Assembly: GCA_964436545.1 (NCBI GenBank)
Contig: CAYTCJ010000001.1
Location: forward strand, 78,392 to 142,391
DNA from: an uncultured Candidatus Saccharibacteria bacterium
GTDB taxonomy: Bacteria > Patescibacteriota > Doudnabacteria > UBA920
Reading direction: 5' to 3'
DNA length: 64,000 nucleotides
Part shown: piece by piece, positions 1 through 64,000 of the stretch
How the letters are laid out: each line of letters starts with the position of its first letter
How positions within the stretch are numbered: position 1 is the stretch's first letter
Notes under the pieces: generated by a model
Told to the model about the DNA's origin: nothing
Database searches by the model: none
Seen by the model: the letters and a program-made list of their open reading frames with translations, nothing else
Translations under genes and position numbers: made by a program

Positions 1-1
1 G

Positions 2-883
2 TTGGACGACAGGGTGGTGGTGTTAACCGCCGATTTAGCCGAAAGTACTCGGGTAGAAGGTTTTGCCAAAAAATTTCCAGACAGGTTTATTGAATGCGGG
101 GTAGCGGAGCAAAATATGATGGGGGTGGCAGCCGGCTTGGCGCTTTATGGCAAAATTCCGTTTGTGGCTTCTTACGCGGTTTTTTCTCCGGGCAGAAATT
201 GGGATCAACTTAGAGTGAGCGTTTGTTATTCTAAAGCAAATGTAAAAATTGCCGGGGCGCATACCGGCGTATCGGTCGGTCCCGATGGCGCTACTCACCA
301 AGCTTTGGAAGATATTGCTATGGTAAGAGTTTTGCCGGACATTGTAGTGGTGGTGCCCTCTGATGCCATTGAAGCCAAAAAAGCCACTATGGCATTAGGC
401 ATAAAAGAAGGTCCGGCGTATGTTCGTTTAACTCGCGACAAAACTCCTTTAATTACCACAGTGGAAACCCCGTTTAAAGTGGGGAAGGCGGAAATTTTTA
501 AATCCGGTAATGATGTGGCCATTATTGCCTCCGGACCGGTGTTGTATAATGCGCTTTTGGCAGCACAGGAATTAGAAAAAGAAGGTATAAGTTGTATGGT
601 GGTAAATAATCACACTATTAAACCCATTGATACTCAAACCATTGTGGAGGTGGCTAAAAAATGCGGAGCAGTGGTAACAGTGGAGGAGCATCAAATTATG
701 GGTGGGTGTGGGAGCGCAGTGTGTGAAGTTTTGGCACAAAATTATCCGGTGCCAGTGGAAATGGTGGGCATGAATGACACTTTTGGAGAGAGCGGTAAAC
801 CGAATGAGTTAATAGAAAAATATGGAATGGGAAAATATGCTATAATAAATAAAGTAAAACAAGTACTAAAACGAAAAAAATGA
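2..883 (+). CDS. tkt: Transketolase C-terminal section (pyrimidine-binding and C-terminal domains), 5'-partial at window edge
   Basis: ORF translation matches the transketolase C-terminal half (ECGVAEQNMMGVAAGLA, TGVSVGPDGATHQALEDIA); the N-terminal end runs off the window. Confidence 0.8.
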   Translation: MDDRVVVLTADLAESTRVEGFAKKFPDRFIECGVAEQNMMGVAAGLALYGKIPFVASYAVFSPGRNWDQLRVSVCYSKANVKIAGAHTGVSVGPDGATHQALEDIAMVRVLPDIVVVVPSDAIEAKKATMALGIKEGPAYVRLTRDKTPLITTVETPFKVGKAEIFKSGNDVAIIASGPVLYNALLAAQELEKEGISCMVVNNHTIKPIDTQTIVEVAKKCGAVVTVEEHQIMGGCGSAVCEVLAQNYPVPVEMVGMNDTFGESGKPNELIEKYGMGKYAIINKVKQVLKRKK

Positions 884-1335
884 AACAAAAACATTATTAT
901 CAAGGCTTTACCCTCATAGAACTCCTGGTAGTAATTGCCATTATTGGCCTGTTAGCGAGTGTGGTGTTAGTGAGTTTAAATTCGGCTCGGAAAAAAGCGA
1001 GGGAGACTAAACGACTTGCAGACATAAAACAACTTCAAACTGCTCTGGAATTGTATTATGATGCCAATAATGCTTATCCACCAGATGGTGGATATCCTTT
1101 CTCCGACACAACTAATTCTGTAATTGCAGGTCCTACCAAGGCTTTGGGTCCTTATTTAAGCAAAATCCCAAATGATCCATTGTATGGAACGGGATGGGCA
1201 TCTTACCATTATGTTGGAAATACGACAGAGTATGGGATTTATTATTGTCGGGAAATTGCAACGCCAAGCTGTTGTTATGTAAGATCAGCAAATGGACCAG
1301 ATTCGGGTTGGTGGGGAGTTTCGGCTTGTCCATAA
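880..1335 (+). CDS. Type IV pilin-like / pseudopilin with class III (prepilin peptidase) signal
   Basis: N-terminus MKQKHYYQG|[20 protein letters not shown] is the canonical G-F-T-L-I-E prepilin cleavage and methylation motif; start overlaps the tkt stop (ATGA). Confidence 0.75.
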   Translation: MKQKHYYQGFTLIELLVVIAIIGLLASVVLVSLNSARKKARETKRLADIKQLQTALELYYDANNAYPPDGGYPFSDTTNSVIAGPTKALGPYLSKIPNDPLYGTGWASYHYVGNTTEYGIYYCREIATPSCCYVRSANGPDSGWWGVSACP

Positions 1336-1347
1336 AAATATTATTAA

Positions 1348-1953
1348 ATGATAAAAAATAATAAAAACCAATCCTTAACGGGCTTCACCCCAGTTAGAGC
1401 TTTAAAAAGTTTGATGCAAAATTTTAAAAAAAGTATTTTATCAAATCCGGTTTTTCAATATAAATCACCAACGGTAGCTCTAACGGGGTTCACCCTCATA
1501 GAACTTTTGGTTGTAATTGCCATTATTGGCCTGTTGGCGAGTGTGGTGCTCGTAAGTTTAAACACGGCTCGAACCAAAGCACGAGATACCAAAAGAAAAG
1601 CAGATTTAAAGCAACTCCAAACAGCTACAGAATTAAGATTTGATGCGGTAAATGATTATCCGGCTTCGGCAGGATGGTTTAGTAATCCCGGACACGGTGG
1701 ACTTGATGCTGCTTTAGTTCCTACATATGTGAGTAAGGTTTCAGATGACCCAATAAACACTGGTAGTAATATTTATATGTATTGGCGAAAAGATACTGTT
1801 GCTTATGGCTGTTTAACAAATTTAGGAGCAGACAAGTTTGCGTATTATGCGAAATTAGAAAATCCTACTGCTGAAGACCAAGCTACAATTTCTGACTCTT
1901 TTGATATATGTGTAAGAAACACATGGGGTATGAATTATAAAGTTGGACATTAA
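1348..1953 (+). CDS. Type IV pilin-like protein (paralog 2); start codon uncertain (alternative ATG near 1414)
   Basis: Contains [23 protein letters not shown] plus an upstream degenerate copy LTGFTPV; N-terminal nucleotide sequence about 85% identical to the neighbouring pilin genes. Confidence 0.65.
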
Positions 1954-1955
1954 TT

Positions 1956-2465
1956 ATGAAAAATAATAAAGGATTTACCCTTATTGAACTTCTAGTAGTT
2001 ATTGCCATCATTGGCCTATTGGCCAGTGTGGTGCTCGTAAGTTTAAATTCGGCCCGAGCTAAAGCGAGAGATGCCAAAAAAATATCTGACTTTGCTCAAA
2101 TTAGTAAAGCTATTCAATTATATTACGACAAGAATAACACTGTGCCACCGAATTTAGTCAACGGAAATGAATCTTGTGAGTTTGTCACTAACACAACTCA
2201 GTATGTTCAAACCATGCAAAATTTTGTTTCAGCCGGTTTTCTCTCCAGTGTTCCCAAGAGCCCGGGGACACAGGGTTATAATAGGGGATACTGCTATTTT
2301 GATTATGGGCCTAACAATAACATAGGAGTTTTGTTAGTTACTCAGCTAGAAAGCGCCACCCCATCTACCACCGGACTTTCACCTTCTTGCAGACCTTGGG
2401 CTTCCGGCACAAATTGGTGTGATCAATCTATAAATAATTATTATTGTTTATGCGTCCCCTATTAA
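1956..2465 (+). CDS. Type IV pilin-like protein (paralog 3)
   Basis: MKNNKG|[20 protein letters not shown] prepilin motif; variable Cys-containing C-terminal domain. Confidence 0.75.
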   Translation: MKNNKGFTLIELLVVIAIIGLLASVVLVSLNSARAKARDAKKISDFAQISKAIQLYYDKNNTVPPNLVNGNESCEFVTNTTQYVQTMQNFVSAGFLSSVPKSPGTQGYNRGYCYFDYGPNNNIGVLLVTQLESATPSTTGLSPSCRPWASGTNWCDQSINNYYCLCVPY

Positions 2466-3001
2466 AAAAAATTATTTTACAATCAAAATTGTATAAGTCT
2501 AACAGTGGTTTTACTCTCATAGAACTCCTTGTAGTTATTGCCATTATTGGTCTGTTGGCCAGTGTGGTGCTTGTAAGTTTAAATTCCACTCGAAAAAAAG
2601 CCAGAGATGTTAAACGATTGGCGGATATTAATCAAATCCAAAAAGCTCTGGCGCTCTATTACGATGCCAATGGTCAGTACCCAGCGCCTACGAGTGATGC
2701 CAGCTGTGGTGGATACGATACCACGGCTGACGGAACATTTTTATCGGTTTTAAGAACCGCCGGTTATTTAAGTAAAGATGTTTTAGATCCATCGATTAAT
2801 AGCAGTTGCCAGAATTATAAATATTATAGATATTCAGCGGGTGATAGCGGATGCGATGCCAATAAAGGCGCTTTTTATGTAATTGGAGTGGTGGATATGG
2901 AAACCAGTAGTGGCGCACATCCCGACAATCCTGGATTTTCCTGCACCGGGAGAAATTGGACAGGTGAATTTGAATGGGTAACCGGACAGTATGAAAAATA
3001 A
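2444..3001 (+). CDS. Type IV pilin-like protein (paralog 4); likely real start at TTG near 2495
   Basis: SNSG|[20 protein letters not shown] motif; C-terminal domain has several Cys. Confidence 0.65.
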   Translation: MFMRPLLKKIILQSKLYKSNSGFTLIELLVVIAIIGLLASVVLVSLNSTRKKARDVKRLADINQIQKALALYYDANGQYPAPTSDASCGGYDTTADGTFLSVLRTAGYLSKDVLDPSINSSCQNYKYYRYSAGDSGCDANKGAFYVIGVVDMETSSGAHPDNPGFSCTGRNWTGEFEWVTGQYEK

Positions 3002-3067
3002 ATTTTTATAATTATTTGAATACTTTATTTATTTTAAGCTTTAGTGTTAAAGCTTCACGATTAATGT

Positions 3068-4087
3068 ATGTTGGATATTATTTCTATCGGCGACGCCACC
3101 ATTGATACATTTTTGTTTATTGATGATTTGGAAATTAAAAAAATTAATGGCCAAACCAAGGCGATTTTTAATTGGGGAGATAAATTACCGGTAAAAGAAC
3201 TTTATAAAACTGTGGCGGGTAATGCCGCCAATAACGCGGTGGGGAGTGCTCGGTTGGGTTTAAAGACCGCTTATTATACCGTCTTGGCGCACGATGTCGG
3301 CGGGAGAGAAATTATTCACAAAATGAAAAAGGAAGGCGTATCGGAGCGTTATATTGTAATCGATGAAAAACACAGCACTAATGCATCGTTTGTCATTTCT
3401 CATAAAGGCGAGAGAACTATTTTGGTTTATCACCAACATAGAAAGTATAAACTACCGCCTTTAGTTCCATCGAGATGGGTATATTTAACCAGTATGGGTG
3501 AGGGGTTTGAGTCTATTTATCCCGAGTTGTGCCAGTATATAGACAGATATCAGAGTAATTTGGGTTTTAATCCCGGCACGTTTATGCTCAGAGCGGGAGT
3601 TAAGGTGAACAAAGAAATTTTAAAGCGAACTACGTTGTTATCTGTTAATGTGGAAGAAGCGCAAAGTTGGGTGGGGGAGAATAATCGAGATCCGGAAATG
3701 CTGTGTAAAAAATTGTTCAATCTAGGCCCGAAAATTATTGCCCTTACCGATGGCCGAAGAGGGGCTTATTCCTATAGCGAGCAAGGGTTTTATTATGTAC
3801 CGGAATATCCCGGACCCAGAATAGAAGCCACGGGTGCGGGTGATGGTTTTACTACCGCTTATATTGCCGGGTTATTCTATGGGTTGCCACATGCTCAAGC
3901 ACTTAAGTGGGGTCCGGTAAATGCGGGAAGTGTGGTGCAAAAAATTGGACCGCAAGCCGGTTTACTAACCAAACAGGAAATTGCATTACAATTAAAAAAA
4001 TTAAAAAAATTTGAAACCATCAACATTACCGATGCCAAGAGTAAAAAACAGGTAATGGCTATGGTGGCAAAAAAGAAAGATACATAA
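3068..4087 (+). CDS. PfkB-family carbohydrate kinase (ribokinase/phosphofructokinase-like)
   Basis: PfkB signature GAGDGFTTAYIAGL near the C-terminus; N-terminal GDATIDTF; sits in a glycolytic gene cluster. Confidence 0.7.
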   Translation: MLDIISIGDATIDTFLFIDDLEIKKINGQTKAIFNWGDKLPVKELYKTVAGNAANNAVGSARLGLKTAYYTVLAHDVGGREIIHKMKKEGVSERYIVIDEKHSTNASFVISHKGERTILVYHQHRKYKLPPLVPSRWVYLTSMGEGFESIYPELCQYIDRYQSNLGFNPGTFMLRAGVKVNKEILKRTTLLSVNVEEAQSWVGENNRDPEMLCKKLFNLGPKIIALTDGRRGAYSYSEQGFYYVPEYPGPRIEATGAGDGFTTAYIAGLFYGLPHAQALKWGPVNAGSVVQKIGPQAGLLTKQEIALQLKKLKKFETINITDAKSKKQVMAMVAKKKDT

Positions 4088-4090
4088 TTT

Positions 4091-4306
4091 ATGAGTAACT
4101 TAGCAGGGAATAGCGTAGCTTCCCAAAACCCGATTTTTCGATTTTGCTTAATTGCCTTTTTAGGGAGTGTGGGTTTGGGCTTGGTATTGAGTTGGCGAGC
4201 TACCAGTTTTATTACTTCGGAATATCAAGAAATTCCTCAATCCGCCCGAATGGTAAAAATTAAAAATATGAATAAGTTAACTCAAGAAAATTTAAAAGAC
4301 AAATAA
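4091..4306 (+). CDS. Small hypothetical membrane protein
   Basis: 71-aa ORF with one hydrophobic segment filling the gap between the PfkB kinase gene and gap; no recognisable family. Confidence 0.25.
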   Translation: MSNLAGNSVASQNPIFRFCLIAFLGSVGLGLVLSWRATSFITSEYQEIPQSARMVKIKNMNKLTQENLKDK

Positions 4307-4313
4307 TTTTTAT

Positions 4314-5339
4314 ATGGCACAACACATTAAAATTGGAATCAATGGGTTTGGAAGAATTGGCAGGCAGGCGTTTAAAATCGCTCTCGGTAAGCCGGAAATT
4401 GAAGTGGTGGGGATAAACGATTTGTCACCCACTTCGGTTTTGGCGCATTTGCTGAAATACGATAGTAATTACGGCCGGTTTGGTTTGGAAGTGAGTTTTG
4501 ACGAAACAAATTTAATTGTAGCGGGTAAAAAATATCCGGTAGTTGCAGAAAAAGAACCGGAAAAATTACCTTGGGGCAAACTGGGGGTAGACGTAGTTTT
4601 AGAATGTACTGGCCGGTTTACAGATAGTGAAAAAGCAGGAGCTCATTTGAAGGCTGGGGCAAAAAAAGTGATTATCTCCGCTCCGGCAAAAGACGAAGGT
4701 GTAACCCCCACCATTGTTTTAGGGGTGAATCACGACAAATACAAAGGCGAAAATATCATTAGCAATGCTTCTTGCACGACCAATTGCATTGCGCCGGTTT
4801 TAGATGTGCTAAATAAAAAATTCGGTGTGGAAAAAGCTTTTATGTCCACTATTCATAGTTATACCGCGGAACAGAATTTGGTAGATGGTCCGCCACCCGG
4901 AGGCAAATCCAATGACTTAAGAAGAGCTCGGGCGGCTGCCATCAACATTATTCCCACTACGACTGGCGCTGCCATTTCCGCCACCGAAGCCATTCCATCG
5001 CTCAAGGGCAAATTTGATGGTGTGGCGTTTAGAGTCCCAACGCCTGTTGGTTCATTATCGGATTTTACAGTTTTACTTAAAACTAATGTTACTAAAGAGC
5101 AGGTGAACCAGGCCTTTATTGAGGCTTCGAAAAATTCCCATTATCAAGGATACTTGGAAGTTTCTACGGAACCTTTGGTGCTTAGCGATATTGTGGGCGA
5201 CCCGGCCTCTTCGATTGTAGATTTGTCTTTAACTCAAGTGGTAGATGGCAATTTTATAAAAGTGGTGGCTTGGTATGACAACGAGTTTGGCTATAGTAAT
5301 CGGTTGGTAGAGGAAGTAATTTTAATACAGCGACACTAA
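4314..5339 (+). CDS. gap: Glyceraldehyde-3-phosphate dehydrogenase (type I)
   Basis: IGINGFGRIGR NAD-binding motif and the active-site SNASCTTNCIAP segment. Confidence 0.95.
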   Translation: MAQHIKIGINGFGRIGRQAFKIALGKPEIEVVGINDLSPTSVLAHLLKYDSNYGRFGLEVSFDETNLIVAGKKYPVVAEKEPEKLPWGKLGVDVVLECTGRFTDSEKAGAHLKAGAKKVIISAPAKDEGVTPTIVLGVNHDKYKGENIISNASCTTNCIAPVLDVLNKKFGVEKAFMSTIHSYTAEQNLVDGPPPGGKSNDLRRARAAAINIIPTTTGAAISATEAIPSLKGKFDGVAFRVPTPVGSLSDFTVLLKTNVTKEQVNQAFIEASKNSHYQGYLEVSTEPLVLSDIVGDPASSIVDLSLTQVVDGNFIKVVAWYDNEFGYSNRLVEEVILIQRH

Positions 5340-5357
5340 TATGCCAATAGCACGCTA

Positions 5358-5735
5358 ATGACGCTAATAATAGAACCACAATTATCCTTTAAGATTACAG
5401 GGTTGTGTTTTAAGGTTCATAATAAACTTGGCAGATTTGCAAGCGAAAGACAATATTGTGATGAATTAGAAAAGTTGTTCATAGAAACCGGATTGAGTTA
5501 TGAAAGAGAATGTGATATTAAAACCTTAGTCCCAGATTCCCCAAAAGGTAATAGAGTAGATTTTTTAATTGAAAAGCGAATACTGTTAGACGCAAAGGCT
5601 AAAAAGTTTGTGACCAAAGAAGACTATTTACAAATGATTCGTTATTTAGAGGCATCAAAACTGAAACTCGGATTAATTGTAAATTTTAGAAATACTTATA
5701 TTAAACCGAAGCGTGTAATTAATAGTAAAATTTAA
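5358..5735 (+). CDS. GxxExxY family protein (PD-(D/E)xK nuclease-like small protein)
   Basis: 125 aa with the typical C-terminal YLQMIRYLEASKLKLGLIVNF pattern and central DFLIEKRILLDAKA of the GxxExxY / TIGR04256-like family. Confidence 0.6.
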   Translation: MTLIIEPQLSFKITGLCFKVHNKLGRFASERQYCDELEKLFIETGLSYERECDIKTLVPDSPKGNRVDFLIEKRILLDAKAKKFVTKEDYLQMIRYLEASKLKLGLIVNFRNTYIKPKRVINSKI

Positions 5736-5779
5736 TTAGCGTTATTCGCGTGATGAATTTGTAATTTCGTGTCGCCTGT

Positions 5780-7009
5780 ATGATTAAATATTTAAGAACA
5801 TCAGTCATAAAGCATAAAACCGTAATTTTACGGCCGGATTTAAATTGTCCCATAAAAAATGGACGTGTAAGCGATGATTTTAGAATTCGGCAGAGTTTAC
5901 CCACCATTCAAGCATTAAGAGACCAAGGTAATAAGCTAATTATTTGCGGGCATTTGGGTCGGCCTAAAGGTGAGTGGCAAGCCGAATATAGTTTTGCTCC
6001 GGTGGCTAAACAACTGGCGGAGTTATTAAATTTAAAATTTGTCCAAACCGATGGCACTTTGCCCGATTATCAGATTCCGCATTTAATTTTTTTCACCGGC
6101 AATTTAACCAGTGATCAAAGCCTCAGTCAAGTTAAACAGAGTTCCGGTAAAGATGTGGTGTTTTTGGAAAATTTAAGATTTTATCCGCAAGAAGAAAAAA
6201 ATGATCCTCAATTTGCCAAACGTTTAGCCACTTTAGGTGAAGTGTTTGTTTTAGATGGTTTTGGAGTAGTGCATCATCCGGCGGTTTCGGTAACGGGTTT
6301 GGCGGAACACTTGCCCGCTTACTGCGGATTGTTATTGGAAAAAGAAATTAAGGCTTTAGATATGGTGTTAAAGCATGCCAAAAAACCTTTGGTGGTTATG
6401 ACAGGCGGGGTTAAGCTTTCCGAAAAAGTGGGCGCTTTGGAAAATTTGGGTAAAACCGCCAATAAAATTTTAGTGGGCGGGGGAGTGGCCAATTTAATGT
6501 TTAAGGTAAAAGGCTATGAAGTCGGTGTGTCTAAATTGGAAGAAGCTCAAACGCAAACCGCGTGGCACATTTTACAAAACTTTAAAGATAAATTAGTTTT
6601 GCCGGTAGATGTAGTGGTGGCTAATGCCAACATGGATAAACAGTCAATTCGCGTGTGCAGTCCGCACGAGGTTGGCCCCAATGAACAAATTTTAGATGCC
6701 GGACCCAAAACGATTATGGAATTTTCCAAAGTCATTAAAACTGCCAAAACTTTAGTCTGGAGCGGACCTTTGGGATTGTATGAAAAATCGCCTTTTCATC
6801 ATGCGACGTTTGCTTTGGCGCGCTTAATTGGTGGGCGGGGCAAAGGCAAGGCTTTTGTGGTGGTCGGGGGCGGGGATACGGTTGATGCTGTAAGGCAATC
6901 TCAGCAATTTGAACATATTGATCATGTCTCCACCGGCGGAGGCGCGATGCTGGAATATTTGGCCGGAGAAAAATTAGCCGGCATTGAAGCTTTAAAAAAA
7001 CATGATTAG
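5780..7009 (+). CDS. pgk: Phosphoglycerate kinase
   Basis: N-terminal RPDLNCPIKNGRVSDDFRIRQSLPTI and C-terminal GGGDTVDAV...STGGGAMLE motifs. Confidence 0.95.
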   Translation: MIKYLRTSVIKHKTVILRPDLNCPIKNGRVSDDFRIRQSLPTIQALRDQGNKLIICGHLGRPKGEWQAEYSFAPVAKQLAELLNLKFVQTDGTLPDYQIPHLIFFTGNLTSDQSLSQVKQSSGKDVVFLENLRFYPQEEKNDPQFAKRLATLGEVFVLDGFGVVHHPAVSVTGLAEHLPAYCGLLLEKEIKALDMVLKHAKKPLVVMTGGVKLSEKVGALENLGKTANKILVGGGVANLMFKVKGYEVGVSKLEEAQTQTAWHILQNFKDKLVLPVDVVVANANMDKQSIRVCSPHEVGPNEQILDAGPKTIMEFSKVIKTAKTLVWSGPLGLYEKSPFHHATFALARLIGGRGKGKAFVVVGGGDTVDAVRQSQQFEHIDHVSTGGGAMLEYLAGEKLAGIEALKKHD

Positions 7010-7011
7010 GT

Positions 7012-8418
7012 ATGGCACAGCATCAGCAAAAATTAAAACAAGTTGTAGAGCGGATTCGGTTTTTGTCATCTAATCAAGAAAAAGCGTATGTTTACCACGG
7101 GTCTACCAATACCACCCGAGCTTTGAAGTTTAAAAAAAATCACGTTGTGGATTTAAGTGATTTTGGCAATATTTTGGACATTGATGTGCAAAGTCAAACG
7201 GTAATTTGTGAGCCCAATGTGCCTATGGATAGGTTAGTGGAGGCGACTTTAAAGTATGGTTTAGTACCGCCGGTAGTTATGGAATTTCCCGGTATTACCG
7301 TGGGCGGGGGGATTTCCGGAGGAGCCGGAGAAAGCAGTTCGTTTAAACATGGTTTGTTCCATAATACGGTATTGGAAATGGAAATTGTGTTAGGTAATGG
7401 GGAAGTCGTTAAGGCTTCGCGAGAACAACATTCGGATTTATTTTGGGGAGTGGCGGGCGCTCTGGGTACTTTGGGGATAATTACCCAAGTTAAATTAAAA
7501 TTAATCTCTGCGAAAAAATTTGTTAAGGTGGAATATCAAACCGTTAAAAATTTTAGTCAAATGCAGGAAGTGTTAACGAGTTATGCCAAAACCACAGAAT
7601 ATGATTTTATGGAAGGGATTATGTACACTGCCAAATTGGGCGTTGTAATTTTGGGAAAGATGACCGATATTAGTGAGAAACCGGAAGTAATTGGTTTAAA
7701 TAAATCTTGGGGGAGGTGGTATTATAAGCATATTCAGTTTAGATTAAAAAATAAAATTTTTTGCGATTATTTCCCTTTGAGGGATTTTTTATTTCGTTAC
7801 GACAGAGGGGCTTTTTGGATGGGAGAGTATTTTTTTAAATTATTTCATTTGCCTGCCAATCGCCTAACTAAATGGATTTTTAATGCTTGGCTAAACACTC
7901 GGGCATTGTATCGCGCTTTGCATTCCGCCAATTTGGCGCAAAAATATATTATTCAAGATTTATGTTTACCGGCGTCAAAGGTGTGGGAGTTTTGTAAATT
8001 TTTGGAGAAACATTATAAAATTTACCCGTTGTGGTTTATTCCCTTAAAACCGGAAAGTCAACCGTGTCAATTATCCTTTGCCAATTTACCCGGCGAAGCT
8101 TTAGTGAGTATCGGAGTGTATGGCACGAGTGGTTTAATTAATCGGCGGGAATTGAAGAAAAATATTTTATTAAGTCAAAAATTGCAAAGTTTAGGCGGGA
8201 GAAAATGGTTTTATGCGACTAACTATTATTCCCGAACAGAGTTTTGGAAAATTTATAATCTTAAATGGTACGGTAGAATGCGAACCAAATATTCCGCCAA
8301 AAATTTATTTCCCGATATTTTTACTAAACTCACCACCAATGTTCAGAGTAAACCGGAAATTTTTAAAGGGTTTTTTAGGTTTTTGTTACACAAGAAGTAT
8401 TTAAAACTAAAAAGTTAA
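7012..8418 (+). CDS. FAD-binding (PCMH-type) oxidoreductase, DHCR24/Diminuto-like
   Basis: Collinear similarity to 24-dehydrocholesterol reductase: GITVGGGISGGAGESSSFKHGLF, DLFWGVAGALGTLGII, KSWGRWYYKHIQ, IYPLWFIPL. Confidence 0.7.
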   Translation: MAQHQQKLKQVVERIRFLSSNQEKAYVYHGSTNTTRALKFKKNHVVDLSDFGNILDIDVQSQTVICEPNVPMDRLVEATLKYGLVPPVVMEFPGITVGGGISGGAGESSSFKHGLFHNTVLEMEIVLGNGEVVKASREQHSDLFWGVAGALGTLGIITQVKLKLISAKKFVKVEYQTVKNFSQMQEVLTSYAKTTEYDFMEGIMYTAKLGVVILGKMTDISEKPEVIGLNKSWGRWYYKHIQFRLKNKIFCDYFPLRDFLFRYDRGAFWMGEYFFKLFHLPANRLTKWIFNAWLNTRALYRALHSANLAQKYIIQDLCLPASKVWEFCKFLEKHYKIYPLWFIPLKPESQPCQLSFANLPGEALVSIGVYGTSGLINRRELKKNILLSQKLQSLGGRKWFYATNYYSRTEFWKIYNLKWYGRMRTKYSAKNLFPDIFTKLTTNVQSKPEIFKGFFRFLLHKKYLKLKS

Positions 8419-8448
8419 ATATGGTATAATTAATTAGTCCCATAAAAG
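8419..8448 (+). promoter_or_regulatory. Extended -10 promoter (TAAATATGGTATAATTAAT) upstream of gpmI
   Basis: TGGTATAAT matches TGnTATAAT; an identical 19-mer recurs at 21862. Confidence 0.5.
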
Positions 8449-8456
8449 GGCTAATT

Positions 8457-10271
8457 ATGCCCAGTGATTTGAAACAAAATTTACTCGCTAGCGTCCCGGT
8501 TTTACCGCAAGTCCCGCACCCACCCCTTGCGGAGATTTTACATGGAAAAGCGGTCGGGGTAAGTGAGATAACAACACAGAATCTTAGTTTACCTCCCACG
8601 ACTCCAGCTACAACCAGCGAGACGCCATATAAAGGCGTAGGAGGCTTGGGTGATTCACCGGTATTTCAAAAGTTGGTTTTGGTAATTTTAGACGGTTTTG
8701 GTGTAGCCAGTCCTGCCCATGGCAACGCTATTTATCATGCACATCGGCCGACTTTGGATTATTTGGTAGCGAATTTTCCCAGTTTAACTTTGCATGCTTC
8801 CGGGCCTTTGGTGGGATTGCCTTGGGGAGAAATGGGTAATAGCGAGGTGGGGCATTTAAATATTGGCGCCGGTCGAATTGTGGGGCAAGATTTACCCAGA
8901 ATTACCACCAGTATTCAAAACGGGGAATTTTTTAAAAATCCTGCTTTGTTAGATGCCATGGTGCATGTGAATAAATTTAATTCCAAATTGCATTTAATGG
9001 GTATGGTTTCCGCCGGCGGGGTGCATAGTTTAGACCAGCACTTATATGCCCTTTTGTCTTTGGCCGAAGACCAGGGTATTCAAAAGGTTTACATTCATAT
9101 GTTTACCGATGGCCGAGATACGGAAGAAAAAGTGGCTTTGGAAGATATCAAAAAATTAAGGCAAAAAATTGCCAAAATTGGCGTGGGGGAAATTGCCACT
9201 GTTACCGGAAGGTTTTACGCTATGGATAGGGGCGGTCACTGGAACCAGACCACTGCCACTTACGAAGCTTTGGTGTTTGGTAAAGGGGAAATGGCTCATT
9301 CGGCCGAAGACGCGGTTTGGAAAAATTATCAAAATGGCGTTTACGATGAAATGATTAAGCCCACCGTAATTTGTGAAATTGGTCCCGGTGGGGGCGAATA
9401 CCCGGTGGCTAAAATAGACGACAACGACGCAGTGATTTTTTTTAATTTTCGTCCCGACCGAGCCATGCAACTTACTCAAGCCTTTGTGGAGCCGGAAAAA
9501 TTGGCTCAGAATTTTAAACATCCGAGGTTAAAAAATTTGTATTTTGCGACCATGACCGAGTATTCGCAAAATTTAAACATTCCCATTGCCTTTCCCAGAG
9601 TGGATTTAAAAAATAATTTGGCGGAATATTTGGCTAACAACGGCGTGAGCCAATTTCATATTTCGGAAAGTGAAAAATTTGCTCACGTAACTTCTTTTTT
9701 TGATTGTGGAATTACCAACGCTCTACCTAACGAAGAAAGAAAAATTATTGCCAGTCCGGACAACGGGAGAAACTATGTGGATCATCCGGAAATGTCTGCG
9801 GAAGAGCTTACCGATACTTTAGTGAATAAAATTAACAATACCCCGTGCCGGTTTTTTGTTGCCAATTTTGCCAATGCTGATATGGTAGGCCATACGGGTT
9901 CCTTAAAAGCCGGTATAAAAGCGGTGGAATCTTTGGACAAGCAACTCAAACTAATTTTAGAAGCTTGCTTGGAAAATCAGGCTTGCTTGATAATTACGGC
10001 CGATCATGGCAATATTGAACAGTTAATTAATGTGAAAACCGGCAATATAGATAAAGACCATACCACTAATCCGGTGCCATTATTGGTTGCCAATTTGCCA
10101 ATGAAATTTGCAAGCCCTAAAGATAAAAATTTTATGAGTTTATCCGCAGAGGTTCCCGAAGGTGCCATTTGCGATATTGCACCCACGGTTTTGGCTTTAA
10201 TGGGCATGAAAAAACCGGCGGAGATGACAGGGGTGAGTTTAATACCAAGTATTAGAAATTTTAATTTTTAA
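8457..10271 (+). CDS. gpmI: 2,3-bisphosphoglycerate-independent phosphoglycerate mutase with about 65-aa low-complexity N-terminal extension
   Basis: LVILDGFGV, SEVGHLNIGAGR, ANADMVGHTG, TADHGN motifs of iPGM. Confidence 0.9.
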   Translation: MPSDLKQNLLASVPVLPQVPHPPLAEILHGKAVGVSEITTQNLSLPPTTPATTSETPYKGVGGLGDSPVFQKLVLVILDGFGVASPAHGNAIYHAHRPTLDYLVANFPSLTLHASGPLVGLPWGEMGNSEVGHLNIGAGRIVGQDLPRITTSIQNGEFFKNPALLDAMVHVNKFNSKLHLMGMVSAGGVHSLDQHLYALLSLAEDQGIQKVYIHMFTDGRDTEEKVALEDIKKLRQKIAKIGVGEIATVTGRFYAMDRGGHWNQTTATYEALVFGKGEMAHSAEDAVWKNYQNGVYDEMIKPTVICEIGPGGGEYPVAKIDDNDAVIFFNFRPDRAMQLTQAFVEPEKLAQNFKHPRLKNLYFATMTEYSQNLNIPIAFPRVDLKNNLAEYLANNGVSQFHISESEKFAHVTSFFDCGITNALPNEERKIIASPDNGRNYVDHPEMSAEELTDTLVNKINNTPCRFFVANFANADMVGHTGSLKAGIKAVESLDKQLKLILEACLENQACLIITADHGNIEQLINVKTGNIDKDHTTNPVPLLVANLPMKFASPKDKNFMSLSAEVPEGAICDIAPTVLALMGMKKPAEMTGVSLIPSIRNFNF

Positions 10272-10284
10272 TTTTATAAATTAA

Positions 10285-11988
10285 ATGCAGAAAAAGTGGA
10301 AAGTCAAGCCGAAAGTTCCCAGTGAATTAGCATCAAGATATGAAAATTTTGATCCGTTTTTAGCGCAACTGTTATATAATCGGGGACTTACTGAGTCGGA
10401 TCAAATTACAGAATTCTTAAACACCGAATACGAAAGGCTACATAGCCCTTTTTTATTTAAGGATATGAAAAAAGCGGTTAAGCGAATTTGGCAAGCCATT
10501 GAGCAACAGGAAAAAATTTGTATTTACGGCGATTACGATGCCGATGCCATTACGGCCAGTGTGGTTTTACTCCAGACTTTTCGTTATTTGGGGGTGGAAG
10601 CAGGTTACTACATCCCAGACAGGTTTAGCGAAGGTTATGGGATTAATTTGCAAGCTTTGGAAAGTCTTAAAAATCAAGGGGTTAAATTGATTATTACGGT
10701 TGATTGCGGAACTAATGCCCGAGAGGCAGGCGAATGGTGTAAAGAGCATAATATTGATTTGATAATTTCCGACCACCACGAAATTATTGGCGAAATGCCT
10801 AAGGCTTTTGCGCTCATTAATCCTAAAAATCCACAAGAGATGTATCCGGACCGAGAAATTACCGGAGTGGGGGTGGCGTTTAAGGTGGCGTGTGGAATAT
10901 TAAAAAATCAAAAATCAAAAATCAAAAATCAAAATTTTATGGAAGGTTGGGAAAAGTGGCTTTTAGATTTAGTGGCCATTGGCACAGTTGCCGATTGTCA
11001 TAAGCTGTTAGGGGAGAATCGAATTTTGGTGAAGTTTGGTTTAAAGGTATTGGCTAAAACCAAATGGCTCGGGCTTCAAGCGCTTATAGCTTCTGCCGGC
11101 TTGGATTTTAACCGGCAGTTACCCGATACTTATACTTTAGGCTTTGTGCTTGCTCCTCGGCTGAATGCCACGGGTCGGTTAGAGCATGCCGGTTTGGCAG
11201 TAGATTTGTTAATGTGTAGCGATGCCATTAAAGCCCAGCAGTCGGCTATGGCCATTGAACAACTGAATCTCAAGCGCCAAGAAACCACGGCATTAATTTT
11301 GAGCGAGGCCCGAGAGCAGGCTTTGCAAATTCAAAATCGACCGGTGTTGGCCATTATGAATGCGCAGTGGCATAAGGGCGTCGTGGGGTTGGTGGCCGGA
11401 AAATTGGCAGAGGAATTTTACAAACCCACTTTTATTTTGGCACAAGAGGGAGCCGAGGCAACCGGCTCGGCTCGCACAGTGGGTAATTTTAATGTAGTGG
11501 ATGCTTTAACTTATTCCGCTAAACATTTAATTCGTTTTGGGGGGCACAAGCAAGCTGCGGGTTTAAGTTTGGATCCCAATAAGTTTGAAAATTTTTATAT
11601 CAGTCTGCTCGAGTTTGCCAACCAAAATCTAACCGAGGATGATTTATCACCCATATTGGAACTGGAAGCAGAGCTAAATGCTTCTGACCTACAACTTACA
11701 ACTTACAACTTACTCGCAAGCCTAGAGCCTTTTGGAGTGGGCAACTTTAAACCTAAGTTTCTAATTAAATCAGCGGAAATCATTTCGCAAAAACCCGTGG
11801 GTGCCAACCAGCAACATTTACAAATGCAAATTCAAATCGGCAGTAAGGTGATTCCGGCTATTGCGTTTAATTTTTCTCCGGTTAAAATTCCCGGTTTGGT
11901 AGATATAGCTTGTGAGTTGCTATTAGATGAGTGGCAAGGTAGAAAAAATTTAAAACTCAGAGTTATAGATATTATTGGAGTGAGTTAA
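10285..11988 (+). CDS. recJ: Single-stranded-DNA-specific exonuclease RecJ (contains two in-frame short tandem repeats)
   Basis: DHH motifs (YGDYDADAITAS, ISDHHE) and the DHHA1 region; repeat-encoded KNQKSKIKNQN and LQLTTYNLL segments. Confidence 0.85.
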   Translation: MQKKWKVKPKVPSELASRYENFDPFLAQLLYNRGLTESDQITEFLNTEYERLHSPFLFKDMKKAVKRIWQAIEQQEKICIYGDYDADAITASVVLLQTFRYLGVEAGYYIPDRFSEGYGINLQALESLKNQGVKLIITVDCGTNAREAGEWCKEHNIDLIISDHHEIIGEMPKAFALINPKNPQEMYPDREITGVGVAFKVACGILKNQKSKIKNQNFMEGWEKWLLDLVAIGTVADCHKLLGENRILVKFGLKVLAKTKWLGLQALIASAGLDFNRQLPDTYTLGFVLAPRLNATGRLEHAGLAVDLLMCSDAIKAQQSAMAIEQLNLKRQETTALILSEAREQALQIQNRPVLAIMNAQWHKGVVGLVAGKLAEEFYKPTFILAQEGAEATGSARTVGNFNVVDALTYSAKHLIRFGGHKQAAGLSLDPNKFENFYISLLEFANQNLTEDDLSPILELEAELNASDLQLTTYNLLASLEPFGVGNFKPKFLIKSAEIISQKPVGANQQHLQMQIQIGSKVIPAIAFNFSPVKIPGLVDIACELLLDEWQGRKNLKLRVIDIIGVS

Positions 11989-12156
11989 CATTTTATCATT
12001 TTATCATTCTAACATTCTAACATTTTAACATTTTAACATTCTAACATTTTAACATTCTAACATTTTAACATTCTAACATCTTATCATCTTAACATCTTAA
12101 CATTCTAACATGGGTTGTTTTTTGATAGATGATAAAATATTATTATGTTAGAATGA
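11988..12156. repeat. Tandem 8-bp repeat array (CATTYTAA, about 15 units) followed by a short inverted copy
   Basis: cattttaacattctaa... units between recJ and rnhA; 3' segment gatgataaaat...ttagaatg is the reverse complement of the units. Confidence 0.8.
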
Positions 12157-12163
12157 ACTTATT

Positions 12164-12655
12164 ATGAAACTCATTATTTATACCGATGGGGGAGCGCGGG
12201 GTAACCCGGGTCCGGCGGGGATTGGGGTAGTAATCACCAACGAAGCCGGAGAAATTCTTGGTAAACATCAACAATACATTGGTAAAGCTACCAACAATGT
12301 GGCGGAGTATAAGGCGCTCATCCTTGCGCTTCAGAAAGTGCAGGAAATTCTAGATATCAAATATCAAATATCAAATCAGATTCATCTCCCCCCTCCCTTA
12401 CCCTCCCCACAACAAGGGGGAGGGAATTTGAATCTGGAAATTAGAATGGATAGTGAGTTGATTGTTCGGCAGATGCAGGGGAGGTATAAAATCAAAGACC
12501 CCACACTTCAGGTTTTGGCGGGTCAGGTATTAACTTTAATTAAAAATTTTCATCTCGTGAATTTTACGCACATCCCCAGAGCGCAAAATCAGGAGGCTGA
12601 TACTTTAGTTAACTCAGCGATCGATGCTTATTTAGCGCAGGCTAATGAAGTTTAA
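12164..12655 (+). CDS. rnhA: Ribonuclease HI with about 24-aa repeat/hairpin-encoded insertion
   Basis: IYTDGGARGNPGPAGIGVVI, NNVAEYKALILAL and MDSELIVRQM motifs; insertion ILDIKYQISNQIHLPPPLPSPQQGGGNLNLE lies between conserved blocks. Confidence 0.85.
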   Translation: MKLIIYTDGGARGNPGPAGIGVVITNEAGEILGKHQQYIGKATNNVAEYKALILALQKVQEILDIKYQISNQIHLPPPLPSPQQGGGNLNLEIRMDSELIVRQMQGRYKIKDPTLQVLAGQVLTLIKNFHLVNFTHIPRAQNQEADTLVNSAIDAYLAQANEV

Positions 12656-13954
12656 GTCGCGGTCATCTAAAATCCATAAAGTCTTTTTATCTTCCGACAA
12701 GAAGCAGGTTTTAATATTTTTGCCCGAATAGAGCAAGAATTGGTTGGGTGTTGGCTCAGAGCTTAATTCTGAGGCGTAAATTTGGTTTTGGTGAGTAAAG
12801 ATGACATAGTCTAAATCTTCTTCAATCATCGGGTGGAGCAGTGAATAGTTAGGGAGGGAGGCGGAGGAGAGTTGGTTTTTTTGGTTAAGGTAAAAGAAGG
12901 ATTGATTAGTTTGCCAAATAAGTCCGTTAGTGGGGCTACTTAGGGCTTGAGTAAAGGTGCGGGAAATTTCCACTAAGTTTCCGGTTTCTAGACCGAATTG
13001 GTATAAATTTTGGGCGGAATGGAAATAGACGAATTTTTTATTAACCGAGTTTAGTGTAATGGATTTTAACGGGGAGGGTAGTGTGTAGAGAGTTTGGAGG
13101 TTTTGAGTTTTTACATCTAAACTTTTTAATTCGGCGGATTGGGCGGTTTCGTTTATAAAATAAAGTTTATCTTCTTGATATTGAAAATCAGTCAGGGTTT
13201 CGGTAGTGCTGAGTAGTAAAGGTTTTTTGCTCTTTAGGCTTAAAAGATAGGGTTTATTTTTATCCAGAAAGATAATTTCGCCTTGGTTATTGAGAGTTAA
13301 ATGCGTAGCGGAATTAGGCAGGGTATCGGTAAGGTCTAAAAGTGTTTGGGTATTGAGTTCTACCAGTAAAACCGGTGGTTTTTTTTGAGTTGGCTGGCCG
13401 GTTAACAATAAAAAATTGCCATTGGGGGAAGCTGTAAGTTTATTGGTGACTTTTGGTAAGGTAAGTTTTGCCGGAGTGCTGGAAGAATTATTTTTCTTGA
13501 GCCAATACAAGGTTGTATTATCTACAGCGAACAGCTGGTTGTCTTTTACCCAGAGGTCGTTTAGGTTGGTAAGCAAAGTAGAGGTGGCGCTAGGGGCTCT
13601 GAATAAAATAATTTTTTTGTCTTCGGGTTTGGCCCAAAAAACTTTACTCGGTTCCAGTTTAATGGTGGTTTGCCAAGTTTGGTAATGAGGTTTTTGGGCG
13701 GTTAATAAGTATTGGCCTTGTTGTAAATCGCGAATGTATTTATATTCCGCGTTGCCCAAATTTTGTTCCAAGTTATTTAGGTAAATGGTTGCATCCGCCG
13801 GCTCAATTTTAAAAGCAATAATGCCGGTAGAAATAATTTTTTTGGTATGCCAGTTTAATTTTTTTCCACTCACAAAGAGAATAATTAGCGGTACGGTAAT
13901 GCCAAAAATTATAAAGCCAGCGACAATTAAACTGTATCTAAATTTTTTATTCAT
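12632..13954 (-). CDS. Hypothetical membrane-anchored protein (N-terminal TM, PEGA-like segment, beta-propeller-like C-terminal region)
   Basis: N-terminal hydrophobic helix; PADATIYLNN is PEGA-like; long repeat-like beta-rich tail. Confidence 0.4.
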   Translation of the reverse strand: MNKKFRYSLIVAGFIIFGITVPLIILFVSGKKLNWHTKKIISTGIIAFKIEPADATIYLNNLEQNLGNAEYKYIRDLQQGQYLLTAQKPHYQTWQTTIKLEPSKVFWAKPEDKKIILFRAPSATSTLLTNLNDLWVKDNQLFAVDNTTLYWLKKNNSSSTPAKLTLPKVTNKLTASPNGNFLLLTGQPTQKKPPVLLVELNTQTLLDLTDTLPNSATHLTLNNQGEIIFLDKNKPYLLSLKSKKPLLLSTTETLTDFQYQEDKLYFINETAQSAELKSLDVKTQNLQTLYTLPSPLKSITLNSVNKKFVYFHSAQNLYQFGLETGNLVEISRTFTQALSSPTNGLIWQTNQSFFYLNQKNQLSSASLPNYSLLHPMIEEDLDYVIFTHQNQIYASELSSEPTPNQFLLYSGKNIKTCFLSEDKKTLWILDDRDLNFISLR

Positions 13955-14272
13955 AAGGTTTACGCACTACCATTTTTTTAAACTGGCAAAGCCAGATTTT
14001 CAAAAGTAGTTTTGGTCAATTTCTTCGTTATTTTCTTAAAATTTTACTCATCGTAGGCAGGGCTACGCTTTTGCAAAATCCCTGCCTGCCGGCAGGCAGG
14101 TTAAGCAAATGTCTTGAAATTGCCTCAATGCGTAAGCCCTATTTAAGTAATAGTGTAGCTTAAAACGTGAGTTGTTTCAATATTGGTAATTTGTTATAAT
14201 TGGCTTTGAATTAAGTATGAAGTAGCGGTAATTATTAAATTTTGCTTAATTCTGACTTCTTAATTTTATACT

Positions 14273-15280
14273 ATGTTTGAGAATAAAATCGGAATAGATT
14301 TAGGCACTGCCAATACTCTGGTATTTTTACCCAAAAAGGGCATTATTATTAATGAGCCCACAGTGGTGGCAATTTCCATTGAGGATAATAAAGTGTTGGC
14401 TGTGGGACAAGAAGCTAAAGAAATGCTCGGGCGGACTCCGGAAACCATTGTGGCCAGTCGGCCAATGAAAGATGGGGTAATTGCCGACTATCGGGTAACC
14501 GAAGCCATGCTCAGATACTTTATTAATAAAGCTTTGGGTCGCGTGCGTTTTTTTCGGCCCGAAGTTATGATTAGCGTGCCCGGGGGAATTACTTCTACAG
14601 AAAGGCGAGCAGTAATTGATGCCGGAGTGAGCGCGGGCGCCAGAAGCGCTTACGTGATTAAAGAAACCGTGGCTGCGGCAATTGGTGCCGGCATTCCCAT
14701 TGGGGAAGCGCGGGGTAATTTAATTATTGATATTGGCGGAGGCACCACCGATGTGGCGGTGTTGTCTTTGGGCGGGATTGTAAATTCCACTTCGGCACGC
14801 GTGGCCGGTAACCAAATTGATGCTTCCATTGTGGAATACATTAGAAAGAAACACGGTTTGGCCATTGGGGATAGAACCGCGGAAGAAATTAAAATTACCA
14901 TTGGCAGTGCTTTGCCGGTGTCTGAAGAAGAAGTAATGGAAGTAAAAGGGCGGGATAATTTAACCGGTTTGCCAAAGACCGTAAGTGTTTCCACCAACGA
15001 AATCACTCAAGCGATTCAGGAAGATTTAAAAAATATTGCCCGCGCTGTTAAAGTGGTTTTGCAAGAGACTCCGCCGGAATTAGCCAGCGATGTAATTGAT
15101 CGGGGCATGATTATGACCGGAGGCACTTCTTTATTAAGGAATTTAGACCAATATATTAGCCAAAGTGTGGGAGTGCCCTGTTTCTTGGCCGACGAGCCTT
15201 TATTGTGTGTAGCCAAGGGCACCGGGCTGGCGTTAGATAATTTGGATAGTTATAAAAAGAGTATTTTAAGCTCCAAATAA
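14273..15280 (+). CDS. mreB: Rod shape-determining protein MreB (actin homolog)
   Basis: IGIDLGTANTLVF, IIDIGGGTTDVAV and MIMTGGTSLLRNLD motifs. Confidence 0.95.
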   Translation: MFENKIGIDLGTANTLVFLPKKGIIINEPTVVAISIEDNKVLAVGQEAKEMLGRTPETIVASRPMKDGVIADYRVTEAMLRYFINKALGRVRFFRPEVMISVPGGITSTERRAVIDAGVSAGARSAYVIKETVAAAIGAGIPIGEARGNLIIDIGGGTTDVAVLSLGGIVNSTSARVAGNQIDASIVEYIRKKHGLAIGDRTAEEIKITIGSALPVSEEEVMEVKGRDNLTGLPKTVSVSTNEITQAIQEDLKNIARAVKVVLQETPPELASDVIDRGMIMTGGTSLLRNLDQYISQSVGVPCFLADEPLLCVAKGTGLALDNLDSYKKSILSSK

Positions 15281-15420
15281 AGCTTTCTGCTAGCAAAGGC
15301 TGTTTGAGCGCCGGAGTTTTCCTATAAACCGGAATTAGGCAAAACTAAAAAAGTTTGGTATACTAATGCCATACGCGGTTAAACAAAATTTTTGAAACAA
15401 AAGTCAATACCATTTATAAT

Positions 15421-15915
15421 ATGATCGAGTCATCTCAGGGAAATAGCGGATTTAAAAAATCATTGTATGTTTTTTTATGTTCGCTTTTAGGCATGCTATT
15501 GTTTTTAATTTTGCATCGCTTGTTGGTGATTGGTTATTTTTCTGTAACGAGTAATAATTTAATGCAGACTTTGACCGCTGATCCGATCTTGGAATTGGCG
15601 CTGGAGTATTTGTCTTTATTTTTTGCTGTGTTAGCCGGCAGTTGGTATGGAATATGGCTGGGCCTTGGGTGGTATACTTGGGTTTATGAAAGTGAAAATT
15701 GTCGTCAAGGTTTGGTTGAGCATATTGTTAAAACATATTGGCCCAGTAAAACGGTGAAACATGATTTACACGAAAAAGTAAAAAATTTATCTGAACATTT
15801 GGCAGTGAGTGTGGCGAGTAAAAAAACTGTGGGTGTAAAACCCAAAATTAGTAAACCCAAAGCAATTAAGAAAAAAATCATTCGAAGAACATCTAAGACA
15901 AATGGCAAAGTATAA
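15421..15915 (+). CDS. Hypothetical membrane protein
   Basis: Three or four predicted TM helices and a Lys-rich C-terminus; lies downstream of mreB. Confidence 0.35.
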   Translation: MIESSQGNSGFKKSLYVFLCSLLGMLLFLILHRLLVIGYFSVTSNNLMQTLTADPILELALEYLSLFFAVLAGSWYGIWLGLGWYTWVYESENCRQGLVEHIVKTYWPSKTVKHDLHEKVKNLSEHLAVSVASKKTVGVKPKISKPKAIKKKIIRRTSKTNGKV

Positions 15916-16309
15916 GCTACAATCCGAGGCGTTAATTAGTTTTGGGTCAATCCTCAAATGGGGTTTGGTAATGTGGTTAATTTTGTTTGTATTCAAGTGG
16001 TGGTTTTTGGCTTGGCTGGGGGCTGTGGCTTGGGTAGTGTGGGTGTATTACGTTTTAATTATTTTAGCCAGTCGAAAATTAAGCAGAAAGTTTGGAGTAA
16101 TTAATATTCTGGAAGCCGGATTTATTGGGATTATTTGGGGAATTATGATTTTATTTTTAGATTCTTTGGTGGCCAAAAAATTTTTAGATGCCTCTGTATT
16201 TGTGAATAAGGCATATTGGCTGAGTTATTTTGTAATGTTTGTGTCAGTATTTTTTTTACACCAAAAACGGCATATTGCTATTCGGCAGGAACAAGCGCAT
16301 CACCATTAG
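15902..16309 (+). CDS. Hypothetical multi-TM membrane protein (possibly MreD-like)
   Basis: 135 aa, about four TM helices, position downstream of mreB. Confidence 0.35.
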   Translation: MAKYKLQSEALISFGSILKWGLVMWLILFVFKWWFLAWLGAVAWVVWVYYVLIILASRKLSRKFGVINILEAGFIGIIWGIMILFLDSLVAKKFLDASVFVNKAYWLSYFVMFVSVFFLHQKRHIAIRQEQAHHH

Positions 16310-16488
16310 CAAACTCCCGCACCACCACTTTTTTAAACTGGCAAAGCCAGCTTTATAAAAAGTGGTTTTGGTCAATTTCTTCGTTATTTTTTGAGAATTT
16401 TATTCACCGTAGATAAACTACGCTTCATAAAATTCTCAAAAAATGCCTCGAAATTGACTCAATGCGGTAGTTTGCTTATTAAATTCCA

Positions 16489-16516
16489 TTGACAGTTTAG
16501 CTTAAAATGTTAATAT
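16489..16516 (+). promoter_or_regulatory. Sigma-70-like promoter (TTGACA, 16-nt spacer, TAATAT)
   Basis: Near-consensus -35 and -10 hexamers directly upstream of the T-box-like leader. Confidence 0.5.
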
Positions 16517-16524
16517 ACTTATTA

Positions 16525-16715
16525 AGTAAATAGTATAAAACTATAGCGAAGTCGCGATTCGCTTTTGTTGCTGGTAAAATGTCAGACGGTTAGGCTCGCC
16601 GTAAAAAGAGCAATAAGTGCAGACCGAATTTTCGGATTAAGGCAAAAGCAAGGTGGTACCGCGGGAAAACCCGCCCTTGTGAATAACTTATGGTTATTCT
16701 TAAAGGCGGGTTTTG
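16525..16715 (+). promoter_or_regulatory. T-box-like leader: conserved antiterminator box AAGGUGGUACCGCGG (16648-16665) followed by an intrinsic terminator (16668-16715)
   Basis: 13 of 14 match to the T-box consensus AGGGUGGNACCGCG; downstream hairpin AACCCGCCCTT...AAGGCGGGTTTT. Confidence 0.5.
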
Positions 16716-16747
16716 TAATTGCCCGAAAATTTTGAAGGGAGGAGCTC

Positions 16748-17065
16748 ATGAAAGTAATAACTATGCGGGCTCGTCCCGCGCTCTGTTTAACTTTTTTTCT
16801 TTTCTCCTTTCGGGTGTTTCGGCCCGTAGGGGAAAGCGAATTGAGGGTTCTTTGGTCCAGGTGGACCAGGGAAACAGTGGGAAAAACACTTCCCATACCC
16901 TCCACGAAACTCTCCGTTATACCCCTTAAAAAAGGTGTGGTGGAGGTAACCTTCTCCGGCTCAAGCAAGATGAGCCCGGAGGAAGCTAAAAAAGCCGGCG
17001 AATCGCTGGCAGAATTCTTGCAGTATCATCTGTTTAGTTATTCGCTCTGGCAACAGGGCAAATAA
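16748..17065 (+). CDS. Hypothetical protein downstream of T-box-like leader (coding status uncertain)
   Basis: Strong RBS GGGAGGAG 5 nt before ATG; 105 aa with no recognisable family; the region is also rich in RNA-like hairpins. Confidence 0.3.
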   Translation: MKVITMRARPALCLTFFLFSFRVFRPVGESELRVLWSRWTRETVGKTLPIPSTKLSVIPLKKGVVEVTFSGSSKMSPEEAKKAGESLAEFLQYHLFSYSLWQQGK

Positions 17066-17300
17066 AAAACTGATGATTTCCATGCGCGCTTTAAGTGTTT
17101 CGGAGGACATTTAAGGCGCGCTAAATTTTTATTTGACCCCCGTTAGAAGTTTTATAAACGAGTTATGAGCAATTAATAGAAATCCAAAGCATTGTCTTTA
17201 ACTTCTAACGGGGTTGACAAAAGGTAAACGAAAGTTTACTTTTAAGATATAAACTAATAACTTGCCACAAAACAGTTTTGAGTTATTACTTATTAATTAG

Positions 17301-18680
17301 TTGTTATCAGTTATGACTCCCATTATCTTACATTTAGATATGAATAGTTATTTTGCCTCGGTGCTTCAGCAAGACAACCGGGCTTATAGAGGCAAGGTTT
17401 TAGGTGTGTGTGAGCATTTGGGCGGAATTATTATTTCTGCCAGCAAAGAAGCAAAAAAATGGGGTATAAAAACCGGCACGCCGGTGTGGGAAGCCAAAAA
17501 ACTTTATCCCAAAATTATTTTAACTCATACTACAGCGGAAAGGTTTAGGTTTTATACTCGTCGGTTAATTAAATTGGTTTCCGACTATACCGATCAGGTG
17601 GAAGTCTATAGCATAGATGAAGTGTTTCTTGATATTACGCGGACGTGTAATATCAGCCAATCAGCTTATCAGCATACAAGCTTGTCAGCTGGAGGGGGAG
17701 TTAATCCGTTTGCGGAAGCGGTAAATATGGCTTTGGAAATTAAACACCGCATGAAGCAGGAGGTGGGGGATTATTTAACTTGCAGTATTGGCATTGCGGA
17801 AAATAAAGTTTTAGCGAAAATCGGTTCAGATTTTAAAAAGCCGGATGGCATAGTAGTGATACAAAATTCTAAATCCGAAATTCTAAATCCGAAACAAATT
17901 TTAAATTCTAAATCCCAAATCTTAAATTTGCAAAAAGAAGATTTGTATCATTGCTTAAAGCTCACAGATGTGCCGGGAATTGGGGAGAGACAAGCAAAAA
18001 ATTTACATGCTCTAGGCATTAAAACTTTAGTGGATTTAAAACATTATCCCCAAAGTCATTTAATGGCTCGTTTTGGTAGAATTACCGGACATCATTTGCA
18101 TAATTTAGGCCAATTAAATGCTTCGTGGAAAACTTTGGTTCATCAACAACAAGAAATTAAATCAATCGGTCATATGTACACTTTGCCTAAAGAGTATCGA
18201 AAGCCGGAATTTTTTGAACCCGTGTTATTTAAACTGTGCGAGATGGTGGCTAGGAGGCTGAGGCGGAAAAATTTAGAAGGGAATGTAATCCATGCTTTTT
18301 GTTATTTTGAAGACCATCAAAATTGCGGTAATAGTTTGAAGGTGGGGGATTATATAAGTGATGGGCGGGAAATTTTTAGGTATGCCTCGGATATTTTAAA
18401 AATTTTAAATTCCCCCGCCTTCGGCACCCCCTCTTTGGCCACAGAGGGGGGAGGGGGAGTTAGGAAATTTAGCATGATTGGTATTACCATATCTAATTTA
18501 AGACCAGCCACAGGGCAATTAAGTTTATTTGGGCATAAAGAAGAGAATACAGGGTTATTAAAAGCTTTAGATAAGATTAATAACAAATATGGCGAATTCA
18601 CCGTAGCTCGTGCGCCAATTTTAGCTACCGGCAAAGTTTTTCGCGACAGTGTGGGTTTTGGCAGAGTTAAAGAGCTCTAG
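17301..18680 (+). CDS. dinB: DNA polymerase IV (Y-family) with in-frame repeat and hairpin insertions
   Basis: ILHLDMNSYFASV, SIDEVFLDIT and the PGIGERQAKNLHALGIKTLVDL HhH motif; inserts NSKSEILNPKQILNSKSQILNLQ and NSPAFGTPSLATEGGGGVRKF. Confidence 0.85.
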   Translation: MLSVMTPIILHLDMNSYFASVLQQDNRAYRGKVLGVCEHLGGIIISASKEAKKWGIKTGTPVWEAKKLYPKIILTHTTAERFRFYTRRLIKLVSDYTDQVEVYSIDEVFLDITRTCNISQSAYQHTSLSAGGGVNPFAEAVNMALEIKHRMKQEVGDYLTCSIGIAENKVLAKIGSDFKKPDGIVVIQNSKSEILNPKQILNSKSQILNLQKEDLYHCLKLTDVPGIGERQAKNLHALGIKTLVDLKHYPQSHLMARFGRITGHHLHNLGQLNASWKTLVHQQQEIKSIGHMYTLPKEYRKPEFFEPVLFKLCEMVARRLRRKNLEGNVIHAFCYFEDHQNCGNSLKVGDYISDGREIFRYASDILKILNSPAFGTPSLATEGGGGVRKFSMIGITISNLRPATGQLSLFGHKEENTGLLKALDKINNKYGEFTVARAPILATGKVFRDSVGFGRVKEL

Positions 18681-18779
18681 GTTATCCACATGCTTGACAA
18701 ATAATTTTTGCATGATAATCTTAATTCACAATTGAATATTTGTATAGACCTTTTGCAAAAGGTCTTATGTATAAATCGT

Positions 18780-18998
18780 TAATTTGGAAGTCGCGCTCCA
18801 AAGATGATGTGTCGCAAAATCGACAACGGAAACCAATCCGTAAAATTTGGTTCGGAATTATTGTTCCGGCCTGAGAGTCTTAAAGTAATATTTAAGGAAA
18901 ACAAGGTGGTACCGCGGTGAATCAATATCACATAGTAGATTGAGAATCCGTCCTTGAAAATAACAGTTTTTGTTATTTTTGTGGACGGATTTTATTAT
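18780..18998 (+). promoter_or_regulatory. Second T-box-like leader: AAGGUGGUACCGCGG (18903-18917) followed by an intrinsic terminator (18944-18998)
   Basis: Identical 16-mer CAAGGTGGTACCGCGG to the copy at 16650; hairpin AATCCGTCC...GGACGGATTTTATT. Confidence 0.45.
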
Positions 18999-19203
18999 TA
19001 GTAGGATTTTCGCTTTTGCAAAATACTCCCTCTGTTATTCCGAGCGAGTCTTCGCCAGCTGGCGGACGAGCCGAGGAATCCCTTATATATTCAAGACTTA
19101 AGGGATCCCTCCCATCTCCGCCAAGGCTACGGTGGGCAGGCCACTCATCTAAATTTACTAAGATAGGCTTGCCCGACGAAGCTTTGAGCGTAGTCGGGTT
19201 GGG

Positions 19204-20148
19204 ATGACAACAAAGACGGAAGTTCTAAAAAATTTTATGAATTATTTAAAAGATAACGATCTGACGCCCAAGCAAATTAAAGAAATTTTAGAATTAAGTG
19301 CTAAAGTCAAAGCCGAACCACAAACTTTTAGCCAAATTTTAAAAGGTAAGACCGTGGCCTTGTTGTTTGAAAAGGCTTCGCTCAGAACCAAATTTACTTT
19401 ACAAATTGGCATTGAACAATTGGGGGGTTATTCGGTTTTAAATGATGGTAAAATTCCAGACAGAGAGCCCATTGCCGATATTGCCAGAAATTTGGAAAGG
19501 TGGGTAGATATGGTTGTGGCGCGGGTGTATGCGCATGCTACCTTGGAAGAATTGGCCAAAAATTGCTCGAAACCGGTAGTCAATGCTTTAAGTGACTTAT
19601 ATCATCCGTGTCAGATTCTAGCCGATATGCTTACTTTGCAAGAAAAGTTTGGAGATTTAAAAAAAATTAAATTAGCTTTTGTCGGCGATGGTAATAATGT
19701 GTGTAATTCGCTAATTTTAGCCGGGATGGCTTTGGGGTTAGATTTAAGAGTCGTAACACCTGCTTCCTACGAACCGGAACAAGCAGTGGTGGCAAAAGGC
19801 AAGAAGTTAGGGGTGGGGAGTCATGGCCGTTTATTGATTACCCATCGGATTGCGCAAGCCGTGAAAGGTGTGGATGTGATTTATACCGACACTTGGGTAA
19901 GCATGGGACAAGAAGCCGAGGCCGATGTGCGCAGAAAGGCTTTTAAAGGTTTTCAAGTAACCGAAACAATGTTTAAGTTAGCTAAAAAGTCAGCGGTGTT
20001 TATGCATTGTTTACCCAAGCATCCGAACGAAGAGGTGGCTGATGAAATTTTTGAATCGTCAAGGTCGTTGGTTTTTGAGCAAGCGGAAAATCGTTTGCAT
20101 ACCATAAAAGGTTTGCTGATTTATTTGAATTCGTTTAAAGATTCGTAG
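19204..20148 (+). CDS. argF: Ornithine carbamoyltransferase
   Basis: SLRTK carbamoyl-phosphate motif, DTWVSMG and HCLP ornithine-binding motifs. Confidence 0.85.
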   Translation: MTTKTEVLKNFMNYLKDNDLTPKQIKEILELSAKVKAEPQTFSQILKGKTVALLFEKASLRTKFTLQIGIEQLGGYSVLNDGKIPDREPIADIARNLERWVDMVVARVYAHATLEELAKNCSKPVVNALSDLYHPCQILADMLTLQEKFGDLKKIKLAFVGDGNNVCNSLILAGMALGLDLRVVTPASYEPEQAVVAKGKKLGVGSHGRLLITHRIAQAVKGVDVIYTDTWVSMGQEAEADVRRKAFKGFQVTETMFKLAKKSAVFMHCLPKHPNEEVADEIFESSRSLVFEQAENRLHTIKGLLIYLNSFKDS

Positions 20149-20160
20149 TCCGCTTGAAGT

Positions 20161-21858
20161 TTGGGTTTATGGTATGATGTAAGAGTGAAATTTATTAAAA
20201 ATTTTGGAAGCTATATATACAATAACCCTGCGGGACAATGGATTCCGGTGTTTTTAATTTTAGTTGTTGGCACAGGTTTTTATTTTCAAAATTTAGGCAC
20301 GAGTTACATTACGCTGTGGGACGAGGTTGTGCATGTGAATGTGGTAAAAAATTTAAGCCAAACTTGGTGGCCACCCAAGTTGCATTTAACCGACATTGGG
20401 AGCGATTTTCAGGATTGGACCAATAATTATATTTGGGTGCATAAACCGCTGTTACCTTTATATCTTCAGGCCTTGGTATATAAATTTTCTCCCACTTTGT
20501 GGGCGTTTCGTTTGCCTGGGGTGATTTTCGCTTTAATGACAGGTGGGTGTTTATTTTGGCTGGTGAAAAAACATTTTGACGTAATTTCGGCTTGGGTGGT
20601 TTGCAGTTTTTTTGTGTTTAACCCGTATGTTTTGGAACTGGTAAAAGGTCGGCAGTTTTCCGGACTTCACGATTTAATGTTTGTTTTTTTTGGAGTTTTG
20701 GCGTTAAACCAACTTTTAAAGATAAGTAATTTGGGAGGGAGTTGGTTGTGGTTTGGTTTATTGGCCGGACTGGGTTATTTAAGCAAAGGCGGATTGGCTT
20801 TTTTATTTTTTATCCCTCTGTTAGCCATAGTGGGGCATCAACCAGCTAAAAAAACCGTAAGTTTAAATTTTTTGTATGCCGGTTTGGTTACACTAATAAC
20901 TATTTTTCCGGAAAAAGTTTATTTGTTAATTGTGTATCCGGCGGAATATTTTTTTGAACAGAGTTTGCAATTTTTACACTTGTTTAAATATTTGGAATAT
21001 TGGGGCCGGCCGTGGGATTATTATTTAAGTGTGTATTTAAGAGATATGCTCACGCCCCAAATGTATTTGGTGGGCTTGGCCGGAGTGGGGTTTGGTTTGT
21101 ATGCTTGGACCAGAGATTTTAAACTAAAGCTTTTAACCTTGTGGGTGTTGGCTTTTTTAGTGCCCCTATCGGTGGGCATGACAAAAATTTCCAATTTTAT
21201 TTTGGCAATTTTGCCGGCAATATATATTTTACTCAGTCAATTTTTTCTTTGGCAAATGCGCACTAAAAAGTATGCGGAGGTTTCGGCTTGGGCGAGTTTA
21301 AGTCTGGTGGTGTATGGGTTAGTCCGTTTAGATGTTGGCAGAATTAAATTGCATTTGTTTCAAGACTTTGCCGGAGTGCAAAGATTCGCTCTGGCGGGGT
21401 TTTCGCTGTTAGGGTTGGCTGTGTTATACAGCGGGTTTAAATTTATAAGCCAAAAAATTAATTTGGCAAGGACGGCTAAAATTTTATTGGGACTGAGCGG
21501 GTTACTCATAGTAGGCACTTACTTACGGGCCATGCAAATTAATAATCGTAAGTTTTTAAGTTTTGCCGATTATCCGGTGCAGGCCAATTTAAGCACCGTA
21601 GCGTCTAACTTGTCCGCCACTTTACCGCACAATGCCATTGTGCTCACTTATTTTCCCACGCTCCCCAAGTCGCACTTATACTTTCAATATTTTGCCAGCC
21701 GAGATGCGATGGAAATTTATAATCGACAACCTTTATTTTTGTTATTACAACAACTGCCCAAAAATCGCCCGAAATTTGTTTTATCAGAAATACCTCTCAG
21801 TTTTGAAACTTTGGCCTTAATTACCCCAGAGAGGTTATATTTCTATCAAGTCAAATAA
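20161..21858 (+). CDS. GT-C fold glycosyltransferase (ArnT/PMT-like, family 39/83) integral membrane protein
   Basis: 565 aa with about 12 TM helices; N-terminal loop region typical of dolichyl/undecaprenyl-phosphate sugar transferases. Confidence 0.5.
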   Translation: MGLWYDVRVKFIKNFGSYIYNNPAGQWIPVFLILVVGTGFYFQNLGTSYITLWDEVVHVNVVKNLSQTWWPPKLHLTDIGSDFQDWTNNYIWVHKPLLPLYLQALVYKFSPTLWAFRLPGVIFALMTGGCLFWLVKKHFDVISAWVVCSFFVFNPYVLELVKGRQFSGLHDLMFVFFGVLALNQLLKISNLGGSWLWFGLLAGLGYLSKGGLAFLFFIPLLAIVGHQPAKKTVSLNFLYAGLVTLITIFPEKVYLLIVYPAEYFFEQSLQFLHLFKYLEYWGRPWDYYLSVYLRDMLTPQMYLVGLAGVGFGLYAWTRDFKLKLLTLWVLAFLVPLSVGMTKISNFILAILPAIYILLSQFFLWQMRTKKYAEVSAWASLSLVVYGLVRLDVGRIKLHLFQDFAGVQRFALAGFSLLGLAVLYSGFKFISQKINLARTAKILLGLSGLLIVGTYLRAMQINNRKFLSFADYPVQANLSTVASNLSATLPHNAIVLTYFPTLPKSHLYFQYFASRDAMEIYNRQPLFLLLQQLPKNRPKFVLSEIPLSFETLALITPERLYFYQVK

Positions 21859-21861
21859 ATA

Positions 21862-21890
21862 TGGTATAATTAATAACATCAATCATTCAA
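21862..21890 (+). promoter_or_regulatory. Extended -10 promoter (identical 19-mer TAAATATGGTATAATTAAT)
   Basis: Exact repeat of the gpmI promoter motif upstream of ORF 21909. Confidence 0.5.
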
Positions 21891-21908
21891 TTTTGAAAGG
21901 AAATAAAA

Positions 21909-22172
21909 ATGGCAGAAGAACAATATAAGCAAATGCTTACCGATTTAATTAAAAAGCAAATGGTCGTGTTAGGGCCGAATATTGCTTTAGATAAAGCCAG
22001 AAAAGTGGCGGGTTTAAAGGTAAGTGATGAAGGCAATGTTTTAGTTGTGGAGGGGGATCCGCAATTGGTGTTAAAAGGCGTGGCCAACGAATATATGCAG
22101 TTGTCCGGACAAATTGCGCAAATGACTTTAAATAGTTTGGTGGAAAAGTATCCAACTTTAAAAAGCTTATAA
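21909..22172 (+). CDS. Hypothetical small protein
   Basis: 87 aa; RBS GAAAGGAAA upstream; preceded by an extended -10 promoter motif. Confidence 0.35.
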   Translation: MAEEQYKQMLTDLIKKQMVVLGPNIALDKARKVAGLKVSDEGNVLVVEGDPQLVLKGVANEYMQLSGQIAQMTLNSLVEKYPTLKSL

Positions 22173-22198
22173 AAACCAACAGGTAGGTTTGTTTTACT

Positions 22199-23863
22199 AT
22201 GTTTTTAAACTATTTGTTAATAATTAATTTTTTAATGCTGGCCATTGTGGTTACCGGCTACGCTTATTCCAGTACCCGGGAAAGAAAATATTTACATTCA
22301 GCGGCTTCGCAATCTTTGGAGCTTCAGCAAAAGGTGTATCAGGCGCAAGTTTTAAAAGAAATCAACGAAAGAATCGGTTATTCTTTAGATACTAACAAAA
22401 TTGTAGACATTATTACCAGCAGTTTGGGTAATTTATTGGAATACGATACGGTTTCGTATATGGTATTGGAGGCTAACCAAAAAGTGGTGTTTAAGTGCCA
22501 AGTGGAAAATTCGGTGAGTCATAAGTTTATTGAGGAAGTGAAAACCAAAATGTTAGATTCTTATTCGGCAATTTTAAACACCCACATTACTCCGGAAAAA
22601 ATTGACGAAAGTATTACCGGCAACATTTTGGATGATAGTTTAAAAGTCAGTGTGTTGTCTTTTTTTAATTTACCCGTGGTTATTTCCGGCAAATTAGTCG
22701 GGTTAATTAATGTGGCCAGTCAAACCAAGGGTCAGTATGGCGATAATCAGGCCACCATTTTATATACCATCACCAACCAAGCCGCTTTGGCTGTGTCGAA
22801 ACTGCAAGCGGTGTTGGAAAGCGAAAAAGGTAAATTGGCGGGAATTATTTATTCTTTAATCGATGGGGTAATTATGGTAGATACCGATAACCAGTTAATG
22901 GTTTATAACCCCACGGTGAGGAAAATTTTTAATTTACCGGCCGACAAACCGCTTACCATTTTTGACATTGTCGATGGTTTGGCGGGAAAAGTGGATTTAC
23001 GCACTAAAATTGAACAAGCCATTAAAGAAGACAAGCCGGTAATTGCTCCGGAAGTGTATTTAAAAGATAAAGCTTTGGAAATTACGGTTTCGCCGGTAAA
23101 AGATACCTCTGGGAATGTGTTTGGCGCCAGTGTGTTATTCCACGACATTACCACAGAAAAGTCGCTGGAAAAATTAAGGCAAGAATTTACCGCCATGATG
23201 GTGCATGAACTTAGAGCGCCTTTAACCGCAGTTAGGTGGTCCTCGGAAAGCATGGTAAAAAATTTAGCTACGGCCCAGGGGATTGATCCGCAAAAAATTA
23301 AAGACACGGCAGTTACCATTGAAACCGCTTCCAATAATATGCTGGAGTTGGTGAATGATTTGTTAGACGTGGCAAAAATTGAAGCGGGCAAATTTGAGCT
23401 GAATTTGCAAGATAACGATTTGGTGGAAATTTTAGTTTCGCAAGTTAAAGCTTTTAAATCTCAGGCGGAAATGAAGCATTTAACCATCAATTTAACCAAT
23501 CCGCCCAAATGCGTGGTAAAATTAGATAAAGTCAGAATTTCTCAAGTTTTGGGTAATTTGTTGTCTAATGCCATAAAGTATACGGACAGTGGTGAAGTGC
23601 AGGTGGATTTGCAAGTTAAAGAAGCGGAAAACCAAGTGGTGGTAGCGGTTAAAGATTCGGGGATTGGCATTCCTCAAGAAGATCTGAATTTGTTGTTTTC
23701 TAAGTTTAAACAATTAAAATCGGGCGATCGAAGCCGGAAAGGCACGGGTTTGGGTTTGGTGGTAAGCAAGGGGATTGTGGAGTCGCATAACGGGAAAATT
23801 TGGGCGGAAAGCGCGGGAGAAAATTTGGGCAGTATTTTTTATTTTTCATTACCAATTAAATAA
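22199..23863 (+). CDS. Sensor histidine kinase (N-terminal TM, GAF/PAS-like sensor, HisKA, HATPase_c)
   Basis: H-box MVHELRAPLTAV; N, G1 and G2 boxes NAIKYT, DSGIGIP, GTGLGL. Confidence 0.85.
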   Translation: MFLNYLLIINFLMLAIVVTGYAYSSTRERKYLHSAASQSLELQQKVYQAQVLKEINERIGYSLDTNKIVDIITSSLGNLLEYDTVSYMVLEANQKVVFKCQVENSVSHKFIEEVKTKMLDSYSAILNTHITPEKIDESITGNILDDSLKVSVLSFFNLPVVISGKLVGLINVASQTKGQYGDNQATILYTITNQAALAVSKLQAVLESEKGKLAGIIYSLIDGVIMVDTDNQLMVYNPTVRKIFNLPADKPLTIFDIVDGLAGKVDLRTKIEQAIKEDKPVIAPEVYLKDKALEITVSPVKDTSGNVFGASVLFHDITTEKSLEKLRQEFTAMMVHELRAPLTAVRWSSESMVKNLATAQGIDPQKIKDTAVTIETASNNMLELVNDLLDVAKIEAGKFELNLQDNDLVEILVSQVKAFKSQAEMKHLTINLTNPPKCVVKLDKVRISQVLGNLLSNAIKYTDSGEVQVDLQVKEAENQVVVAVKDSGIGIPQEDLNLLFSKFKQLKSGDRSRKGTGLGLVVSKGIVESHNGKIWAESAGENLGSIFYFSLPIK

Positions 23864-24009
23864 AATGTTCAATTTTTAATTTACAATTTTCAAAATTTTT
23901 TTTGCTTGGAAATTGATAATTGAGAATTGAAAATTAAATAATAATTTAGTCATTTCTAAATGTACTCACATTAGATGAGGCTAGGTTATATAATTTTGAA
24001 GGGATTATT

Positions 24010-24393
24010 ATGGCGAAAATTTTAGTTGCCGAAGATGACAAGCTCATTTCCGGCTCACTCTGTGACGGTTTAAAGGCCGCCGGTTTTGAGGCTTTTCCCG
24101 CTTACGATGGCGAGGAAGCAGTGGCAAAAGCCAAAGAAATTAAACCTGACTTGGCGTTGTTAGACATTATGATGCCAAAATTGGACGGGATTGGCGTGTT
24201 GTGGGAGTTTAAATCTAATCCGGAAACCGAAAAGTTGCCGGTAGTGGTGCTTACGAATATTGGCGATGTAGACACCATTAGCAAAATTGTGGAAGCCGGA
24301 GCTACTGACTATTTATTAAAGAGCGACCAATCTATAGACGAAGTCGTAAAAAAAGTGAATGAGGTGTTAAACCGCTCAGTGAAGCTGGGTTAG
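24010..24393 (+). CDS. Stand-alone response regulator receiver (CheY-like)
   Basis: ILVAEDD, LALLDIMMPKLDG and VVLTN receiver motifs. Confidence 0.85.
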   Translation: MAKILVAEDDKLISGSLCDGLKAAGFEAFPAYDGEEAVAKAKEIKPDLALLDIMMPKLDGIGVLWEFKSNPETEKLPVVVLTNIGDVDTISKIVEAGATDYLLKSDQSIDEVVKKVNEVLNRSVKLG

Positions 24394-24398
24394 TAAAT

Positions 24399-24818
24399 AT
24401 GAAAGTTGTTTTACAAGATCAATTTAGGTATATTTTACGGGTAGATGCCGGCGAAGAAGTTTTTGCTCAGCTTAAAAATTTTGCCGAGGCACATCAGATT
24501 TCATCCGCTTATTTTAGCGGGATTGGGGCGTGTAGCCAAGCTCAGCTCTCGTATTTTAACTTGCACAGCCGGCAGTACCAAACCCACTTATTTGGCGAAG
24601 ATATGGAAATTGTGGCATTAACCGGAAATGTGTCGCTCCTTAATGGGGAGGTGGCTTTGCATGCGCACGCGGTATTGGCTAAAGCGGATTTCACATGCCT
24701 AGGCGGGCATGTTATGAGTTTGACCATTTCTGCCACTTGCGAAATTTTTTTAGTTAAATTGGCAGAGCCGATGCACAGAACTTTTCAGACCGCATTAAAT
24801 TTAAATTTATTAAGTTAA
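24399..24818 (+). CDS. PPC-domain (DUF296) predicted DNA-binding protein
   Basis: Matches the DUF296 pattern: RVDAGEEV, FSGIGACSQAQLSYF, LTGNVSLLNGEVALHAHAVLAKAD, CLGGHV. Confidence 0.6.
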   Translation: MKVVLQDQFRYILRVDAGEEVFAQLKNFAEAHQISSAYFSGIGACSQAQLSYFNLHSRQYQTHLFGEDMEIVALTGNVSLLNGEVALHAHAVLAKADFTCLGGHVMSLTISATCEIFLVKLAEPMHRTFQTALNLNLLS

Positions 24819-24822
24819 CTTT

Positions 24823-25332
24823 ATGGATATTTTAGCTCATAGCTTGTGGACTAACGCGGTATTTTATAAAAAATTCAGACTGGAAACTCGGCAACGTTTT
24901 TTGGCCGTGTTCTTTGGGGTCTTGCCCGATTTAGTATCGTTTGTGCCCAGCACTGTTTATTTACTGTTCGTGGGCAAGCGGTTTTCACCGGCTTTGTTTG
25001 GCTCCGATTTGTGGGTATTTAAATACGCGGAAGCCTCGTATAACTACTCTCATTCCATGGTGATTTTTTTGGGTATCGCGTTATTAATTTTCGTTATTAG
25101 AAAAGGTAAGGTGTATTGGCCTATGTGGGGCTGGGCTTTGCATATTGTAATAGATATTTTTACGCATAAAAATTTTTACGAAACGCCGTTTTTGTTTCCT
25201 TTGTCGGGTTTTCGGTTTAGTCATGGGATTTCGTGGGCGCATCCCACTTTTATGTTGGTAAATTATTTGGCTTTAACCGCGGTTTATTTAATTTGGTTTT
25301 TGGTGTTACGAAAAAAATATGCCAAAACCTAA
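24823..25332 (+). CDS. Membrane-bound metal-dependent hydrolase-like protein (DUF457/YdjM-like)
   Basis: MDILAHSLWTN start, conserved His pairs (HIVIDIFTHKN), multi-TM. Confidence 0.4.
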   Translation: MDILAHSLWTNAVFYKKFRLETRQRFLAVFFGVLPDLVSFVPSTVYLLFVGKRFSPALFGSDLWVFKYAEASYNYSHSMVIFLGIALLIFVIRKGKVYWPMWGWALHIVIDIFTHKNFYETPFLFPLSGFRFSHGISWAHPTFMLVNYLALTAVYLIWFLVLRKKYAKT

Positions 25333-25819
25333 AATTAAAGAATTTTTTGTCATTGCGCATAATATTCGCTCCTTGCATAATGTGGGTTCAATATTTAGAA
25401 CCGCCGATGCGTTTAACATCACCAAAATCTATTTAACCGGGTTTACCGGCACGCCTGAGCATTATGTGCACCGGCAAAAAATTGAAAAAGTCGCTTTAGG
25501 GGCGGAAAAATTGGTGCCTTGGGAGTATGTAAAATCGCCCACTAAATTAATTAAGACCTTAAAAGCCAAGCAGGTGCAAATTGTGGCGTTAGAAAATCAT
25601 TTGCCTAAAGGGGTAAAGCTGGCTGGCCTTGTGGCGTTACATAAATTTAAACCCAAATTTCCTATTGCCTTAGTTTTGGGACAGGAAAGAAAGGGGATAA
25701 GCCAAGCGATACTGAATTTGTGCGATACAGCCGTGGAAATTCCCATGTATGGGCAAAAAGAAAGTTTAAACGTGTCTGTGGCGTTTGGAATTGCCGGTTT
25801 TTGTTTGACTGGGAAGTAA
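25319..25819 (+). CDS. SpoU/TrmH-family RNA 2'-O-methyltransferase
   Basis: SLHNVGSIFRTADAF, LVLGQERKGIS and LNVSVAFGIA SPOUT motifs. Confidence 0.8.
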   Translation: MPKPKIKEFFVIAHNIRSLHNVGSIFRTADAFNITKIYLTGFTGTPEHYVHRQKIEKVALGAEKLVPWEYVKSPTKLIKTLKAKQVQIVALENHLPKGVKLAGLVALHKFKPKFPIALVLGQERKGISQAILNLCDTAVEIPMYGQKESLNVSVAFGIAGFCLTGK

Positions 25820-25883
25820 TTGGGTTATATGCAAAATTGTTTTTGTGGATATCTGGAAAGTATAAGTAAAATCCTCAATAAAA

Positions 25884-25912
25884 TCAGCACTTTTGCTGGT
25901 TTTTTTATTTAA
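25884..25912 (+). terminator. Putative intrinsic terminator after the TrmH-like gene
   Basis: CAGCACTTTTGCTG hairpin followed by a run of seven T. Confidence 0.45.
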
Positions 25913-26115
25913 CCCTTTGGGTTTACTTTAGGGTTTTTGTGGTGTATAATTACATTAATTGGTGAAGAGTGGTATAAGGTGGTAAAAAATGGTGAAATTT
26001 GTGGATATCTTAAAACGCTGAATGTCCACTGAATTGACTGCAGTCGCTGAAAAAACGCTGAAGTCTTTGTCGGCGATTAATCAGCGTACACATCGGCCAT
26101 TAATCAGCGGTAAAT

Positions 26116-26547
26116 ATGTTTATAGGTGAATATCAAGCCAGCATAGATGAAAAAGGTAGAACCGCAGTGCCGGTTAAATTTAGAAAACTGTTAAAAAAGA
26201 AAGTGGTGGTTACTCGAGGTTTGGACCAGTCGTTATTTTTATACAATGTAGATGAGTGGAAAAAGTTAGCGGAAAAATTGGCTAGTCTCCCAATTTCTAC
26301 CGGTAACACCCGAGCTTTTTCCCGGCTCATGTTAGCCGGCGCTATGGATGTGGAAGTGGACAAGCAAGGCAGAATCAGTTTACCCGGGTATTTAAAAGAT
26401 TTTGCAAAGATGCAGAAGAAAATTATTTTTGCCGGCTTGTATAATCGGGTGGAAATTTGGAGCGAAGAGTTATGGAATGTATATAAAGCACAAACCGAAA
26501 AAGACAGTAACATTATTGCGGAACAGTTAGGCAGTTTGGGAGTATAA
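26116..26547 (+). CDS. mraZ: Transcriptional regulator MraZ
   Basis: Two SpoVT/AbrB-like halves with GEYQASIDEKGRTAVPVKFR and DKQGRISLPGYL. Confidence 0.9.
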   Translation: MFIGEYQASIDEKGRTAVPVKFRKLLKKKVVVTRGLDQSLFLYNVDEWKKLAEKLASLPISTGNTRAFSRLMLAGAMDVEVDKQGRISLPGYLKDFAKMQKKIIFAGLYNRVEIWSEELWNVYKAQTEKDSNIIAEQLGSLGV

Positions 26548-26570
26548 GATAATTGACCAAAATTTGAAAA

Positions 26571-27542
26571 TTGACCAAAATTGACAAAAATTATCAGCAC
26601 ACACCAGTTTTATTAAATGAGGTGTTGGAGTATTTAAACCCCAAGCCGGGACAAAATTTTGTAGATGCAACTTTAGGCGGAGGCGGATATAGTTTGGCCA
26701 TTTTGGATAAAATATTACCGAATGGCAAACTTCTCGCAATTGATTTGGATAAAGATGCGATTAAAAATTTTCAATTTACAATTTCCAATTTTCAAATAAA
26801 AAATCAGGCATTAATCACACTGCATCACGGGAACTTTAAAGATATAGATGAAATTTTAAAGAGTGAGAATTTTCCTAAACCTGACGGGATTGTGGCGGAT
26901 ATTGGGTTATCTTCTTACCAGTTAGACCAAGCCGGCAGAGGGATTAGTTTTCAGAAACAGGAAGAATTAGATATGCGGTTTAACTCCCACACTCCGGGGT
27001 TAACTGCCAAAGAGATTTTAAATAATTATTCGGAAACCGACTTAAGAAAAATTTTTGAAGATTATGGAGAAGAAAAGTTTAGCAGACAAATTGCCCGAAA
27101 GGTGTATGAGTTAAGAGGTAAGGGTCAAGCATTAAATACCACGGCGCAATTGTATCAATTGATTCAAGAAGCTTTGCCCAAACCCTATAAACACAAAGCC
27201 GACAGTAGCGCCAGGCGGATTTTCCAAGCTTTAAGGATAGCGGTAAATGGAGAATTGGAAAATTTGGCGGTTTTTTTACCCCAAGCGTTTAAGGCTTTAA
27301 CACCTGGGGGCAGGTTGGCAATTGTGAGTTTTCACTCTTTGGAAGACCGAATAGTTAAACAGTTTTTTGCCGGGTTGGCTAAAGGCTGTGTGTGTCCGCC
27401 CGAGTTTCCGGTATGCGTGTGCCACCAAAAGCCGGCAGGTAAAATTTTAACCAAACAGCCCATAGTGGCGGGCGATGCCGAAATCTTGCAGAATTCTCGC
27501 AGTCAATCGGCCAAATTAAGAGTAGTGGAAAAACTTATTTAA
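26571..27542 (+). CDS. rsmH: 16S rRNA (cytosine1402-N4)-methyltransferase RsmH
   Basis: HTPVLLNEVLEYL, DATLGGGGYS, VSFHSLEDRIVK. Confidence 0.9.
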   Translation: MTKIDKNYQHTPVLLNEVLEYLNPKPGQNFVDATLGGGGYSLAILDKILPNGKLLAIDLDKDAIKNFQFTISNFQIKNQALITLHHGNFKDIDEILKSENFPKPDGIVADIGLSSYQLDQAGRGISFQKQEELDMRFNSHTPGLTAKEILNNYSETDLRKIFEDYGEEKFSRQIARKVYELRGKGQALNTTAQLYQLIQEALPKPYKHKADSSARRIFQALRIAVNGELENLAVFLPQAFKALTPGGRLAIVSFHSLEDRIVKQFFAGLAKGCVCPPEFPVCVCHQKPAGKILTKQPIVAGDAEILQNSRSQSAKLRVVEKLI

Positions 27543-27579
27543 AAAATAAAAACATAAAATCAAAAATTAATTATCCTCT

Positions 27580-27936
27580 ATGTTAAAAGAATTCGCTTTA
27601 CCTTCCAGTTTGGTCCAATCTAAAAATTTTCACGGTTTTAAACTTGAGACTCGTTTGGCTCCGGCTAAAATAATTGCCGGAGTGTTAATTGCTCTCAATG
27701 CAGTGCTCTTAATTTCTTACATTGTGGGGGTGAATTTACGAGCTTCCAGCGGGTATGAAATAAAAAGTTTGCAAACGCAAATTAATAATTTAAACCAAGC
27801 TAACAAAAAATTGAATTTAGAAATTGCGGAAAAAAGCTCGGTGGCAAATTTGGAAATGGAACTCTCTAACCGCGGGTTTGTGCCGGTAAAAACCGCAATT
27901 TTCTTAGAAGCCACTCATGGCTACACCATGCGATAA
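27580..27936 (+). CDS. Cell-division protein FtsL-like (single TM plus coiled coil)
   Basis: 118 aa with one TM then a coiled coil (LQTQINNLNQANKKLNLEIAEK); conserved dcw position between rsmH and ftsI. Confidence 0.5.
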   Translation: MLKEFALPSSLVQSKNFHGFKLETRLAPAKIIAGVLIALNAVLLISYIVGVNLRASSGYEIKSLQTQINNLNQANKKLNLEIAEKSSVANLEMELSNRGFVPVKTAIFLEATHGYTMR

Positions 27937-27938
27937 TT

Positions 27939-29672
27939 ATGGGCAGAACGTTTAGTAAACCTCCGGATAATTTTTTTAAAAGAACAGCCTTGGTGTCTGT
28001 TTTTTTCTTATTGGCGTTTGTGGTAATTGCCGGCCGATTGTTTTTTTTACAGGTGGTAAATGGGAAAGCCGCCCGCTTGTTGGCGGAAGATCAGCACAGT
28101 ATTTTTACCAAACTGTTAGCCACTCGCGGGGAAATTAAAATTACCGATAAATTTTCTCAAGGTCCCATAATTGTTGCCACCAATATTAAAAAACCTTTGG
28201 TGTATGCGGTGCCGGGCGCCATTGTTAACCCCGAGGCCACGGCTATAAAACTGAGCGGGATTTTAAAAATGGATGAAAAGGAAATTTTAGCCAAGTTTGC
28301 CGATGTTAAACGCAAGTATGTGCCCATTAAAAAACAGTTAACCGAAGCGCAAGCGCGCGCCATTAAAGACTTAAAATTGAGTGGAATTAATTTTGATACC
28401 GAAGATATTCGCGTGTATCCGGAAAACAGCTTGTTGTCCCAGACTTTGGGTTTTGTGGGTTATAAAGAGCAAACAAAAGAAGGCTTGTATGGTTTGGAAA
28501 AATATTTTGAAACCGAGTTAGCCGGGAAAAACGGGCAAATTTTTCAGGAGGCGGGCGCAAAGGGAGCGTGGGTGTTTGGTGCAGCGCGGGAATTAACTCC
28601 ACCGGTAGACGGCATGAACTTAATTTTAAGCATAGACAAATCCATTCAGTTTAAAGCGGAAACTGTGCTTAAAACAGCGGTTAAGAAACACGGGGCCGAT
28701 GCCGGCAGTGTAATTGTGGCTGACCCCAAAACCGGACAAATTTTAGCTCTGGCCGGATACCCGGATTTTAACCCCAATGAATACAACAAAGAAGAAAACC
28801 CTAAAACCTATTTAAACCAAACGGTAACCGGCGTGTATGAGCCGGGGAGTGTGTTTAAGCCTTTAACTATGGCGTTCGCCATAAACGAAAACAAAATTAC
28901 TCCGAGCACCACTTATGTAGATACCGGCAAAGTGGAAATTGACGGGTACGAAATCAAAAATTCCGATTTAAAAGCTCATGGCAAACAAACCATGACCGAA
29001 GCTTTGGAAAAATCTTTAAATACCGGATTAATTTTTGCCAAAGAACAAATTGGCAACCAAAAATTTTACGAATACGTGCAAAAATTTGGTTTTGGCAAAC
29101 CCACGAACATTGAACTCTCGGAACAAAAAGGCAACTTGGATAATTTAAAAGCCAACATTAAAGTAAATTTTCATACCGCCAGTTTTGGGCAGGGGATTTC
29201 GGTAACCCCCATTCAACTCATTCAGGCTTATACGGCCATTACCAATGGCGGAAAAATGTTAAAGCCCACGTTATTAAAAGCCAAAATTTGGCCCGATGGT
29301 AAAACCGAAGTGGTTAACCCAAAAGTTATTGGCGAGGTAATTAATGAGAAAACCGCCAATATGGTTTCTGCTATGATGGTCAACGTGGTGGAAAACGGGC
29401 ATGGTAAACGCGCCGGAGTTAAGGGCTACTACATTGCGGGAAAAACCGGCACAGCGCAAGTGTCCAAAAAAGACGGCAAAGGTTACGAAGCCGATTTAAC
29501 CATTGGTTCGTTTATTGGGTTTGGGCCGGTGGAAGACCCCAAATTTTTAATGTTAGTGAGAATTGACCACCCCAAAGATGTCACTTTTGCGGAAAGCACA
29601 GCAGCGCCGGTGTTTGGCGAAATTGCCGAGTTTATTTTGCATTATTTAAACATCCCACCCACTCGGCCTTAG
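27939..29672 (+). CDS. ftsI: Peptidoglycan D,D-transpeptidase (class B PBP, FtsI/PBP2-like)
   Basis: N-terminal TM; SVFKP (SxxK), SLN (SxN) and KTGTA (KTG) motifs. Confidence 0.85.
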   Translation: MGRTFSKPPDNFFKRTALVSVFFLLAFVVIAGRLFFLQVVNGKAARLLAEDQHSIFTKLLATRGEIKITDKFSQGPIIVATNIKKPLVYAVPGAIVNPEATAIKLSGILKMDEKEILAKFADVKRKYVPIKKQLTEAQARAIKDLKLSGINFDTEDIRVYPENSLLSQTLGFVGYKEQTKEGLYGLEKYFETELAGKNGQIFQEAGAKGAWVFGAARELTPPVDGMNLILSIDKSIQFKAETVLKTAVKKHGADAGSVIVADPKTGQILALAGYPDFNPNEYNKEENPKTYLNQTVTGVYEPGSVFKPLTMAFAINENKITPSTTYVDTGKVEIDGYEIKNSDLKAHGKQTMTEALEKSLNTGLIFAKEQIGNQKFYEYVQKFGFGKPTNIELSEQKGNLDNLKANIKVNFHTASFGQGISVTPIQLIQAYTAITNGGKMLKPTLLKAKIWPDGKTEVVNPKVIGEVINEKTANMVSAMMVNVVENGHGKRAGVKGYYIAGKTGTAQVSKKDGKGYEADLTIGSFIGFGPVEDPKFLMLVRIDHPKDVTFAESTAAPVFGEIAEFILHYLNIPPTRP

Positions 29673-29727
29673 CTAGGTTTATTAGCCTTGCGAGATTAGT
29701 AAAAATTCGGTAAGATAGGTAAATTAT

Positions 29728-30732
29728 ATGTCCAAAATTATGTCTAAAACTCAAGTGAATGTAGAACTGCACAGTCATTTAGGGAGCGCGGTGCATCCGT
29801 CTATTTTATGGTCCATTGCACACAGGCAAGGCATAAAACTGCCCACTAAAAATTATTGGGAGTTTGAAGACATGATCACCATGTCCGGCACAGAGAAAAA
29901 TAAAAATTTAGTAGAAATGGATAGACGGTTTTTTCACTGGACCGAACTAATTCAATCTTCGCCTGAAGCCATAGAAGAATCGGTCAAGTCTACCATTGGC
30001 GGAGGCTACCGCAAATGTAATATTGTAGTACACGAACTCCGGTTTAACCCCATGAAGCGTAACCGAGGCGGAGAGCGGGATTTGGACCACATAATTATGT
30101 CCGCAGTGTGGGGTATGGATAAAGCGGTGCTGGAATATCCTCAAGTAAAAGCGGGCATTATTTTAATGATGGATAGGACTTTAGATTTCGCGCAAAACGA
30201 AATTATTATTAAAAAAGCCATTAAGTATAAAGCTAAAGGCATTATTGGTGTAGATTTAGCTGGACCAAACCGCAAAACTTTTAGCATGCAAAAACATGCG
30301 GAGTTGTTTGCTTTGGCGAGACGTGCGGGTTTGGGGATTACAGTGCATACCGGAGAAGAAGCGCAATTGGCGGAAATGCGGTATGTGGTAAAAGCAATTA
30401 AGCCCGACCGAATCGGCCACGGGATTCAGTGTCATAAAGATAAAGCGCTTATGGCCGAAGTGGTGAAAAATAACATCACGTTGGAAATTTGTCCGACTTC
30501 TAATTTAAGAAACAGCGTGATTAAAGACAGTAATCAAATGAAAACCGCGCTCAAGACTTTACTGACGAACAAGGTAAAATTTACCATCAATACCGATGGT
30601 CCGGAAATGTATAAATCCAATATTTTAGACGAGCAAGAGTTTTTGCTCCAACAGAAAATTTTAAGCCCACAGGAACTTGCCCAAACCATTGCTTGGGCCA
30701 AGGAAGCGAGTTTTGTTAAACAGGAGCACTAA
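29728..30732 (+). CDS. Adenosine/adenine deaminase family amidohydrolase
   Basis: VELHSHLGS metal-binding start, HTGEE and FTINTDGP motifs of the A_deaminase family. Confidence 0.6.
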   Translation: MSKIMSKTQVNVELHSHLGSAVHPSILWSIAHRQGIKLPTKNYWEFEDMITMSGTEKNKNLVEMDRRFFHWTELIQSSPEAIEESVKSTIGGGYRKCNIVVHELRFNPMKRNRGGERDLDHIIMSAVWGMDKAVLEYPQVKAGIILMMDRTLDFAQNEIIIKKAIKYKAKGIIGVDLAGPNRKTFSMQKHAELFALARRAGLGITVHTGEEAQLAEMRYVVKAIKPDRIGHGIQCHKDKALMAEVVKNNITLEICPTSNLRNSVIKDSNQMKTALKTLLTNKVKFTINTDGPEMYKSNILDEQEFLLQQKILSPQELAQTIAWAKEASFVKQEH

Positions 30733-31624
30733 CTGCGGTTAAATTTTTTGCCGGTTTGGTTAGTAAGTAAATCCCCAAACAAATGGGGAATAAAGATAAA
30801 ATTTGCCAGTAAGTTGGAGATTGGTTTAAAATCAAGTAAGAAAAAATTAGTGTAAAAAAGGGCGTAATGCTGTTTAAGGCCGTGGCTTTGGTAATGCTTA
30901 ACCTGTGGATGCCTTCTATCCATAACATTTTGGTAAGGCCAAAGTGCAGTATGCCATTAAACAACAGCAAAAAAATAACCGGTTTTACGGAGGAATTGGC
31001 CACAGACTCAAATTGGTTTACCAAGAGAAGTAAAAAAGGTAAAGCTAAAACGGTGCGTAAGAATAAAATTATTTCGCTGGAGGCGATTTTTCTTAATTTT
31101 TGCTGGTAAAAATTGCCCACCGGCGCACACATGGTTGCCAATAGAATAAAACTATCTCCCAAGTTAATGGTTAAATTTTTGGGAAATAAAATAATTAGCG
31201 CACCCACCAGCATAGCCATGGCGCCATATAAATGCGTCCGCGATAAAAATTGTTTTTTCCAAAGGTTAAGAAAAATATAACTGAATAAAATTTCCAATAA
31301 CACGATAATGCTGGCATTGCCCGGGGTGGTATGTTTGAGTCCCAAATAATAAAGCGCATAGTAACCAAAGCCAATAAAAAGGGTAACGTAAAGACTTTCC
31401 ACCCACACTTGTTTTTGCCACACTTGATGCCATCGGTGTCTAAAACTAATTAGTCCGGCGAAAAAACCGGCAGAAATTATATAGGTAAGCACCAAAGAGA
31501 AAAAAGTGGGTAAACTGTTAAAAGTAATGGTGGCAAAAATGGGGAAAAAGCTGGCAATTACACTTTTGCTCATAATTGCCAGTTCGCCTTTATGGTTTTC
31601 CGAAGTAAAAGGGTGTTTAAACAT
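30716..31624 (-). CDS. EamA/DMT-superfamily transporter
   Basis: About 10 TM helices in two repeated halves. Confidence 0.5.
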   Translation of the reverse strand: MFKHPFTSENHKGELAIMSKSVIASFFPIFATITFNSLPTFFSLVLTYIISAGFFAGLISFRHRWHQVWQKQVWVESLYVTLFIGFGYYALYYLGLKHTTPGNASIIVLLEILFSYIFLNLWKKQFLSRTHLYGAMAMLVGALIILFPKNLTINLGDSFILLATMCAPVGNFYQQKLRKIASSEIILFLRTVLALPFLLLLVNQFESVANSSVKPVIFLLLFNGILHFGLTKMLWIEGIHRLSITKATALNSITPFFTLIFSYLILNQSPTYWQILSLFPICLGIYLLTKPAKNLTAVSAPV

Positions 31625-31730
31625 TATTAAATTATAGCATATCTAACTCTTTTCTTTTTTTGGGTTTTATTTTATAATATGTTAGTATTTGTTTAGGATT
31701 TGAGGTTTTAGAGTTTAAATTTTTGGATTT

Positions 31731-31815
31731 TGGGGGTGTCGCTCCGACCGTCGCTTTAAGCTATGGCGGACAGGCAAGTGGTAAGGCATCCCGATGGAAT
31801 CGGGACATACCGTAC
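31731..31815 (+). pseudogene. Degenerate tRNA-like fragment (5' part resembles the downstream tRNA-Gln, with a 31-nt insertion; no T-arm or acceptor 3' strand)
   Basis: TGGGGGTGTCGC...GCAAGTGGTAAGGCA aligns to tRNA-Gln; anticodon-like stem TCCCG/CGGGA; no TTCGAAT T-loop. Confidence 0.4.
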
Positions 31816-31865
31816 TGGAGTTTATTTAATCAGCATGATCTTTAATATATTTTTTTAAAAATGAT

Positions 31866-31940
31866 TGGGGTGTCGCCAAGTGGTAAGGCAGCGCCCTTTG
31901 GAGGCGCCATCCGTAGGTTCGAATCCTACCACCCCAGCCA
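31866..31940 (+). tRNA. tRNA-Gln (anticodon UUG)
   Basis: Manual fold: acceptor UGGGGUG/CACCCCA (U1:A72), D-stem GCC/GGC, anticodon stem GCGCC/GGCGC, loop CUUUGGA, T-loop TTCGAAT, encoded CCA. Confidence 0.85.
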
Positions 31941-32161
31941 TTTTTAAAAAAATAGATGTTTACAATCTATTTTAAAAGCTTGTAGTCACTTTTTGTTTTG
32001 GAATAATTTCAATATCAAAATTTATAATTTTAAAAAGCGGAGCATTTATTACAAGGCTTCGAATTTTTATTTGAAAATTTTTATTAGTAGATTACATGGC
32101 GGAGTAATTTGTTATATGGCAATTTGGAATAATCCATAATGGAATACTATCATATAAGTAT

Positions 32162-32383
32162 ATGCCGAGAGCAATTTATCAAGATGAGCATAAAAATATC
32201 GTTGAGCGTTTGAAAAAAGCGCGTTTTGAAGCCGGTATGGGGCAAATTGAAGTAGCAAAAAAACTTGGAAGAACTCAGTCTTATATTTCTAAAATTGAAT
32301 CAGGTCAAAGACGATTTGATATTTTGCAACTCAAAGAGTTTGCAAAACTTTATAAAAAAACCCTAGATTACTTTGTAAAATAA
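32162..32383 (+). CDS. HTH XRE-family transcriptional regulator; candidate restriction-modification controller (C) protein
   Basis: 73-aa Cro/C1-type HTH (QIEVAKKLGRTQSYISKIESGQ); stop overlaps the start of the next gene (TAATATG). Confidence 0.65.
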   Translation: MPRAIYQDEHKNIVERLKKARFEAGMGQIEVAKKLGRTQSYISKIESGQRRFDILQLKEFAKLYKKTLDYFVK

Positions 32384-32384
32384 T

Positions 32385-32957
32385 ATGCAAATTTTAGAAC
32401 ATAAAGCAAAAGTGTTTGGTTTGGAATGTAAGCTTGAGCTTTTGCATTTTGATAAAAATGATAGTAAGGAATGGAAGAGGATTTTTGACATTTGGAAAGA
32501 GCTTAAATTAGGGTTAAGAAAATATAAGTCTAGAGAACCTAATATGCCAGAAGGATTATCAGAAGTAGCTTTTTGTCTTTGGTCTGGCTCGGCTCGGTAC
32601 GTAAAACTTAAAGGCTCTAAAAAAGGAATTGCAGGCTCATTTGATACATTTGATTTAAAAAATAATAAAGCTCAACAGATAAAGGCTTGTAGTATTGAGT
32701 TTGATTTAACTTCGTTTGGACCAAAATCAAAATGGGATGATTTATATTTTATAGATTTTTATAATGACGGAAAAGTAGACGGTAAGTTTGATGTATATTT
32801 AATCTCAAATAAATACATTAAGAATCAATCACTCAACAAAAATGAGTTTTTTACCGATCAACAGAAACAAAAGAGAAGACCGCGTTTTGGAATTAAAAAA
32901 GAGATTATTCAAAAATATAGAATTAAGCCTTTGGCAACAAAAGTAAAAGTTTGGTAA
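32385..32957 (+). CDS. Putative type II restriction endonuclease (no family recognised by eye)
   Basis: 190 aa, translationally coupled to the C-protein gene; stop abuts the stop of the convergent C5-methyltransferase gene. Confidence 0.4.
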   Translation: MQILEHKAKVFGLECKLELLHFDKNDSKEWKRIFDIWKELKLGLRKYKSREPNMPEGLSEVAFCLWSGSARYVKLKGSKKGIAGSFDTFDLKNNKAQQIKACSIEFDLTSFGPKSKWDDLYFIDFYNDGKVDGKFDVYLISNKYIKNQSLNKNEFFTDQQKQKRRPRFGIKKEIIQKYRIKPLATKVKVW

Positions 32958-34535
32958 TTAATCCAGTGCTTTCATTATTTGTTTTGCCAAAGCTTCGATG
33001 ACTGGAACACTCACAGAATTTCCTGCTTGTTTATATAAGGCAGAATCTGAAATTTTTGGCAGAACATAATCTTTCGGAAAACCTTGAATTCTAAAACATT
33101 CCAAAGGGGTTAATTTTCGAATCCCTTTTTTATCAATAATTATTGGAACATTATGTCCGCCCATTCCCATATTTGCAGTTAATGTTGGGCAAACACCACT
33201 TTTGTTTTCTCTTACATACTGCCTGCGCCATTGGTAGACTTTACCTTCCTCTTTTACATAATTTTTTAGCTTTTCAAATAATGGTTTGTTATTATAATAA
33301 TATTTTACTGGGACATCTTTCTCTAGTAAATCAGTAATTTTAGTATTTAATCTAACTGGACTAGGAAATTCAAATTTGTCTGAATAAATCTTATTTTTAA
33401 AACCTACAATATATATCCTTTCTCGATTTTGAGGGATATTTCCATATTCCATAGTGTTTAAAACCTTAATTTTTATATAGTAGCCTAAGCTTTGTAATGT
33501 CTCCCCAATAATTTTAAATGTTTTGCCTCCGTCATGACTCTTTAAGTTTTTTACATTTTCCAAAAGAAAACCTGCTGGTTTTCTAGCTTCTAAAATTCTT
33601 GCAATATCAAAAAATAAGTTCCCTCTTCCTTTTTCATCATTAAATCCTTGCCTATAACCTGCAATAGAAAAAGCCTGACAAGGAAAACCACCTAACAGAA
33701 AATCAAATTTTGGTAAATCATCAATTCCAATTTTTCTGATATCTTCAATAACTAGTTTTGTATCTTTAAAATTTAGATCATAAGTATCCTTGCATTGTGG
33801 TTCAAAATCATTTGCGAAAACAGTTTTAAATCCGGCATTTTCAAAACCGAGTCTAATTCCTCCCACTCCAGCAAATAAATCAATTGTTTTAAAATCAAAA
33901 TTGGTTTTTTTCGTTTCTATTTCCCCTGATGTATTATTTGGATTACTAATGACTTGAATGACAACGCCTCTGACTTCAACATCAGCTCGAAATAATGTAG
34001 GCATGTTTGGATTTCTTGGTTCTAAATTAAAGCCCTTTCCTTTTCTGTAAAGTTTTTTTAGTGTAGCTTGATTATCGTCGATAATAGCAACAACTGTTTG
34101 GCCATTTTCAGCCACTGATTGATGTTTAATTATTACAACATCACCATCAAAAATTCCATCGTTAATCATAGAATTTCCTACGACTCGGAGTGCGTAATAA
34201 CCCTCCGATGTTTTTATTTGGGGGTTAATTACCGATATGGATCCATTGCGTTCTTCAATTGCCGGTAGGGGATAGCCCGCTCTAATATTGCCAATTATTG
34301 GGATTTCAATTATTGATTTTATTTGTTTTTTTAGTGTTAAACTTCTTGCAGAATTTTGGGATTTGGCAAGATAACCTTTAATTTTTAACGAATTAATATG
34401 TTCGTGGATAGTGGAAACTGCTTTAAGTCTTAATTTTTTTCGTATTTCTTCAATTGTTGGCGAAATACCGTTTTCAGCGATGTAGGTATTTATAAAATCA
34501 AAGACTTGTTTTTGTTTTTTAGTAAGGGATAGCAT
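32958..34535 (-). CDS. Fusion protein: LexA-like repressor (wHTH plus S24 autopeptidase) fused to a DNA (cytosine-5)-methyltransferase
   Basis: N-terminal 200 aa collinear with E. coli LexA (LTKKQKQVFDFI..., cleavage site AG in IRAGYP, GNSM Ser, ATLKKL Lys); C-terminal FKTIDLFAGVGG (motif I), GGFPCQAFSIAG (motif IV) and ENV (motif VI) of C5-MTases. Confidence 0.8.
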   Translation of the reverse strand: MLSLTKKQKQVFDFINTYIAENGISPTIEEIRKKLRLKAVSTIHEHINSLKIKGYLAKSQNSARSLTLKKQIKSIIEIPIIGNIRAGYPLPAIEERNGSISVINPQIKTSEGYYALRVVGNSMINDGIFDGDVVIIKHQSVAENGQTVVAIIDDNQATLKKLYRKGKGFNLEPRNPNMPTLFRADVEVRGVVIQVISNPNNTSGEIETKKTNFDFKTIDLFAGVGGIRLGFENAGFKTVFANDFEPQCKDTYDLNFKDTKLVIEDIRKIGIDDLPKFDFLLGGFPCQAFSIAGYRQGFNDEKGRGNLFFDIARILEARKPAGFLLENVKNLKSHDGGKTFKIIGETLQSLGYYIKIKVLNTMEYGNIPQNRERIYIVGFKNKIYSDKFEFPSPVRLNTKITDLLEKDVPVKYYYNNKPLFEKLKNYVKEEGKVYQWRRQYVRENKSGVCPTLTANMGMGGHNVPIIIDKKGIRKLTPLECFRIQGFPKDYVLPKISDSALYKQAGNSVSVPVIEALAKQIMKALD

Positions 34536-34714
34536 TTTAATTAAATTAGTAATTATTTAACTATATTAATAATAACCGAATAAAAGCCGAAAAGCAAAGC
34601 AAGTTGTCCACAAAGTTTTTTTAATACAGGAGAATATTGTAATAATCTAAAGAATATAATAAACTAGAAATACTTACTCAAATGGCTAAGTTGTAAATAA
34701 TTTAATATTTTCTT

Positions 34715-34987
34715 ATGAAAATTGTGGTAAAGGCTAAGACCGGGCAAAAAACAGAAGCCGTTTTGGCGCCTCCCTTAACCTTATTTAAACCTACTCCCAC
34801 CGCTTTAGAAACTTACATTGTTAAAACCAAAGCTAGGCCCATTGGCGGTAAAGCCAACGAAGCCATTGTTCAATTATTAGCCCAACATTTTAAAGTGCCC
34901 AAAACTTCCGTAGTGTTGGTGTTGGGGGCTCATGCCAAGCAGAAAGTTTTTGAAATTAATTTAGGACATTCATACCGCCACCCTTAA
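34715..34987 (+). CDS. DUF167 (YggU-like) family protein
   Basis: KAKTGQKTEAV, GGKANEAIVQLLAQHFKVPKTSVVLVLG pattern of the YggU family. Confidence 0.6.
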   Translation: MKIVVKAKTGQKTEAVLAPPLTLFKPTPTALETYIVKTKARPIGGKANEAIVQLLAQHFKVPKTSVVLVLGAHAKQKVFEINLGHSYRHP

Positions 34988-35044
34988 GACGGGCAGAATC
35001 TGAACTTTAAGACCAAATCAAGCTCTTGTCGTTCTTGATCAAAT

Positions 35045-35560
35045 ATGAATGTCCTAAGGTATGTTAATATGACTTATTTATTTTCCATTACCGCGGGTAT
35101 GTGCATAAGTTATTTGGCTTTGCATTGGGTGTTTGCGACTTTTTTTAAAAGTCGTCTGGTACCCTCTACCCAAAGTCCTTTTTCTCTAATTTCTTTAGGG
35201 ATAATTGTGCTACTTAGTTTGGCAAGTTATGCGCTGGCTGGCTGGGTTTCTAACCCGGAATTAAGCAACCGTTTATTGCATATGCTAGGCGGGGGCTTTT
35301 TAGCTATGGCAACTTGTTTTTTGGTGGTGCGCGACAGCCGGTTTATTGTTAGCCGAACCCAATTTTTACTACTGAGTTTTTTGGTAGTTATGGCTCTGGG
35401 GGTGGGGAATGAAATAGTGGAATTTGTTCTGCAAAATTATTTTTATTGGAAGTTTGCGCAAACCGTAAACGATACTTGGTTAGATTTAGTAAGTAATCTG
35501 CTGGGTGCTTTGGCCGGCGGGGTAGTGTTTACACCTTGGGTAAAAAAACAGCTACATTAA
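35045..35560 (+). CDS. Hypothetical multi-TM membrane protein
   Basis: 171 aa with about five TM helices. Confidence 0.4.
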   Translation: MNVLRYVNMTYLFSITAGMCISYLALHWVFATFFKSRLVPSTQSPFSLISLGIIVLLSLASYALAGWVSNPELSNRLLHMLGGGFLAMATCFLVVRDSRFIVSRTQFLLLSFLVVMALGVGNEIVEFVLQNYFYWKFAQTVNDTWLDLVSNLLGALAGGVVFTPWVKKQLH

Positions 35561-35574
35561 CTCCATACTCTTAA

Positions 35575-35871
35575 ATGCTAAAAATTAATTTTACCGCAAA
35601 GGTGTGGTTATATAACGGGCACAGTGCTTGGCACTTTATTAGCCTGCCCAAAACCTTGTCCGCAAAAATTAAAAAACTTTTTTTGGGTCTGGAAAGAGGT
35701 TGGGGTTCTTTGCCGGTTAAAGTCACGCTGGGGGAGAGTGTGTGGCAAACCTCCATTTTTCCGGACAAAAAAACCAACAGCTATTTATTGCCCCTGAAAG
35801 CCGGCATCCGGAAAACAGCCCACCTAAAAGTTGCAGATAAAGTAAAAGTCAGCTTGGAAATTTTAGTGTAA
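35575..35871 (+). CDS. DUF1905 family protein
   Basis: WHFISLPK..., WGSLPVKVTLGESVWQTSIFPDKK...YLLPLKAGIRK matches DUF1905. Confidence 0.6.
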   Translation: MLKINFTAKVWLYNGHSAWHFISLPKTLSAKIKKLFLGLERGWGSLPVKVTLGESVWQTSIFPDKKTNSYLLPLKAGIRKTAHLKVADKVKVSLEILV

Positions 35872-35885
35872 TTAAACTTCCTTTT

Positions 35886-35945
35886 TACCCTCCTTCCTTT
35901 GTGGTCTTATTCGCGCGAATAAGACCACAAAGGGGGAGGTTTTAA
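35886..35945. repeat. Long perfect palindrome, C-rich/G-rich flanked (terminator-like; related to the hairpin-element family)
   Basis: CCTTTGTGGTCTTATTCGCG / CGCGAATAAGACCACAAAGG 20-bp arms flanked by CCCTCC...GGGGGAGG. Confidence 0.6.
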
Positions 35946-36041
35946 GTAAAATGAGGCGGGCTGAGACACAAAATTTACAGTTTCGTTAATTTTTGTTATA
36001 TTTAAATCGCCGAATATTATTTAAATATTAGCTGAGCAACC

Positions 36042-36665
36042 ATGAGCCTATTTTTCCCCAAACAGCCGGAATTTTTTAAGAATTTGCATGAGTTAAACCA
36101 TCATTTACAGGCCATAGTAAAACTTTTTTCTCGGTTTGCTCAAGAGTTTAACAATTTTAGTGAATTTTCCAAACGAGCTTCGGAAATTGAACATTTGGGC
36201 GACGAAAAAACCCACGAAATTATTACCCAACTAAACACCAGCTTTATGACTCCCATAGACCGGGAGGATATTTATTTGTTAGCTCACCAGTTAGATGACA
36301 TTATAGATTTAGTGGAAAACATAATTCATAACGTGCAACTTTACGGGGTGGAGAAGAAATTTTTTGGCTTGGAAGCTTTTGCTCCGCTTATGCTTCAGGC
36401 TGGGGAAGAAATGGGTAAAATGCTAACGGTTATGGAAAAATTAAAGCACACGTCCGAATTAGTAGAAGTAAAAATTAGAATTCATAATTTGGAAGACGAG
36501 GCGGACAAAATTTTTACCGAGGCGATTAGTAAATTATTTAATTCGGAAACCAACCCCATTACGGTAATTAAAATTAAAGACTTACTGGAAAATTTGGAAC
36601 AAGTGTTAGATAAGTTTCAGAATGTTTGCAACATTATTGAAGGGATTGTGGTTAAAGCAGGGTAG
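36042..36665 (+). CDS. DUF47 / PhoU-like phosphate transport regulator homolog
   Basis: 207 aa helical protein adjacent to pit (as B. subtilis ykaA sits beside pit); helical-repeat pattern. Confidence 0.55.
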   Translation: MSLFFPKQPEFFKNLHELNHHLQAIVKLFSRFAQEFNNFSEFSKRASEIEHLGDEKTHEIITQLNTSFMTPIDREDIYLLAHQLDDIIDLVENIIHNVQLYGVEKKFFGLEAFAPLMLQAGEEMGKMLTVMEKLKHTSELVEVKIRIHNLEDEADKIFTEAISKLFNSETNPITVIKIKDLLENLEQVLDKFQNVCNIIEGIVVKAG

Positions 36666-36676
36666 GGCTTACAACT

Positions 36677-37669
36677 ATGGAGCACATTACGCTGTTTATT
36701 ATCTTTATTATTTTTATTGCGTTAGCTTTTGATTTTACCAATGGCATTCACGACGCGGCTAATTCGGTAGCCACCATTGTATCTACCCGCGTCTTAAGTC
36801 CGCGTCAGGCAGTGGCTTGGGCGGCTTTTTTTAATTTTATCGCTTTTTTAGTGTTTGGTACTTCGGTGGCCAAAACCATTGGGAAAGGGCTAATTGATAT
36901 TGCTGTGGTGACTCCGGCAGTGGTTTTAGCCGGATTGTTAGGCGCCATTCTATGGAATTTAATGACTTGGTATTTGGGTTTGCCCACCAGTTCCTCTCAC
37001 GCGCTAATTGGCGGGTATGTGGGTTCGGCTGTGGCCAAAGGCGGGTTGAAGGTAATTTTGTGGGCAGGCTGGACCAAAACTTTGGTGTTTATTGTGTTTG
37101 CGCCTTTAATTGGGTTTTTTCTGGCTTATCTTTTTATTATTATCACTTCTTGGGTGTTGTACAAGCGTCAAGCTTCTCCCACTCCGGTGAACGTGTGGTC
37201 AAAACGGTTGCAATTGGTTTCCGCAGCCCTGTATTCTTTAGGCCATGGGGGCAATGACGCGCAAAAAACCATGGGGATCATTACCAGTTTATTGGTTTCT
37301 GCCGGAGTTTTATCGACTTTTAAAATTCCGCTGTGGGTGGTGCTTTCTGCCCACGGGGCCATGGGACTAGGGACTTTACTGGGCGGATGGCGCATTGTTA
37401 AGACCATGGGGCAGAAAATAGTAAAATTAAGACCCATAGATGGCGTGTGCGCGGAAACGGCCAGTGCGATTAGTTTGTTTATTTCCACTCATTTTGGCGT
37501 GCCGGTGTCCACCACGCACGTGATTACCGGAGCCATTTCCGGCGTGGGTGCCAGCCGAAGACTGTCTGCGGTTCGTTGGCATGTGGCTTTCAAAATTTTG
37601 TGGGCATGGGTGCTTACCATTCCTTGCGCAGCTGTAATGGGGTTTGTGTTATATTGGGTAAGTCATTAG
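36677..37669 (+). CDS. pit: Inorganic phosphate transporter, PiT (PHO4) family
   Basis: GIHDAANSVAT and GGNDAQKTMGII paired motifs; about 10 TM helices. Confidence 0.8.
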   Translation: MEHITLFIIFIIFIALAFDFTNGIHDAANSVATIVSTRVLSPRQAVAWAAFFNFIAFLVFGTSVAKTIGKGLIDIAVVTPAVVLAGLLGAILWNLMTWYLGLPTSSSHALIGGYVGSAVAKGGLKVILWAGWTKTLVFIVFAPLIGFFLAYLFIIITSWVLYKRQASPTPVNVWSKRLQLVSAALYSLGHGGNDAQKTMGIITSLLVSAGVLSTFKIPLWVVLSAHGAMGLGTLLGGWRIVKTMGQKIVKLRPIDGVCAETASAISLFISTHFGVPVSTTHVITGAISGVGASRRLSAVRWHVAFKILWAWVLTIPCAAVMGFVLYWVSH

Positions 37670-37685
37670 CCTTGGGAGCCTAATT

Positions 37686-38240
37686 GTGCAAAAACAGATT
37701 ACTTATCAACATCAAACTCTGCCTTATTGTTTAAAGGTGAGTAGTAGAGCAAAACGGATGCGGTTAAGCGTGGCGTGCGACGCTTCGGTCACTTTAACTC
37801 TGCCTAGGGGAATGGATTTTTGCGTGGCGGAAAAGTTTTTACAAAAGAAGTTAAATTGGGTAGTTAAAGCTTTGGAAAAATTTAAGCTCATTTCACACCG
37901 GATACTGCCGAAATCCAGCCGACGTGAATATTTGCATTACAAACAGCAGGCTTTTAAGTTAGCGGTGGCTAAGGTGCAAGCCTTAAACCAACATTACGGG
38001 TTTGAGTACAAACACATTCGCATCAGAAACCAAAAAACTCGGTGGGGGAGTTGCAGTCGAAAAGGCAATTTAAATTTTAATTATAAAATTGTTTTTTTAC
38101 CCGAAGACCAACTGAATTATTTGGTGGTGCATGAGCTGTGCCATTTGAAAGAGTTTAATCATTCTCCGGCGTTTTGGCGGTTGGTGGCAGAGACCATTCC
38201 CAATTATCGCCACTTAAGAAAACTCCTGCATACCTGGTAA
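37686..38240 (+). CDS. YgjP-like metal-dependent hydrolase (DUF45, WLM/SprT-like)
   Basis: HExxH in VVHELCHLKEFNHSPAFW; typical 180-aa length. Confidence 0.7.
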   Translation: MQKQITYQHQTLPYCLKVSSRAKRMRLSVACDASVTLTLPRGMDFCVAEKFLQKKLNWVVKALEKFKLISHRILPKSSRREYLHYKQQAFKLAVAKVQALNQHYGFEYKHIRIRNQKTRWGSCSRKGNLNFNYKIVFLPEDQLNYLVVHELCHLKEFNHSPAFWRLVAETIPNYRHLRKLLHTW

Positions 38241-38309
38241 CCATTCGCGCGCTTGCCCGCCTCTGGAGGGAATGGTTACCAGATTACAATAGTAGTTTTT
38301 TGATATTTT

Positions 38310-38510
38310 ATGAACGGACAACTGAGAGACAATATTAGCATAGGTTTAGAAGTGGAAGTGGTTTTAAAAGCCCACCAAAAAACCGGGCAATTAACCCGGG
38401 GGAAGGTTCTGGAAATTTTAACGAATTCCGCTTTTCATCCGCATGGCATTAAGGTAAGGTTAGCTTCCGGTCAGGTGGGTAGAGTTCAGCACATCATCAA
38501 TCAAAAATAG
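38310..38510 (+). CDS. YwbE-like small protein (DUF2196)
   Basis: GKVLEILTNSAFHPHGIKVRLASGQVGRVQHI matches the YwbE family. Confidence 0.55.
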   Translation: MNGQLRDNISIGLEVEVVLKAHQKTGQLTRGKVLEILTNSAFHPHGIKVRLASGQVGRVQHIINQK

Positions 38511-38511
38511 A

Positions 38512-39915
38512 TTACCTGGAAAAAGATTTTTTAAAAGCCCTGCCGAACCTCGGACGACCGAATCGTGAAAAAGGATTGGGTTTTTTTCGGGCGCCAAAAC
38601 CGGAACGGGAACGGTTAAAACGACCATTGGTAAGCCGTTCGTTATTTTCCGAATGGGTAGGGGAGTCAAATTTTTTGTAAATCGGTTTGGGGGTAGCGGA
38701 ATTGTTAAGGCCCAGCGGAGGCGTTTGGTTAAACGGTGCTCGGTAACTTGGTCGGTGAGCGGAAAAATTTTTAAACGGCGCAACCGGTCTAGAGGAAGCC
38801 AAGTTTTTGGTGGGCAGTTGTTTTTTAATTAAACGTTCAATGTTCCAGACATCGCGTTTTTGGTCTAAGGTAGCCAAAGAAATGGCATGGCCGGCTTGTT
38901 CGGCTCTGCCGGTTCGGCCGATTCTATGCACATAGTCGCTGGCTTGTTCGGGTAAATCGTAATTAATTACCAATTCAATGCCACTTACGTCCAGGCCACG
39001 AGCGGCAATATCGGTTGCCACTAAGACGCGGTATTTGCCCAGCTTAAAGCCTCGCAAAGCTTCTAACCTTTGACTTAAAGATTTGTTGGAATGGATTTCG
39101 GTGGCTGTAAATTTTTGTAATTTTAATTCGCCGGCAATTTTTCTGGCTCCGTGTTTGGTACGGGAAAAAACCAAAGTACTGCCTTTGTATTCATTTAAAA
39201 TTTTCAACAATTCCGGCATTTTACCTTGTCGGTCCACAAAAATTATTTCTTGAGTCACTTTGCTGGCAGTGGAGCCGGCCGGTGCCACTTCCACTCGCAC
39301 CGGTAGCTTCATATAAGTGGAAGCGATTTTAACAATTTCCGGGTCCATGGTGGCGGAAAAGAGCATGGTCTGTCTTTCCTTGGGTACGTGGTTTAAAATT
39401 TGTTTCAATTGGGGGGCAAAACCCATATCTAACATTCTATCGGCTTCGTCTAAAACTAAAATGCCAATATCGGCTAAGCCAATACTTTTTTGTTCTAAGT
39501 GGTCAATGAGTCTTCCGGGGGTGGCAATAATTACGTGGGGCCGGTTTCTTAAAGCATACATTTGGCGAGAGATGGCTTCGCCCCCAATTAATACGGCGGT
39601 TTTTAAGCCTAAGCTTCTGCCTAAATTTTGCAAGGCTTCGTTAACTTGAATGGCTAATTCGCGGGTAGGTAATAAAACGAGGCCTTTAAATTTATTTTGC
39701 GCAATTCTTTGGAGCATGGGCACGCCAAAACCTAAGGTTTTGCCTGTACCCGTTTGAGCAATACCCATAACGTCTTTGCCTTCTATGGCAATGGGTATGG
39801 CTTGCAGTTGAATGGGAGTAGGGGTTTTAAAGCCTTTATGAGTAAGAATTTCTAACAGCTTAGGCGCAATGCCTAGGCCGTGAAAGGAAGTTTCGTTGTT
39901 ATTTATTGGGGTCAA
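38512..39915 (-). CDS. DEAD-box ATP-dependent RNA helicase with RG-rich C-terminal tail
   Basis: AQTGTGKT, PTRELA, DEAD, SAT and HRIGRTGR motifs. Confidence 0.95.
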   Translation of the reverse strand: MTPINNNETSFHGLGIAPKLLEILTHKGFKTPTPIQLQAIPIAIEGKDVMGIAQTGTGKTLGFGVPMLQRIAQNKFKGLVLLPTRELAIQVNEALQNLGRSLGLKTAVLIGGEAISRQMYALRNRPHVIIATPGRLIDHLEQKSIGLADIGILVLDEADRMLDMGFAPQLKQILNHVPKERQTMLFSATMDPEIVKIASTYMKLPVRVEVAPAGSTASKVTQEIIFVDRQGKMPELLKILNEYKGSTLVFSRTKHGARKIAGELKLQKFTATEIHSNKSLSQRLEALRGFKLGKYRVLVATDIAARGLDVSGIELVINYDLPEQASDYVHRIGRTGRAEQAGHAISLATLDQKRDVWNIERLIKKQLPTKNLASSRPVAPFKNFSAHRPSYRAPFNQTPPLGLNNSATPKPIYKKFDSPTHSENNERLTNGRFNRSRSGFGARKKPNPFSRFGRPRFGRAFKKSFSR

Positions 39916-39964
39916 TTGATAGGGGTTAAAACTAAGATTATAATTATATCACAATCCTTTTATT

Positions 39965-40648
39965 TTGTCAATTATCGATTCTATAAGAATGAATAAAAGG
40001 TGTGATATAATATTTAGGTTAAAAATTAAATACACATTAATGGAAAATACACATCAACATCATGAACAGCTCCCCGGTGGAGTGCAAAAAGTTTTTTTGG
40101 TTTGGGTAGGCGTGTTAGCTTTAAGTTTTGGGTTTGCGTTTTTGGTTGGTCAACAAGTGCTCAGAATGAGCGCAAATGATCCGCAAACCGAAATTATGGC
40201 AAGTTTTTACGAAAGTTTAAGCCAAGGTCAGGATCCCAGTTTGTTTGGTTCTATTCCGCCGGTGGATATGGCTAAAGATTTAACGCCTTTTGTAAATATT
40301 TACGATAGCGAAGGTAAGTTTGTAGCCGGTAACGGACAATTAGATGGGGCCAACCCCAGTCCGCTTAAAGGGAGTTTGGCCACAGCCAAGCAAAAAGGTG
40401 AAGTGTATTTTACTTGGTCACCTAAGGCAGGAGTAAGAATTGCCACTATTTTAAAACCTTACAAAGCAGGTGAGAAAGAAGGTTATATTTTAACCGGTAA
40501 ATCTTTAAAAATCGCTCAAGGGAGAATTGCCAATTTAATGAAGATTGCTGTATTGGGTTTTGTGGTTTCGGTTTTAGTATTGTGGGTTGTGTTAAATTTG
40601 TTAGGATATACCAAACATACATTGCCACATAAAGCTGGCCATGTTTAA
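39965..40648 (+). CDS. Hypothetical membrane-anchored protein (probable start at ATG 40040)
   Basis: TM helices near the N- and C-termini with a soluble middle region; no recognisable family. Confidence 0.35.
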   Translation: MSIIDSIRMNKRCDIIFRLKIKYTLMENTHQHHEQLPGGVQKVFLVWVGVLALSFGFAFLVGQQVLRMSANDPQTEIMASFYESLSQGQDPSLFGSIPPVDMAKDLTPFVNIYDSEGKFVAGNGQLDGANPSPLKGSLATAKQKGEVYFTWSPKAGVRIATILKPYKAGEKEGYILTGKSLKIAQGRIANLMKIAVLGFVVSVLVLWVVLNLLGYTKHTLPHKAGHV

Positions 40649-40703
40649 GGAATAAGTTTCAGTTAATAACTAAAAGCCTGGCATAGCCAGGCTTTTAGTA
40701 TAT

Positions 40704-41321
40704 TTAAGATGATCTCGTCATGAGCTGTTTTAAAGCCACTTTAAGTCTTTTTTCGTATTCAGATATTCTTGCCTTAACGGTGTTTATGTTTATTTTCTCA
40801 TCTTCTGCAATTTCTTCATAACTCATACCCTCCTGTTTTTTTAATTGGTATAATTTTATAGTGTATAAAAGATAAGTTTTTTTCACCCCGTGAGGGTCAT
40901 GAGTTATTTTGTTGAGTAACTCCCGATTGGCTTTTTCTAGTAAGTCTTTTGCTATTAATCCTTGGTCAAAATTTCTAGGAGGGTGAGGGATGGCATCTAA
41001 ATTATTTTCTTGATTAACATCTACAATTCGTTGATGAGGTCTGCTGGCACGAATGGCATCTATGGCGGTATGATTGACAATTGTAATAAGCCAACCTATT
41101 AAATTTTGTTTATCTTGTTGTGTAGATATGTTTGCCGTTGCTTTAAGTAAGGCTGTTTGGATAATATCTTCAGCTTGTTCGATTAATAAGCGGTTTCCCC
41201 GAAATTTTTTTTTAATATGAGTGAGCAGTAATTTTCTAAGCTCCGGAGAGTTAATGAAATCAATTAGTTCTATTGGATTAATTTTTTCAGGAACTAAAAA
41301 TCTCTGATCTGGGTTAGTCAT
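40704..41321 (-). CDS. Sigma-70 family (ECF-type) RNA polymerase sigma factor; start trimmed to avoid overlap with glnA
   Basis: Region 2 (AEDIIQTALLKA, LIGWLITIVNHTAIDAIR) and region 4 HTH (MSYEEIAEDEKININTVKARI). Confidence 0.65.
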   Translation of the reverse strand: MTNPDQRFLVPEKINPIELIDFINSPELRKLLLTHIKKKFRGNRLLIEQAEDIIQTALLKATANISTQQDKQNLIGWLITIVNHTAIDAIRASRPHQRIVDVNQENNLDAIPHPPRNFDQGLIAKDLLEKANRELLNKITHDPHGVKKTYLLYTIKLYQLKKQEGMSYEEIAEDEKININTVKARISEYEKRLKVALKQLMTRSS

Positions 41322-41346
41322 ATTTGCCAAGAAGAGTTTTAAATTA

Positions 41347-42423
41347 TTAGGCTTCGGGTTTAAAATTTTCCCAGTGGTATTTGTCGGGGTTAAAGCCTTC
41401 TCCACAAGTGGTTTCAATAAGCGCCGTGGCAATTTGGTAGGGGTCTAAGTTGGCAGCGGGGCGCCTGTCTTCCAAATAACCTTTTTTAGCATTGGCAGTG
41501 GCCATGGGGATTCTAATGCTCGCGCCTCTATCGGAAACGCCATAGCGGAATTGTTTATAACTGCAAGTTTCGTGTTTGCCGGTTAAGCGTTTGTCGTTGT
41601 TGGCGCCATACACGCGCATGTGGGCGTTATGAAATTTGCCCAGTTGTTCACAGGCTTTATTAATCACTTCCAGTCCGCCATCTTGGCGCATGGCTTTGGT
41701 GGAAAAATTGGTATGGCCACCGGCGCCATTCCAATCGCCAGTCATGGGTTTGGGGTCCAGTTTGGCATACATTTCAAAATCTTCGCCATGGCGATATAAA
41801 ATCCAACGTGCCAGCCACAACTGGTCGCCGGCTTCCAAAGGCGGAAGTACGCCAATTTGAAATTCCCACTGCGCCGGCATGACTTCGGCATTAATGCCGG
41901 AAATGGCAAAGCCGGCTTTTAAACAATCTTTTAAATGGGCTTCTACAAGTCTTCGGCCATAGACTTCGTCGCTACCCACTCCGCAATAATATTTGCCTTG
42001 CGGGTGAGGAAAACCGTCTTTAGGCCAGCCATAGGGCCAATCTTTGCGGTAGAGGGTGTATTCTTGCTCAAAGCCAAACCAAGGTTCGTGTTCTTGATAT
42101 TTTTCCGCCACTTGTCTAAGCACACTGCGGGTGTTAGTGGGGTGGGGAGTGCCGTCGGCATTTAAGACTTCGCACATGACTAAAATGTTAGGCTCTCCCC
42201 GAATCGGGTCGGGCATAAAATACACCGGACGCAAAGCGCAGTCGGAAAAATGACCTTCGGCTTGTTCGGTGCTACTGCCGTCAAAACCCCAATCGGGGAT
42301 GTCTTTAACTTCTCTTACTGGGCCATCTAAAACTTTGGTTTTGGAACGGAGTTTGGCAGTGGGTTTTTTGCCATCCATCCAAATATATTCTGCAAAAATT
42401 TTTGCCATATATTTTTTTGCCAA
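41347..42423 (-). CDS. glnA: Glutamine synthetase, type II (eukaryote-like)
   Basis: Collinear with GSII: DWGFDGSSTEQAEG, PWFGFEQEYTL, NAEVMPAQWEFQIG, GNWNGAGGHTNFSTKAMR. Confidence 0.9.
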   Translation of the reverse strand: MAKKYMAKIFAEYIWMDGKKPTAKLRSKTKVLDGPVREVKDIPDWGFDGSSTEQAEGHFSDCALRPVYFMPDPIRGEPNILVMCEVLNADGTPHPTNTRSVLRQVAEKYQEHEPWFGFEQEYTLYRKDWPYGWPKDGFPHPQGKYYCGVGSDEVYGRRLVEAHLKDCLKAGFAISGINAEVMPAQWEFQIGVLPPLEAGDQLWLARWILYRHGEDFEMYAKLDPKPMTGDWNGAGGHTNFSTKAMRQDGGLEVINKACEQLGKFHNAHMRVYGANNDKRLTGKHETCSYKQFRYGVSDRGASIRIPMATANAKKGYLEDRRPAANLDPYQIATALIETTCGEGFNPDKYHWENFKPEA

Positions 42424-42795
42424 ACTTCAAAAAAGTGAAGTTATTACCAAAAGTTTAAGGGTTGTTTAAATTTAGCCTTGGGTTTTTGGTATCTAAACTT
42501 TGCTTTTTAGAATTTTAACAATAGAATTCACAGGACTGCATGTTTTAGCTAGGGCAAAGCCCTAAGCTTTAAAACATGCATTTAGCCAATTACTTCGTTA
42601 TTTTGCTACGCTTTTTGTCGCCGTATGATGCATACGTCTCCAAAAATTCTCGCAAAATGTCTTGTTCTTGACTAAACCTGTAAATTCTAAATTAATTTTT
42701 TATATTTTTAATATAGCAAATTTTTCGGAAAAAAAGGTGTGGACAAAGGGGGTGGTAAGTTGTAAGTTGGTAAGCGAGTAAGTAAATAAGCAGGT

Positions 42796-42840
42796 AAGAA
42801 AATAAGAAAAGCGCGCCGGTGGATGGTACCGGCGCGCGGG
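42796..42840 (-). terminator. Intrinsic terminator on the minus strand (GC hairpin plus U-run)
   Basis: Minus strand reads GCGCGCCGGUACCAUCCACCGGCGCGC followed by UUUUCUUAUUUUCUU. Confidence 0.6.
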
Positions 42841-42849
42841 AAAGCTTGA

Positions 42850-43047
42850 TCACTTGCGCGGAAAGCACTCGTGATCGGCTCGCCCCGCCCACTCAACGGT
42901 GGGCGACGGTTGTTTCGGGGGTTCCGCCGGCGGTCGCACCGGCGGGCGGGGGTGCTCAAGTGAGCAACCCCCTGAAGTGGTGGGGGTGGGCAGGGCGTCG
43001 GCCGCATGGCGGTCGACCTCCGGCCCGTGAGGATCCCATTCTTGCAT
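42850..43047 (-). CDS. GC-rich small ORF (65 aa, Pro-rich) with consensus RBS; an alternative reading is a structured RNA
   Basis: AAAGGAGGATACC-ATG RBS, ORF spans a sharply GC-rich segment, and an intrinsic terminator follows immediately. Confidence 0.35.
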   Translation of the reverse strand: MQEWDPHGPEVDRHAADALPTPTTSGGCSLEHPRPPVRPPAEPPKQPSPTVEWAGRADHECFPRK

Positions 43048-43286
43048 GGTATCCTCCTTTCAAGGAGGAGTTTAAAGGAAAGCTGGGAAAATTGTCAAAT
43101 CTTAATGATAGTTTAAAGAAATAATGTTTTGCAATTTATTATATAGAAAATGGATTCCAGATCCATCCACCAGATGGCGGACGGGATGACAAGACAGAAT
43201 TTATCAGACCAATATGACCAATACGTCTGATGGCGTAGTTTGTGTGTTATAATATTCAATATCCAAATAATTAAACTAGACCACCA

Positions 43287-43931
43287 ATGAATAATTCCAT
43301 GCAAGAGAACCATAACCTAAATTCCAATCACGGGCCCATAGCTGCCAGTTTGTATGTGGCGTTTCAAATTATTGCCAATGTCTTGGCAGTTAAAATCGCC
43401 CTCATTCCGTTTACGACTTGGGCAGTGGCCGGCGGAACCATTATTTATCCGTTTACTTTTACCTTGCGAGATTTTGTGCACAAGACTTTGGGTAAAAAAC
43501 AAGCGCGTCAAATTGTAATTTTGGCTGTCTTGGTAAATGTGGTGATGGCAATTTGTTTAATCTTGGTGGGTAAATTAGCTCCGGCTCCGCAGTGGGGACT
43601 GCAGGAGGCGTATGAAAAAATTCTTTTGCCAGTGGGGAGAATTGCAATTGCCAGCATAATTGCGCAAATGGTTTCGGAGTTGGTAGATACGGAAATATTT
43701 TCTCGGGTGTATAAAAAATTCGGAGATGTGGAAGCGGTTTTAATTTCCAATACCATTGCGTTAGTGATAGATAGTTTGTTGTTTGTAGGAATTGCGTTTT
43801 ATGGCACTTTGCCCGGGGCGGTGTTGTGGCAAATTATTGTGGCGCAATTAGGGGTAAAATTTGTGCTGAGCGTTATTTCTTCGCCCACGGTAAAACTCAT
43901 CCCGAGGCAAGTGGAAATGGAGAAAATATAA
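43287..43931 (+). CDS. Queuosine-precursor transporter (YhhQ/QueT, DUF165/VUT family)
   Basis: 214 aa, about six TM helices, conserved ASLYVAFQIIANVLAVKI and YPFTFTLRDF pattern of the YhhQ family. Confidence 0.6.
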   Translation: MNNSMQENHNLNSNHGPIAASLYVAFQIIANVLAVKIALIPFTTWAVAGGTIIYPFTFTLRDFVHKTLGKKQARQIVILAVLVNVVMAICLILVGKLAPAPQWGLQEAYEKILLPVGRIAIASIIAQMVSELVDTEIFSRVYKKFGDVEAVLISNTIALVIDSLLFVGIAFYGTLPGAVLWQIIVAQLGVKFVLSVISSPTVKLIPRQVEMEKI

Positions 43932-44022
43932 AGCAGATTGCTAATGACTAATGACTAATATCGAATGACAAATTAAATTATTATCTATCGTATTTTATTC
44001 GTCATTGATTGGAAATTAGTAA

Positions 44023-45027
44023 TTAGGTTTTAGACATTGTGCTTGATAAGGTTTTTTGATATTTTTTTAAGCGAGTTTCAATTGCCTCAAAGTCTAAGTT
44101 GGTAAGTTTAAGGGTGCCAAAATCTTCCACACAAAAACTGGCTAAGACCGTGGCTATTTCGCAAGCGGTTTTAATAAAATTTAAAGTGGTATTTTGGTGT
44201 TTGGCAATATAACCCATAAGGGCGCCGGCAAAAACATCGCCGGCGCCGGTGGGGTCTTTAACTTTTTTAAGTTTAACTGCGGGCAAAGAAAAGTGGTTGA
44301 GTTTGGCGTTTTTGCCATTGGCAAAAAATAATGTCATACCTTGGGCGCCTTGCTTAATAATGAGCAAGGGTTTAAGTTTGGGGTTCATGAGTTTATAAAT
44401 TTTTTGCGCGCTGTCAAACAGGTTGGTAGTGTGAGAAAGTTCTTGCGCCTCTGTTTCGTTCAGCGTAAGCAGGTGGACTTGTTTGATGACTTTTAGCAAA
44501 TCGGCCTTGGCAGAGTTTATCCAAAAATTCATGGTGTCCAAACCAATAAATTTTGTCCGCTGGGCCGATTGGATTTGTTTTAAAACTTCCAGTTGCAGTT
44601 TAGGGTGGATATTGCCTAAAAATACATAGGTGGATTGGGCGTGTCTGAAAGTTAGTTCAGGGACAAAGTCGGCAAAGACGCCCAATTCGGTTTTTAGGGT
44701 ATCGCGGTGGTTTAAATCTTTATGGTATTTGCCTTGCCAATGAAAAGTTTTACCCGGTTTTTGCTTTAAGCCGGAAATATCCACTTTGTGTTTTATAAAG
44801 ACGGAGAAATGTTTAAAATCATTGCCTACCACGCCCACAATGGCTGTGGGGGCAAAAAAACCGGAGGCCAAAGCAAAATGGCTGGCGCTCCCGCCTAAGG
44901 TCTTGTGGATTTCGCCAAAGGGCGTAATGATGCTATCGTAGGCAATGGAACCCACGCATAATAGCTTGGAAGGTTGACCTGGAGTTTTTCCCATAATATA
45001 ATTATAGCAGATGATTAGACTTACCAA
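44023..45027 (-). CDS. PfkB-family sugar/nucleoside kinase (second paralog)
   Basis: PfkB signature DPTGAGDVFAGALMGYIA; N-terminal LLCVGSIAYD. Confidence 0.7.
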   Translation of the reverse strand: MVSLIICYNYIMGKTPGQPSKLLCVGSIAYDSIITPFGEIHKTLGGSASHFALASGFFAPTAIVGVVGNDFKHFSVFIKHKVDISGLKQKPGKTFHWQGKYHKDLNHRDTLKTELGVFADFVPELTFRHAQSTYVFLGNIHPKLQLEVLKQIQSAQRTKFIGLDTMNFWINSAKADLLKVIKQVHLLTLNETEAQELSHTTNLFDSAQKIYKLMNPKLKPLLIIKQGAQGMTLFFANGKNAKLNHFSLPAVKLKKVKDPTGAGDVFAGALMGYIAKHQNTTLNFIKTACEIATVLASFCVEDFGTLKLTNLDFEAIETRLKKYQKTLSSTMSKT

Positions 45028-45402
45028 TGAACAATTAATTAAAGTTTCAGATATAGCATCGCAAGTTGGGACAGTGGCTTTTAGTTCTGCGATTTTGCCC
45101 TCGGTTTCTGATTTAAAAGGAGTTTGGATGCTTTTTAGTCTTACTTTTGCCTTTGCTTTATGGTATTGGAGTATAATTATAATAAAAATAACAAAGGAAA
45201 TTTAAAATTATGAAAATAGAATTATTTTATGTGGTTTTAGGAATTGCAGTGTTGGCGATCATTTTGGTTGCCTTGCCGACTTTGCTTGACAAGCGGAAAA
45301 AATAAGCGTAAGCTGGAATTAAGATGAATAAGAAATTAGCCCAAACTGTAGTTATGATGATGCCTTTTGCTACTCGCAAAGGCTAGTTTAGATATTATTT
45401 CT

Positions 45403-45440
45403 AAACCCCGCCCTTTGCAAAGGGCGGGGTTTGTTTTTTA
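45403..45440 (+). terminator. Intrinsic terminator
   Basis: CCCCGCCCTTTGCAAAGGGCGGGG perfect hairpin followed by TTTGTTTTTT. Confidence 0.75.
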
Positions 45441-45772
45441 TCCCCTCTGAGGGGAATCATACACAGTAGCGGGTGAGTAAGACGAATATTCACACTTTGT
45501 CATTCCGGAATTCTGCTCTTTGTCCCAAAGGGCGGAATATCCGGAATCCAGTTATCATAGAAACTAAATTTTGGATTCCGTCTTAGGTGTACTTGCCCAG
45601 GATGATACCAGAGTTATAAAAAGGGTAATTAAACTTTATGAAAATATTTTATTACATAAATCAAAACATGATGATGCGAACCCGCTTGTGGAAGTGGCTA
45701 AATTGCGCGTGAGTTTTCTCCTTCGCAGTTTTGCCACCTTCACCAGGTAGGCAAAATTTTAGGGAGGAAAAA

Positions 45773-46615
45773 ATGAATTGCATTTACATCAGCGACACTC
45801 TGGGCGACGACAATGCCCGGGGTCGCATCACCACGCGTCTTTTGACGGGGATCGGCGAGTCTGTCTTCACCTCGGTCACCCCAATTGGGGTGGATAGCGA
45901 AGTAGAGGGGTTCGTTCAGTTGGTTGACCTGCTGGACGCAACCCGGGGGAACAAGGCGGTAATTCTGTTCAACGTCGCCCCTAGGGGCGTGAACAAGAAG
46001 CGACTGCCGAACGGTTCGCCGTTTGGACATCTGCGGGTGGGGAACGCGGATATTTTCCCGACTGTGGAGGGTCGGGTGCTTCCGCTCCTTCAAAATCTTT
46101 TGAACAGGCGCCTGCGGGTGCGAGTTCACGAGATTTGTCCAGAGGTGCTGGGGGCGGTCGGGATTCCGCGGTACCAGTGGAAGTACGTGACTTCCACGCA
46201 GTTCCGTTCCTACGAGTTCCTTCCTGACCTGGCCAATGCGGTCATGTCAGGTAAGGAAGTTCCGGGACGGGAAATGGCGGTGGCACGGATCCGTGGGGGC
46301 GGGGGTTTCGTCGGGATAGTGGACAAGTTCGGCAACATTAAAACAACGGCGTTGCCGAGCGACATCGGCTTTCGTCCCGGTCGCACGCTTGCCCTGGATC
46401 TTGGTGGCACAGAGGTTCGCCTCCCGTGCTACCCGAAACTCAAGGACGTCCCGTGTGGTACCCTCGCCGCGGTCGTGGGTTCGTCTGGCCTCTGGGTCGG
46501 GCGGGCGAACAAGCGGTTCGTTGAGATAGTTGTGCAGAAAGGGGACGCGTCGTCCCGTTTGTACGACCTCACCGGGGTCGCCGTGGCCCCGGGACTCAAA
46601 TTGCAGTTCGCGTAG
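45773..46615 (+). CDS. GC-rich, likely horizontally acquired gene; SAM hydroxide adenosyltransferase (DUF62 / fluorinase-chlorinase) family-like
   Basis: GGGAGG RBS 5 nt before ATG; about 60% GC by eye; motifs IYISDTLGDDNARG (compare SDLGTTDDS), VAPRGVN (compare VDPGVG), DKFGNIKTT (compare DxFGNV). Confidence 0.45.
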   Translation: MNCIYISDTLGDDNARGRITTRLLTGIGESVFTSVTPIGVDSEVEGFVQLVDLLDATRGNKAVILFNVAPRGVNKKRLPNGSPFGHLRVGNADIFPTVEGRVLPLLQNLLNRRLRVRVHEICPEVLGAVGIPRYQWKYVTSTQFRSYEFLPDLANAVMSGKEVPGREMAVARIRGGGGFVGIVDKFGNIKTTALPSDIGFRPGRTLALDLGGTEVRLPCYPKLKDVPCGTLAAVVGSSGLWVGRANKRFVEIVVQKGDASSRLYDLTGVAVAPGLKLQFA

Positions 46616-46624
46616 ATGCGCAAA

Positions 46625-46665
46625 AGCGGGCGGACCTTAACCAGTCTGCCCGCCGTTTTTATTTA
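46625..46665 (+). terminator. Intrinsic terminator after the GC-rich gene
   Basis: GCGGGCGGAC...GTCTGCCCGCC hairpin followed by GTTTTTATTTATTT. Confidence 0.7.
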
Positions 46666-46857
46666 TTTAAATGTTTTTTGGTTTCGTAGGGTTTTTTGGT
46701 GTCGGCTTTTTATTATGTTTATAATCCCAATCAGTACCGCCTTCAAAGGGGTGTAATCCAGAAAGGACATCTTCGTAATGTGTTTCCTCTGGCTCTGGTA
46801 AATAGTTTTCTGTTTTTTTTGGCATAATTCTTAATTCACTATTCATAATTCTATCTT

Positions 46858-48378
46858 TTATCCCAAACTGTGCCTTAACACAGCTTGTTTTTCTATGAGT
46901 TTAGTTAATGATTTTTGAGTAAAAATTTGTTTATGGAGCTGGGCGGATAACTGTTGGTGGGCTTTGGCTTGTGGGGTTTGGGCGCTAAATTCGGTGAGTA
47001 AATAACTTTCTAAAGCCTGAACATCTTGCCAAACCTGTTTTAAACCCGGGAATTTTTTACTTAAAGCCAAAAGCCCCGGTTTGTACAGGAATTGACCGGC
47101 GAATAATAAATCTGTTTTTAAATTCAGATAAGTTTTTTCTAAAAGTTGAATTGTGCCATTATCTATGGCGGTTTTTATGCCTCTGCCGGTGCCAATTAAT
47201 TCCGGAGGCAAGCCTAAAGCATATAAACTGCCGGTAAAGCTAATGGCTCTGGGCAAGCGCACTTTGCCTGTGCCTCGACTATAACCAAACAAGCCAATAT
47301 GTTGAACTCTTTCCCGTCTTTTGGGAAAATGTAAAGCCACTTGATTAATGAGAGGAGCCAGGCTTTCTACGGTGGGTTGGTAAACAGCTTCAAAGGTTTG
47401 AGTAAGTTGGATTAAAGTTTGTTCTTCGGTTGGGCTTAGGGTTTTGGCTGAGTGTTTGGGGAAAGTTTCGTTAAAGTAAGTAAGCGCTTTTTTAACTTGC
47501 GCTTTGGGAAAATCGTAACGAAAAGCACTTTGGATGGTGGTGGTTTTTACGCCTCGGTATTCGGCACAAAAAGCTTCCGGTGAATTGGGGTTAAGTCCGC
47601 CTCGAAAGGGTAAAGTGCCGGCGCCAATAATTGGGTAGAGGGGCAAACGATGTTTTTTACTAAAGTGCAAATAGCGGGAAAAGGCAAGTTTTATGGCCAA
47701 AACTGTGGGGACCAAACCGGAGTTTAATGCCGGGTCGGAACGCGCCACAAAAGGCCTTAAATATTTGGGTCGGCTTTTAAATTTGTGTTCATAAAGCGCC
47801 AAATATTTTTCTAAAATTTTATGAGAATGAATAATGCTGTTAACGGTTTCAAACAAAGGAATGACTTCTAAAAACATTTCGCAATTTTCTTCCATGCGGT
47901 TAAGCGGGTGTCTTAAGCAAGCAATTTCTTTAAAAGCTTCTTGAATGGCAATTAACTCCTCGGCGGTTTCGGTCATGGGTAAAATTACTTCAAACAAAGG
48001 GGGGGCGTGAAGTTGGGTTTGGCGAGCTAGGCCGGTTGCCGTGAGTATGCCCATTAGCGCCCGAGACATTCGGAATTCGTGCTGAACTTTGGGGTTGGGC
48101 AAACGGAAAGTTAAAAATTTATTTTTGCCTAATTGATGAGTTTTAAAATAATCGTAATGATCGGCTAACATTCTTTCTACTACCGATTCATCGACTAATT
48201 TACCTTCCCAGTCCCACATGTATTCATCGGTATTTAAGTCTTTAAAACAGGTAAAGCTTTCTTGGGTTTCGTGGACAGCCGGAATAAACGCACTGTTTTT
48301 TTGCCAAAAAGGCACCGAGGCGTGGTCGGGGTGCTGAGTGGCCATACAGCTGGGGATTTTGCGGGGGGATTTTTTCAT
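46858..48378 (-). CDS. ppcA: Phosphoenolpyruvate carboxylase, archaeal type (PepcA family)
   Basis: N-terminal MATQHPD signature of archaeal-type PEPC; about 500 aa length; internal similarity blocks. Confidence 0.7.
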   Translation of the reverse strand: MKKSPRKIPSCMATQHPDHASVPFWQKNSAFIPAVHETQESFTCFKDLNTDEYMWDWEGKLVDESVVERMLADHYDYFKTHQLGKNKFLTFRLPNPKVQHEFRMSRALMGILTATGLARQTQLHAPPLFEVILPMTETAEELIAIQEAFKEIACLRHPLNRMEENCEMFLEVIPLFETVNSIIHSHKILEKYLALYEHKFKSRPKYLRPFVARSDPALNSGLVPTVLAIKLAFSRYLHFSKKHRLPLYPIIGAGTLPFRGGLNPNSPEAFCAEYRGVKTTTIQSAFRYDFPKAQVKKALTYFNETFPKHSAKTLSPTEEQTLIQLTQTFEAVYQPTVESLAPLINQVALHFPKRRERVQHIGLFGYSRGTGKVRLPRAISFTGSLYALGLPPELIGTGRGIKTAIDNGTIQLLEKTYLNLKTDLLFAGQFLYKPGLLALSKKFPGLKQVWQDVQALESYLLTEFSAQTPQAKAHQQLSAQLHKQIFTQKSLTKLIEKQAVLRHSLG

Positions 48379-48630
48379 ACTCTTTCATTTTTTCACAATC
48401 TTTTGTTAATGTCAAAAATTTGGTATTATATGAAAAGGTTATAGGGGTTAGGTTTTAGTTGTCCATTTTTACCATAAGCTCGCAGAGCTAAGTTTATAAT
48501 TCTTTTAGCTTTGCTTGGTCTAATTCTTATAACACTTACCGGTGGGCTTGGCGGGGCAATGGTGTATGGTCCCAATGCCGACCCTTTCTTTAAACCAGTT
48601 TTTGAGTTGTTGATGCGGTAAAAGTTTTTT

Positions 48631-48663
48631 AACCCCTCCTGGAACAGGAGGGGGAGGGGGTGG
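48631..48663 (+). repeat. Hairpin element (forward copy) directly upstream of the DUF559 gene
   Basis: CCCCTCCTGGAACAGGAGGGGGAGGGGGTGG; ends 4 nt before the ATG and supplies GGAGG as RBS. Confidence 0.7.
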
Positions 48664-48667
48664 TAGA

Positions 48668-49018
48668 ATGAATTATCTTTATAACAATATTAAATTAAAA
48701 TTAGTTAGAAAGCACTTACGAAATAATTCCGGTTTGCCTGAGATTATTCTTTGGGAGCAATTAAGAGCAAGCAAGTTGGGAAAAAAATTTAGAAGACAAT
48801 ATGGTGTAGGTAAGTTTGTTCTCGATTTTTATTCTCCCCAAATTCGGTTGGGTATTGAATTAGACGGAGCTACGCATGATAACATAAAAAGTTTTGAGAA
48901 AGATATAATTAGGCAGAAATTTATTGAAAGCCAAAATATAAAAGTAATTAGATTCCAAAATAAAGATGTTTTAGAGAATTTAGAAGGGGTAATTAATGAA
49001 ATAAAAAAATATTTGTGA
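48668..49018 (+). CDS. DUF559 endonuclease-domain protein (Vsr-like fold)
   Basis: LPEIILWEQLRASKLG..FRRQYGVGKFVLDFYSPQIRLGIELDGATHD...KVIRFQNKDVLENLEGVINEI matches DUF559. Confidence 0.75.
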   Translation: MNYLYNNIKLKLVRKHLRNNSGLPEIILWEQLRASKLGKKFRRQYGVGKFVLDFYSPQIRLGIELDGATHDNIKSFEKDIIRQKFIESQNIKVIRFQNKDVLENLEGVINEIKKYL

Positions 49019-49020
49019 TA

Positions 49021-49060
49021 CCACCCCTTAGTCCCCTCCTATTTTAGGAGGGGAAAAAAG
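49021..49060 (-). repeat. Hairpin element (inverted copy) directly downstream of the DUF559 gene
   Basis: Reverse complement reads CCCCTCCTAAAATAGGAGGGGACTAAGGGGTGG, matching the upstream copy. Confidence 0.65.
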
Positions 49061-49065
49061 TATTT

Positions 49066-49139
49066 GCGGGATTCGTACAGTGGCAGTATGCGACCTTCCC
49101 AAGGTTGAGACGAGGGTTCGATTCCCTTATCCCGCTCCA
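49066..49139 (+). tRNA. tRNA-Gly (anticodon CCC)
   Basis: Manual fold: acceptor GCGGGAU/AUCCCGC, anticodon stem CGACC/GGUUG, loop UUCCCAA, T-loop TTCGATT, encoded CCA. Confidence 0.85.
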
Positions 49140-49289
49140 AAAAGTAAAACTTGATAATATAAAAAGTCATTGAAAATTATATGGGGCAATGGCGCCAATT
49201 ATCGTTGAGAATGATTTAGGAAAAATTGTATAAAGTTTGTAAAATTACTCTATTTTATGTATAATTAAGGCAATTAAAGCCTTTTTTAT

Positions 49290-50585
49290 ATGACATCAAA
49301 AAATCTAAGTCTGGAAAGCTACAAGGGTACTCGGGATTTTTATCCCGCAGATCACTTTATTCAGGACTATATTTTTAGCGTTTGGCGCAAGGTGGCTAAA
49401 AAATACGGTTACGTGGAATACAGCGCTTCCATTTTAGAAGAAACCGAGTTATACAAGGCCAAAAGTGGCGATGAAATTATCAATGAACAAACCTATTCGT
49501 TTATGGACCGCGGGGGTCGGGAAGTTACGATTCGTCCGGAAATGACTCCTACGGTGGCGAGAATGGTGGCGCAAAAGCGCAAAGAGCTATCTTTACCTCT
49601 GCGGTGGTTTAGTATTCCCAATTTGTTTCGTTACGAAAAACCTCAACGAGGCAGACTTAGAGAACATTGGCAATTAAATGTCGATATGTTTGGCGTGGAA
49701 GGCAAAGACGCCGATGTGGAAATTGTGCGCTTAGCTTACGATATGATGAAAACTTTTGGCGCCAAAGATGAACAGTTTGTGATTCATTTAAACAGCCGAA
49801 AATTTCTGAATCATTTATTAATTGACTTTTTAAGGCTAAATGAAACGGAAAAGAAAAATACCGCTAAACTTTTAGACCGAATGCGTAAATTAAGTCCCAA
49901 AGAATTTGAGGAACAGGGTGAGGCAATTTTAGGTAACGCCAGATTTAAAGTTTTGCATAAAATTATTGGCACCAACGATTTAAACGATTTACCGGAAGAA
50001 ATTCAAGCTCATGAATCGGTAGGTGAATTAAAAGCCATTATGCAAGAGTTGAACTCCTTGGGTGTTAAAAATTTGGCTTTTGATATTGGTCTTGTTCGGG
50101 GTTTTGATTATTACACCGGCACGGTGTTTGAAATGTACGACACGAGTCCTTCTAACCCCAGAGCTTTGTTTGGGGGAGGTAGGTATGACGATTTAGTGAG
50201 TATATTTGGCGTGGAAAAAGTTAGTGGCATTGGGTTTGGGTGGGGTGATGTAACGACTCGTGACTTTTTGGAAACTTACAATTTATTGCCTAAGTACAAA
50301 ACGGAAGTGGATTTATACATTTGTCATTTGGAAGGGTTTAAAACTCCCTCAGTGACGTTGGCTGACGATTTAAGAAAATTAGGCTTAAATGTGGCAGTGG
50401 ATTTAACCGATAAAAAATTACCCGCGCAAATTAAATTTGCCGACCGAGAAGGGATAGGGTTTATTTTGGTAATTGGCGATGAAGAAGTGAAAAATAATAA
50501 ATATAAACTTAAAAATTTAAACTCCGGCGAAGAGCAGACTATGTTTAAAGAGTCGGTGGTGGAATTTATTAAAGCCCAAAAATAA
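49290..50585 (+). CDS. hisS: Histidyl-tRNA synthetase
   Basis: KGTRDFYP, RPEMTP and RYEKPQRGRLREHWQ class II motifs; anticodon-binding C-terminal domain. Confidence 0.85.
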   Translation: MTSKNLSLESYKGTRDFYPADHFIQDYIFSVWRKVAKKYGYVEYSASILEETELYKAKSGDEIINEQTYSFMDRGGREVTIRPEMTPTVARMVAQKRKELSLPLRWFSIPNLFRYEKPQRGRLREHWQLNVDMFGVEGKDADVEIVRLAYDMMKTFGAKDEQFVIHLNSRKFLNHLLIDFLRLNETEKKNTAKLLDRMRKLSPKEFEEQGEAILGNARFKVLHKIIGTNDLNDLPEEIQAHESVGELKAIMQELNSLGVKNLAFDIGLVRGFDYYTGTVFEMYDTSPSNPRALFGGGRYDDLVSIFGVEKVSGIGFGWGDVTTRDFLETYNLLPKYKTEVDLYICHLEGFKTPSVTLADDLRKLGLNVAVDLTDKKLPAQIKFADREGIGFILVIGDEEVKNNKYKLKNLNSGEEQTMFKESVVEFIKAQK

Positions 50586-50620
50586 ATTTACTCTTAGAGA
50601 ATATTGAAAATGGAAATTTT

Positions 50621-51049
50621 ATGGAATTGCAAGTCGGAGTAAAAATTTTACTGCAAAATTCGGAAGGAAAATTTTTGGTATTATTAAGAAACCCCCAAAC
50701 CTACCCGGATGCCGGAGAGACTTGGGATATTCCAGGTGGGCGGATTTTGCCCGGAGTGAGTTTGTTAGATAATTTAAAGCGAGAAATTCAGGAAGAAACT
50801 CAATTAGACTATACAGAAGAGCCGAAATTAATTTCCGCTCAAGATATATTTGCTCACAAATCCACAGACAAAAATCTTCACCAGCTAGCCGAACGACATG
50901 TGGTGCGGTTAACTTATTTGGGCATTATAACCGGCGAACCCGCTATTAACCGGCAAGAGCATTTGCAGTATAAATGGTTAAGTTTAGCGGAAATAAAAAA
51001 ACTTCCCAATTTGGATAAATATTTAAAAGCAATAATAGAAAAATTATAA
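50621..51049 (+). CDS. NUDIX hydrolase
   Basis: Nudix box PGGRILPGVSLLDNLKREIQEETQL. Confidence 0.8.
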   Translation: MELQVGVKILLQNSEGKFLVLLRNPQTYPDAGETWDIPGGRILPGVSLLDNLKREIQEETQLDYTEEPKLISAQDIFAHKSTDKNLHQLAERHVVRLTYLGIITGEPAINRQEHLQYKWLSLAEIKKLPNLDKYLKAIIEKL

Positions 51050-51051
51050 AA

Positions 51052-51897
51052 ATGGAAAAAAGAATTGGTTTACCAAAGGATCGGATTAGGGAGTTAAGGT
51101 CAAGCTTGCATCATTATGAACAAGTACAAGCAGGAAAAGTAAGGGAATCTCATGGTATTGATACCCGAACCAATGCTAAGAGTGTAGTAGACTTTTCAGA
51201 TAGGAGTTCCTGGAATAGGTTTGATGAAAATCAAACTGAAATTTCTAAAGATTTTAAAGGAGTTTTAGGGGAAAGTTTAGATATTAACGAATTTTTATTT
51301 TTTAGATTTCCTGGTAGGGAAGATTTGGTTTTGATTGAGGTGGGTGGACCCGGGTATGGTTTAAGGGCTAGTATGCCACAGGTGGCAAGGTCTTATGCTA
51401 TTTGTTTGGAGGATAAAGATATTTACAATTATAGTAGTAAAATTTTAGATCCAACATCGCACACAGTAGTTTCCAGAGTAAGTGTAAATAATCAACAAGT
51501 GCCAGCAGATTTAACACAACCGGAAACTTTTAGAGAATTAAGTAGAGTAATGTCAGGTACCAAGGCAGATGTGTTAATTGAACGAATGTATCGGGGTTGG
51601 AAATACATTTATCAAAAGCCAGAAGTATTATTCCATATATTAAATAAATATTATAAGTTAATGTCTGATAATTCAGTAATGTTTATTCAATTAATATACA
51701 AACATCCAACTGATATGGAAAAATTTAGTGAGTTTATTAATCAAGTAAATTTAAAATTTTTAGGTAAATTAAAAATTAAATTTATAAAACTTTCTGGAAT
51801 GAATTATCACTATACACTTTTAATAGAAAAATTTCCTGGTTGTCCTAAGGAGTTGACCTCGCTCAGACAAAATAAAACTTACCAGCATGAACATTAG
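51052..51897 (+). CDS. Hypothetical protein (possible Rossmann-like fold)
   Basis: LIEVGGPGYGL glycine-rich segment; no confident family. Confidence 0.35.
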   Translation: MEKRIGLPKDRIRELRSSLHHYEQVQAGKVRESHGIDTRTNAKSVVDFSDRSSWNRFDENQTEISKDFKGVLGESLDINEFLFFRFPGREDLVLIEVGGPGYGLRASMPQVARSYAICLEDKDIYNYSSKILDPTSHTVVSRVSVNNQQVPADLTQPETFRELSRVMSGTKADVLIERMYRGWKYIYQKPEVLFHILNKYYKLMSDNSVMFIQLIYKHPTDMEKFSEFINQVNLKFLGKLKIKFIKLSGMNYHYTLLIEKFPGCPKELTSLRQNKTYQHEH

Positions 51898-52435
51898 TCG
51901 TGAAATTGCAAACAATTTAATGTGTGAGTGGGTAAAGTCCGAAAGTCTTAGAAACCATATGTATAGTGTGGAAAAAGCTATGCGGGCTTACGCTAAAAAA
52001 TATGGTGGCAATGAGGAAATATGGGGCATGGCCGGATTACTTCACGATTTTGATTATGAAAAGTTTCCTGAAGTGAATGCAGAAAAACAGACGGGACATC
52101 CGTTTGAAGGCGTTCGGCATTTGCAAAGTTTAGGCTACCCGGACGAAATTATTCAAGCCATTTTAGGCCACGCACTATATAGCGGAGTGCCCAGAACCAC
52201 CCCCATGGCCAAGTGTTTATTTGCCGTAGATGAGTTATGCGGGTTTGTGGTGGCGGTTTCTAAAATGAAACCCGATGGGTTAAATAGTTTGGAAGCTAGG
52301 TCAGTTAAGAAGAAGTTAAAAGATAAAGGTTTTGCCGCTAAAGTCAGCCGAGCAGATATTGCTTTAGGGATAGCGGAGTTAGGTGTAAGTGAAGATGAGC
52401 ATATAGATTTTGTGATAAAAGCCCTAAGAGATTAA
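51887..52435 (+). CDS. HD-domain phosphohydrolase (YqeK-like)
   Basis: H...HD motif (LLHDFDY), about 180 aa. Confidence 0.6.
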   Translation: MNISREIANNLMCEWVKSESLRNHMYSVEKAMRAYAKKYGGNEEIWGMAGLLHDFDYEKFPEVNAEKQTGHPFEGVRHLQSLGYPDEIIQAILGHALYSGVPRTTPMAKCLFAVDELCGFVVAVSKMKPDGLNSLEARSVKKKLKDKGFAAKVSRADIALGIAELGVSEDEHIDFVIKALRD

Positions 52436-52463
52436 TTTGTTGTAATTAGGAGATATAAACAGA

Positions 52464-53324
52464 ATGAAAAAAATAATCAGTATTTTAATTATAGTAGTGT
52501 TAGGTTTATGGGCTTTTGAATTTTATTCCAACCACACTGCCAAAATTAAACAATGGACAAAAAGTTTAAAACAAGGCGAGGTGATTGAAAATTTACACAC
52601 GGAAATTTTTACCCCCGGGGGACTTAGAGCTAAATTTGAATCCGTCAACGCTAAGTTAACTTTAAAAGGTGTTATTGAACAGACCAATCAGGAACGGGTG
52701 CAGTACGGTAAGACAATCTTGCAGGAAAATGAAGAATTAAACCAAATGGCTTTACTAAAGGTGCAGGATATGTTTGCCAATCAATATTTTGAACACCTTT
52801 CGCCTTTAGGCAAAGGTCCGGCAGATTTGGCAAAACAGATTGGTTATGCTTATATTAGTGTGGGGGAAAATTTAGCTTTAGGAAATTATAAAGATGATGC
52901 AGAGTTGGTTGACGCTTGGATGAACAGTCCGGGGCATAGAGCCAATATTTTAAATGGGAAATTTACAGAAATTGGCGTGGCGGTAATGAAGGGTAAGTTT
53001 GAGGGTAAAACCACTTGGCTTGCTGTGCAAGAGTTTGGTCGGCCCACTACCGAATGTCCCAAGGTGGATGAATTTTTAAAAGCTCAAATCGATGCCAATA
53101 CGGTGGAAATTAATACTTTAGAAAAGCAAATTAATCAACTTAAGTTGGAAATTGAATCTGCTACTGAGCCCAAAAGTAAGAGCGAATTAGAAATTTATAA
53201 CAAACAGGTAGAGGCCTATAATGCGCTTATAAAAGTCTTTAATAATCGAATTGATCAGCAAAAAGAGGTGGTGTTTAGGTTTAATTCTCAGGTTAAGGCC
53301 TTTAATGCGTGTATTGGAGAATAG
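52464..53324 (+). CDS. CAP/SCP/PR1-like domain protein with N-terminal TM and C-terminal coiled coil
   Basis: QTNQERVQYG...GENLALG...WMNSPGHRANIL...EIGVAV CAP-domain motifs. Confidence 0.65.
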   Translation: MKKIISILIIVVLGLWAFEFYSNHTAKIKQWTKSLKQGEVIENLHTEIFTPGGLRAKFESVNAKLTLKGVIEQTNQERVQYGKTILQENEELNQMALLKVQDMFANQYFEHLSPLGKGPADLAKQIGYAYISVGENLALGNYKDDAELVDAWMNSPGHRANILNGKFTEIGVAVMKGKFEGKTTWLAVQEFGRPTTECPKVDEFLKAQIDANTVEINTLEKQINQLKLEIESATEPKSKSELEIYNKQVEAYNALIKVFNNRIDQQKEVVFRFNSQVKAFNACIGE

Positions 53325-53377
53325 TGAAAATTTAAACAATTTGTTATAATAATTTAAAGAACATTAATTGAAAATAT

Positions 53378-54541
53378 ATGAACAAAAAATTTGTAGTTTT
53401 GGGATTAATGTCGGTTTTTTTGTTGGCTCCCAGCACACAAGCAGCGGAGTTTTTGGCACCCAAGTCAAACGAGGATCCCAATGTTACTGTATCAGCCTCG
53501 GAAAGTAGAAAAAATTTATATGCTGTGGGCGCCAATGTAACTGCCAATGGTGTCATTCAAGGGGATTTAATGACAGCCGGAGGTATGGTTACCGTTATTG
53601 GTGATGTAGAAGAAGATTTAAACGTGGCGGGCGGATCTTTGGCTTTAAGTGGAAAAGTAGGGGGTGATGCTCGAGTCGTGGGTGGAAATTTAACCATTTC
53701 CGGACCCATTGCCGGAGATTTATTAGTTGCCGGAGGCAACATTAGCTTAACCGAAAAAGCCAGCGTAGGCGGAGATTTAATTTTAGCCGGCGGAAATGCA
53801 ATTTTAGATGCGCCGGTGGCTGGGGATGTGCGGGTTATGGCCGGAAACTTAACTATTAATAATAAAATCAGTAAAGCAGTCAAAGTGAGGATTGCCGGGG
53901 ACCGAAAAAACGAAGGTAATTTGGTTTTTGGACCCAAGGCCGAGGTAATGGGTAAAATTCAGTATAAGGGAGTTAAGCCCGCTGTGGTAAAAGAAGGGGC
54001 AAAAGTTACGGACATAGAATATACCCCAATAGTTAAAGTTAATCATCGAGCTTGGTTAGGTATGGGAGTGGTGGTTAAGTTTTTGGCGATTTTATTGACC
54101 GTGTGGGTGTTAGTAAGATGGCAGAAGGAAAAATATCAACAATTGGCAACCGGAGTTATGGAAAAGTTTTGGGAAAATTTGGGCATTGGTTTAGTGGGTG
54201 TAATTGTCACACCAATTATTGGCATACTGTTATTAGTAACTTTTGTTGGGTTTTATATTGGGATTATTTTATTACTCTGGTATGTGTTAGTATTATTAAT
54301 GGCTTATTTACTCGCTGTGATGGTTTTGGGTTTGTGGTTAATGAAGACTTTAAAAGTCAGAGCCGATTATGCCATATTAGATTGGAAGACGGCTGTGTTT
54401 GGTTCGGTCGGAATGTTGGTTTTAGGTTTTATTCCGGTGGTAGGTTGGTTGGTTTGTTTGGTAATCTTTTTAGCTTCTGTGGGTGGAATTCTAAAAGTCG
54501 GAAAACAAAAGTGGGGAATGAAAAATATATCGAACATTTAA
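53378..54541 (+). CDS. Secreted beta-helix repeat protein (DUF4097/bactofilin-like repeats) with C-terminal multi-TM anchor
   Basis: Signal peptide; about eight repeats of G(G/D)xLxVxGGNxxL; four or five C-terminal TM helices. Confidence 0.4.
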   Translation: MNKKFVVLGLMSVFLLAPSTQAAEFLAPKSNEDPNVTVSASESRKNLYAVGANVTANGVIQGDLMTAGGMVTVIGDVEEDLNVAGGSLALSGKVGGDARVVGGNLTISGPIAGDLLVAGGNISLTEKASVGGDLILAGGNAILDAPVAGDVRVMAGNLTINNKISKAVKVRIAGDRKNEGNLVFGPKAEVMGKIQYKGVKPAVVKEGAKVTDIEYTPIVKVNHRAWLGMGVVVKFLAILLTVWVLVRWQKEKYQQLATGVMEKFWENLGIGLVGVIVTPIIGILLLVTFVGFYIGIILLLWYVLVLLMAYLLAVMVLGLWLMKTLKVRADYAILDWKTAVFGSVGMLVLGFIPVVGWLVCLVIFLASVGGILKVGKQKWGMKNISNI

Positions 54542-54559
54542 CATTTAATATCTATAATT

Positions 54560-54841
54560 ATGGGAATTTTTGACAAACTTAAAGACATTAATGAAATGCG
54601 CAAGGAAGCCAAAGTGATTCAAGCGCAAATGGCTACTGTGGTAATTTGTGGGGCTTCTTCTGGGAGTAAAATCAAATTGTCTATGGATGGTAACTTTGAA
54701 GTTAAATCCGTAGAGGTGGATGCTTCTGTAGTCGGTGATAAAAGCGAAGTGGCGAGACACATTCGCTCGGCTTTGGAAGATTTGTTTAAAGATTATAAAA
54801 AACAAATGCAAAAGAAGTTTGGACAGTCATTAATGGGATAA
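54560..54841 (+). CDS. ybaB: YbaB/EbfC nucleoid-associated protein
   Basis: 93 aa, MRKEAKVIQAQMA...GSSGSKIKLSMDGNFEVKSVEVD pattern. Confidence 0.65.
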   Translation: MGIFDKLKDINEMRKEAKVIQAQMATVVICGASSGSKIKLSMDGNFEVKSVEVDASVVGDKSEVARHIRSALEDLFKDYKKQMQKKFGQSLMG

Positions 54842-54988
54842 TGCGATGCACATATATGTATTGAATTATGAATCAAGAATTATGAATTATGAGGTAAGAG
54901 TAAAGAATTATGAAGTATGTCCCGCAGAGCGGGATCCCTGCCTTGTCGGCAGACAGGCGTCTTTGGTGGAAATTATAAAGTAAGAACA

Positions 54989-55879
54989 ATGATTAGAATT
55001 TTAATTAAAGTCTTATTGTTGGTAATTGTTTGTTTGCCATTTTCAGCCAAAGCCTTAGATATTCAAGATTTTGCACAAGGCGCCATGAATAACGGTTTAA
55101 CGGCGGAAAGTTATTTGGTAATTGATAGTACGAACGGAAAAGTATTAATGCAAAAAGATATCCAAAAAACTTGGACTCCGGCTTCGCTTACCAAATTAAT
55201 TACGGCTTTGGTGGTATTGGATAAAAATCCAAAATTACAAGGCAATGTCACGATTAAAAAAGCCGATGAAGTAGGTGGGGCTAGAATTGCCACCAAACCC
55301 GGTGTAAGTTATAAAGTAAAGGATTTGTTTTTTGCTATGCTGGTGGCTTCGGCTAATAATGCGACCAATGCTTTAGCCAGAAGTACGGGGCTAAGTTCAG
55401 AGGAGTTTGTTGCTAAAATGAACGAAAAGGCTAAAGTTTTAGGTGCTATTAATACTGTATTTGTGGAGCCCACAGGTATTAGTGAAAAAAACGTCAGCAC
55501 AGTTGAAGATTATGCCAAAATTGCTCAAAAAGCTTTTGCGAGCCAAACTATTTTATTAGCGGGAAAAACCGCGGAATATAATTTTAGGGCCATTAATAAT
55601 AAACGATATTTGCATAAATTAAAAAATACTAATAAACTCTTAAAAGATGGGGAAATGGAAATCATTGCGGGTAAAACCGGTTACCTAGATGAGTCAAAAT
55701 ATAATTTTACCGCTTTAGTAAAGGACCAGTTTAATCAATCGGCCATTATTGTTTTGTTTGGAGCCAAGGATCCAAGCGCACAATTTAGAGAAACCAAACA
55801 ACTTACGTTTTTAAGCGGGTTGGTTAAACAATTAAATTTTTTGGGTGGGGCGGTGTTAGGCGTTGATGATGTTAAGTAA
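54989..55879 (+). CDS. D-alanyl-D-alanine carboxypeptidase (S11, PBP5/6-like); the ORF extends upstream to 54917 through a GC-rich hairpin region
   Basis: SLTK (SxxK), SAN (SxN) and KTG motifs; signal peptide beginning MIRILIKVLLLVIV. Confidence 0.75.
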   Translation: MIRILIKVLLLVIVCLPFSAKALDIQDFAQGAMNNGLTAESYLVIDSTNGKVLMQKDIQKTWTPASLTKLITALVVLDKNPKLQGNVTIKKADEVGGARIATKPGVSYKVKDLFFAMLVASANNATNALARSTGLSSEEFVAKMNEKAKVLGAINTVFVEPTGISEKNVSTVEDYAKIAQKAFASQTILLAGKTAEYNFRAINNKRYLHKLKNTNKLLKDGEMEIIAGKTGYLDESKYNFTALVKDQFNQSAIIVLFGAKDPSAQFRETKQLTFLSGLVKQLNFLGGAVLGVDDVK

Positions 55880-56010
55880 AAATAACTGTTTTATTTATTT
55901 TTGTTATTCCGAATTTATTTCGGAATCTCTTTAAAAAAAATAAGGTAAGCATAGATTCTGAAACAAGTTCAGAATGACAATTAATAATCAACCAAGATAC
56001 TAAAAAAATT

Positions 56011-56724
56011 ATGGGAAATATATATTCAAATCAAGACGATAGCAAGTTAGGAACTAAGAGAGTTGTAACCATTGGGATTGTAGTTTTATTATTTCTAGGT
56101 TTTGGATATTATTTGTTTACAATTTCCGGCGGAGTACCAACTTCCGGGAGTGTGGATTTTAATTTAAAAGATGTGAAGCCCACCGACAAATTGCGTGAAG
56201 TTCAGGTCGATGACCATATTTTAGGCAATCCACAGGCTAAAAATACCATGGTGGCGTTTGAAGATATTCAGTGTCCGGCTTGTAAAAATTATGAACCAAT
56301 TTTAAAATCTTTTGCAACTGAATTAAAAGAGACTAAGGTGGTGTTTCGGCATTACCCATTACCTATGCATAAAAATGCCGGTTTGGCGGCTTTGGCCTCG
56401 GAAGCGGCCAATTCCCAAGGTAAATTTTGGGAATGGGTAGGCTTGGCTTACGAGAGACAAGAGAAATGGTCGGAGCTTTCCAATCCCACAGAAATATTTG
56501 TGGAAATTGCCAAAGATAGCGGAGTGAAGGATTTGGAAAAATTTAGATTGGATGTAAACAATAAAACTTTTAAAGCCAGAGTGGAAACCGATGTCAGAGA
56601 GGCAGTGGGTTTAAATGTGGGTGGCACCCCGACTTTGTATTTTAATGGCGTTAAACTGGAATTAGCCAGCTTAGAAGGCATAAAACAGCAAGTGGAGAAG
56701 ATTTTAAATAGCAATCAGCAATAA
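56011..56724 (+). CDS. DsbA/BdbD-like thiol:disulfide oxidoreductase, membrane-anchored
   Basis: CPAC active site in a thioredoxin fold; N-terminal TM. Confidence 0.75.
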   Translation: MGNIYSNQDDSKLGTKRVVTIGIVVLLFLGFGYYLFTISGGVPTSGSVDFNLKDVKPTDKLREVQVDDHILGNPQAKNTMVAFEDIQCPACKNYEPILKSFATELKETKVVFRHYPLPMHKNAGLAALASEAANSQGKFWEWVGLAYERQEKWSELSNPTEIFVEIAKDSGVKDLEKFRLDVNNKTFKARVETDVREAVGLNVGGTPTLYFNGVKLELASLEGIKQQVEKILNSNQQ

Positions 56725-56938
56725 GCGAATCAGCAGTCAATAATCAAATCAGTAAGTAAGTTGGTAAGTTGTAAGTGAGTAAGTAGAGAAGTTGGTAAAA
56801 ATAAATTTAGGGCGACGTGGATGTAGAGTCCAAAATGCCTTAGGTCTGCGGTAGGGACGTGCTCAAGTGAGCAGGTATTATTATTGTCAAATAAAGTTTA
56901 AAAAATTAATAAAATTATTTTAGAAAGGAATCAAATAT

Positions 56939-57133
56939 ATGACCCCCCATTTAACCCCGCCTAAAACATTGCAAGGGCCAGATCATCATTATAAAGATGA
57001 TCCAAGAAATCCAGAACGTAGGAGGGTAAGGGGAGGGGTGGAAAAAATGCACGGAGGTGATTTAGATTTAGAGGATAAGCGGTTAGATGATTTAAAAAAA
57101 GAATTAGATGAACACAGAGGGAAACCAAAATAA
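56939..57133 (+). CDS. Hypothetical small highly charged protein
   Basis: RBS AGAAAGGAA upstream; no recognisable family. Confidence 0.25.
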   Translation: MTPHLTPPKTLQGPDHHYKDDPRNPERRRVRGGVEKMHGGDLDLEDKRLDDLKKELDEHRGKPK

Positions 57134-57305
57134 TAATTTTAAATTTATGTCATCAAAAATATCCAAAGCTGAGTTTTCTAGGACAATTAGAGAAAGAAGA
57201 ACAAGGGAAGGTGACGGAAGACAAAATCTTGATAATGACGATCAGGATGCAGAAGGAAAATATGTTGAAGATGGAGAACAACCAGAAGAAGAAACAGAAG
57301 AATAA
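57108..57305 (+). CDS. Hypothetical small acidic protein
   Basis: 65-aa ORF with an acidic, low-complexity C-terminus. Confidence 0.2.
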   Translation: MNTEGNQNNNFKFMSSKISKAEFSRTIRERRTREGDGRQNLDNDDQDAEGKYVEDGEQPEEETEE

Positions 57306-57339
57306 ACTTATCTAAAATTTATTTAACAAAAGTTTATTC

Positions 57340-58698
57340 TTGAGAGGTTTTGGTCTATGGGTTATAATGGGTGGTATGAAACAGAACTCCCCCAGACCCC
57401 TTCTTTCGAAAAGAGGGAAGAGAGAGCTCCCTAAGGGAGAGAGAAAAAAGGTGCTGATTGCATTAAGCGGTGGAATTGACAGCGCGGTTTCGGCATATCT
57501 ACTTATCAAACAGGGCTTTGAGGTGGAAGGTGCGTTTATGAAGAATTGGACGAGCCAAGAGGGATTACTTAAAAACGAATGTCCGTGGCTTTCGGACAGG
57601 CGAGATGCCTTAAGGGTGGCCGGATTTTTAGGCATTAAACTGCATACGTTGGATTTTGAAAAGCAATACCAAAATACGGTAATGAAGTATTTTTTTTCCG
57701 AATACAAAGCCGGCCGAACCCCCAATCCGGATGTAATGTGCAATAAGGAAATTAAGTTTAAATTGTTATATAATTGGGCTCGCCATCACGGATTTGATTA
57801 TTTAGCTACGGGACATTATGCCCAAGTAGTAAGTAGTAAGTTAGTAAGTAATAAGTATGAAAAACAAAAAACTTACAACTCTACAACTTACAACTTACAA
57901 CTTTTTCGGAGTAAAGATGAATTCAAAGATCAAACTTACTTTATCTATAACATCAAAAGCGAACAATTGCCACATTTATTATTCCCAATTGGGGGGATGA
58001 AAAAAACCGCTGTGCGTGAGTTGGCGCGAAAAATAAAATTGCCCAATGCGGAAAGAAAAGAAAGTATGGGCCTCTGTTTTGTGGGTAAAATTCGGCTGAA
58101 AGATTTTTTACAACAAAAAATAAAAGCGAAGAAAGGGGAGATAGTGTTGGCTTCGGGTTTGTCATCTCGGCCTTTGAGCCGGGATCTAGAATTAAAGAAC
58201 TGGATTCCGGATAGCCTTTCGGGTGCACTCAAGGCTTCTGGAATGACAGAATTGGTTATTGGACAGCATTTTGGGCTTCATAACTACACTATTGGCCAAA
58301 GACAGGGGATACAAGTGGGCGGTAAAGGCGGGCCGTATTATGTTTTAAGTAAAGATTTAAAGCATAACCGACTTTATGTAACCAATGATCCCAATGACAA
58401 AAGGTTGTTAGTCAAAGAAGTGCAAATTCATAGTGTGAATTGGATAACTCCCCCTAACCCCCTCTTTGGAAAAGAGGGGGGAGGGAGAATTTCCCCTCTT
58501 AAAATAAGAGGGGATAAAGGGGTGATATTACTTGGTAGATATCGTCATCAGGGGGAGCTGGTGCCACTTACAGTATCTCAAATAAACCAAGATTTATATA
58601 AAATAATTTTTAAAACTCCACAAAAAGCTGTTGCCAGTGGGCAAAGTTTGGTATTATATAAAGGTAAGGAATGTGTGGGAGGGGGAGTAATTGGGTAA
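57340..58698 (+). CDS. mnmA: tRNA-specific 2-thiouridylase MnmA with three in-frame repeat/hairpin insertions
   Basis: PP-loop LIALSGGIDSAV, catalytic CNKEIKF and GLCFVG; insertions at 57387-57445, 57826-57903 and 58448-58524. Confidence 0.85.
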   Translation: MRGFGLWVIMGGMKQNSPRPLLSKRGKRELPKGERKKVLIALSGGIDSAVSAYLLIKQGFEVEGAFMKNWTSQEGLLKNECPWLSDRRDALRVAGFLGIKLHTLDFEKQYQNTVMKYFFSEYKAGRTPNPDVMCNKEIKFKLLYNWARHHGFDYLATGHYAQVVSSKLVSNKYEKQKTYNSTTYNLQLFRSKDEFKDQTYFIYNIKSEQLPHLLFPIGGMKKTAVRELARKIKLPNAERKESMGLCFVGKIRLKDFLQQKIKAKKGEIVLASGLSSRPLSRDLELKNWIPDSLSGALKASGMTELVIGQHFGLHNYTIGQRQGIQVGGKGGPYYVLSKDLKHNRLYVTNDPNDKRLLVKEVQIHSVNWITPPNPLFGKEGGGRISPLKIRGDKGVILLGRYRHQGELVPLTVSQINQDLYKIIFKTPQKAVASGQSLVLYKGKECVGGGVIG

Positions 58699-59037
58699 AT
58701 GAGCAAAAATGACAAGAATAAGTAAGAATGACAAGAGTGAAAAATAAGAATTAGCAAAAGAATAAATTCATTAGGCTCGTCAGAGGCAGTTCAACCAGTT
58801 CATCCGGCTGAAGGAGTTAATAATCCTCCTGCTAGAGGAAACGGTAATACTGCAGAAATATCTGAATTAGCAATACTCTTTTCTAGAAAAGCAAAAATAG
58901 AAACACAACTATTAGCTCTTGAAGCATTACACGAAGCTGAGTTTACGGATAATGAGGTTAGAAAATTTATGGATAATTTAAAGCAAGAATTACAGAAAAT
59001 TAATGAACAAATTAAAGTATTAAATAAAGGTTAAAAT

Positions 59038-59682
59038 ATGGCAGAAGATGATTTTTTAAAAAATTTGGAAATGCAAATGGCTGGAGTGACAGGAGGCGAT
59101 GGTTTAACTGATGAAGAAAGAAGAATATATAACACAGTTACGCAAGCTCTACAGTCAGGAACAGGAGATAATTTAACCCGAGAGCAGATTACAACCTTTA
59201 AGAAAGCTCGACAAGTTTTGGAAGAAACACACAGAAAAGCAAATAATCCGGAAAATATTACAGTAAATATTCGCCCCGGAGTGCCTTTAAAAGTAAAGCG
59301 TTCAAATGGACAAATAGACGAAGGTTGGACTTTGGCCTATAATCAGAGGTATTTAAATGAAGGGAGGGTTGTTATTGAAAAAGATAAACAAGATGGAAAA
59401 GGTGGACAGCTTCAAAAAGAAATTCCAATTAAAGATTTAGCAGAGGTGAATGATTTAGCTAGAATAATGAGTGAACCAGAAAATGTAATGGAGTGGGGAG
59501 GGTTTGGGGTATTAGATAGAATAAAAATAAAACAAACCGGTGAGATACGACTTATTCATCAATTTGCAAAAAGAGATGGTGAGGTGAAGGCAAAAGTAGC
59601 AATGAGTGGAGATAGTCATAAAAATTTTAAATTTGAATATTATAGTTTTGAGCAAATAGAAAGAGTACCGCTTAGGTATTAA
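59038..59682 (+). CDS. Hypothetical protein (AT-rich)
   Basis: 214-aa ORF with no recognisable family. Confidence 0.35.
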   Translation: MAEDDFLKNLEMQMAGVTGGDGLTDEERRIYNTVTQALQSGTGDNLTREQITTFKKARQVLEETHRKANNPENITVNIRPGVPLKVKRSNGQIDEGWTLAYNQRYLNEGRVVIEKDKQDGKGGQLQKEIPIKDLAEVNDLARIMSEPENVMEWGGFGVLDRIKIKQTGEIRLIHQFAKRDGEVKAKVAMSGDSHKNFKFEYYSFEQIERVPLRY

Positions 59683-59781
59683 AACGAAAAGTTAAATAAA
59701 AAAATAAGGGTTATCATTGTGTGGCACAAAGATAACCCTTATATATTTATTTATTCACCAAAAAATGGGAACAAGAGGAAT

Positions 59782-61809
59782 TTATGGTTTAAGGAATTTT
59801 ACCATTAACAGAGCCACAATGTTGATAATTTTTATCATGGGGTTTATAGCTGGACCGGCAGTGTCTTTGTAAGGGTCGCCTACGGTGTCGCCGGTAACTG
59901 CCGATTTATGAGCATCACTGCCTTTACCCCCAAAACTGCCTTCTTCAATATATTTTTTCGCATTATCCCAAGCAGCTCCGCCTGTGGTCATACTAATACC
60001 CACAAACAAACCGGTTACTATGGTACCCACCAAAAGTCCGCCTAAGGCTGCTGCTCCCAAAAGCCAACCCACCAATACCGGTACCACTACCGGAATTAAA
60101 GCCGGCACAATCATTTCTTTTATGGCAGATTTGGTGACAATGTCTACGGCTTTGGAATAGTCGGGTTTTGCGCTACCTTCCATTATGCCTTTAATTTCTC
60201 TAAATTGTCTTCTAACTTCTTCTACTACGGCTTTGGCTGCATTACCCACGGCGCTCATGGCAATAGAAGCAAATAAGTAGGGCAAAAGGCCACCAATTAA
60301 CAAGCCGACTAAAACTTTACTATCCGATAAATCAAATACCGAGGAAATCCCCGCTAAATTTAATTCTTGAGTGTAAGCGGAAAACAAGACCATAGCTGCC
60401 AGGCCAGCCGAAGCAATGGCGTAGCCTTTAGTTACGGCTTTTGTGGTGTTGCCTACGGCGTCCAAAGGATCGGTAACATCTCTCACGCTTTTATCTAACC
60501 CCGCCATTTCCGCAATACCACCGGCGTTATCGGTTATTGGGCCAAAAGCGTCTATGGCTACAATTATTCCGGTAAGGGAGAGCATGGACATAACGGCTAA
60601 AGCTACACCATACAGACCGGCTAAATTGAACGTTATTAAAATTGCCACCACAATTACCAAGACTGGCGCAGCGGTAGATTGCATACCCACAGCTAAGCCT
60701 TTAATAATATTGGTGCCGTGTCCGGTGGTGGAGGCTTCTGCAATGTCTTTAACCGGTGAAAAGCTTTTGGAAGTGTAATATTCGGTAATTAAAACCACTA
60801 AGGCAGTAACTAACAAACCAATTAAGGCGGAGTAGTATAAATTCATTTCCGGATAAACGCCGTTGTTGCCCATTAGTTTTTTAGTGACCGGATAAAAAGC
60901 AATGGCCGAAAGGATGCCGGAGACAACTAAGCCTTTATACAAAGCGCCCATAATATTTTGGCTTTTACCCAAGCGCACAAACCATGTGCCAATTATGGAA
61001 GTAACTATGGATACCGCGCCAATCAATAAAGGAAATAATATGGCGTTTTCCGTGGCAGTAGCATCATTTGTTGAAACTGTTGTAAATGTAAAACTACCTA
61101 GGAGCATTACGGCAATAGTAGAGACCACATAAGTTTCAAACAAGTCTGCTGCCATACCGGCGCAATCACCTACGTTATCGCCCACATTGTCTGCAATCAC
61201 CCCGGGATTTCTTGGATCATCTTCCGGAATATTGCTTTCAATTTTACCTACCATATCTGTTCCCACGTCTGCGCCTTTAGTAAAAATTCCACCGCCTAAG
61301 CGGGCGAAAACCGAAATTAAACTGGAACCAAAAGCTAAGCCGGCTAAAGCGGGTAAATTATGAGTAACTAAATAAAAAGTGGAAACGCTTAATAGTCCAA
61401 AACCCACTACAAACAGGCCGGTTACGCTTCCGCCTTGGAAGGCTAAAGCCAGGGCCGGACCCAAACCTTTTTTGGCAGCTTCGGCAGTTCTAACATTGGC
61501 TCTTACCGAAATATGCATACCCACAAAGCCGGCCACAGCGCTTAAAATTGCGCCTACCAAAAAGGCCACAATGGTTTGGTTATCAAACTTACCCAGTTTT
61601 AGTAAAACAATTACCACCACAGCCACAATGGCTACGGTTTTGTATTGGCGGGCCAAATAGGCTTTGGCACCGGCTTGAATAGCCTGGGCGATTTCTACCA
61701 TTTTGCCTTCACCTTGGGGGCTTTTAAGAATTTTATATATTAAAAACGCTCCATACAGAAGCGCTAAGACCGAAGCGCCAATGACGCCGGCTAAGTAGCT
61801 ATTTTCCAT
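59782..61809 (-). CDS. hppA: Membrane-bound proton (or sodium)-translocating pyrophosphatase
   Basis: [26 protein letters not shown] and [14 protein letters not shown] signature motifs; about 15 TM helices. Confidence 0.95.
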
Positions 61810-61862
61810 TAGTTTATGTATTAATATTTAATGATATTATTATAGTTATTTTTGGAGAAAAA

Positions 61863-62450
61863 TCAAGCTCGGGGATGGGTGTTTCTCTTTATTTGGGAAA
61901 TATCTTCCAAAATTCTTCCATGATAAATAATCAGTCCCATGCTAATGGAAATTTGTGCTTTTTGGAGTAACGCAGACCAAGCTTTTAATAAGTTGACATC
62001 CATTTCATATGGAGGGTGAAAATTTTCCGTAATGGAAGCCAGTCTTTCGGAGTTTTGAAAAAAAAGCTTAGAGGTTACTTGGGTGGTTAGCTGAATTTTG
62101 TCTTCGTAAGTTTTTAATTGCTTAAGGCATTTTGGGTGGTTTAGTGGATTTTTTAGCAATTTTTCTAATTGGTTTATTTGCCCACCTAATTCATCTAAAT
62201 CTGTTTGAAGCAGAATTAAACGTTCTTTAATATCAGCTAAGGTTTTTTGGTTTTCCGGCGATAACGATTTGGGAGGGTCAGGGAGGTTAACTTGCCTCTC
62301 GGCGTTTTTTCTTAATCTTGTGGCTTCCCTTTTTTGCCCAACATAGTTTTTGATTTTTTCGCCAATTGTGTTCCCCGCGGTTATACCAAAAATCGTCAAG
62401 CCTAAGCCGGTTGCTATTTCTCGTCGTGTAAATGGTTCTTGGGGTTTCAT
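61863..62450 (-). CDS. Hypothetical protein (N-terminal TM plus coiled coil)
   Basis: Hydrophobic N-terminus and a coiled-coil segment; adjacent to the next ORF. Confidence 0.35.
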   Translation of the reverse strand: MKPQEPFTRREIATGLGLTIFGITAGNTIGEKIKNYVGQKREATRLRKNAERQVNLPDPPKSLSPENQKTLADIKERLILLQTDLDELGGQINQLEKLLKNPLNHPKCLKQLKTYEDKIQLTTQVTSKLFFQNSERLASITENFHPPYEMDVNLLKAWSALLQKAQISISMGLIIYHGRILEDISQIKRNTHPRA

Positions 62451-62996
62451 TTAGAAAAATTTTACCGAATTAACCATCGCTTCAAATAAGGGTTTTAAAG
62501 TTAAAGATACCCCTAAGTCAAAAGTAAAATAGTTGGCATTATCTTTTACTCCCAATACCATACCATCTAAGCTTAAGGCTTCTTTGCCAGCGACTTGAGT
62601 TTTTTTTGCGGGGAGGTCGCTGAGTGCGTAGTAGTTATCTTGAGAAATATAAATATGGATATTACTGTATTTGGCACCTGGGTCTATTTCTACCACGTAG
62701 TAGCCGTTTTGATTATTGATTGATTTAATTTTCCATTCGGGTTTATATTTAAATTCAAATTTGTATTCGGTGTTGGTATAAGTTTTCCAATCGGCAGTGT
62801 CTATGGTTATGGTTGGCTCAGATTGGGGTTTTTCTACAGCTTGGGTAATGGGCAGAGCAGGTTTTTTTACAGTTTCAAGAAAAGGAGTAGGCTGGGAATA
62901 ATCTTTATACATAAACCAACTGGCAAACACTCCAAAAACAGCAATGGTAAATAATATAAGAAAACTTCTGGATTCTAAAGAAAGATTTTTTTTCAT
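62451..62996 (-). CDS. Hypothetical secreted/membrane-anchored protein
   Basis: N-terminal TM or signal peptide; no recognisable family. Confidence 0.35.
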   Translation of the reverse strand: MKKNLSLESRSFLILFTIAVFGVFASWFMYKDYSQPTPFLETVKKPALPITQAVEKPQSEPTITIDTADWKTYTNTEYKFEFKYKPEWKIKSINNQNGYYVVEIDPGAKYSNIHIYISQDNYYALSDLPAKKTQVAGKEALSLDGMVLGVKDNANYFTFDLGVSLTLKPLFEAMVNSVKFF

Positions 62997-63296
62997 TTTT
63001 GTATTTTTAGATTATTTATGATTTTTGCTCTCCTGTTTTTTCCTCCCTTGCTTGTCCACCACAGCTTTAGCGACGGTGGAACGGGAGGAGTTAGGGGAGG
63101 GTGATAAAAGGTTTATTTATTAAAGAGTTTATCCAGCCCCGCTTGGTTGCCACAATAATATAAATTTTTGGTTAAATTTACACAAAAACCCGGGTTTTTG
63201 GCAATAAAGGAATATTTGGGTAAAAACCAGTATAAGAAAATTAAAACTCCGGCAAGAATAACGTAGAATAAAAATTTAAAATGTTTAAACATTTGT

Positions 63297-63371
63297 TTGG
63301 CTGCCCGGGAAGGATTCGAACCTTCGATGGAGGATTCAGAGTCCTCTGCCTTACCGCTTGGCTACCGGGCA
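63297..63371 (-). tRNA. tRNA-Gln (anticodon CUG)
   Basis: Manual fold of the reverse complement: acceptor UGCCCGG/CCGGGCA (U1:A72), anticodon stem GAGGA/UCCUC, loop CUCUGAA, T-loop TTCGAAT, encoded CCA. Confidence 0.85.
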
Positions 63372-63480
63372 AAGAGGCTATGATAATCTGGATTTTGCCC
63401 AGTATCGTGATTTATTTAATAAACCCTAATTATTATATAGTATTTATACCAAAAAATAAAGTATTTGCTATAATACCAAA

Positions 63481-64000
63481 ATGCACAAGCTGATTAAAAT
63501 CTTAAAATATTTAGGGGTGGGGGTAATGGCTTTACTGCTTGTAGATGCCGGGTTGGTGTTTGGTTTTGCTATAAAATCATCAAATATCCAAAAAGCTGAT
63601 GCCATAATTATAATGGGTGCGGCCATAAATAGTCCGGCTTTGTATAACCGCAGTTTGACGGCCTTAACTTTATACGAACAAAATTTAGCGCCGATTTTGG
63701 TTTTGTCAGGCGGGCGTATTTCGGACAAAGATATTTCCGAGGCCACTTATATGCAAAGAGTGCTTCAGAGTAAGGCGAATAAGCCTTTAAATGTAATTTT
63801 AGATGAGCAGGCGAGTAATACTTTGGAAAATATCAAAAACTCAAAAAATCAGCTACCAGACGCCAAAGCTATTATTGTTATTACAGATAAATTTCATTTG
63901 GCCCGAAGTGTGATTACTGCAAAATTTTTAGGCTATAAAGCAGTGTTTTGGGCTGCGCCGAAAGGGGAATATTATCCAAAAAGTGGGTGGGCTTTTTATT
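63481..64000 (+). CDS. DUF218 (YdcF/SanA-like) domain protein, 3'-partial at the window edge
   Basis: Open frame from ATG 63481 to the window end; N-terminal TM then ADAIIIMGAAINSPALYNR...ILVLSGGR typical of DUF218. Confidence 0.55.
   Translation, partial: MHKLIKILKYLGVGVMALLLVDAGLVFGFAIKSSNIQKADAIIIMGAAINSPALYNRSLTALTLYEQNLAPILVLSGGRISDKDISEATYMQRVLQSKANKPLNVILDEQASNTLENIKNSKNQLPDAKAIIVITDKFHLARSVITAKFLGYKAVFWAAPKGEYYPKSGWAFY

Follow-up and report, generated by a model that had tools for sequence, protein, structure and literature searches.

The window, i.e. the whole stretch of 64,000 nucleotides that was analysed, contains a compact set of three genes beside an intact tRNA-Gln(UUG) (Table 1). 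A 525-aa open reading frame, in which LexA is joined to a C5 cytosine methylase, is convergent to the genes for a 73-aa helix-turn-helix protein of the Cro/C1 type and a 190-aa putative endonuclease. The helix-turn-helix gene (C) is the first gene of a C-R operon, the nuclease gene (R) starts 1 nt after its stop codon, and the end of the nuclease gene is flush against the stop codon of the methylase. An earlier note on this DNA had described this arrangement of the reading frames together with the adjoining tRNA, a degenerate tRNA-Gln-like fragment upstream of it and a block of lower GC content, and all of these features were recovered. ARAGORN and Rfam agree on the intact tRNA, the 3′ end of which faces the module. 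The fragment, for which neither program returned a call, matches tRNA positions 1–50 in a local alignment; its D arm contains a 32-nt insertion, its T arm is missing, and it is not part of the conserved module. The 14-nt sequence CAAGTGGTAAGGCA is repeated exactly, at 31775 in the fragment and at 31877 in the intact tRNA. Over positions 31800–34700 the GC content is 0.28–0.34, compared with about 0.40 in the flanks.

Table 1. Features of the tRNA-Gln-adjacent module; positions refer to the window, residues (aa) to the 525-aa fusion protein.
Feature	Position	Strand	Evidence or remark
Degenerate tRNA-Gln-like fragment	31732..31814	+	Local alignment to the intact tRNA
Intact tRNA-Gln(UUG)	31866..31940	+	ARAGORN; Rfam tRNA, 64.4 bits
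C-box/promoter block	32112..32161	+	TTATATGGCAATTTGGAATA-N8-TGGAATACTATCATATAAGTAT, upstream of the C gene
Candidate C (controller) gene, 73 aa	32162..32383	+	Pfam HTH_3, 1.9e-11
Putative Bsp6I-family Type II endonuclease gene, 190 aa	32385..32957	+	RE_Bsp6I, 6.5e-13; PADLOC REase_II, 4.7e-25
Fusion gene, 525 aa	32958-34535	-	One ORF; LexA (wHTH and S24) and C5 cytosine methylase
C5 cytosine methylase domain, aa 215-522	32970..33893	-	DNA_methylase (PF00145), 8.4e-92, model 1-324/324
Linker between S24 and methylase, aa 194-214	33894..33956	-	Least conserved stretch
S24 autopeptidase/dimerisation domain, aa 79-193	33957..34301	-	Peptidase_S24 (PF00717), 5.1e-27, model 1-116/116
Predicted catalytic Lys160	34056-34058	-	
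Predicted catalytic Ser122	34170-34172	-	
Predicted cleavage site Ala86-Gly87	34275-34280	-	
LexA winged-helix DNA-binding domain, aa 1-64	34344..34535	-	LexA_DNA_bind (PF01726), 2.5e-15, model 1-64/65
Promoter/operator of the fusion gene	34569..34612	-	Elements read on the - strand
-10 element	34569-34574	-	TATTAT
Predicted SOS box	34576-34591	-	TTCGGCTTTTATTCGG; fills the 17-nt -35/-10 spacer
-35 element	34592-34597	-	TTGCTT
DnaA-box-like element	34603-34612	-	TGTGGACAAC

In the earlier note the amino-terminal ~200 residues of the fusion had been read as a full LexA with its Ala-Gly site, Ser and Lys, and the remainder as a complete C5 methylase. Both readings hold, as LexA_DNA_bind, Peptidase_S24 and DNA_methylase are matched at full or near-full model length within one polypeptide. 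Moreover, residues 1–198 align with positions 1–201 of the 203-position lexA model TIGR00498 at 172.1 bits, the curated equivalog cut-off being 110.95 bits, and the dcm model TIGR00675 is matched at 4e-102. By sequence match to PDB entries, residues 2–197 align to E. coli LexA structures and residues 214–523 to M.HhaI (7.8e-60). On sequence criteria, these full-model HMM and PDB matches settle the domain identities. Ala86, Gly87, Ser122 and Lys160 are invariant in 81 out of 81 fusion sequences, in which positions 85, 88 and 121 are free to vary, and the four residues are also kept in all other classes of LexA fusions (see below). The LexA part is apparently self-cleaving. The methylase motifs FxGxG (221–225), PCQ (285–287) and ENV (326–328) are likewise invariant in all 81 sequences, and the target-recognition region (about aa 395–480) shows a conservation of 0.92–0.98. 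Within the linker (aa 196–210) conservation drops to 0.52, versus 0.8–0.98 elsewhere in the fusion.

A relative of the fusion is encoded in 376 GTDB species representatives, and proteins of about 525 aa with all three domains form more than 120 distinct clusters at 90% identity in sequences from JGI, ENA, NCBI and Logan. It could be argued that an assembly error or a frameshift joined lexA to a neighbouring methylase gene, since unfused lexA-methylase neighbours exist (L096) and one N4/N6 example is split (L088). However, the reading frame is continuous without a stop, and the same 525-aa architecture recurs in four independent sources. This recurrence, in the clusters as well as in the species representatives, rules out an artefact, the chance of which we regard as negligible. 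A viral origin was also considered and rejected: seven IMG/VR matches carry the methylase alone or LexA alone, but never the fusion. As to the nearest C5 methylases, their other amino-terminal extensions are a Bsp6I nuclease, RadC or unannotated, and none is LexA. The literature that could be searched yielded no description of a LexA::methylase architecture. The novel look that the earlier note ascribed to the design stands, but the locus is not a one-off: it belongs to a large, horizontally spread family of Patescibacteria and to one of several LexA::methylase classes. The LexA::methylase fusion is a widespread, undescribed design.

LexA is found fused to methylases of at least four families, i.e. 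C5, N4/N6, Dam-like and Eco57I-type enzymes. The fusion classes are only 45–55% identical to one another, and their common layout is LexA::M -> <- R <- C. In addition, an unfused operon of lexA followed by a methylase gene occurs at L096. The function common to fused and unfused forms would be a LexA-controlled expression of the methylase; the recurrence of the fusion with at least four methylase families argues for a strong selective value.

Each of the related fusion loci is located in a different genomic context, and the fusions remain 68–86% identical across distant classes. A tRNA (Glu, Ser or Gln) that matches this one in side and relative orientation is found within about 2 kb of the module in at least 15 out of 60 related loci, and the intact tRNA-Gln(UUG) is likely an integration landmark. 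Whereas related loci have a large serine recombinase beside a tRNA, the ORF list of 31941–34714 contains no recombinase, and no att-type direct repeat of the tRNA 3′ end was detected at the far border of the island. The copy in the window therefore looks non-autonomous. When the 90-aa protein in the flank was looked up by exact match in search of an empty site, only the same arrangement was returned.

The 190-aa protein, which had been proposed as an endonuclease, matches RE_Bsp6I at 49 bits (cut-off 25) over model positions 11–171 of 179, and this match together with the PADLOC hit supports its assignment as a putative Type II nuclease. A Bsp6I-family nuclease abuts the fusion in 27 out of 75 loci. 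Elsewhere, seven other nuclease families take this place, i.e. one conserved methylase serves eight unrelated nucleases. Single-chain relatives in which Bsp6I is fused to a C5 methylase also exist. From these family relations the target is expected to be GCNGC. This site is strongly depleted in the window (41 observed versus 172.6 expected, O/E 0.24), with the lowest ratio among the 16 palindromes of the type XYNY'X', is absent from the island, and is also depleted in the host flanks of related loci. Since GCWGC and GCSGC are both depleted in most nuclease groups, site avoidance does not resolve the nuclease classes.

The earlier proposal that the 73-aa protein is a C-protein candidate gained support from its HTH_3 match and from a conserved C-box upstream, the PADLOC Control_protein match being weak (8e-5). 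The C-box block has TGGAATA repeats at 32125 and 32140, and a promoter scan revealed a promoter-like TTGGAA-18-TATCAT at 32124–32153. Among the loci compared, cross-locus conservation starts sharply some 50 bp ahead of the C start codon wherever a C gene is present (25 of 25), and the same conserved block is found upstream in a Dam-type system (L091). The C protein is 63% identical to that of an unrelated Dam-type LexA::methylase system. As only 27 out of 80 related loci carry a C gene, it is optional in the family.

The operator of the fusion gene is a direct repeat, TTCGG-N6-TTCGG, within the promoter spacer. It is the only perfect copy in the 64-kb window. The box occupies the same promoter position in 78 of 80 related loci, and of the 74 perfect copies in the 803 kb searched every one is located at a fusion promoter. 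The same arrangement of box and -10 element precedes stand-alone lexA genes of Patescibacteria (L089/L090, L087), the box also stands ahead of a DinB gene (L130), and 26 of 83 matches in a metagenome scan precede LexA-type genes. Because it is shared with stand-alone lexA and dinB, TTCGG-N6-TTCGG appears to be the SOS box of the lineage. This rules out a private operator unique to the restriction-modification (R-M) module; the module is plugged into the SOS network of its host and has no switch of its own. When about 1 Mb of Patescibacteria DNA was searched for further promoters with an SOS box, only two matches with one mismatch were obtained, which we judge to be due to chance because both are inside coding sequence. 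The -10 and -35 elements in the window fall short of the family consensus in strength, and a generic sigma-70 scan, which called no more sites than in shuffled sequences, did not call the fusion promoter.

The recognition helix of the winged-helix domain (STIHEHI in the window) co-varies with the operator half-site. Helices of the type ST[IV]H[EQ]H pair with TTCGG in the window, in P0207, in L087 and in 19 scan matches with a readable helix, while STAH[FY][HY] pairs with TTCTA or TTCGA. For P0213 we predicted a TTCTA box in advance, and it was then found. We know of no earlier description of the TTCGG half-site. The analysis thus provides a candidate SOS box for an uncultured lineage with a TTCTA variant, a natural helix/operator specificity pair, and a candidate for a compact, self-contained damage-inducible expression cassette.

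The locus is best explained as a compact, horizontally mobile Type II R-M set beside tRNA-Gln, the methylase gene of which would be autorepressed and then derepressed by RecA-stimulated self-cleavage of its product. We assign a probability of about 0.6 to this model as a whole. According to the model, the LexA part would dimerise via S24 and bind TTCGG-N6-TTCGG in the spacer of its own promoter. As the fusion would thereby occupy its own promoter, the methylase concentration would set its own synthesis, which would be the same autorepression logic as in M.SsoII and M.Ecl18kI. RecA filaments on single-stranded DNA, which could form after DNA damage, during repair synthesis, on phage DNA or upon self-restriction where sites are under-methylated, may then stimulate cleavage at Ala86-Gly87. 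The DNA-binding domain would be lost, the promoter derepressed and the methylase output would rise, provided that the S24-methylase product stays functional. The net effect would be a feedback against self-restriction, which would give a Type II system its own form of restriction alleviation. Cross-regulation between host LexA and the fusion is probable, since the box is the SOS box of the host lineage. Host LexA on this box could also repress the methylase when the module enters another cell, an apparent risk for its establishment there. As host LexA acting on an SOS box would suffice to make a methylase SOS-inducible, the model does not fully explain the fusion itself.

The direction of the effect would be reversed if the S24-methylase fragment were unstable. 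Cleaved LexA fragments are protease substrates in E. coli and are degraded there. Cleavage might then destabilise or inactivate the methylase, and a stable nuclease would cut newly replicated, unmethylated DNA and kill the damaged or infected cell. The strict conservation of cleavage site and catalytic dyad is compatible with such a damage-triggered suicide. Furthermore, the amino-terminal fragment would end in ...IAA in most members (position 85 is Ala in 59 of 81), and the nuclease gene lacks an SOS box, so that only the methylase would respond. On the other hand, promoter derepression accompanies cleavage in any case, and in the unfused operon L096 cleavage can only raise methylase expression. 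The genome is also strongly depleted in the target site of the module, which suggests a long, tolerated residence. We consider suicide unlikely. We hold it to be just as improbable that the LexA part is only a dimeric DNA-binding module that keeps the methylase level constant, with cleavage playing no physiological role. Repressors that are part of a methylase but have no protease are well documented (PMC2760811, PMC3978073), the spacer of the promoter is taken up by the box, and S24 is also the dimerisation domain of LexA. Yet a domain retained for dimerisation alone would be expected to lose the Ala-Gly site, Ser and Lys, which are invariant across the fusions and their classes while flanking residues drift.

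Slightly less probable still is that the module has captured the master regulator by taking over or duplicating host LexA, the fusion being (also) the SOS repressor of the cell, with host SOS genes under a methylase-linked repressor that is costly to lose. Its operator is the general SOS box of the lineage, no second lexA was found in the 64-kb window, and the NCBI annotation labels the fusion proteins simply as LexA. Against this speak the mobility and patchy occurrence of the module, the frequent occurrence in the same lineage of stand-alone lexA genes that share helix and box with the fusion, and the lack of any other box in about 1 Mb of flanking DNA. Apart from these alternatives, autorepression relieved by self-cleavage, our preferred model, may be part of a broader picture, to which we give even odds: LexA::methylases would be a general, portable SOS-sensing R-M switch in Patescibacteria, in which cleavage resets the methylase/nuclease balance after damage, be it as restriction alleviation or as suicide, and the mobile module may also read and rewrite the SOS regulon of the host.

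R-M systems are a main anti-phage defence of the CRISPR-poor Patescibacteria. To our knowledge, it is poorly understood how Type II systems protect their own chromosome from cutting after DNA damage. Through the LexA::methylase design, DNA methylation is probably coupled to the DNA-damage alarm, and a methylase fused to an SOS sensor would, if this is true, provide a direct and testable link from the DNA-damage response to epigenetic self-marking.

Among known systems, M.SsoII, M.Ecl18kI and M.EcoRII come close, as these C5 methylases also carry their own amino-terminal DNA-binding domain and autoregulate at the methylase promoter by blocking RNA polymerase (PMC2760811, PMC3978073, PMC12707154); in Ecl18kI it is the methylase-borne repressor that blocks its own promoter (PMC2760811). 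However, their amino-terminal HTH comprises about 70 aa and no protease, whereas a complete 200-aa LexA with an S24 Ser-Lys peptidase is present here. SsoII-type R and M genes are divergent and share one operator, whereas here the genes are convergent, an SOS box takes the place of that operator, and a C protein is encoded separately. To judge from its sequence, the fusion would work like the SsoII-type regulatory methylases, but it is not a member of that group. With LexA it shares the full-length TIGR00498 match above the equivalog cut-off, the Ala-Gly site, the Ser/Lys dyad and an operator ahead of its own gene; it differs by its covalent linkage to a DNA methylase inside a mobile R-M module and by the TTCGG half-site. 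The box resembles the established one of Caulobacter, GTTCN7GTTC (PMC9578287): both are direct repeats that have TTC at the core and a register of 11 bp.

The R side is reminiscent of PvuII, Esp1396I and AhdI, in which a small co-oriented HTH gene with a repeated C-box ahead lies directly upstream of the nuclease. C-box control is expected to delay nuclease expression (PMC2175313). In contrast to those systems, C is optional and the methylase side comes with LexA, a second regulator that is independent of C. Similarity to R-M systems of the Bsp6I/Fnu4HI type (GCNGC) comprises the RE_Bsp6I nuclease, a methylase clade that is also fused to Bsp6I-type nucleases, and the depletion of GCNGC in the host; here, however, the same methylase pairs with the other nuclease families as well, and the specificity is predicted. 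Like CapH/CapP, CapW/BrxR and CapK/CapS, in which loss of a repressor couples immune genes to a DNA-damage or ssDNA signal (10.1101/2022.04.27.489752, PMC11662680, PMC13373217), the fusion would link defence to damage. Those regulators are separate proteins with other modes of sensing, whereas here LexA itself, fused to the effector, would control the protective methylase arm. Type I restriction alleviation after DNA damage proceeds through ClpXP proteolysis of HsdR or through assembly failure, whereas here the methylase would be induced at the level of transcription. In purpose the two would agree, namely in guarding unmodified chromosomal sites that arise during repair (PMC12707154).

The earlier note had described, downstream of an intact tRNA-Gln(UUG) and a degenerate upstream fragment, a lower-GC block with a 73-aa HTH protein, a 190-aa putative endonuclease and a convergent 525-aa ORF, which joins a LexA of about 200 aa, including its S24 part, to a C5 methylase in one polypeptide. 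All of these elements were recovered at their places (see table), and the GC content of 0.28-0.34 over about 31800-34700, a block containing three ORFs, contrasts with about 0.40 in both flanks. The tRNA-like fragment, called by neither ARAGORN nor Rfam, lies about 50 bp upstream of the intact tRNA-Gln. An inverted repeat brackets the latter and reaches about 20 nt past the acceptor stem, into A/T runs. Profiles place the 190-aa protein among the Bsp6I-family restriction endonucleases (Pfam 6.5e-13, 49 bits at a model cut-off of 25 bits; PADLOC REase_II 4.7e-25). A profile search of the 525-aa protein matched LexA_DNA_bind (residues 1-64), Peptidase_S24 (79-193) and DNA_methylase (215-522), each at full model length. 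On the LexA equivalog profile TIGR00498 (cut-off 111 bits), residues 1-198 score 172 bits, and sequence alignment covers solved LexA structures over residues 2-197 and M.HhaI over 214-523.

Features of the window and of related loci and contigs (L numbers)
Feature	Sequence	Position	Strand	Remarks
tRNA-Gln-like fragment	window	about 31732-31814		matches tRNA positions 1-50; 32-nt insertion; without T arm
Inverted repeat, 28 nt	window	31845-31872 / 31930-31957		89% complementary
tRNA-Gln(UUG), intact	window	31866-31940	+	ARAGORN and Rfam
HTH_3 protein, 73 aa	window	32162-32383	+	
Bsp6I-family protein, 190 aa	window	32385-32957	+	start 1 nt after stop of 73-aa gene
Fusion ORF, 525 aa	window	32958-34535	-	convergent; stop codon abuts 190-aa gene
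TTCGG-N6-TTCGG box	window	34576-34591	-	
TGTGGATAAC	window	34603-34612	-	directly upstream of -35
Promoter of DinB/Pol IV gene	L130	931-953	+	TTGACT - TTCGG-N6-TTCGG - GTATAAT, 6 nt, then ATG
Tandem box and -10 copies	L148	1096-1442	+	three copies
LexA::N4/N6 methylase	L088	113-1998		two overlapping ORFs (335 aa and 293 aa)
lexA-methylase operon	L096 (also L097, L098)	2501-5591		196-aa LexA, 2 nt, then gene of at least 839 aa with C5 and N6 methylase/Eco57I domains
Large serine recombinase	L042	6030-7583	+	order M-R-C-recombinase-tRNA-Ser; directly adjoins tRNA-Ser
Vsr endonuclease	L062	5503-5946	-	
Z1-domain gene, 735 aa	L220	2687-4894	-	divergent from fusion gene

The fusion is not an artefact of the junction. 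Among 5.8 billion proteins searched, more than 120 distinct clusters (90% identity) matched; they are 77-96% identical to the window protein, nearly all exactly 525-526 aa long, and contain the three domains without exception. They derive from JGI, ENA, NCBI and Logan assemblies, and their named members are labelled Parcubacteria or Patescibacteria. Scanning one genome per species, we found that 376 GTDB species encode a relative, so that the fusion, as the earlier note had asked, is indeed present in related genomes. The top 80 loci, at full length and 68-86% identity, stem from many Patescibacteria lineages, among them Nomura-, Giovannoni-, Moran-, Falkow-, Uhr-, Vogel-, Zambryskii- and Staskawicz-bacteria. 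Moreover, an independent short-read assembly reproduced exactly the first 101 residues of the fusion together with the neighbouring gene. Because of this recurrence and the independent assembly, a frameshift or chimeric assembly is excluded as its origin. At 50% identity the family reduces to one representative, and no fusion was found in the viral contigs of IMG/VR. The nearest other methylases either stand alone, at about 310-340 aa, or have a Bsp6I-type nuclease or RadC as fusion partner; P0350, P0333 and P0288, close relatives of the methylase domain, are such single-chain fusions.

In an alignment of the window protein with 80 relatives, the predicted cleavage site Ala86-Gly87 as well as Ser122 and Lys160 are invariant (81/81), whereas the adjoining positions 85, 88 and 121 vary freely, and conservation is lowest in the methylase linker (196-210). 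The LexA part of the fusion thus looks functional. The cleavage-site and Ser/Lys residues are also kept in all other fusion classes examined, in which an N-terminal LexA plus S24 is joined to C5 (two types), several N4/N6 (PF01555), Dam-like (PF02086) or Eco57I/N6_Mtase/TaqI_C methylases. They share the layout LexA::M -> <- R <- C, as exemplified by L091/L092, L093 and L094/L095, where R is the nuclease, of the MvaI/BcnI family in L093, and C the HTH controller. Between the Dam-like and the N4/N6 fusions the LexA modules are 60-72% identical, despite unrelated methylase parts. In the Dam-type system, C protein and C-box correspond to those of the window (63% identity), but the nuclease does not. 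One LexA::N4/N6 methylase (L088) is split; the copy is frameshifted or decaying, or else the assembly is wrong there.

Of the 80 loci, 78 carry TTCGG-N6-TTCGG ahead of the fusion gene, about 43 nt before the start codon, where it exactly fills the 17-18-nt spacer between the -35 (TTGnnT) and -10 (TATAAT) elements. The window has a single perfect box, the sole such copy in 64 kb, and all 74 perfect boxes in 803 kb of related loci are located at the fusion promoter. We initially read it as a private operator of the restriction-modification (R-M) module and dropped this reading, as the same box occurs at stand-alone lexA and dinB. The box and -10 arrangement precedes a stand-alone Patescibacteria lexA (L089/L090) and is found on a LexA-only viral contig (L087); in a metagenome scan for it, 26 of 83 matches precede LexA-type genes. 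On a groundwater contig (L130, 39% GC), a further match of the scan forms part of a textbook promoter, with possibly leaderless transcripts, of a DinB/Pol IV gene (Pfam IMS 1.8e-50). The dinB gene is a canonical SOS gene. Since the box precedes both stand-alone lexA and a DinB/Pol IV gene, TTCGG-N6-TTCGG is predicted to be this lineage's SOS box, which had not been defined before. Its direct repeat has a register of 11 bp and a TTC core, both as in the SOS box of Caulobacter, GTTCN7GTTC (PMC9578287). Three tandem box and -10 copies within a repeated ORF-like unit of a marine metagenome contig (L148) are probably unrelated repeat DNA.

No other computational result speaks as strongly for binding of the box by the LexA domain as the co-variation of recognition helix and half-site. 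TTCGG goes with STIHEH, and ST[IV]H[EQ]H occurs in 19/19 readable helices among the 26 LexA-type genes of the scan; in the other classes, TTCTA-N6-TTCTA or TTCGA-N6-TTCGA boxes accompany STAH[FY][HY]. For P0213, a 196-aa LexA with the helix STAHFH, a TTCTA box was predicted from the helix beforehand and then found. P0213 heads an operon of lexA and then a methylase gene, the fusion design in unfused form; in L096, where the methylase gene extends past the locus end, the operon is preceded by a HEPN_AbiU2 gene in a defence neighbourhood. A further sequence at these promoters, TGTGGATAAC, corresponds on the opposite strand to the DnaA-box consensus TTATCCACA. In the majority of fusion promoters, whatever their class, it directly precedes the -35. 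Within L001-L080, the best 80 loci, it lies some 20 nt ahead of the SOS box (perfect in 46/80, at most one mismatch in 61/80), and this near-perfect DnaA-box sequence also occurs in Dam-type, N4/N6 and operon-type promoters (L091, L093, L096). Cross-locus conservation starts exactly at this sequence, which may serve DnaA or an activator, or else mark the end of the mobile unit.

A convergent ORF abuts the methylase gene in 70 of the 75 loci with enough sequence. These ORFs sort into eight unrelated families, of which the Bsp6I-like one has 27 members; another has an NgoFVII C-terminal domain (PADLOC REase_II 1e-103), and a third is PD-(D/E)XK. Because the target-recognition region is nevertheless the most conserved part of the methylase (0.92-0.98), a single methylation specificity appears to serve interchangeable nucleases. 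To judge from site counts, this specificity is most likely GCNGC, with 41 sites in the window versus 173 expected (O/E 0.24, 4-mer Markov expectation), the lowest ratio among 16 comparable palindromes. The depletion covers all four middle bases, the island has no GCNGC site, and the host flanks of related loci are also depleted. CCNGG (0.62) and GTNAC (0.67) are likewise under-represented in the window, hinting at other R-M pressures, past or present.

The R-M unit is modular and mobile. The flanking genes of the window are common to none of the 80 related loci, and the DNA conserved between loci has sharp borders, one about 50 bp before the C gene and the other about 95 bp before the fusion gene. 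A tRNA gene (Glu, Ser, Gln) accompanies the module on its C/R side in at least 15 of 60 loci, at a distance of up to about 2 kb and with its 3' end toward the module. A large serine recombinase stands beside the C gene in 8 loci; 7 have a Vsr very-short-patch (mismatch) repair endonuclease shortly before the fusion gene. The window copy, in which neither a recombinase nor an att-like repeat was found, thus has the look of a non-autonomous remnant at a hot spot. The nearest relative (L220, fusion 96% identical) shares the PF1765-like/DUF2238/DUF1905 flank and has an additional Z1-domain gene beside the module; the site is a variable hot spot.

Directly established are the anatomy of the module, its recurrence, the conserved catalytic residues, and the position, identity and co-variation of the operator. 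We propose, with a probability of about 60%, an autorepressed fusion whose RecA-triggered self-cleavage induces the methylase. The protein would dimerize via S24 and repress its own promoter; RecA filaments would elicit self-cleavage at Ala86-Gly87, and the DNA-binding domain thus freed would allow derepressed methylase synthesis. Plausibly, unmodified sites arising in repair would be protected, and negative feedback would set in when the nuclease nicks under-methylated DNA. Restriction alleviation is established for Type I systems (PMC12707154), and the proposed induction would be its Type II analogue.

Damage-triggered suicide through loss of the methylase is unlikely: induction is favoured over inactivation as the shared function, because the unfused operon can answer cleavage only with more methylase. 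It is similarly improbable that the fusion is a pure autorepressor with a vestigial protease; the conservation pattern is as expected for selection on autoproteolysis itself, not merely on the fold. We also consider it rather doubtful that a master SOS regulator was captured or duplicated, although the 64-kb window contains no separate lexA besides the fusion. Methylase induction by self-cleavage is the reading that we prefer.

The earlier note did not recognize this architecture as a described one, and full-text literature searches for LexA together with Patescibacteria/CPR and a methyltransferase, as well as for the two Pfam domains combined, retrieved nothing relevant; a 2025 review of R-M biology nowhere mentions LexA or S24. 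Databases annotate the proteins just as "LexA" or "DNA (cytosine-5)-methyltransferase". The design is of interest as it is widespread, modular and directly testable. At the sequence level the module has all the hallmarks both of LexA and of Type II R-M systems under the control of a C protein. Defence operons under DNA-damage-responsive control are known (CapH/CapP, CapW, CapK/CapS), but their regulators are separate and their sensors differ from the LexA fusion. M.Ecl18kI and M.SsoII repress their own promoter through an N-terminal domain (PMC2760811, PMC3978073), which is unrelated to the LexA part of the fusion. The module would work like the SsoII/Ecl18kI/EcoRII dual-function methylase repressors, yet it is not a member of this group, as it adds a complete LexA, a convergent gene arrangement and a C protein.

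Follow-up and report, generated by a model that had tools for sequence, protein, structure and literature searches.

The stretch of DNA analyzed here, referred to below as the window, comprises 64 kb with a GC content of 39.5%, and the region that lies upstream of glnA departs sharply from this value. Positions 42796-43060 form a block of approximately 68% GC; calculated over 200-nt intervals, the GC fraction reaches 0.675 (42800-42999) and 0.63 (42900-43099), as compared to 0.31-0.44 in the flanks, and a 150-nt scan of the 64 kb yields only two islands that rise at least 20 points over the mean, at 42781-43090 and 45791-46650. A GC-rich block at this position had been proposed in the original prediction and is borne out by both measures, as are the second GC-rich gene nearby, located at 45773-46615 and thus 2.7 kb from the small gene described here, and the placement upstream of glnA. 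The latter gene, which encodes a type II glutamine synthetase, occupies 41347-42408 on the minus strand, in the same orientation as the small gene and approximately 390 nt past its terminator; the other neighbors are a sigma factor, yhhQ (Vut_1) and a PfkB kinase. The YhhQ-type transporter of the flank has its nearest named relatives in Peregrinibacteria and Gracilibacteria (58-61% identity), which places the window within the Patescibacteria (CPR). Long open reading frames are intact when read with table 11, TGA being a rare stop, and their GC3 ranges from 0.20 to 0.49 with the sole exception of the other GC-rich gene, as compared to 0.66-0.75 for the alleles of the small gene. The GC-rich cargo located 2.7 kb away consists of foreign-looking genes and varies among strains.

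Related loci were recovered by exact-protein look-ups of the neighboring genes. L001 and L043 are identical to the window; the other variants are represented by L002 (L002-L006 being derived from JGI 3300045333 and others), L040 (JGI 3300045396), L007 (JGI 3300045398) and L039, an NCBI MAG contig (CAZFXC010000089) that begins inside the element. Comparison of these loci allows the small gene to be described together with its expression signals, all of which lie on the minus strand. A sigma-70-type promoter at 43069-43098 is formed by TTGACA (43098-43093), an 18-nt spacer and TAAACT (43074-43069), with 10 of 12 matches, and in L002 and L040 it reads TTGACA-N18-TAAAAT, such that hexamers and spacing are kept while the spacer sequence is unrelated. 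Transcription would start near 43061/43060, as judged from the position of these hexamers. Upstream lies a weaker promoter-like site, TTGCAA-18-TATCAT (43105-43134), in which the promoter module is partly duplicated; in L002 and L040, the promoter-SD-ATG module is repeated in tandem, one copy being decayed. Between promoter and reading frame lies a DNA palindrome, CCTCCTTGAAAGGAGG (43053-43068), that holds the Shine-Dalgarno (SD) motif GGAGG (43057-43053) in its 3' half; it is conserved in L007 and reads CCTCTTTGAAAGGAGG in L002 and L040, and its 5' half, situated between the -10 hexamer and the putative start, is probably not included in the RNA.

The reading frame itself, preceded by AAAGGAGGATACC in the arrangement AAAGGAGG-ATACC-ATG, starts at 43047-43045 and encodes 65 codons followed by TGA (42852-42850); the coding sequence, MQEWDPHGPEVDRHAADALPTPTTSGGCSLEHPRPPVRPPAEPPKQPSPTVEWAGRADHECFPRK, spans 42850-43047. 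The proline-rich, 65-residue minus-strand ORF with a strong ribosome binding site that had been predicted was recovered with its exact sequence, and its SD and ATG are conserved in the four full variants. Downstream lies an intrinsic terminator (42796-42837) composed of a stem-loop (42837-42811) and a U-rich tail (42810-42796); a terminator scan describes it as GCGCGCCGG-TACCATCCA-CCGGCGCGC plus TTTTCTTATT, with 10 pairs, nine of which are G-C, and a 7-nt loop. The terminator had also been anticipated, and its 10-pair stem and TTTTCTTATT tract are kept in every variant apart from two loop bases. A scan for the terminator pattern across metagenomes returned four unrelated GC-rich terminators and nothing else. 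Beyond the terminator, a CTTAC microsatellite with an 8-nt period (NNCTTACN, approximately six units, 42752-42803) varies in unit number between strains, and is probably a feature of the flank that lies outside the transcript.

The RNA that would be produced from these signals is predicted to fold into a succession of hairpins. The fold is more stable than dinucleotide shuffles, with z = -8.1 for the minus strand versus z = -5.0 for the plus strand, and the 265-nt block contains three of the 14 perfect GC-rich hairpins (stem of at least 7 bp) present in the window. In the 5' hairpin (43029-43056), the pairings GAGGA:UCCUC and CCAU:AUGG engage the SD and the start codon, respectively, with codons 4-7, at -14.3 kcal/mol. 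A hairpin that occludes SD and AUG is predicted in all four variants, at -14 to -22 kcal/mol; its two arms have changed in concert in L040 (GGAGGGA with UCCCUCU), and in the non-homologous L007 the pairing partners are different sequences. It is followed by H1 (42988-43026, GGGC.GG..GUCG.CCGC-CAU-GCGG.CGAC..CC.GCCC), whose conserved 3' arm is paired in L002, in a shifted register, with another 5' arm, and by H2 (42948-42972, GGGGGUUGCUC-ACUU-GAGCACCCCC), which includes the 15-mer TGCTCACTTGAGCAC (42966-42952). H3 (42924-42945), CCGCCGG(UG)-loop-(CG)CCGGCGG, has an invariant stem and a variable apex. H4 (42886-42905) reads CGCCCAC-CGUUGA-GUGGGCG, and its place in L002 is taken by an unrelated hairpin, CGUCGGC-CCA-GCCGACG; the composite H5 (42838-42885), which encloses the stop codon, is likewise replaced in L002 by an unrelated hairpin. 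The stop codon is thus also enclosed by a hairpin, of unrelated sequence, in L002 (GAAGACUGG...CCGGUCUUC) and in L007 (GGUCACGG...CCGUGACC). The block had been described as full of perfect hairpins, a description that holds for CCGCCGG/CCGGCGG (42924-42945) and has to be amended for GUCGGCCGC/GCGGUCGAC, which contains one A/C mismatch.

Several comparisons suggest that these stems are maintained beyond what the peptide demands. The coding sequence of each allele is more stable than 200 synonymous-codon permutations (z = -2.2, -6.5, -4.9 and -3.4). When the window's own minimum free energy structure is used to classify codons 1-48, the part that is alignable in three alleles, variable positions represent 15 of 79 paired nucleotides (19%) versus 37 of 65 unpaired ones (57%, p 4e-6); at third codon positions the values are 6 of 28 versus 12 of 20 (p 0.014), and the contrast holds at every codon position. 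Substitutions between L007 and L039, six in stems versus nine in loops, are uninformative in this respect. Within H2 (alignment columns 98-112), a U-A pair in the window is replaced by A-U in L002 and L040, an exchange in which one change is synonymous and the other replaces His by Leu; among the few sequences available, it is the one clean compensatory case out of five pairs changed on both sides. These results bear out the earlier intuition that the hairpins matter, and indicate that they are under selection at the RNA level, with the caveat that template-switch mutation at quasi-palindromes could give rise to hairpins, and preserve them, in the absence of any selection on the RNA's function.

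The most unusual property of the locus, absent from the original prediction, is its hypervariability, with non-homologous alleles between near-identical flanks. Between strains, glnA differs at 22-47 of 1062 positions (96-98% identity), and the intergenic DNA downstream of the small gene is approximately 98% identical (L002, L040 and L039 compared), which makes it better conserved than the synonymous sites of glnA (dS 0.10-0.22). Upstream, 234 of 247 aligned bases match between the window and L007. The segment that runs from GGAGG to the terminator behaves in a different manner: the window and L040 are 82% identical, the window and L002 are 66% identical with a 3' third that is not alignable, and the interiors of the window and L007 display no DNA similarity, the local alignment score of 19 being equal to the shuffle mean of 19.1. 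The N-terminus of the peptide is not conserved across allele classes. Furthermore, L040 is a mosaic that combines an L002-type promoter and H2/H3 with window-type H1 and C-terminal segments. L039 carries an L007-type allele (class B), yet its nearest relative in glnA sequence is L040 (class A), with differences at 22 of 1062 positions; allele class therefore does not track the flanks. The locus is thus idiomorphic, with at least two unrelated allele classes, and mosaics, between near-identical flanks. Contigs L008, L039 and L044-L047 terminate at or inside the locus, which fits the co-existence of alleles within samples, and sequencing bias due to GC content or hairpins could also explain it. 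Beside yhhQ in five distant Patescibacteria (L009-L013, 57-61% YhhQ identity), neither a comparable GC island nor a proline-rich ORF with an SD is present; the GC island seen in L012 corresponds to a methyltransferase-like gene and a tRNA.

The question of whether the ATG frame encodes a protein can be addressed through the manner in which it diverges. Counting open frames is of no use as coding evidence, since at such GC content each allele has the majority of its six frames open. More informative is the conservation of GGAGG-N4-6-ATG in all four complete variants, among them L007, where divergence sets in immediately downstream of GGAGG. In unconstrained DNA alignments, the indels measure 3, 3 and 6 nt between the window and L040 and 6 nt between L007 and L039, all four being multiples of three, with two of the four situated in 3-nt or 6-nt repeats and the 3' part of the window-L002 pair not being alignable. 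In the ATG frame, pN/pS is 0.36 for the window versus L040 (p 0.011) and 0.30 for L007 versus L039 (p 0.023), as compared to 1.3-2.4 in the other two forward frames, values that come from five variants, one of them partial, of a single species-level lineage, with 15-50 substitutions per pair; the antisense frame that shares third positions is the only one to mimic this signal. Nei-Gojobori omega is 0.27-0.28 within allele classes and 0.75-0.79 for the window or L040 versus L002. The small gene has dN of 0.07-0.34 and dS of 0.25-0.46, as compared to neighbors with omega of 0.00-0.10 and dS of 0.10-0.25 (omega being 0.00-0.03 for glnA and 0.08-0.10 for yhhQ), such that its non-synonymous evolution is 10-100 times faster than theirs. 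Because the SD and ATG are conserved, the indels are in frame and the pN/pS signal is frame-specific, we conclude that the ATG frame is in all likelihood translated and under moderate purifying selection.

These data also bear on the notion of a purely non-coding structured RNA of an undescribed class, in which the ORF would be an accident of GC content. The very low fold z-scores, the conservation of stems as loops vary, the openness of nearly all frames at such composition and the lack of homologues of the peptide would all agree with it. It is nevertheless an improbable explanation, given that pN/pS falls below 1 in the ATG frame only, in two independent pairs, that all four indels preserve the frame, that an ATG at the correct distance from GGAGG reappears in the unrelated L007, and that wholesale exchange of the body would be unusual for a functional class of RNA. 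Known families fare no better. With gathering thresholds and all 4227 Rfam families, the window contains three tRNAs, and only tRNAs are found in L002, L007 and L040; permissive searches with the block alone give best local matches of 14-16 bits (E 1.2-9), far under thresholds. The alternative raised in the original prediction, namely a known structured RNA (SRP, 6S, RNase P, tmRNA, a glutamine riboswitch or others), is thereby refuted in the absence of any Rfam match.

A more serious contender, unlikely as it remains overall, is a dual-function or mainly regulatory small RNA, whose C-rich linkers (CCCACCCCCACC, ACCCCCGAAAC) would act in trans, for instance on the SD regions of target mRNAs, the ORF being secondary. 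RsaE/RoxS and RNAIII are known to pair with G-rich Shine-Dalgarno regions of their target mRNAs. The RNA described here contains 35-39% C, and the predicted folds of all alleles display C-rich unpaired stretches between hairpins; it also has an sRNA-like size with its own promoter and terminator, its stems are conserved beyond coding needs, and its SD and AUG are occluded. Indeed, the presence of the SD and AUG within a hairpin of -14 kcal/mol could equally mean that the RNA is rarely or never translated. Nevertheless, the frame is under purifying selection in two allele classes and its indels are in frame, proline codons also yield C-rich runs, the linkers are among the most variable positions, which would be unexpected of a seed, and neither a candidate target nor an Rfam match is among the findings. 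The locus resembles S. aureus RNAIII/hld, B. subtilis SR1/SR1P and E. coli SgrS/SgrT in being short and structured, with its own promoter and terminator and a small ORF, and shares with dual-function sRNAs the C-rich unpaired segments and the constraint on both structure and frame. It differs from them in that it has no sequence or Rfam relation to them, its ORF fills nearly the whole transcript, and its body is swapped between strains.

The possibility of a repeated or mobile sequence was raised by a second site in the window. The 15-mer TGCTCACTTGAGCAC occurs at two places only, 42966-42952 and 56873-56859 on the minus strand, and clusters of at least four GTAAG units are present at 42755-42794 and 56752-56779 only. 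According to blastn, the second site consists of the 15-mer (E 0.37 alone) and of a 72-nt match to the microsatellite and terminator tail (56823-56756, 78% identity, E 5e-6), and no further copy of the GC-rich body is found within the 64 kb. The claim of a partial copy at 56.8 kb therefore stands as regards the co-occurrence of the 15-mer and GTAAG units, and its extension to a dispersed element is unsupported, as no GC-rich body is shared; a dispersed repeat or mobile element was rejected on the same grounds, given that only the 15-mer and the match to the 8-nt-period microsatellite and tail were found within the 64 kb. As a side observation, a 20-nt GC palindrome is present or absent within another repeat family of these genomes.

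It is very unlikely that the block has no function and represents selfish or unstable GC palindromes, or the decaying remnant of GC-rich DNA gained by horizontal transfer, within an intergenic region prone to change. The gain and loss of the 20-nt palindrome inside a repeat family, the foreign-looking, strain-dependent cargo 2.7 kb away and the decayed tandem promoter-SD-ATG copy in L002 and L040 are what such a process might leave behind. Against this, the promoter hexamers, SD, ATG and terminator are conserved, the frame is under purifying selection, high GC has been kept in an AT-rich genome across alleles with dS of 0.25-0.46, the body occurs once in the 64-kb window, and blastn searches of plasmid and phage collections yield no match; a viral-contig scan was equally free of matches. 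Rickettsia palindromic elements, which lie in frame within genes, and yeast mitochondrial GC clusters offer a parallel in being GC hairpins within AT-rich genomes, the Rickettsia type being likewise read within an ORF. Those elements are multi-copy and mutually related, whereas the body of the small gene is single-copy in 64 kb and has its own promoter, SD and terminator.

Two further roles concern the neighboring glnA. In the first, the gene would be a leader-peptide attenuator or cis-regulatory leader of glnA, with translation of the ORF controlling read-through of the terminator. Its position upstream of glnA in the same orientation, a stop codon that, in three alleles, precedes the terminator stem by 11-12 nt, and polyproline motifs, which can stall ribosomes, are compatible with such an arrangement, and the trpL and pyrBI leader attenuators similarly have a small ORF that ends before a terminator, ahead of a gene of amino acid metabolism. 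This explanation is nonetheless very improbable. Approximately 390 nt separate the terminator from glnA and contain a promoter-like site (42711-42684) and, in the window strain, an inserted element of 150 nt; the distance from stop to terminator increases to 36 nt in L007; the unrelated bodies preclude an antiterminator pairing common to all alleles; there is no enrichment in Gln or Glu codons; and 56-65 codons would be long for a leader peptide. The small gene thus differs from trpL and pyrBI in its own promoter, in the distance and promoter-like site before glnA, in its variable spacing, and in having neither a conserved antiterminator nor a regulatory codon bias.

In the second, the product would be a small disordered regulator of the adjoining glutamine synthetase, in the manner of cyanobacterial IF7 and IF17; glnA adjoins the small gene in five of five loci. 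IF7 (GifA), a cyanobacterial factor that inactivates glutamine synthetase, is natively unfolded and has approximately 65 residues, and the small gene likewise encodes a probably disordered protein of about that length that is tied genetically to nitrogen assimilation. The role is most improbable in view of the lack of any sequence relation to IF7 or to another known family, of the type II nature of the enzyme, and of the fact that glutamine synthetase is almost invariant (0-5.5 non-synonymous differences) while the hypervariable peptide is swapped for an unrelated one; in addition, the sampled distant relatives have no small proline-rich SD-ORF beside yhhQ.

The window peptide contains 22% proline, has a GRAVY of -1.16 and displays neither a hydrophobic or membrane segment nor a signal peptide. 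Across alleles, the products measure 56-65 residues, with 22-23% proline, a net charge of -1 to -4, a GRAVY of -0.39 to -1.16 and a highest 15-residue hydropathy value of at most 0.23; their sequences include PxxP and PP-PPPPP motifs as well as one or two cysteines, and no double-glycine motif or secretion leader. The product is acidic and hydrophilic, and probably disordered. Searches against Pfam, NCBIfam, PHROGs and PADLOC gave no match. A profile search of 5.8 billion proteins identified the L007 allele as the sole match, and phmmer against 1.84 billion representatives returned one protein, judged spurious as its score is summed over the 13 repeats of a 13-fold repeat protein. The homologue search suggested at the outset therefore reveals no relatives outside the lineage, and literature searches revealed nothing on such a gene in CPR bacteria.

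A type I toxin mRNA was set aside, the peptides not being hydrophobic (GRAVY -0.39 to -1.16) and a non-rigorous scan having detected no antisense promoter near the gene. The target of a diversity-generating retroelement was also rejected, since no second copy of the body lies within the 64 kb and the alleles differ by indels and every type of substitution. A RiPP precursor or pheromone locus was dismissed on account of the neighbors (glnA, sigma factor, yhhQ and PfkB kinase) and of the N-terminus, unconserved across classes. The comC, agrD and comX loci, with their idiomorphic alleles or pherotypes, nevertheless resemble the small gene in their near-identical flanks, highly divergent or non-homologous peptide alleles, mosaics and within-class purifying selection; the small gene differs from them in that no receptor or processing gene co-varies next to it, and in that its products have neither a double-glycine motif nor a secretion leader.

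Taken together, the explanation that we regard as somewhat better than evenly probable is that of a self-contained, hypervariable small gene, idiomorphic between strains, that would encode a proline-rich orphan microprotein from an mRNA whose chain of hairpins is itself selected, and whose product would bind a polymorphic partner. A monocistronic transcript of approximately 260 nt would run from ~43061 to ~42800 on the minus strand, directed by its own sigma-70 promoter, a consensus SD and a strong terminator. The first hairpin would lock SD and AUG, which, on the basis of the predicted fold, suggests that translation is gated and depends on temperature, a standby ribosome or a helicase to melt the hairpin; the remaining hairpins would probably prolong the life of the transcript or slow the ribosome. 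Expression signals and flanks are kept, the segment between SD and terminator is present as at least two unrelated classes and as recombinant mosaics, and purifying selection acts inside each class. The peptide may bind a fast-changing or polymorphic partner, such as a host, a phage or a sibling cell, the polymorphism being maintained by balancing or diversifying selection; our best guess is thus a translationally gated interaction peptide under balancing selection. A role in partner recognition is proposed because class-structured polymorphism combined with within-class purifying selection is typical of such molecules, and a disordered peptide rich in PxxP motifs fits a binding role. Searches for the small gene detected neither a homologue nor a domain, and no partner gene that co-varies with it.

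A bolder proposal, which we consider unlikely, is that the locus is an expression site: a fixed frame of promoter-SD and terminator into which unrelated, hairpin-built, GC-rich coding cassettes are swapped, in a system akin to contingency loci or antigenic variation in an episymbiotic CPR bacterium. The conserved stems could then represent points of recombination or template switching, the transcript would act as a regulatory RNA built of chained hairpins and at the same time encode a variable microprotein, and the genome might harbor silent donor cassettes at other sites. CPR/Patescibacteria are thought to live attached to host cells.

Orphan small genes are of a known kind, and were the preferred reading, that of a gated interaction peptide, to reduce to a fast-evolving member of that kind, its significance would be modest. 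What is unusual is the constraint on both frame and hairpins in two unrelated classes, together with the idiomorphic alleles and the occurrence of a GC island in an AT-rich CPR genome. To our knowledge, the small proteins of CPR/Patescibacteria, like their structured RNAs, have hardly been explored, and a compact locus of approximately 300 bp offers a candidate that is amenable to study, either as a strain-specific interaction factor or as a dual-function RNA. The locus also serves as a warning that a GC island in an AT-rich genome is not automatically a non-coding RNA, and that annotation pipelines mis-call such regions: at the small gene, the annotations of NCBI and Logan show, in place of the selected frame, a 101-aa ORF on the plus strand and a 99-aa ORF that is out of frame, the NCBI plus-strand call being rejected here since that frame is not consistently open in the other alleles.

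The non-coding stretch between the terminator of the small GC-rich gene and glnA, the glutamine synthetase gene (window 42424-42810), is about 98% identical among the window and the related metagenome contigs L002, L039 and L040, while the synonymous sites of glnA and of the neighboring transporter gene yhhQ (dS 0.10-0.25) are far less conserved. This difference implies that the intervening DNA is under strong constraint, or else was recently homogenised. The region holds a promoter-like site upstream of glnA (TTAAAA-16-TAGAAT, 42684-42711), whose -10 hexamer is overlapped by a 12-bp perfect inverted repeat, TAGAATTTACAG-TC-CTGTAAATTCTA, that represents a candidate operator. The repeat is unbroken in L040 (~676-700), and in the window strain it is divided by a 150-nt insertion, with its halves at ~42540 and ~42690. 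The glutamine synthetase encoded in this CPR genome (41347-42408) is of type II (eukaryote-like).

A structured repeat family, with a unit length of about 150-170 nt, is present in multiple copies: three in the window, read on the minus strand (~42540-42690, ~13950-14125 and ~16300-16470), and one in L002 (~5385-5570). Its members share the conserved core AAAATAACGAAG(T/A)AATTG(G/A)C(T/C)AAA and end in a long hairpin, the apex of which is the conserved GGCTTTGCC, flanked by a stem that co-varies among copies (ATGCATG..CATGCAG, ACTAC..GGTAGT, ACCAC..GTGGT). Upstream of glnA, the window, L002, L039 and L045 carry a copy that L040 lacks, and the empty site in L040 is a perfect palindrome, GAATTTACAG|TCCTGTAAATTC. 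The family is therefore either a MITE-like mobile element or an sRNA gene that has been inserted. Rfam yielded no match for the family, and TnpB/IscB-like genes do not adjoin its copies.

Some of these copies carry, at the same position, a 20-nt GC palindrome, CCTGCC(T)GCCGGCAGGCAGG, which is found in copy 1 of the window (14081-14100) and in the L002 copy (~5520-5540), and is missing from window copies 2 and 3; small GC-rich palindromes therefore undergo gain or loss in this lineage. At three intergenic sites (18428-18461, 48631-48664 and 58458-58491) lie GC-rich hairpins of one family, with the pattern CCCC(T)CT...AGAGGGG and GGAGGGGGAG after it; they may be terminators or REP-like elements.

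The window also contains tandem repeats with an 8-nt period. The microsatellite NNCTTACN, whose plus strand reads GTAAG, occurs at 42752-42803 and 56740-56795, and more weakly at 57826-57903 and 11692-11713; its unit count varies among strains, with extra or variant units in L002, L039 and L040. Other 8-nt tandem repeats exist in the genome, such as TTAACATT, present 15 times at 11961-12135.

In L002-type strains the promoter-SD-ATG module exists as a tandem duplicate upstream of the real small gene (L002 5950-6062, minus strand; L040 ~150-285). The open frame of the duplicate is degenerate, having 2 codons in L002 and 8, initiated by GTG, in L040, and is followed by a perfect 10-bp GC hairpin, CCCCGCCTCTCGCGAGAGGCGGGG; the duplicate looks like a decayed second cassette. 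The ORFs called in this region in public annotations are the wrong ones: the Logan call (42708-43007, minus strand, 99 aa) is out of frame and reads through the terminator, the NCBI call (42819-43124, 101 aa) lies on the plus strand, and the L002 yhhQ call is stretched to 272 aa, spanning the small-gene region. TGA serves as the stop in only 1 of 38 open frames of at least 200 codons.

The other GC-rich gene (window 45773-46615; L002 8245-9183; GC3 0.70), which displays a weak match to the SAM hydroxide adenosyltransferase C-terminal domain, is 88% identical between the window and L002, and is therefore conserved rather than hypervariable. GC-rich cargo at the site adjoining the PfkB kinase gene differs among strains, consisting of a cupin and a methyltransferase in L007 (2852-3991) and of an aconitase B fragment in L004 (4005-4499), a contig that is possibly chimeric. 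The genome also encodes a PEP carboxylase of the PEPcase_2 family (Pfam PF14010; 46858-48378), which we take to be of the archaeal type.

Follow-up and report, generated by a model that had tools for sequence, protein, structure and literature searches.

A GC-rich gene of the DUF62 fold downstream of putative methionine-run leader peptides in a Patescibacteria genome

The locus, its GC-rich gene and its leader

The window, by which we mean the whole 64-kb stretch of DNA that was analysed (W in comparisons with relatives), carries a compositionally deviant gene between the genes for PfkB and an archaeal-type PEP carboxylase (PEPcase_2), in an interval that synteny comparison delimits as the island relative to an empty site (45028-46857, from the PfkB start to the PEP carboxylase stop). 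The gene itself occupies positions 45773-46615 of the plus strand, an ORF of 843 bp with its stop codon included. Composition, dN/dS, an AlphaFold model, Foldseek, a family search and Pfam characterise its 280-aa product as a divergent protein of predicted DUF62 / SAM hydroxide adenosyltransferase fold, and each motif quoted in the original prediction (IYISDTLGDDNARG, VAPRGVN and DKFGNIKTT) is found in the translation. As had been predicted, the gene is preceded by a ribosome-binding site, the Shine-Dalgarno sequence GGGAGG (45762-45767, plus strand), and forms a single-gene island with its own intrinsic terminator (46626-46653, plus strand; a 10-bp stem with 8 GC pairs, then a T-run). Its GC content is 0.601 against 0.393 in the remaining window, with GC1, GC2 and GC3 of 0.63, 0.45 and 0.72, and the GC steps at the island edges are sharp, at approximately 45680 and 46660. 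The 37 host ORFs that are 200 aa or longer have a GC3 of 0.382 +/- 0.068 (highest value 0.49), and the gene lies 5.0 standard deviations above these ORFs in GC3 and 4.2 above them in GC1. Codon usage is likewise alien to the host: TTA accounts for 0% of Leu codons in the gene versus 46% in the host, AGA for 0% versus 35% of Arg codons and AAA for 33% versus 82% of Lys codons, and GAA is also avoided. The shift extends to GC1 and amino-acid composition, which resemble those of proteins evolved in GC-rich genomes. Antisense ORFs of 129, 66 and 64 aa lie within the gene, as the original prediction had stated, and are expected because the DNA is GC-rich. A dN/dS of 0.08-0.11 indicates a real coding gene, and the host is a small-genome Patescibacteria organism, to judge from HisRS relatives that are named Patescibacteria or Doudnabacteria.

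Where a native-looking promoter had been proposed, we instead find a leader with two upstream ORFs (uORFs) that each contain a run of methionine codons, and no sigma-70-like site directly upstream of the gene. The best promoter-like site, TTGACC-17-TATAAT (44974-45002, plus strand; 11/12 consensus match), is a candidate for driving a transcript of leader plus gene, and a plus-strand scan for sigma-70-like consensus revealed no other good site before the gene. Translation of the plus strand yields a small ORF (ORF-A, 45210-45305) for a 31-aa hydrophobic peptide (MKIELFYVVLGIAVLAIILVALPTLLDKRKK) conserved in the relatives L001 and L002, followed by uORF1 (45324-45386), which encodes the putative leader peptide MNKKLAQTVVMMMPFATRKG with Met-Met-Met at 45354-45362 and a VMMMP core conserved in L001, L002 and L007. 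Folding places hairpin 1:2 (GCCUUUUGC / GCAAAGGC) at 45362-45383 of the plus strand, and this hairpin is kept in the same three relatives; its segment 2 can alternatively pair with the 5' arm of the terminator that follows, which constitutes a predicted antiterminator. That terminator, belonging to what we term attenuator 1 (45403-45433, plus strand), has a 14-bp GC-rich stem and a T-run, lies 14-16 nt past the uORF1 stop and 339 nt before the gene, is the same in L001 and L002/L004 and has an equivalent in L007.

Beyond attenuator 1, a variable spacer with short inverted repeats (45434-45637, plus strand), not alignable among W, L001 and L002, leads to uORF2 (45638-45712, plus strand), translated as MKIFYYINQNMMMRTRLWKWLNCA with Met-Met-Met at 45668-45676. 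This second run is invariant in L001, where the peptide stops right after it, and in L002-4/L093, while L007 lacks uORF2, and no canonical terminator follows uORF2. The sequence ATGATGATG is present just twice in the 64-kb window, both times upstream of the gene. A long conserved 5'-UTR hairpin (45688-45743, plus strand) overlaps the end of uORF2, and RNAalifold on W, L001, L002 and L007, four sequences only, supports it with 23 pairs, of which 5 show compensatory changes. In W, UUUUCUCCUU at 45713-22 is predicted to be able to sequester the Shine-Dalgarno sequence, a logic that for uORF2 would run opposite to activation by starvation. Rfam at permissive thresholds gave only weak matches of terminator type in the leader, namely rnk leader and PyrR site, neither of which reached its gathering score, and no SAM-I riboswitch (RF00162) is present in the window or upstream of the gene in L001, L002 and L007. 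The Met-run leader peptides and the attenuator, which the original prediction had missed, are the features of the locus that say most about function.

A divergent branch of the DUF62 fold

Searches of Pfam, NCBIfam and PDB sequences with the single protein returned only a sub-threshold match to PF20257 (21.1 bits against a cut-off of 25.5; E 3.9e-4), and family- and fold-level searches were therefore needed. The AlphaFold2 model of the 280-aa protein (pLDDT 94, pTM 0.91) displays a two-domain fold, with an N-terminal alpha/beta domain and a C-terminal beta-barrel-like domain, and Foldseek against the PDB gave 33 matches at E <= 1e-3 (E 2e-12 to 2e-7 for the 33 best, TM 0.54-0.71, about 300 alignment columns covered), all of them to DUF62 proteins, SalL, fluorinase or the MJ1651 (R)-SAM hydrolase, with the next match at E 0.09. 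Across the family, PF20257 is matched by 36 of 37 members at E <= 0.01 (best 3.6e-10), a family profile finds MJ1651 among PDB sequences at E 2e-5, and hhalign assigns the C-domain a probability of 87%, with a local alignment that covers the C-domain only and leaves the N-domain unaligned. The N-domain model PF01887 matches neither the window protein nor any of the 37 members. At the level of the modelled fold, the window protein thus belongs to the DUF62 / SAM hydroxide adenosyltransferase / fluorinase-chlorinase superfamily, as originally predicted, although its own PF20257 score stays below the cut-off, PF01887 is not matched and the catalytic triad of the hydrolases is not conserved. Hallmarks of the superfamily are a homotrimer with active sites at the subunit interfaces and the cleavage of SAM at C5'.

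Within this superfamily the protein is part of a small, Patescibacteria-centred branch, which comprises approximately 250-400 clusters at 50% identity and is nearly confined to metagenome-assembled genomes (MAGs) of Patescibacteria type. Some of the MAG records that carry the family are labelled non-Patescibacteria, labels being given here as recorded. For comparison, a fluorinase-seeded homologue search returned fluorinases only, and canonical hydrolases were recovered by tblastn from plasmid and chromosome records. The branch shares its fold with the DUF62 (R)-SAM hydrolases (PH0463, MJ1651, TM and TTHA; PF01887 + PF20257), with Foldseek E values down to 2e-12 and TM of 0.6-0.7; the C-domain is recognisable by sequence, and the strand-1 Asp, the (I/V)DxFGN motif and the C-terminal Ser/Gly loop are common to both, whereas the branch lacks the PF01887 match and the Asp-Arg-His triad and has an altered PxNGL motif. 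It shares the same fold, and by prediction C5' SN2 chemistry on SAM, with fluorinase FlA and chlorinase SalL, but identity to these is only 13-15%, the fluorinase-specific loop is missing from the island protein, and no halometabolite gene cluster surrounds the gene.

We compared the branch with the published SAM-site motif definitions and with FlA residues Asp16, Asp210 and Asn215 (PMC4859513). D8, D184, F186 and N188 do not vary among 37 sequences, at least 90% of which also retain G187. In the global hhalign alignment D8 aligns with FlA D16, the ribose-binding Asp after strand 1, and VD184-K-FGN188 matches the IDxxFGN motif, aligned to DHPFGN; GSSG...EIVVQ in the window protein corresponds to NSxG...IAxN. 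The PxNGL motif aligns to P96-T-V-E99-G100-R-V-L, with a nearly invariant Gly and Asn replaced by Asp or Glu, such that the position reads xT(I/V)(D/E)G in the branch. To judge from these alignments, residues that bind the adenosyl and the methionine moieties of SAM are retained in the branch. The hydrolase catalytic triad Asp68-Arg75-His127 (PH0463 numbering; PMC4859513) is absent, with invariant Ala69, Lys75/76 and invariant Arg145 found instead. VVDPGVGTERK corresponds to NVAPRGVNKKR, which turns the Asp into Ala69 and the Arg into Lys76, a mapping made by motif and secondary-structure register, as global hhalign misplaces the VDPGVG / VAPRG segment; hhalign aligns TFHGRD to QFRSYE, which turns the His into Arg145. 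Invariant Ser146 aligns with FlA Ser158 (motifs TFYSRE / QFRSYE), a halide ligand (PMC4859513). Of the halide-binding pairs Thr80/Ser158 in FlA and Tyr70/Gly131 in SalL, the Thr80/Tyr70 position is not conserved in the branch and would correspond to the variable Gly72.

Because the triad is absent and the N-domain has no PF01887 match (0/37), the chemistry may differ from that of the hydrolases. One alternative is that the enzyme is not a SAM hydrolase: its nucleophile could be halide, phosphate or thiol, its substrate could be a different adenosyl-sulfonium compound, or it could run toward SAM formation, a direction in which SalL and fluorinase are able to operate. The replaced triad, the invariant set Ala69, Arg71, Gln143, Arg145 and Ser146, the alignment of Ser146 with the fluorinase halide ligand and the divergence of the N-domain beyond the reach of PF01887 all speak for this possibility, as does the S-box control of some relatives, since an element that shuts a gene down when SAM is plentiful would be unexpected if the enzyme did no more than destroy SAM. 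Nevertheless, a Met-sensing leader and methionine sparing fit methionine as a product whatever the nucleophile, canonical DUF62 enzymes are (R)-SAM hydrolases and equally consistent with starvation control, and 17 of 37 members show weak NCBIfam (R)-SAM hydrolase matches, so we consider a non-hydrolase doubtful. Most likely, going by fold, motifs and regulation, the enzyme frees methionine and adenosine, with SAM or its inactive (R)-epimer as the substrate. Attack at C5' of the sulfonium of either substrate would give L-methionine and adenosine, and cleavage would then be a step of methionine (and purine) salvage; recovery of methionine from SAM or (R)-SAM, as by DUF62 hydrolases, is in keeping with the regulation described here. 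What DUF62 enzymes do physiologically has been uncertain, some having been shown to be (R)-SAM hydrolases only recently. The regulation is evidence, independent and drawn from sequence only, for induction of a divergent branch by shortage of Met or SAM, and it makes a methionine-salvage role directly testable. The altered active site, in which Ala, Lys and Arg stand where the hydrolases have Asp, Arg and His and which includes a fluorinase-like Ser, is of interest for engineering SAM-dependent nucleophilic enzymes.

Origin and age of the GC-rich allele

In W, L001 and L002/3, the leader, the GC-rich gene and a small ORF sit between PfkB and PEPcase_2, and the same neighbours are found in L001, L002, L003, L004 and L093, which come from different samples; gene GC in these same-locus relatives is 0.57-0.59 versus 0.36-0.39 in the flanks. 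Among the same-locus copies the proteins are 86-88% identical and nucleotide identity is 81%. Gene dS among W, L001 and L002 is 0.79-0.84 and star-like, while flank dS is 0.17-0.5 for W-L001 and 1.8-2.6 for W-L002, with PEP carboxylase at 1.25 for W-L001; gene dS is thus decoupled from the flanks, which amounts to phylogenetic incongruence. PEP carboxylase, whose composition is host-like, lies within the recombination tract by which W and L001 differ, and the tract therefore came from an AT-rich relative. We fitted the site patterns of the three alleles by likelihood with a two-state composition model that assumes a star tree and no rate heterogeneity, and this gave a maximum-likelihood equilibrium GC3 of 0.78 for the gene (bootstrap 0.55-1.0) against 0.23 for the neighbouring PEP carboxylase, with host-like equilibrium values of 0.30-0.40 rejected for the gene (2dlnL 9.5-12.3). 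The fit took the place of a parsimony polarisation of GC-to-AT and AT-to-GC changes, which was dropped after proving strongly biased in simulation.

Could the GC-richness of a native gene reflect gene-specific selection, exerted through the structure or stability of its mRNA or through the codons preferred for translation under Met/SAM starvation? Synonymous changes behaving as if at an equilibrium GC3 of about 0.7-0.8, a GC excess that persists in three clades (L019/L098/L100, L015/L032/L096/L097/L111 and that of W) and the avoidance of TTA, AGA, AAA and GAA would all be expected on this reading. Against it, most family members match the GC of their genome, including Met-leader ones in AT-rich genomes (L024, L070, L155), which argues that there is no general selective drive; GC1 and amino-acid composition are shifted too; and in L173, whose HisRS is 67% identical, the site is empty, with PfkB and PEPcase_2 adjacent and 25 nt apart. 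We thus regard a native origin as unlikely. GC-richness as a general adaptation of members expressed under Met starvation was considered separately and rejected, as many leader-controlled members match their genome's GC.

The original prediction had read the island as a recent acquisition, that is, a single transfer from a GC-rich donor whose GC excess would now be passively decaying. The strong deviation in composition and codon usage and the empty site in L173 suit that reading, and the family is transfer-prone, with genes at other loci that are much GC-richer or GC-poorer than their flanks in unrelated contexts. A recent date is nonetheless contradicted by the same GC-rich gene at the same locus where flanking proteins are just 60-77% identical, by an allele dS of about 0.8 in a star-like tree decoupled from the flanks, by the AT-rich source of the W/L001 tract and by synonymous sites that are not drifting to host GC, and on balance a recent transfer seems quite improbable. 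The locus resembles genomic islets of horizontal transfer in its deviant GC and codon use, its empty site and a gene tree discordant with the flanks, but differs in that the island has no integrase, tRNA target or flanking direct repeats and in being old, present in several lineages and without amelioration. That the gene has not ameliorated in an AT-rich genome, despite a dS of about 0.8, challenges the reading of compositional islands as recent.

We find it fairly probable, as the best explanation of the whole, that leader, gene and terminator form a self-contained module situated between PfkB and PEP carboxylase and that the gene is a Met-regulated, SAM-cleaving, GC-rich xenolog. The coding sequence would have come from a GC-rich donor, probably another Patescibacteria lineage, and the family may move as a unit of regulator and gene; L019 and L100 share only a riboswitch and the gene. 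Native GC-rich copies do occur in GC-rich genomes (L054, L076, L085), no homologue of more than 50% identity was found in a GC-rich context, and tblastn against 50,697 phage records gave no match. Once acquired, the GC-rich allele would have been long resident in the AT-rich group, its composition not decaying, and would have been exchanged by homologous recombination along with the neighbouring PEP carboxylase. Family-wide, no gene neighbourhood is conserved, the best neighbour cluster occurring in 7 of approximately 74 loci.

Leader peptides across the family and integrity of the locus

Met-run uORFs recur upstream of family genes. Runs of at least 3 Met in 6 residues precede 33 of 156 family genes versus 12 of 972 control ORFs, and an intrinsic terminator follows 24 of 27 distinct leaders (23 leaders in relatives plus uORF1 of the window). 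Five relatives (L015, L019, L096, L098 and L100) instead carry SAM-I riboswitches upstream of the gene that reach the Rfam gathering score (59-66 bits against 44.4), with a terminator in the leader. Met leaders occur at only about 20-25% of family loci and riboswitches at approximately 5%. From the Met-run leaders with their terminators and the riboswitches of these five relatives, we infer that the gene belongs to a Met/SAM-starvation regulon.

If the Met-run uORFs were not regulatory, they would be chance ORFs or the ends of small genes beside ordinary terminators, and indeed uORF1 follows another small ORF, such that it could end a separate small operon, and such uORFs occur at just about one fifth of family loci. 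Such an account is very hard to reconcile with runs of at least 4 Met in 6 residues at 22 of 156 family genes versus 0 of 972 controls (p 3e-20), an enrichment restricted to Met among the 20 amino acids, with Met codons interrupted only in frame. Furthermore, terminators in the relatives end 5-110 nt before the gene, and in many 5-30 nt before its start, which implies that the gene is transcribed there only by read-through. Predicted alternative pairings also vary with ribosome position, the terminator forming in 22 of 25 leaders with a ribosome at the stop codon versus 8 of 25 with one stalled at the first Met. Finally, the regulated proteins are depleted of Met: internal Met makes up 0.75% of residues in leader-controlled members, compared with 1.56% in the remaining members and 2.0% in the proteins of neighbouring genes, and the W protein has 2 Met in 279 residues.

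A regulatory role of the leaders is the reading that we follow here. In the window, nascent-transcript folding predicts that a ribosome halted at Met-Met-Met allows a 2:3 pairing (-15 kcal/mol) and that a ribosome at the stop codon allows none; the terminator is the full-length thermodynamic minimum in every ribosome state. At attenuator 1, the antiterminator would thus form only when a ribosome stalls on the uORF1 Met codons. Distant relatives show the same order of Met-run leader peptide, intrinsic terminator and gene, there immediately ahead of the gene, and others have a SAM-I riboswitch instead; the enzyme would accordingly be made when charged Met-tRNA or SAM is low.

The arrangement resembles the trpL, hisL, leuL, thrL, pheL and ilvL attenuators in that a short uORF, in which codons for a single amino acid are repeated, is followed by a terminator directly upstream of the gene, and in a leader end predicted to be able to pair with the terminator 5' arm when the ribosome stalls. 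It differs from them in that Met is sensed, the host is a Patescibacteria organism and the target is a putative SAM salvage enzyme and not a biosynthetic operon; moreover, the layout in the window is derived and duplicated, with two Met-run uORFs. Known control of Met genes operates through S-box/SAM riboswitches, T-boxes and MetJ, and we found no described leader-peptide attenuator for Met in the literature. In contrast to the five relatives with a SAM-I aptamer of the S-box regulon type, the window and its close relatives have a Met-run leader instead. We tentatively propose, while judging the full combination somewhat less than an even prospect, that an undescribed attenuator with a Met-sensing leader peptide, for which a SAM-I riboswitch can substitute and vice versa, induces an enzyme of the DUF62 fold that lacks the triad; that this enzyme salvages methionine and adenosine from SAM, its inactive (R)-epimer or host-scavenged SAM; and that the gene is a long-lived GC-rich xenolog with actively maintained composition. 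If true, an attenuator that reads Met codons would add a new amino acid to the classical mechanism, would be a rare defined regulatory device in the candidate-phyla-radiation bacteria, which are uncultured and metabolically host-dependent, and would point to a dedicated Met-starvation salvage route in organisms unable to make methionine.

These conclusions concern a real gene, as independent assemblies with the same synteny exclude an assembly artefact: notwithstanding the sharp GC boundaries, a chimera or contaminating GC-rich fragment is scarcely credible given identical junctions in assemblies from different samples and sources (Logan SRR23702517, ENA ERZ27257034, NCBI GCA_005802045.1 and Logan SRR8894381) and a leader, terminator and flanks that are contiguous and conserved across them. 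A metagenome scan added just two further close relatives, one of them a duplicate. The interval between the island gene and PEP carboxylase also contains a 59-aa entry of the ORF list (46667-46846, minus strand), which gave no match in a Pfam search; a gene of 59-60 aa is called at the equivalent place in L001 and L002, and the window ORF is 48% identical to that of L001.

Composition, location and history of the GC-rich gene

The gene at 45773-46615 (+) is an uninterrupted ORF of 280 codons with a Shine-Dalgarno sequence (GGGAGG, 45762-67, +) ahead of it and, after it, a GC-rich hairpin of 10 bp with a T-run (46626-46653, +), in line with the original prediction that a ribosome-binding site and a terminator bracket it. 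The accompanying claim of a GC-rich gene in AT-rich surroundings was likewise borne out: its GC content is 0.601 (0.63/0.45/0.72 by codon position) versus 0.393 for the remaining window, and its GC3 and GC1 lie 5.0 and 4.2 sd, respectively, above the values for 37 host ORFs that are 200 aa or longer; GC3 in that set averages 0.382 and peaks at 0.49. TTA and AGA, which make up 46% of leucine and 35% of arginine codons in the host, are absent from the gene, and AAG and GAG are preferred over the AAA and GAA that the host uses about 80% of the time. This codon choice is foreign. Antisense ORFs are present within the gene as claimed, and are a by-product expected of GC-rich DNA.

Two other parts of the window are GC-rich. 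The second most GC-rich gene, encoding a 358-aa glutamine synthetase (41347-42423, -; 49% GC, GC1 0.55, GC3 0.48), is probably vertical rather than foreign because it is syntenic in L173, a more distant relative of this locus. A non-coding patch of 56-70% GC at 42810-43075, upstream of a Vut_1 (queuosine-precursor-type) transporter gene, folds far more stably than shuffled sequences (z of -5.4 on the + and -7.9 on the - strand), and its core (42924-43076) is 82% identical at the same position in the related locus L003. Neither Rfam at a threshold as permissive as E <= 1 nor ARAGORN found anything in it, and it may be an undescribed structured RNA.

A 220-kb NCBI contig in the public collection encodes an identical protein, and proteins of 88% and 86% identity are encoded on independently assembled contigs from other samples (Logan, ENA, NCBI), where the gene has the same neighbors, a PfkB-family kinase gene on one side and an archaeal-type PEP carboxylase gene on the other, with HisRS beyond. 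In relatives at this locus the gene is 57-59% GC and the flanks 36-39%. The island is not an artefact. In L173, whose HisRS is 67% identical, the PfkB and PEP carboxylase genes are adjacent with 25 nt between them, which marks the site as empty there and sets the island at approximately 1.8 kb (window 45028-46857). Named HisRS relatives are Patescibacteria or Doudnabacteria. Between PfkB and HisRS this group is variable, the gene content being different in L173 and two further comparison loci, L174 and L175; a 116-aa DUF559/Vsr-like endonuclease-fold gene (48668-49018, +) sits between PEP carboxylase and tRNA-Gly/HisRS in the window, and its homologue in the related locus L002 is at another position.

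The gene had also been described as recently acquired, a view that the allele comparisons do not support. Among the window allele and those of relatives L001 and L002, every pair differs at a dS of 0.79-0.84 with dN/dS about 0.1. By contrast, flanking genes differ between the window and L001 at a dS of 0.17-0.5 (95-96% amino acid identity) and between the window and L002 at 1.8-2.6 (60-77%), indicating that the history of the gene is decoupled from that of the genomes. PEP carboxylase (window 46858-48378, -; L001 3409-4893) is 74% identical between the window and L001 with a dS of 1.25. These values point to recombination by which one of the two lineages had a tract with PEP carboxylase, the small ORF and the GC-rich gene replaced; a tract holding both the GC-rich gene and a PEP carboxylase of host composition has been exchanged between relatives. 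We additionally estimated equilibrium GC3 from synonymous third positions using a star-tree two-state likelihood fit, a crude approach with three alleles and no rate heterogeneity. The estimate for the gene was 0.78 (bootstrap 0.55-1.0), a host-like 0.30-0.40 was rejected (2dlnL 9.5-12.3), and neighboring PEP carboxylase gave 0.23 (range 0-0.39); this fit argues against passive amelioration. Simple parsimony counts of GC change proved unreliable by simulation and were not used.

Across its family, gene GC tracks genome GC with outliers in both directions, and GC-rich genomes carry native GC-rich copies. Family loci L019 and L100 have a riboswitch and the gene in common and share none of their flanks, which suggests that a regulator-plus-gene module moves between genomes. 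Given this mobility and the native GC-rich copies, a donor among GC-rich Patescibacteria is plausible. The search turned up none: every homologue above 50% identity lies in an AT-rich context.

A distinct branch of the DUF62 fold

Assignment to the DUF62/SAM hydroxide adenosyltransferase group, as originally predicted, stands at the level of fold. On its own the window protein scores below threshold against PF20257 (21.1 bits; cut-off 25.5) and matches no PF01887, NCBIfam or PDB sequence. Its family comprises 64 clusters by word-indexed search and, by exhaustive HMM search, 253 clusters at 50% identity with E <= 1e-30 or 393 with E <= 1e-10. Recorded MAG labels are Kerfeld-, Magasanik-, Sung-, Uhr-, Morani-, Nomura-, Falkow-, Doudna-, Woese-, Peregrini-/Peri- and Saccharibacteria, with other labels in a minority. 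PF20257 is matched by 36 of 37 members (E <= 0.01) and PF01887 by none of the 37; 17 weakly match the NCBIfam "(R)-SAM hydrolase". An AlphaFold2 model built from the 37-sequence alignment (pLDDT 94, pTM 0.91) gave 33 Foldseek matches in the PDB at E <= 1e-3, every one in the DUF62 superfamily (next E 0.09): DUF62 hydrolases (TM, TTHA, PH0463, MJ1651), the chlorinases SalL/ClA and fluorinases, at TM-scores of 0.54-0.71. On the strength of these profile matches and the modeled structure, membership in the fold is solid. In one clade (L109, L113, L120, L123, L135, L136, L137, L140, L147) the family gene lies a few kb from 16S rRNA and tRNA genes.

Residues invariant in the family are D8, D12, R18, R22, D52, D55, N67, A69, R71, N80, G81, P83, F84, Q143, F144, R145, S146, P151, D184, F186, N188, K190, G236-S-S-G239, R248, E251 and Q255. 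We compared these with fluorinase (FlA; sequence identical to 1RQP) and with canonical hydrolases, namely five genes taken from records of Aeromonas, Listeria, Nonomuraea, E. coli and Enterococcus. Global hhalign equates D8 with the ribose-binding Asp16 of FlA, P-T-V-E-G100 with PxNG, V-D184-K-F-G-N188 with IDxxFGN, and Q-F-R145-S146-Y-E with T-F-H-G-R-D in hydrolases and T-F-Y-S158-R-E in fluorinase; register and predicted secondary structure place strand 3 and NVAPRGVNKKR on VVDPGVGTERK. SAM-holding residues thus placed appear to be kept. In the literature (PMC4859513), the defining mark of the hydrolases is a triad, Asp68-Arg75-His127, and that of the halogenases is either Thr80/Ser158 or Tyr70/Gly131. 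The family differs from canonical SAM hydrolases in having Ala69, Lys76 (both by register) and Arg145 in place of the triad, and it has an invariant, fluorinase-like Ser. By alignment, the family is a distinct DUF62-fold branch whose chemistry may differ.

A methionine-run leader upstream of the gene

The locus's most interesting content is, in our view, a putative leader-peptide attenuator built on a methionine run, a mode of control that occurs across the family alongside SAM-I riboswitches. ATGATGATG occurs only twice in the window on either strand, each time upstream of the GC-rich gene and within a small ORF: uORF1 (45324-45386, +), encoding MNKKLAQTVVMMMPFATRKG, and uORF2 (45638-45712, +), encoding MKIFYYINQNMMMRTRLWKWLNCA. 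uORF1 leads into a small hairpin (45362-83, +), beyond which stands a strong intrinsic terminator (45403-33, +). One segment of that hairpin, segment 2 (GCAAAGGC), is predicted to pair alternatively with the 5' arm of the terminator, GCCCUUUGC, as an antiterminator, which in nascent-transcript folding reaches -15 kcal/mol with a ribosome stalled on the Met codons and cannot form with a ribosome at the uORF1 stop. L001, L002 and L007 (71% identical) all keep the VMMMP peptide and both hairpins, at a distance of just 91 nt from the gene in L007; in the window this canonical attenuator is 339 nt away and a variable spacer follows it. The spacer between the terminator and uORF2 (45434-45637; about 2140-2210 in L001) is unrelated among the window, L001 and L002, and its short inverted repeats (CATTCCGGAAT...ATCCGGAATCC in the window, CCCCCTCCCTGGAGGGGAGGGG in L001) may be small mobile or REP-like insertions.

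Conservation among the window, L001 and L002-4 extends over the 140 nt that precede the gene and no farther upstream. uORF2 is without a canonical terminator and overlaps a long hairpin (45688-45743) that shows some compensatory changes and is kept even where uORF2 is missing, in L007. The Shine-Dalgarno sequence in the window is predicted to pair with 45713-22 unless a ribosome occupies the uORF2 stop, and in L001 uORF2 terminates directly after MMM. A 31-nt direct repeat of 81% identity (45188-45218 and 45616-45646) spans the RBS and first codons (ATGAAAATA) of both uORF2 and ORF-A, a 31-aa small ORF (45210-45305, +), which suggests that the uORF2 start arose by local duplication.

Probable methionine and SAM control across the family

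Distant members from other Patescibacteria lineages, 33-40% identical, have the same leader design immediately before the gene: the peptides MSKAYRMMNMMMAPERGRI (L024), MNRAIQNTMMMKMTNPLMRACFLV (L070), MNVKAQIEMMMAMMTLKNEGTFSYI (L155), MKKSQQQNVMMGMMMAFETLEFFAA (L161) and ...VTMMMSMMTAH... (L054) are each followed by an intrinsic terminator ending 5-110 nt before the start codon. Upstream ORFs in which 3 or more of 6 residues are Met were found at 33 of 156 family genes versus 12 of 972 controls (p 1e-20), and those with 4 or more at 22 of 156 versus 0 of 972 (p 3e-20), or 21 of 137 versus 0 of 886 when restricted to distinct upstream regions (p 1e-19). Of the 20 amino acids, Met alone was enriched; a faint excess of Asp (4 versus 1) comes from reading the same ATGATG stretch in another frame. 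Folding predicts the terminator in 22 of 25 leaders when the ribosome footprint lies on the stop codon, and in just 8 of 25 when it lies on the Met that opens the run; in the latter state the C-terminal leader codons pair with the 5' arm of the terminator. Leader-regulated proteins are themselves depleted in methionine (0.75%, compared with 1.56% in other members and 2.0% in neighboring proteins), and 2 of the 279 residues in the window protein are Met.

At the same position, five other loci have a SAM-I riboswitch above the Rfam gathering score together with a terminator (L015 2453-2557; L019 5749-5850; L096 5526-5623; L098 1006-1107; L100 5743-5844). A model built from these five adds L032 and L097, and none was found in 55 other family loci. 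Together, the Met-run leaders, their terminators and the SAM-I riboswitches suggest that low Met-tRNA charging or low SAM induces a regulon of which this family is part. We found no description in the literature of a leader-peptide attenuator for methionine, and a comparative survey lists Met under S-box riboswitches, not attenuators.

Induction by low Met or SAM is consistent with methionine being the useful product of the enzyme, and it agrees with the activity of canonical DUF62 enzymes, recently demonstrated to hydrolyse the inactive (R)-epimer of SAM (PDB 22uy). The regulation thereby suggests a testable role for the enzyme in Patescibacteria, that of salvaging methionine from sulfonium compounds of the SAM type. 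The riboswitches fall in two clades, whose genes are 9-20 GC points above their flanks, and within one of these clades L111 carries a Met-run leader in place of the riboswitch.
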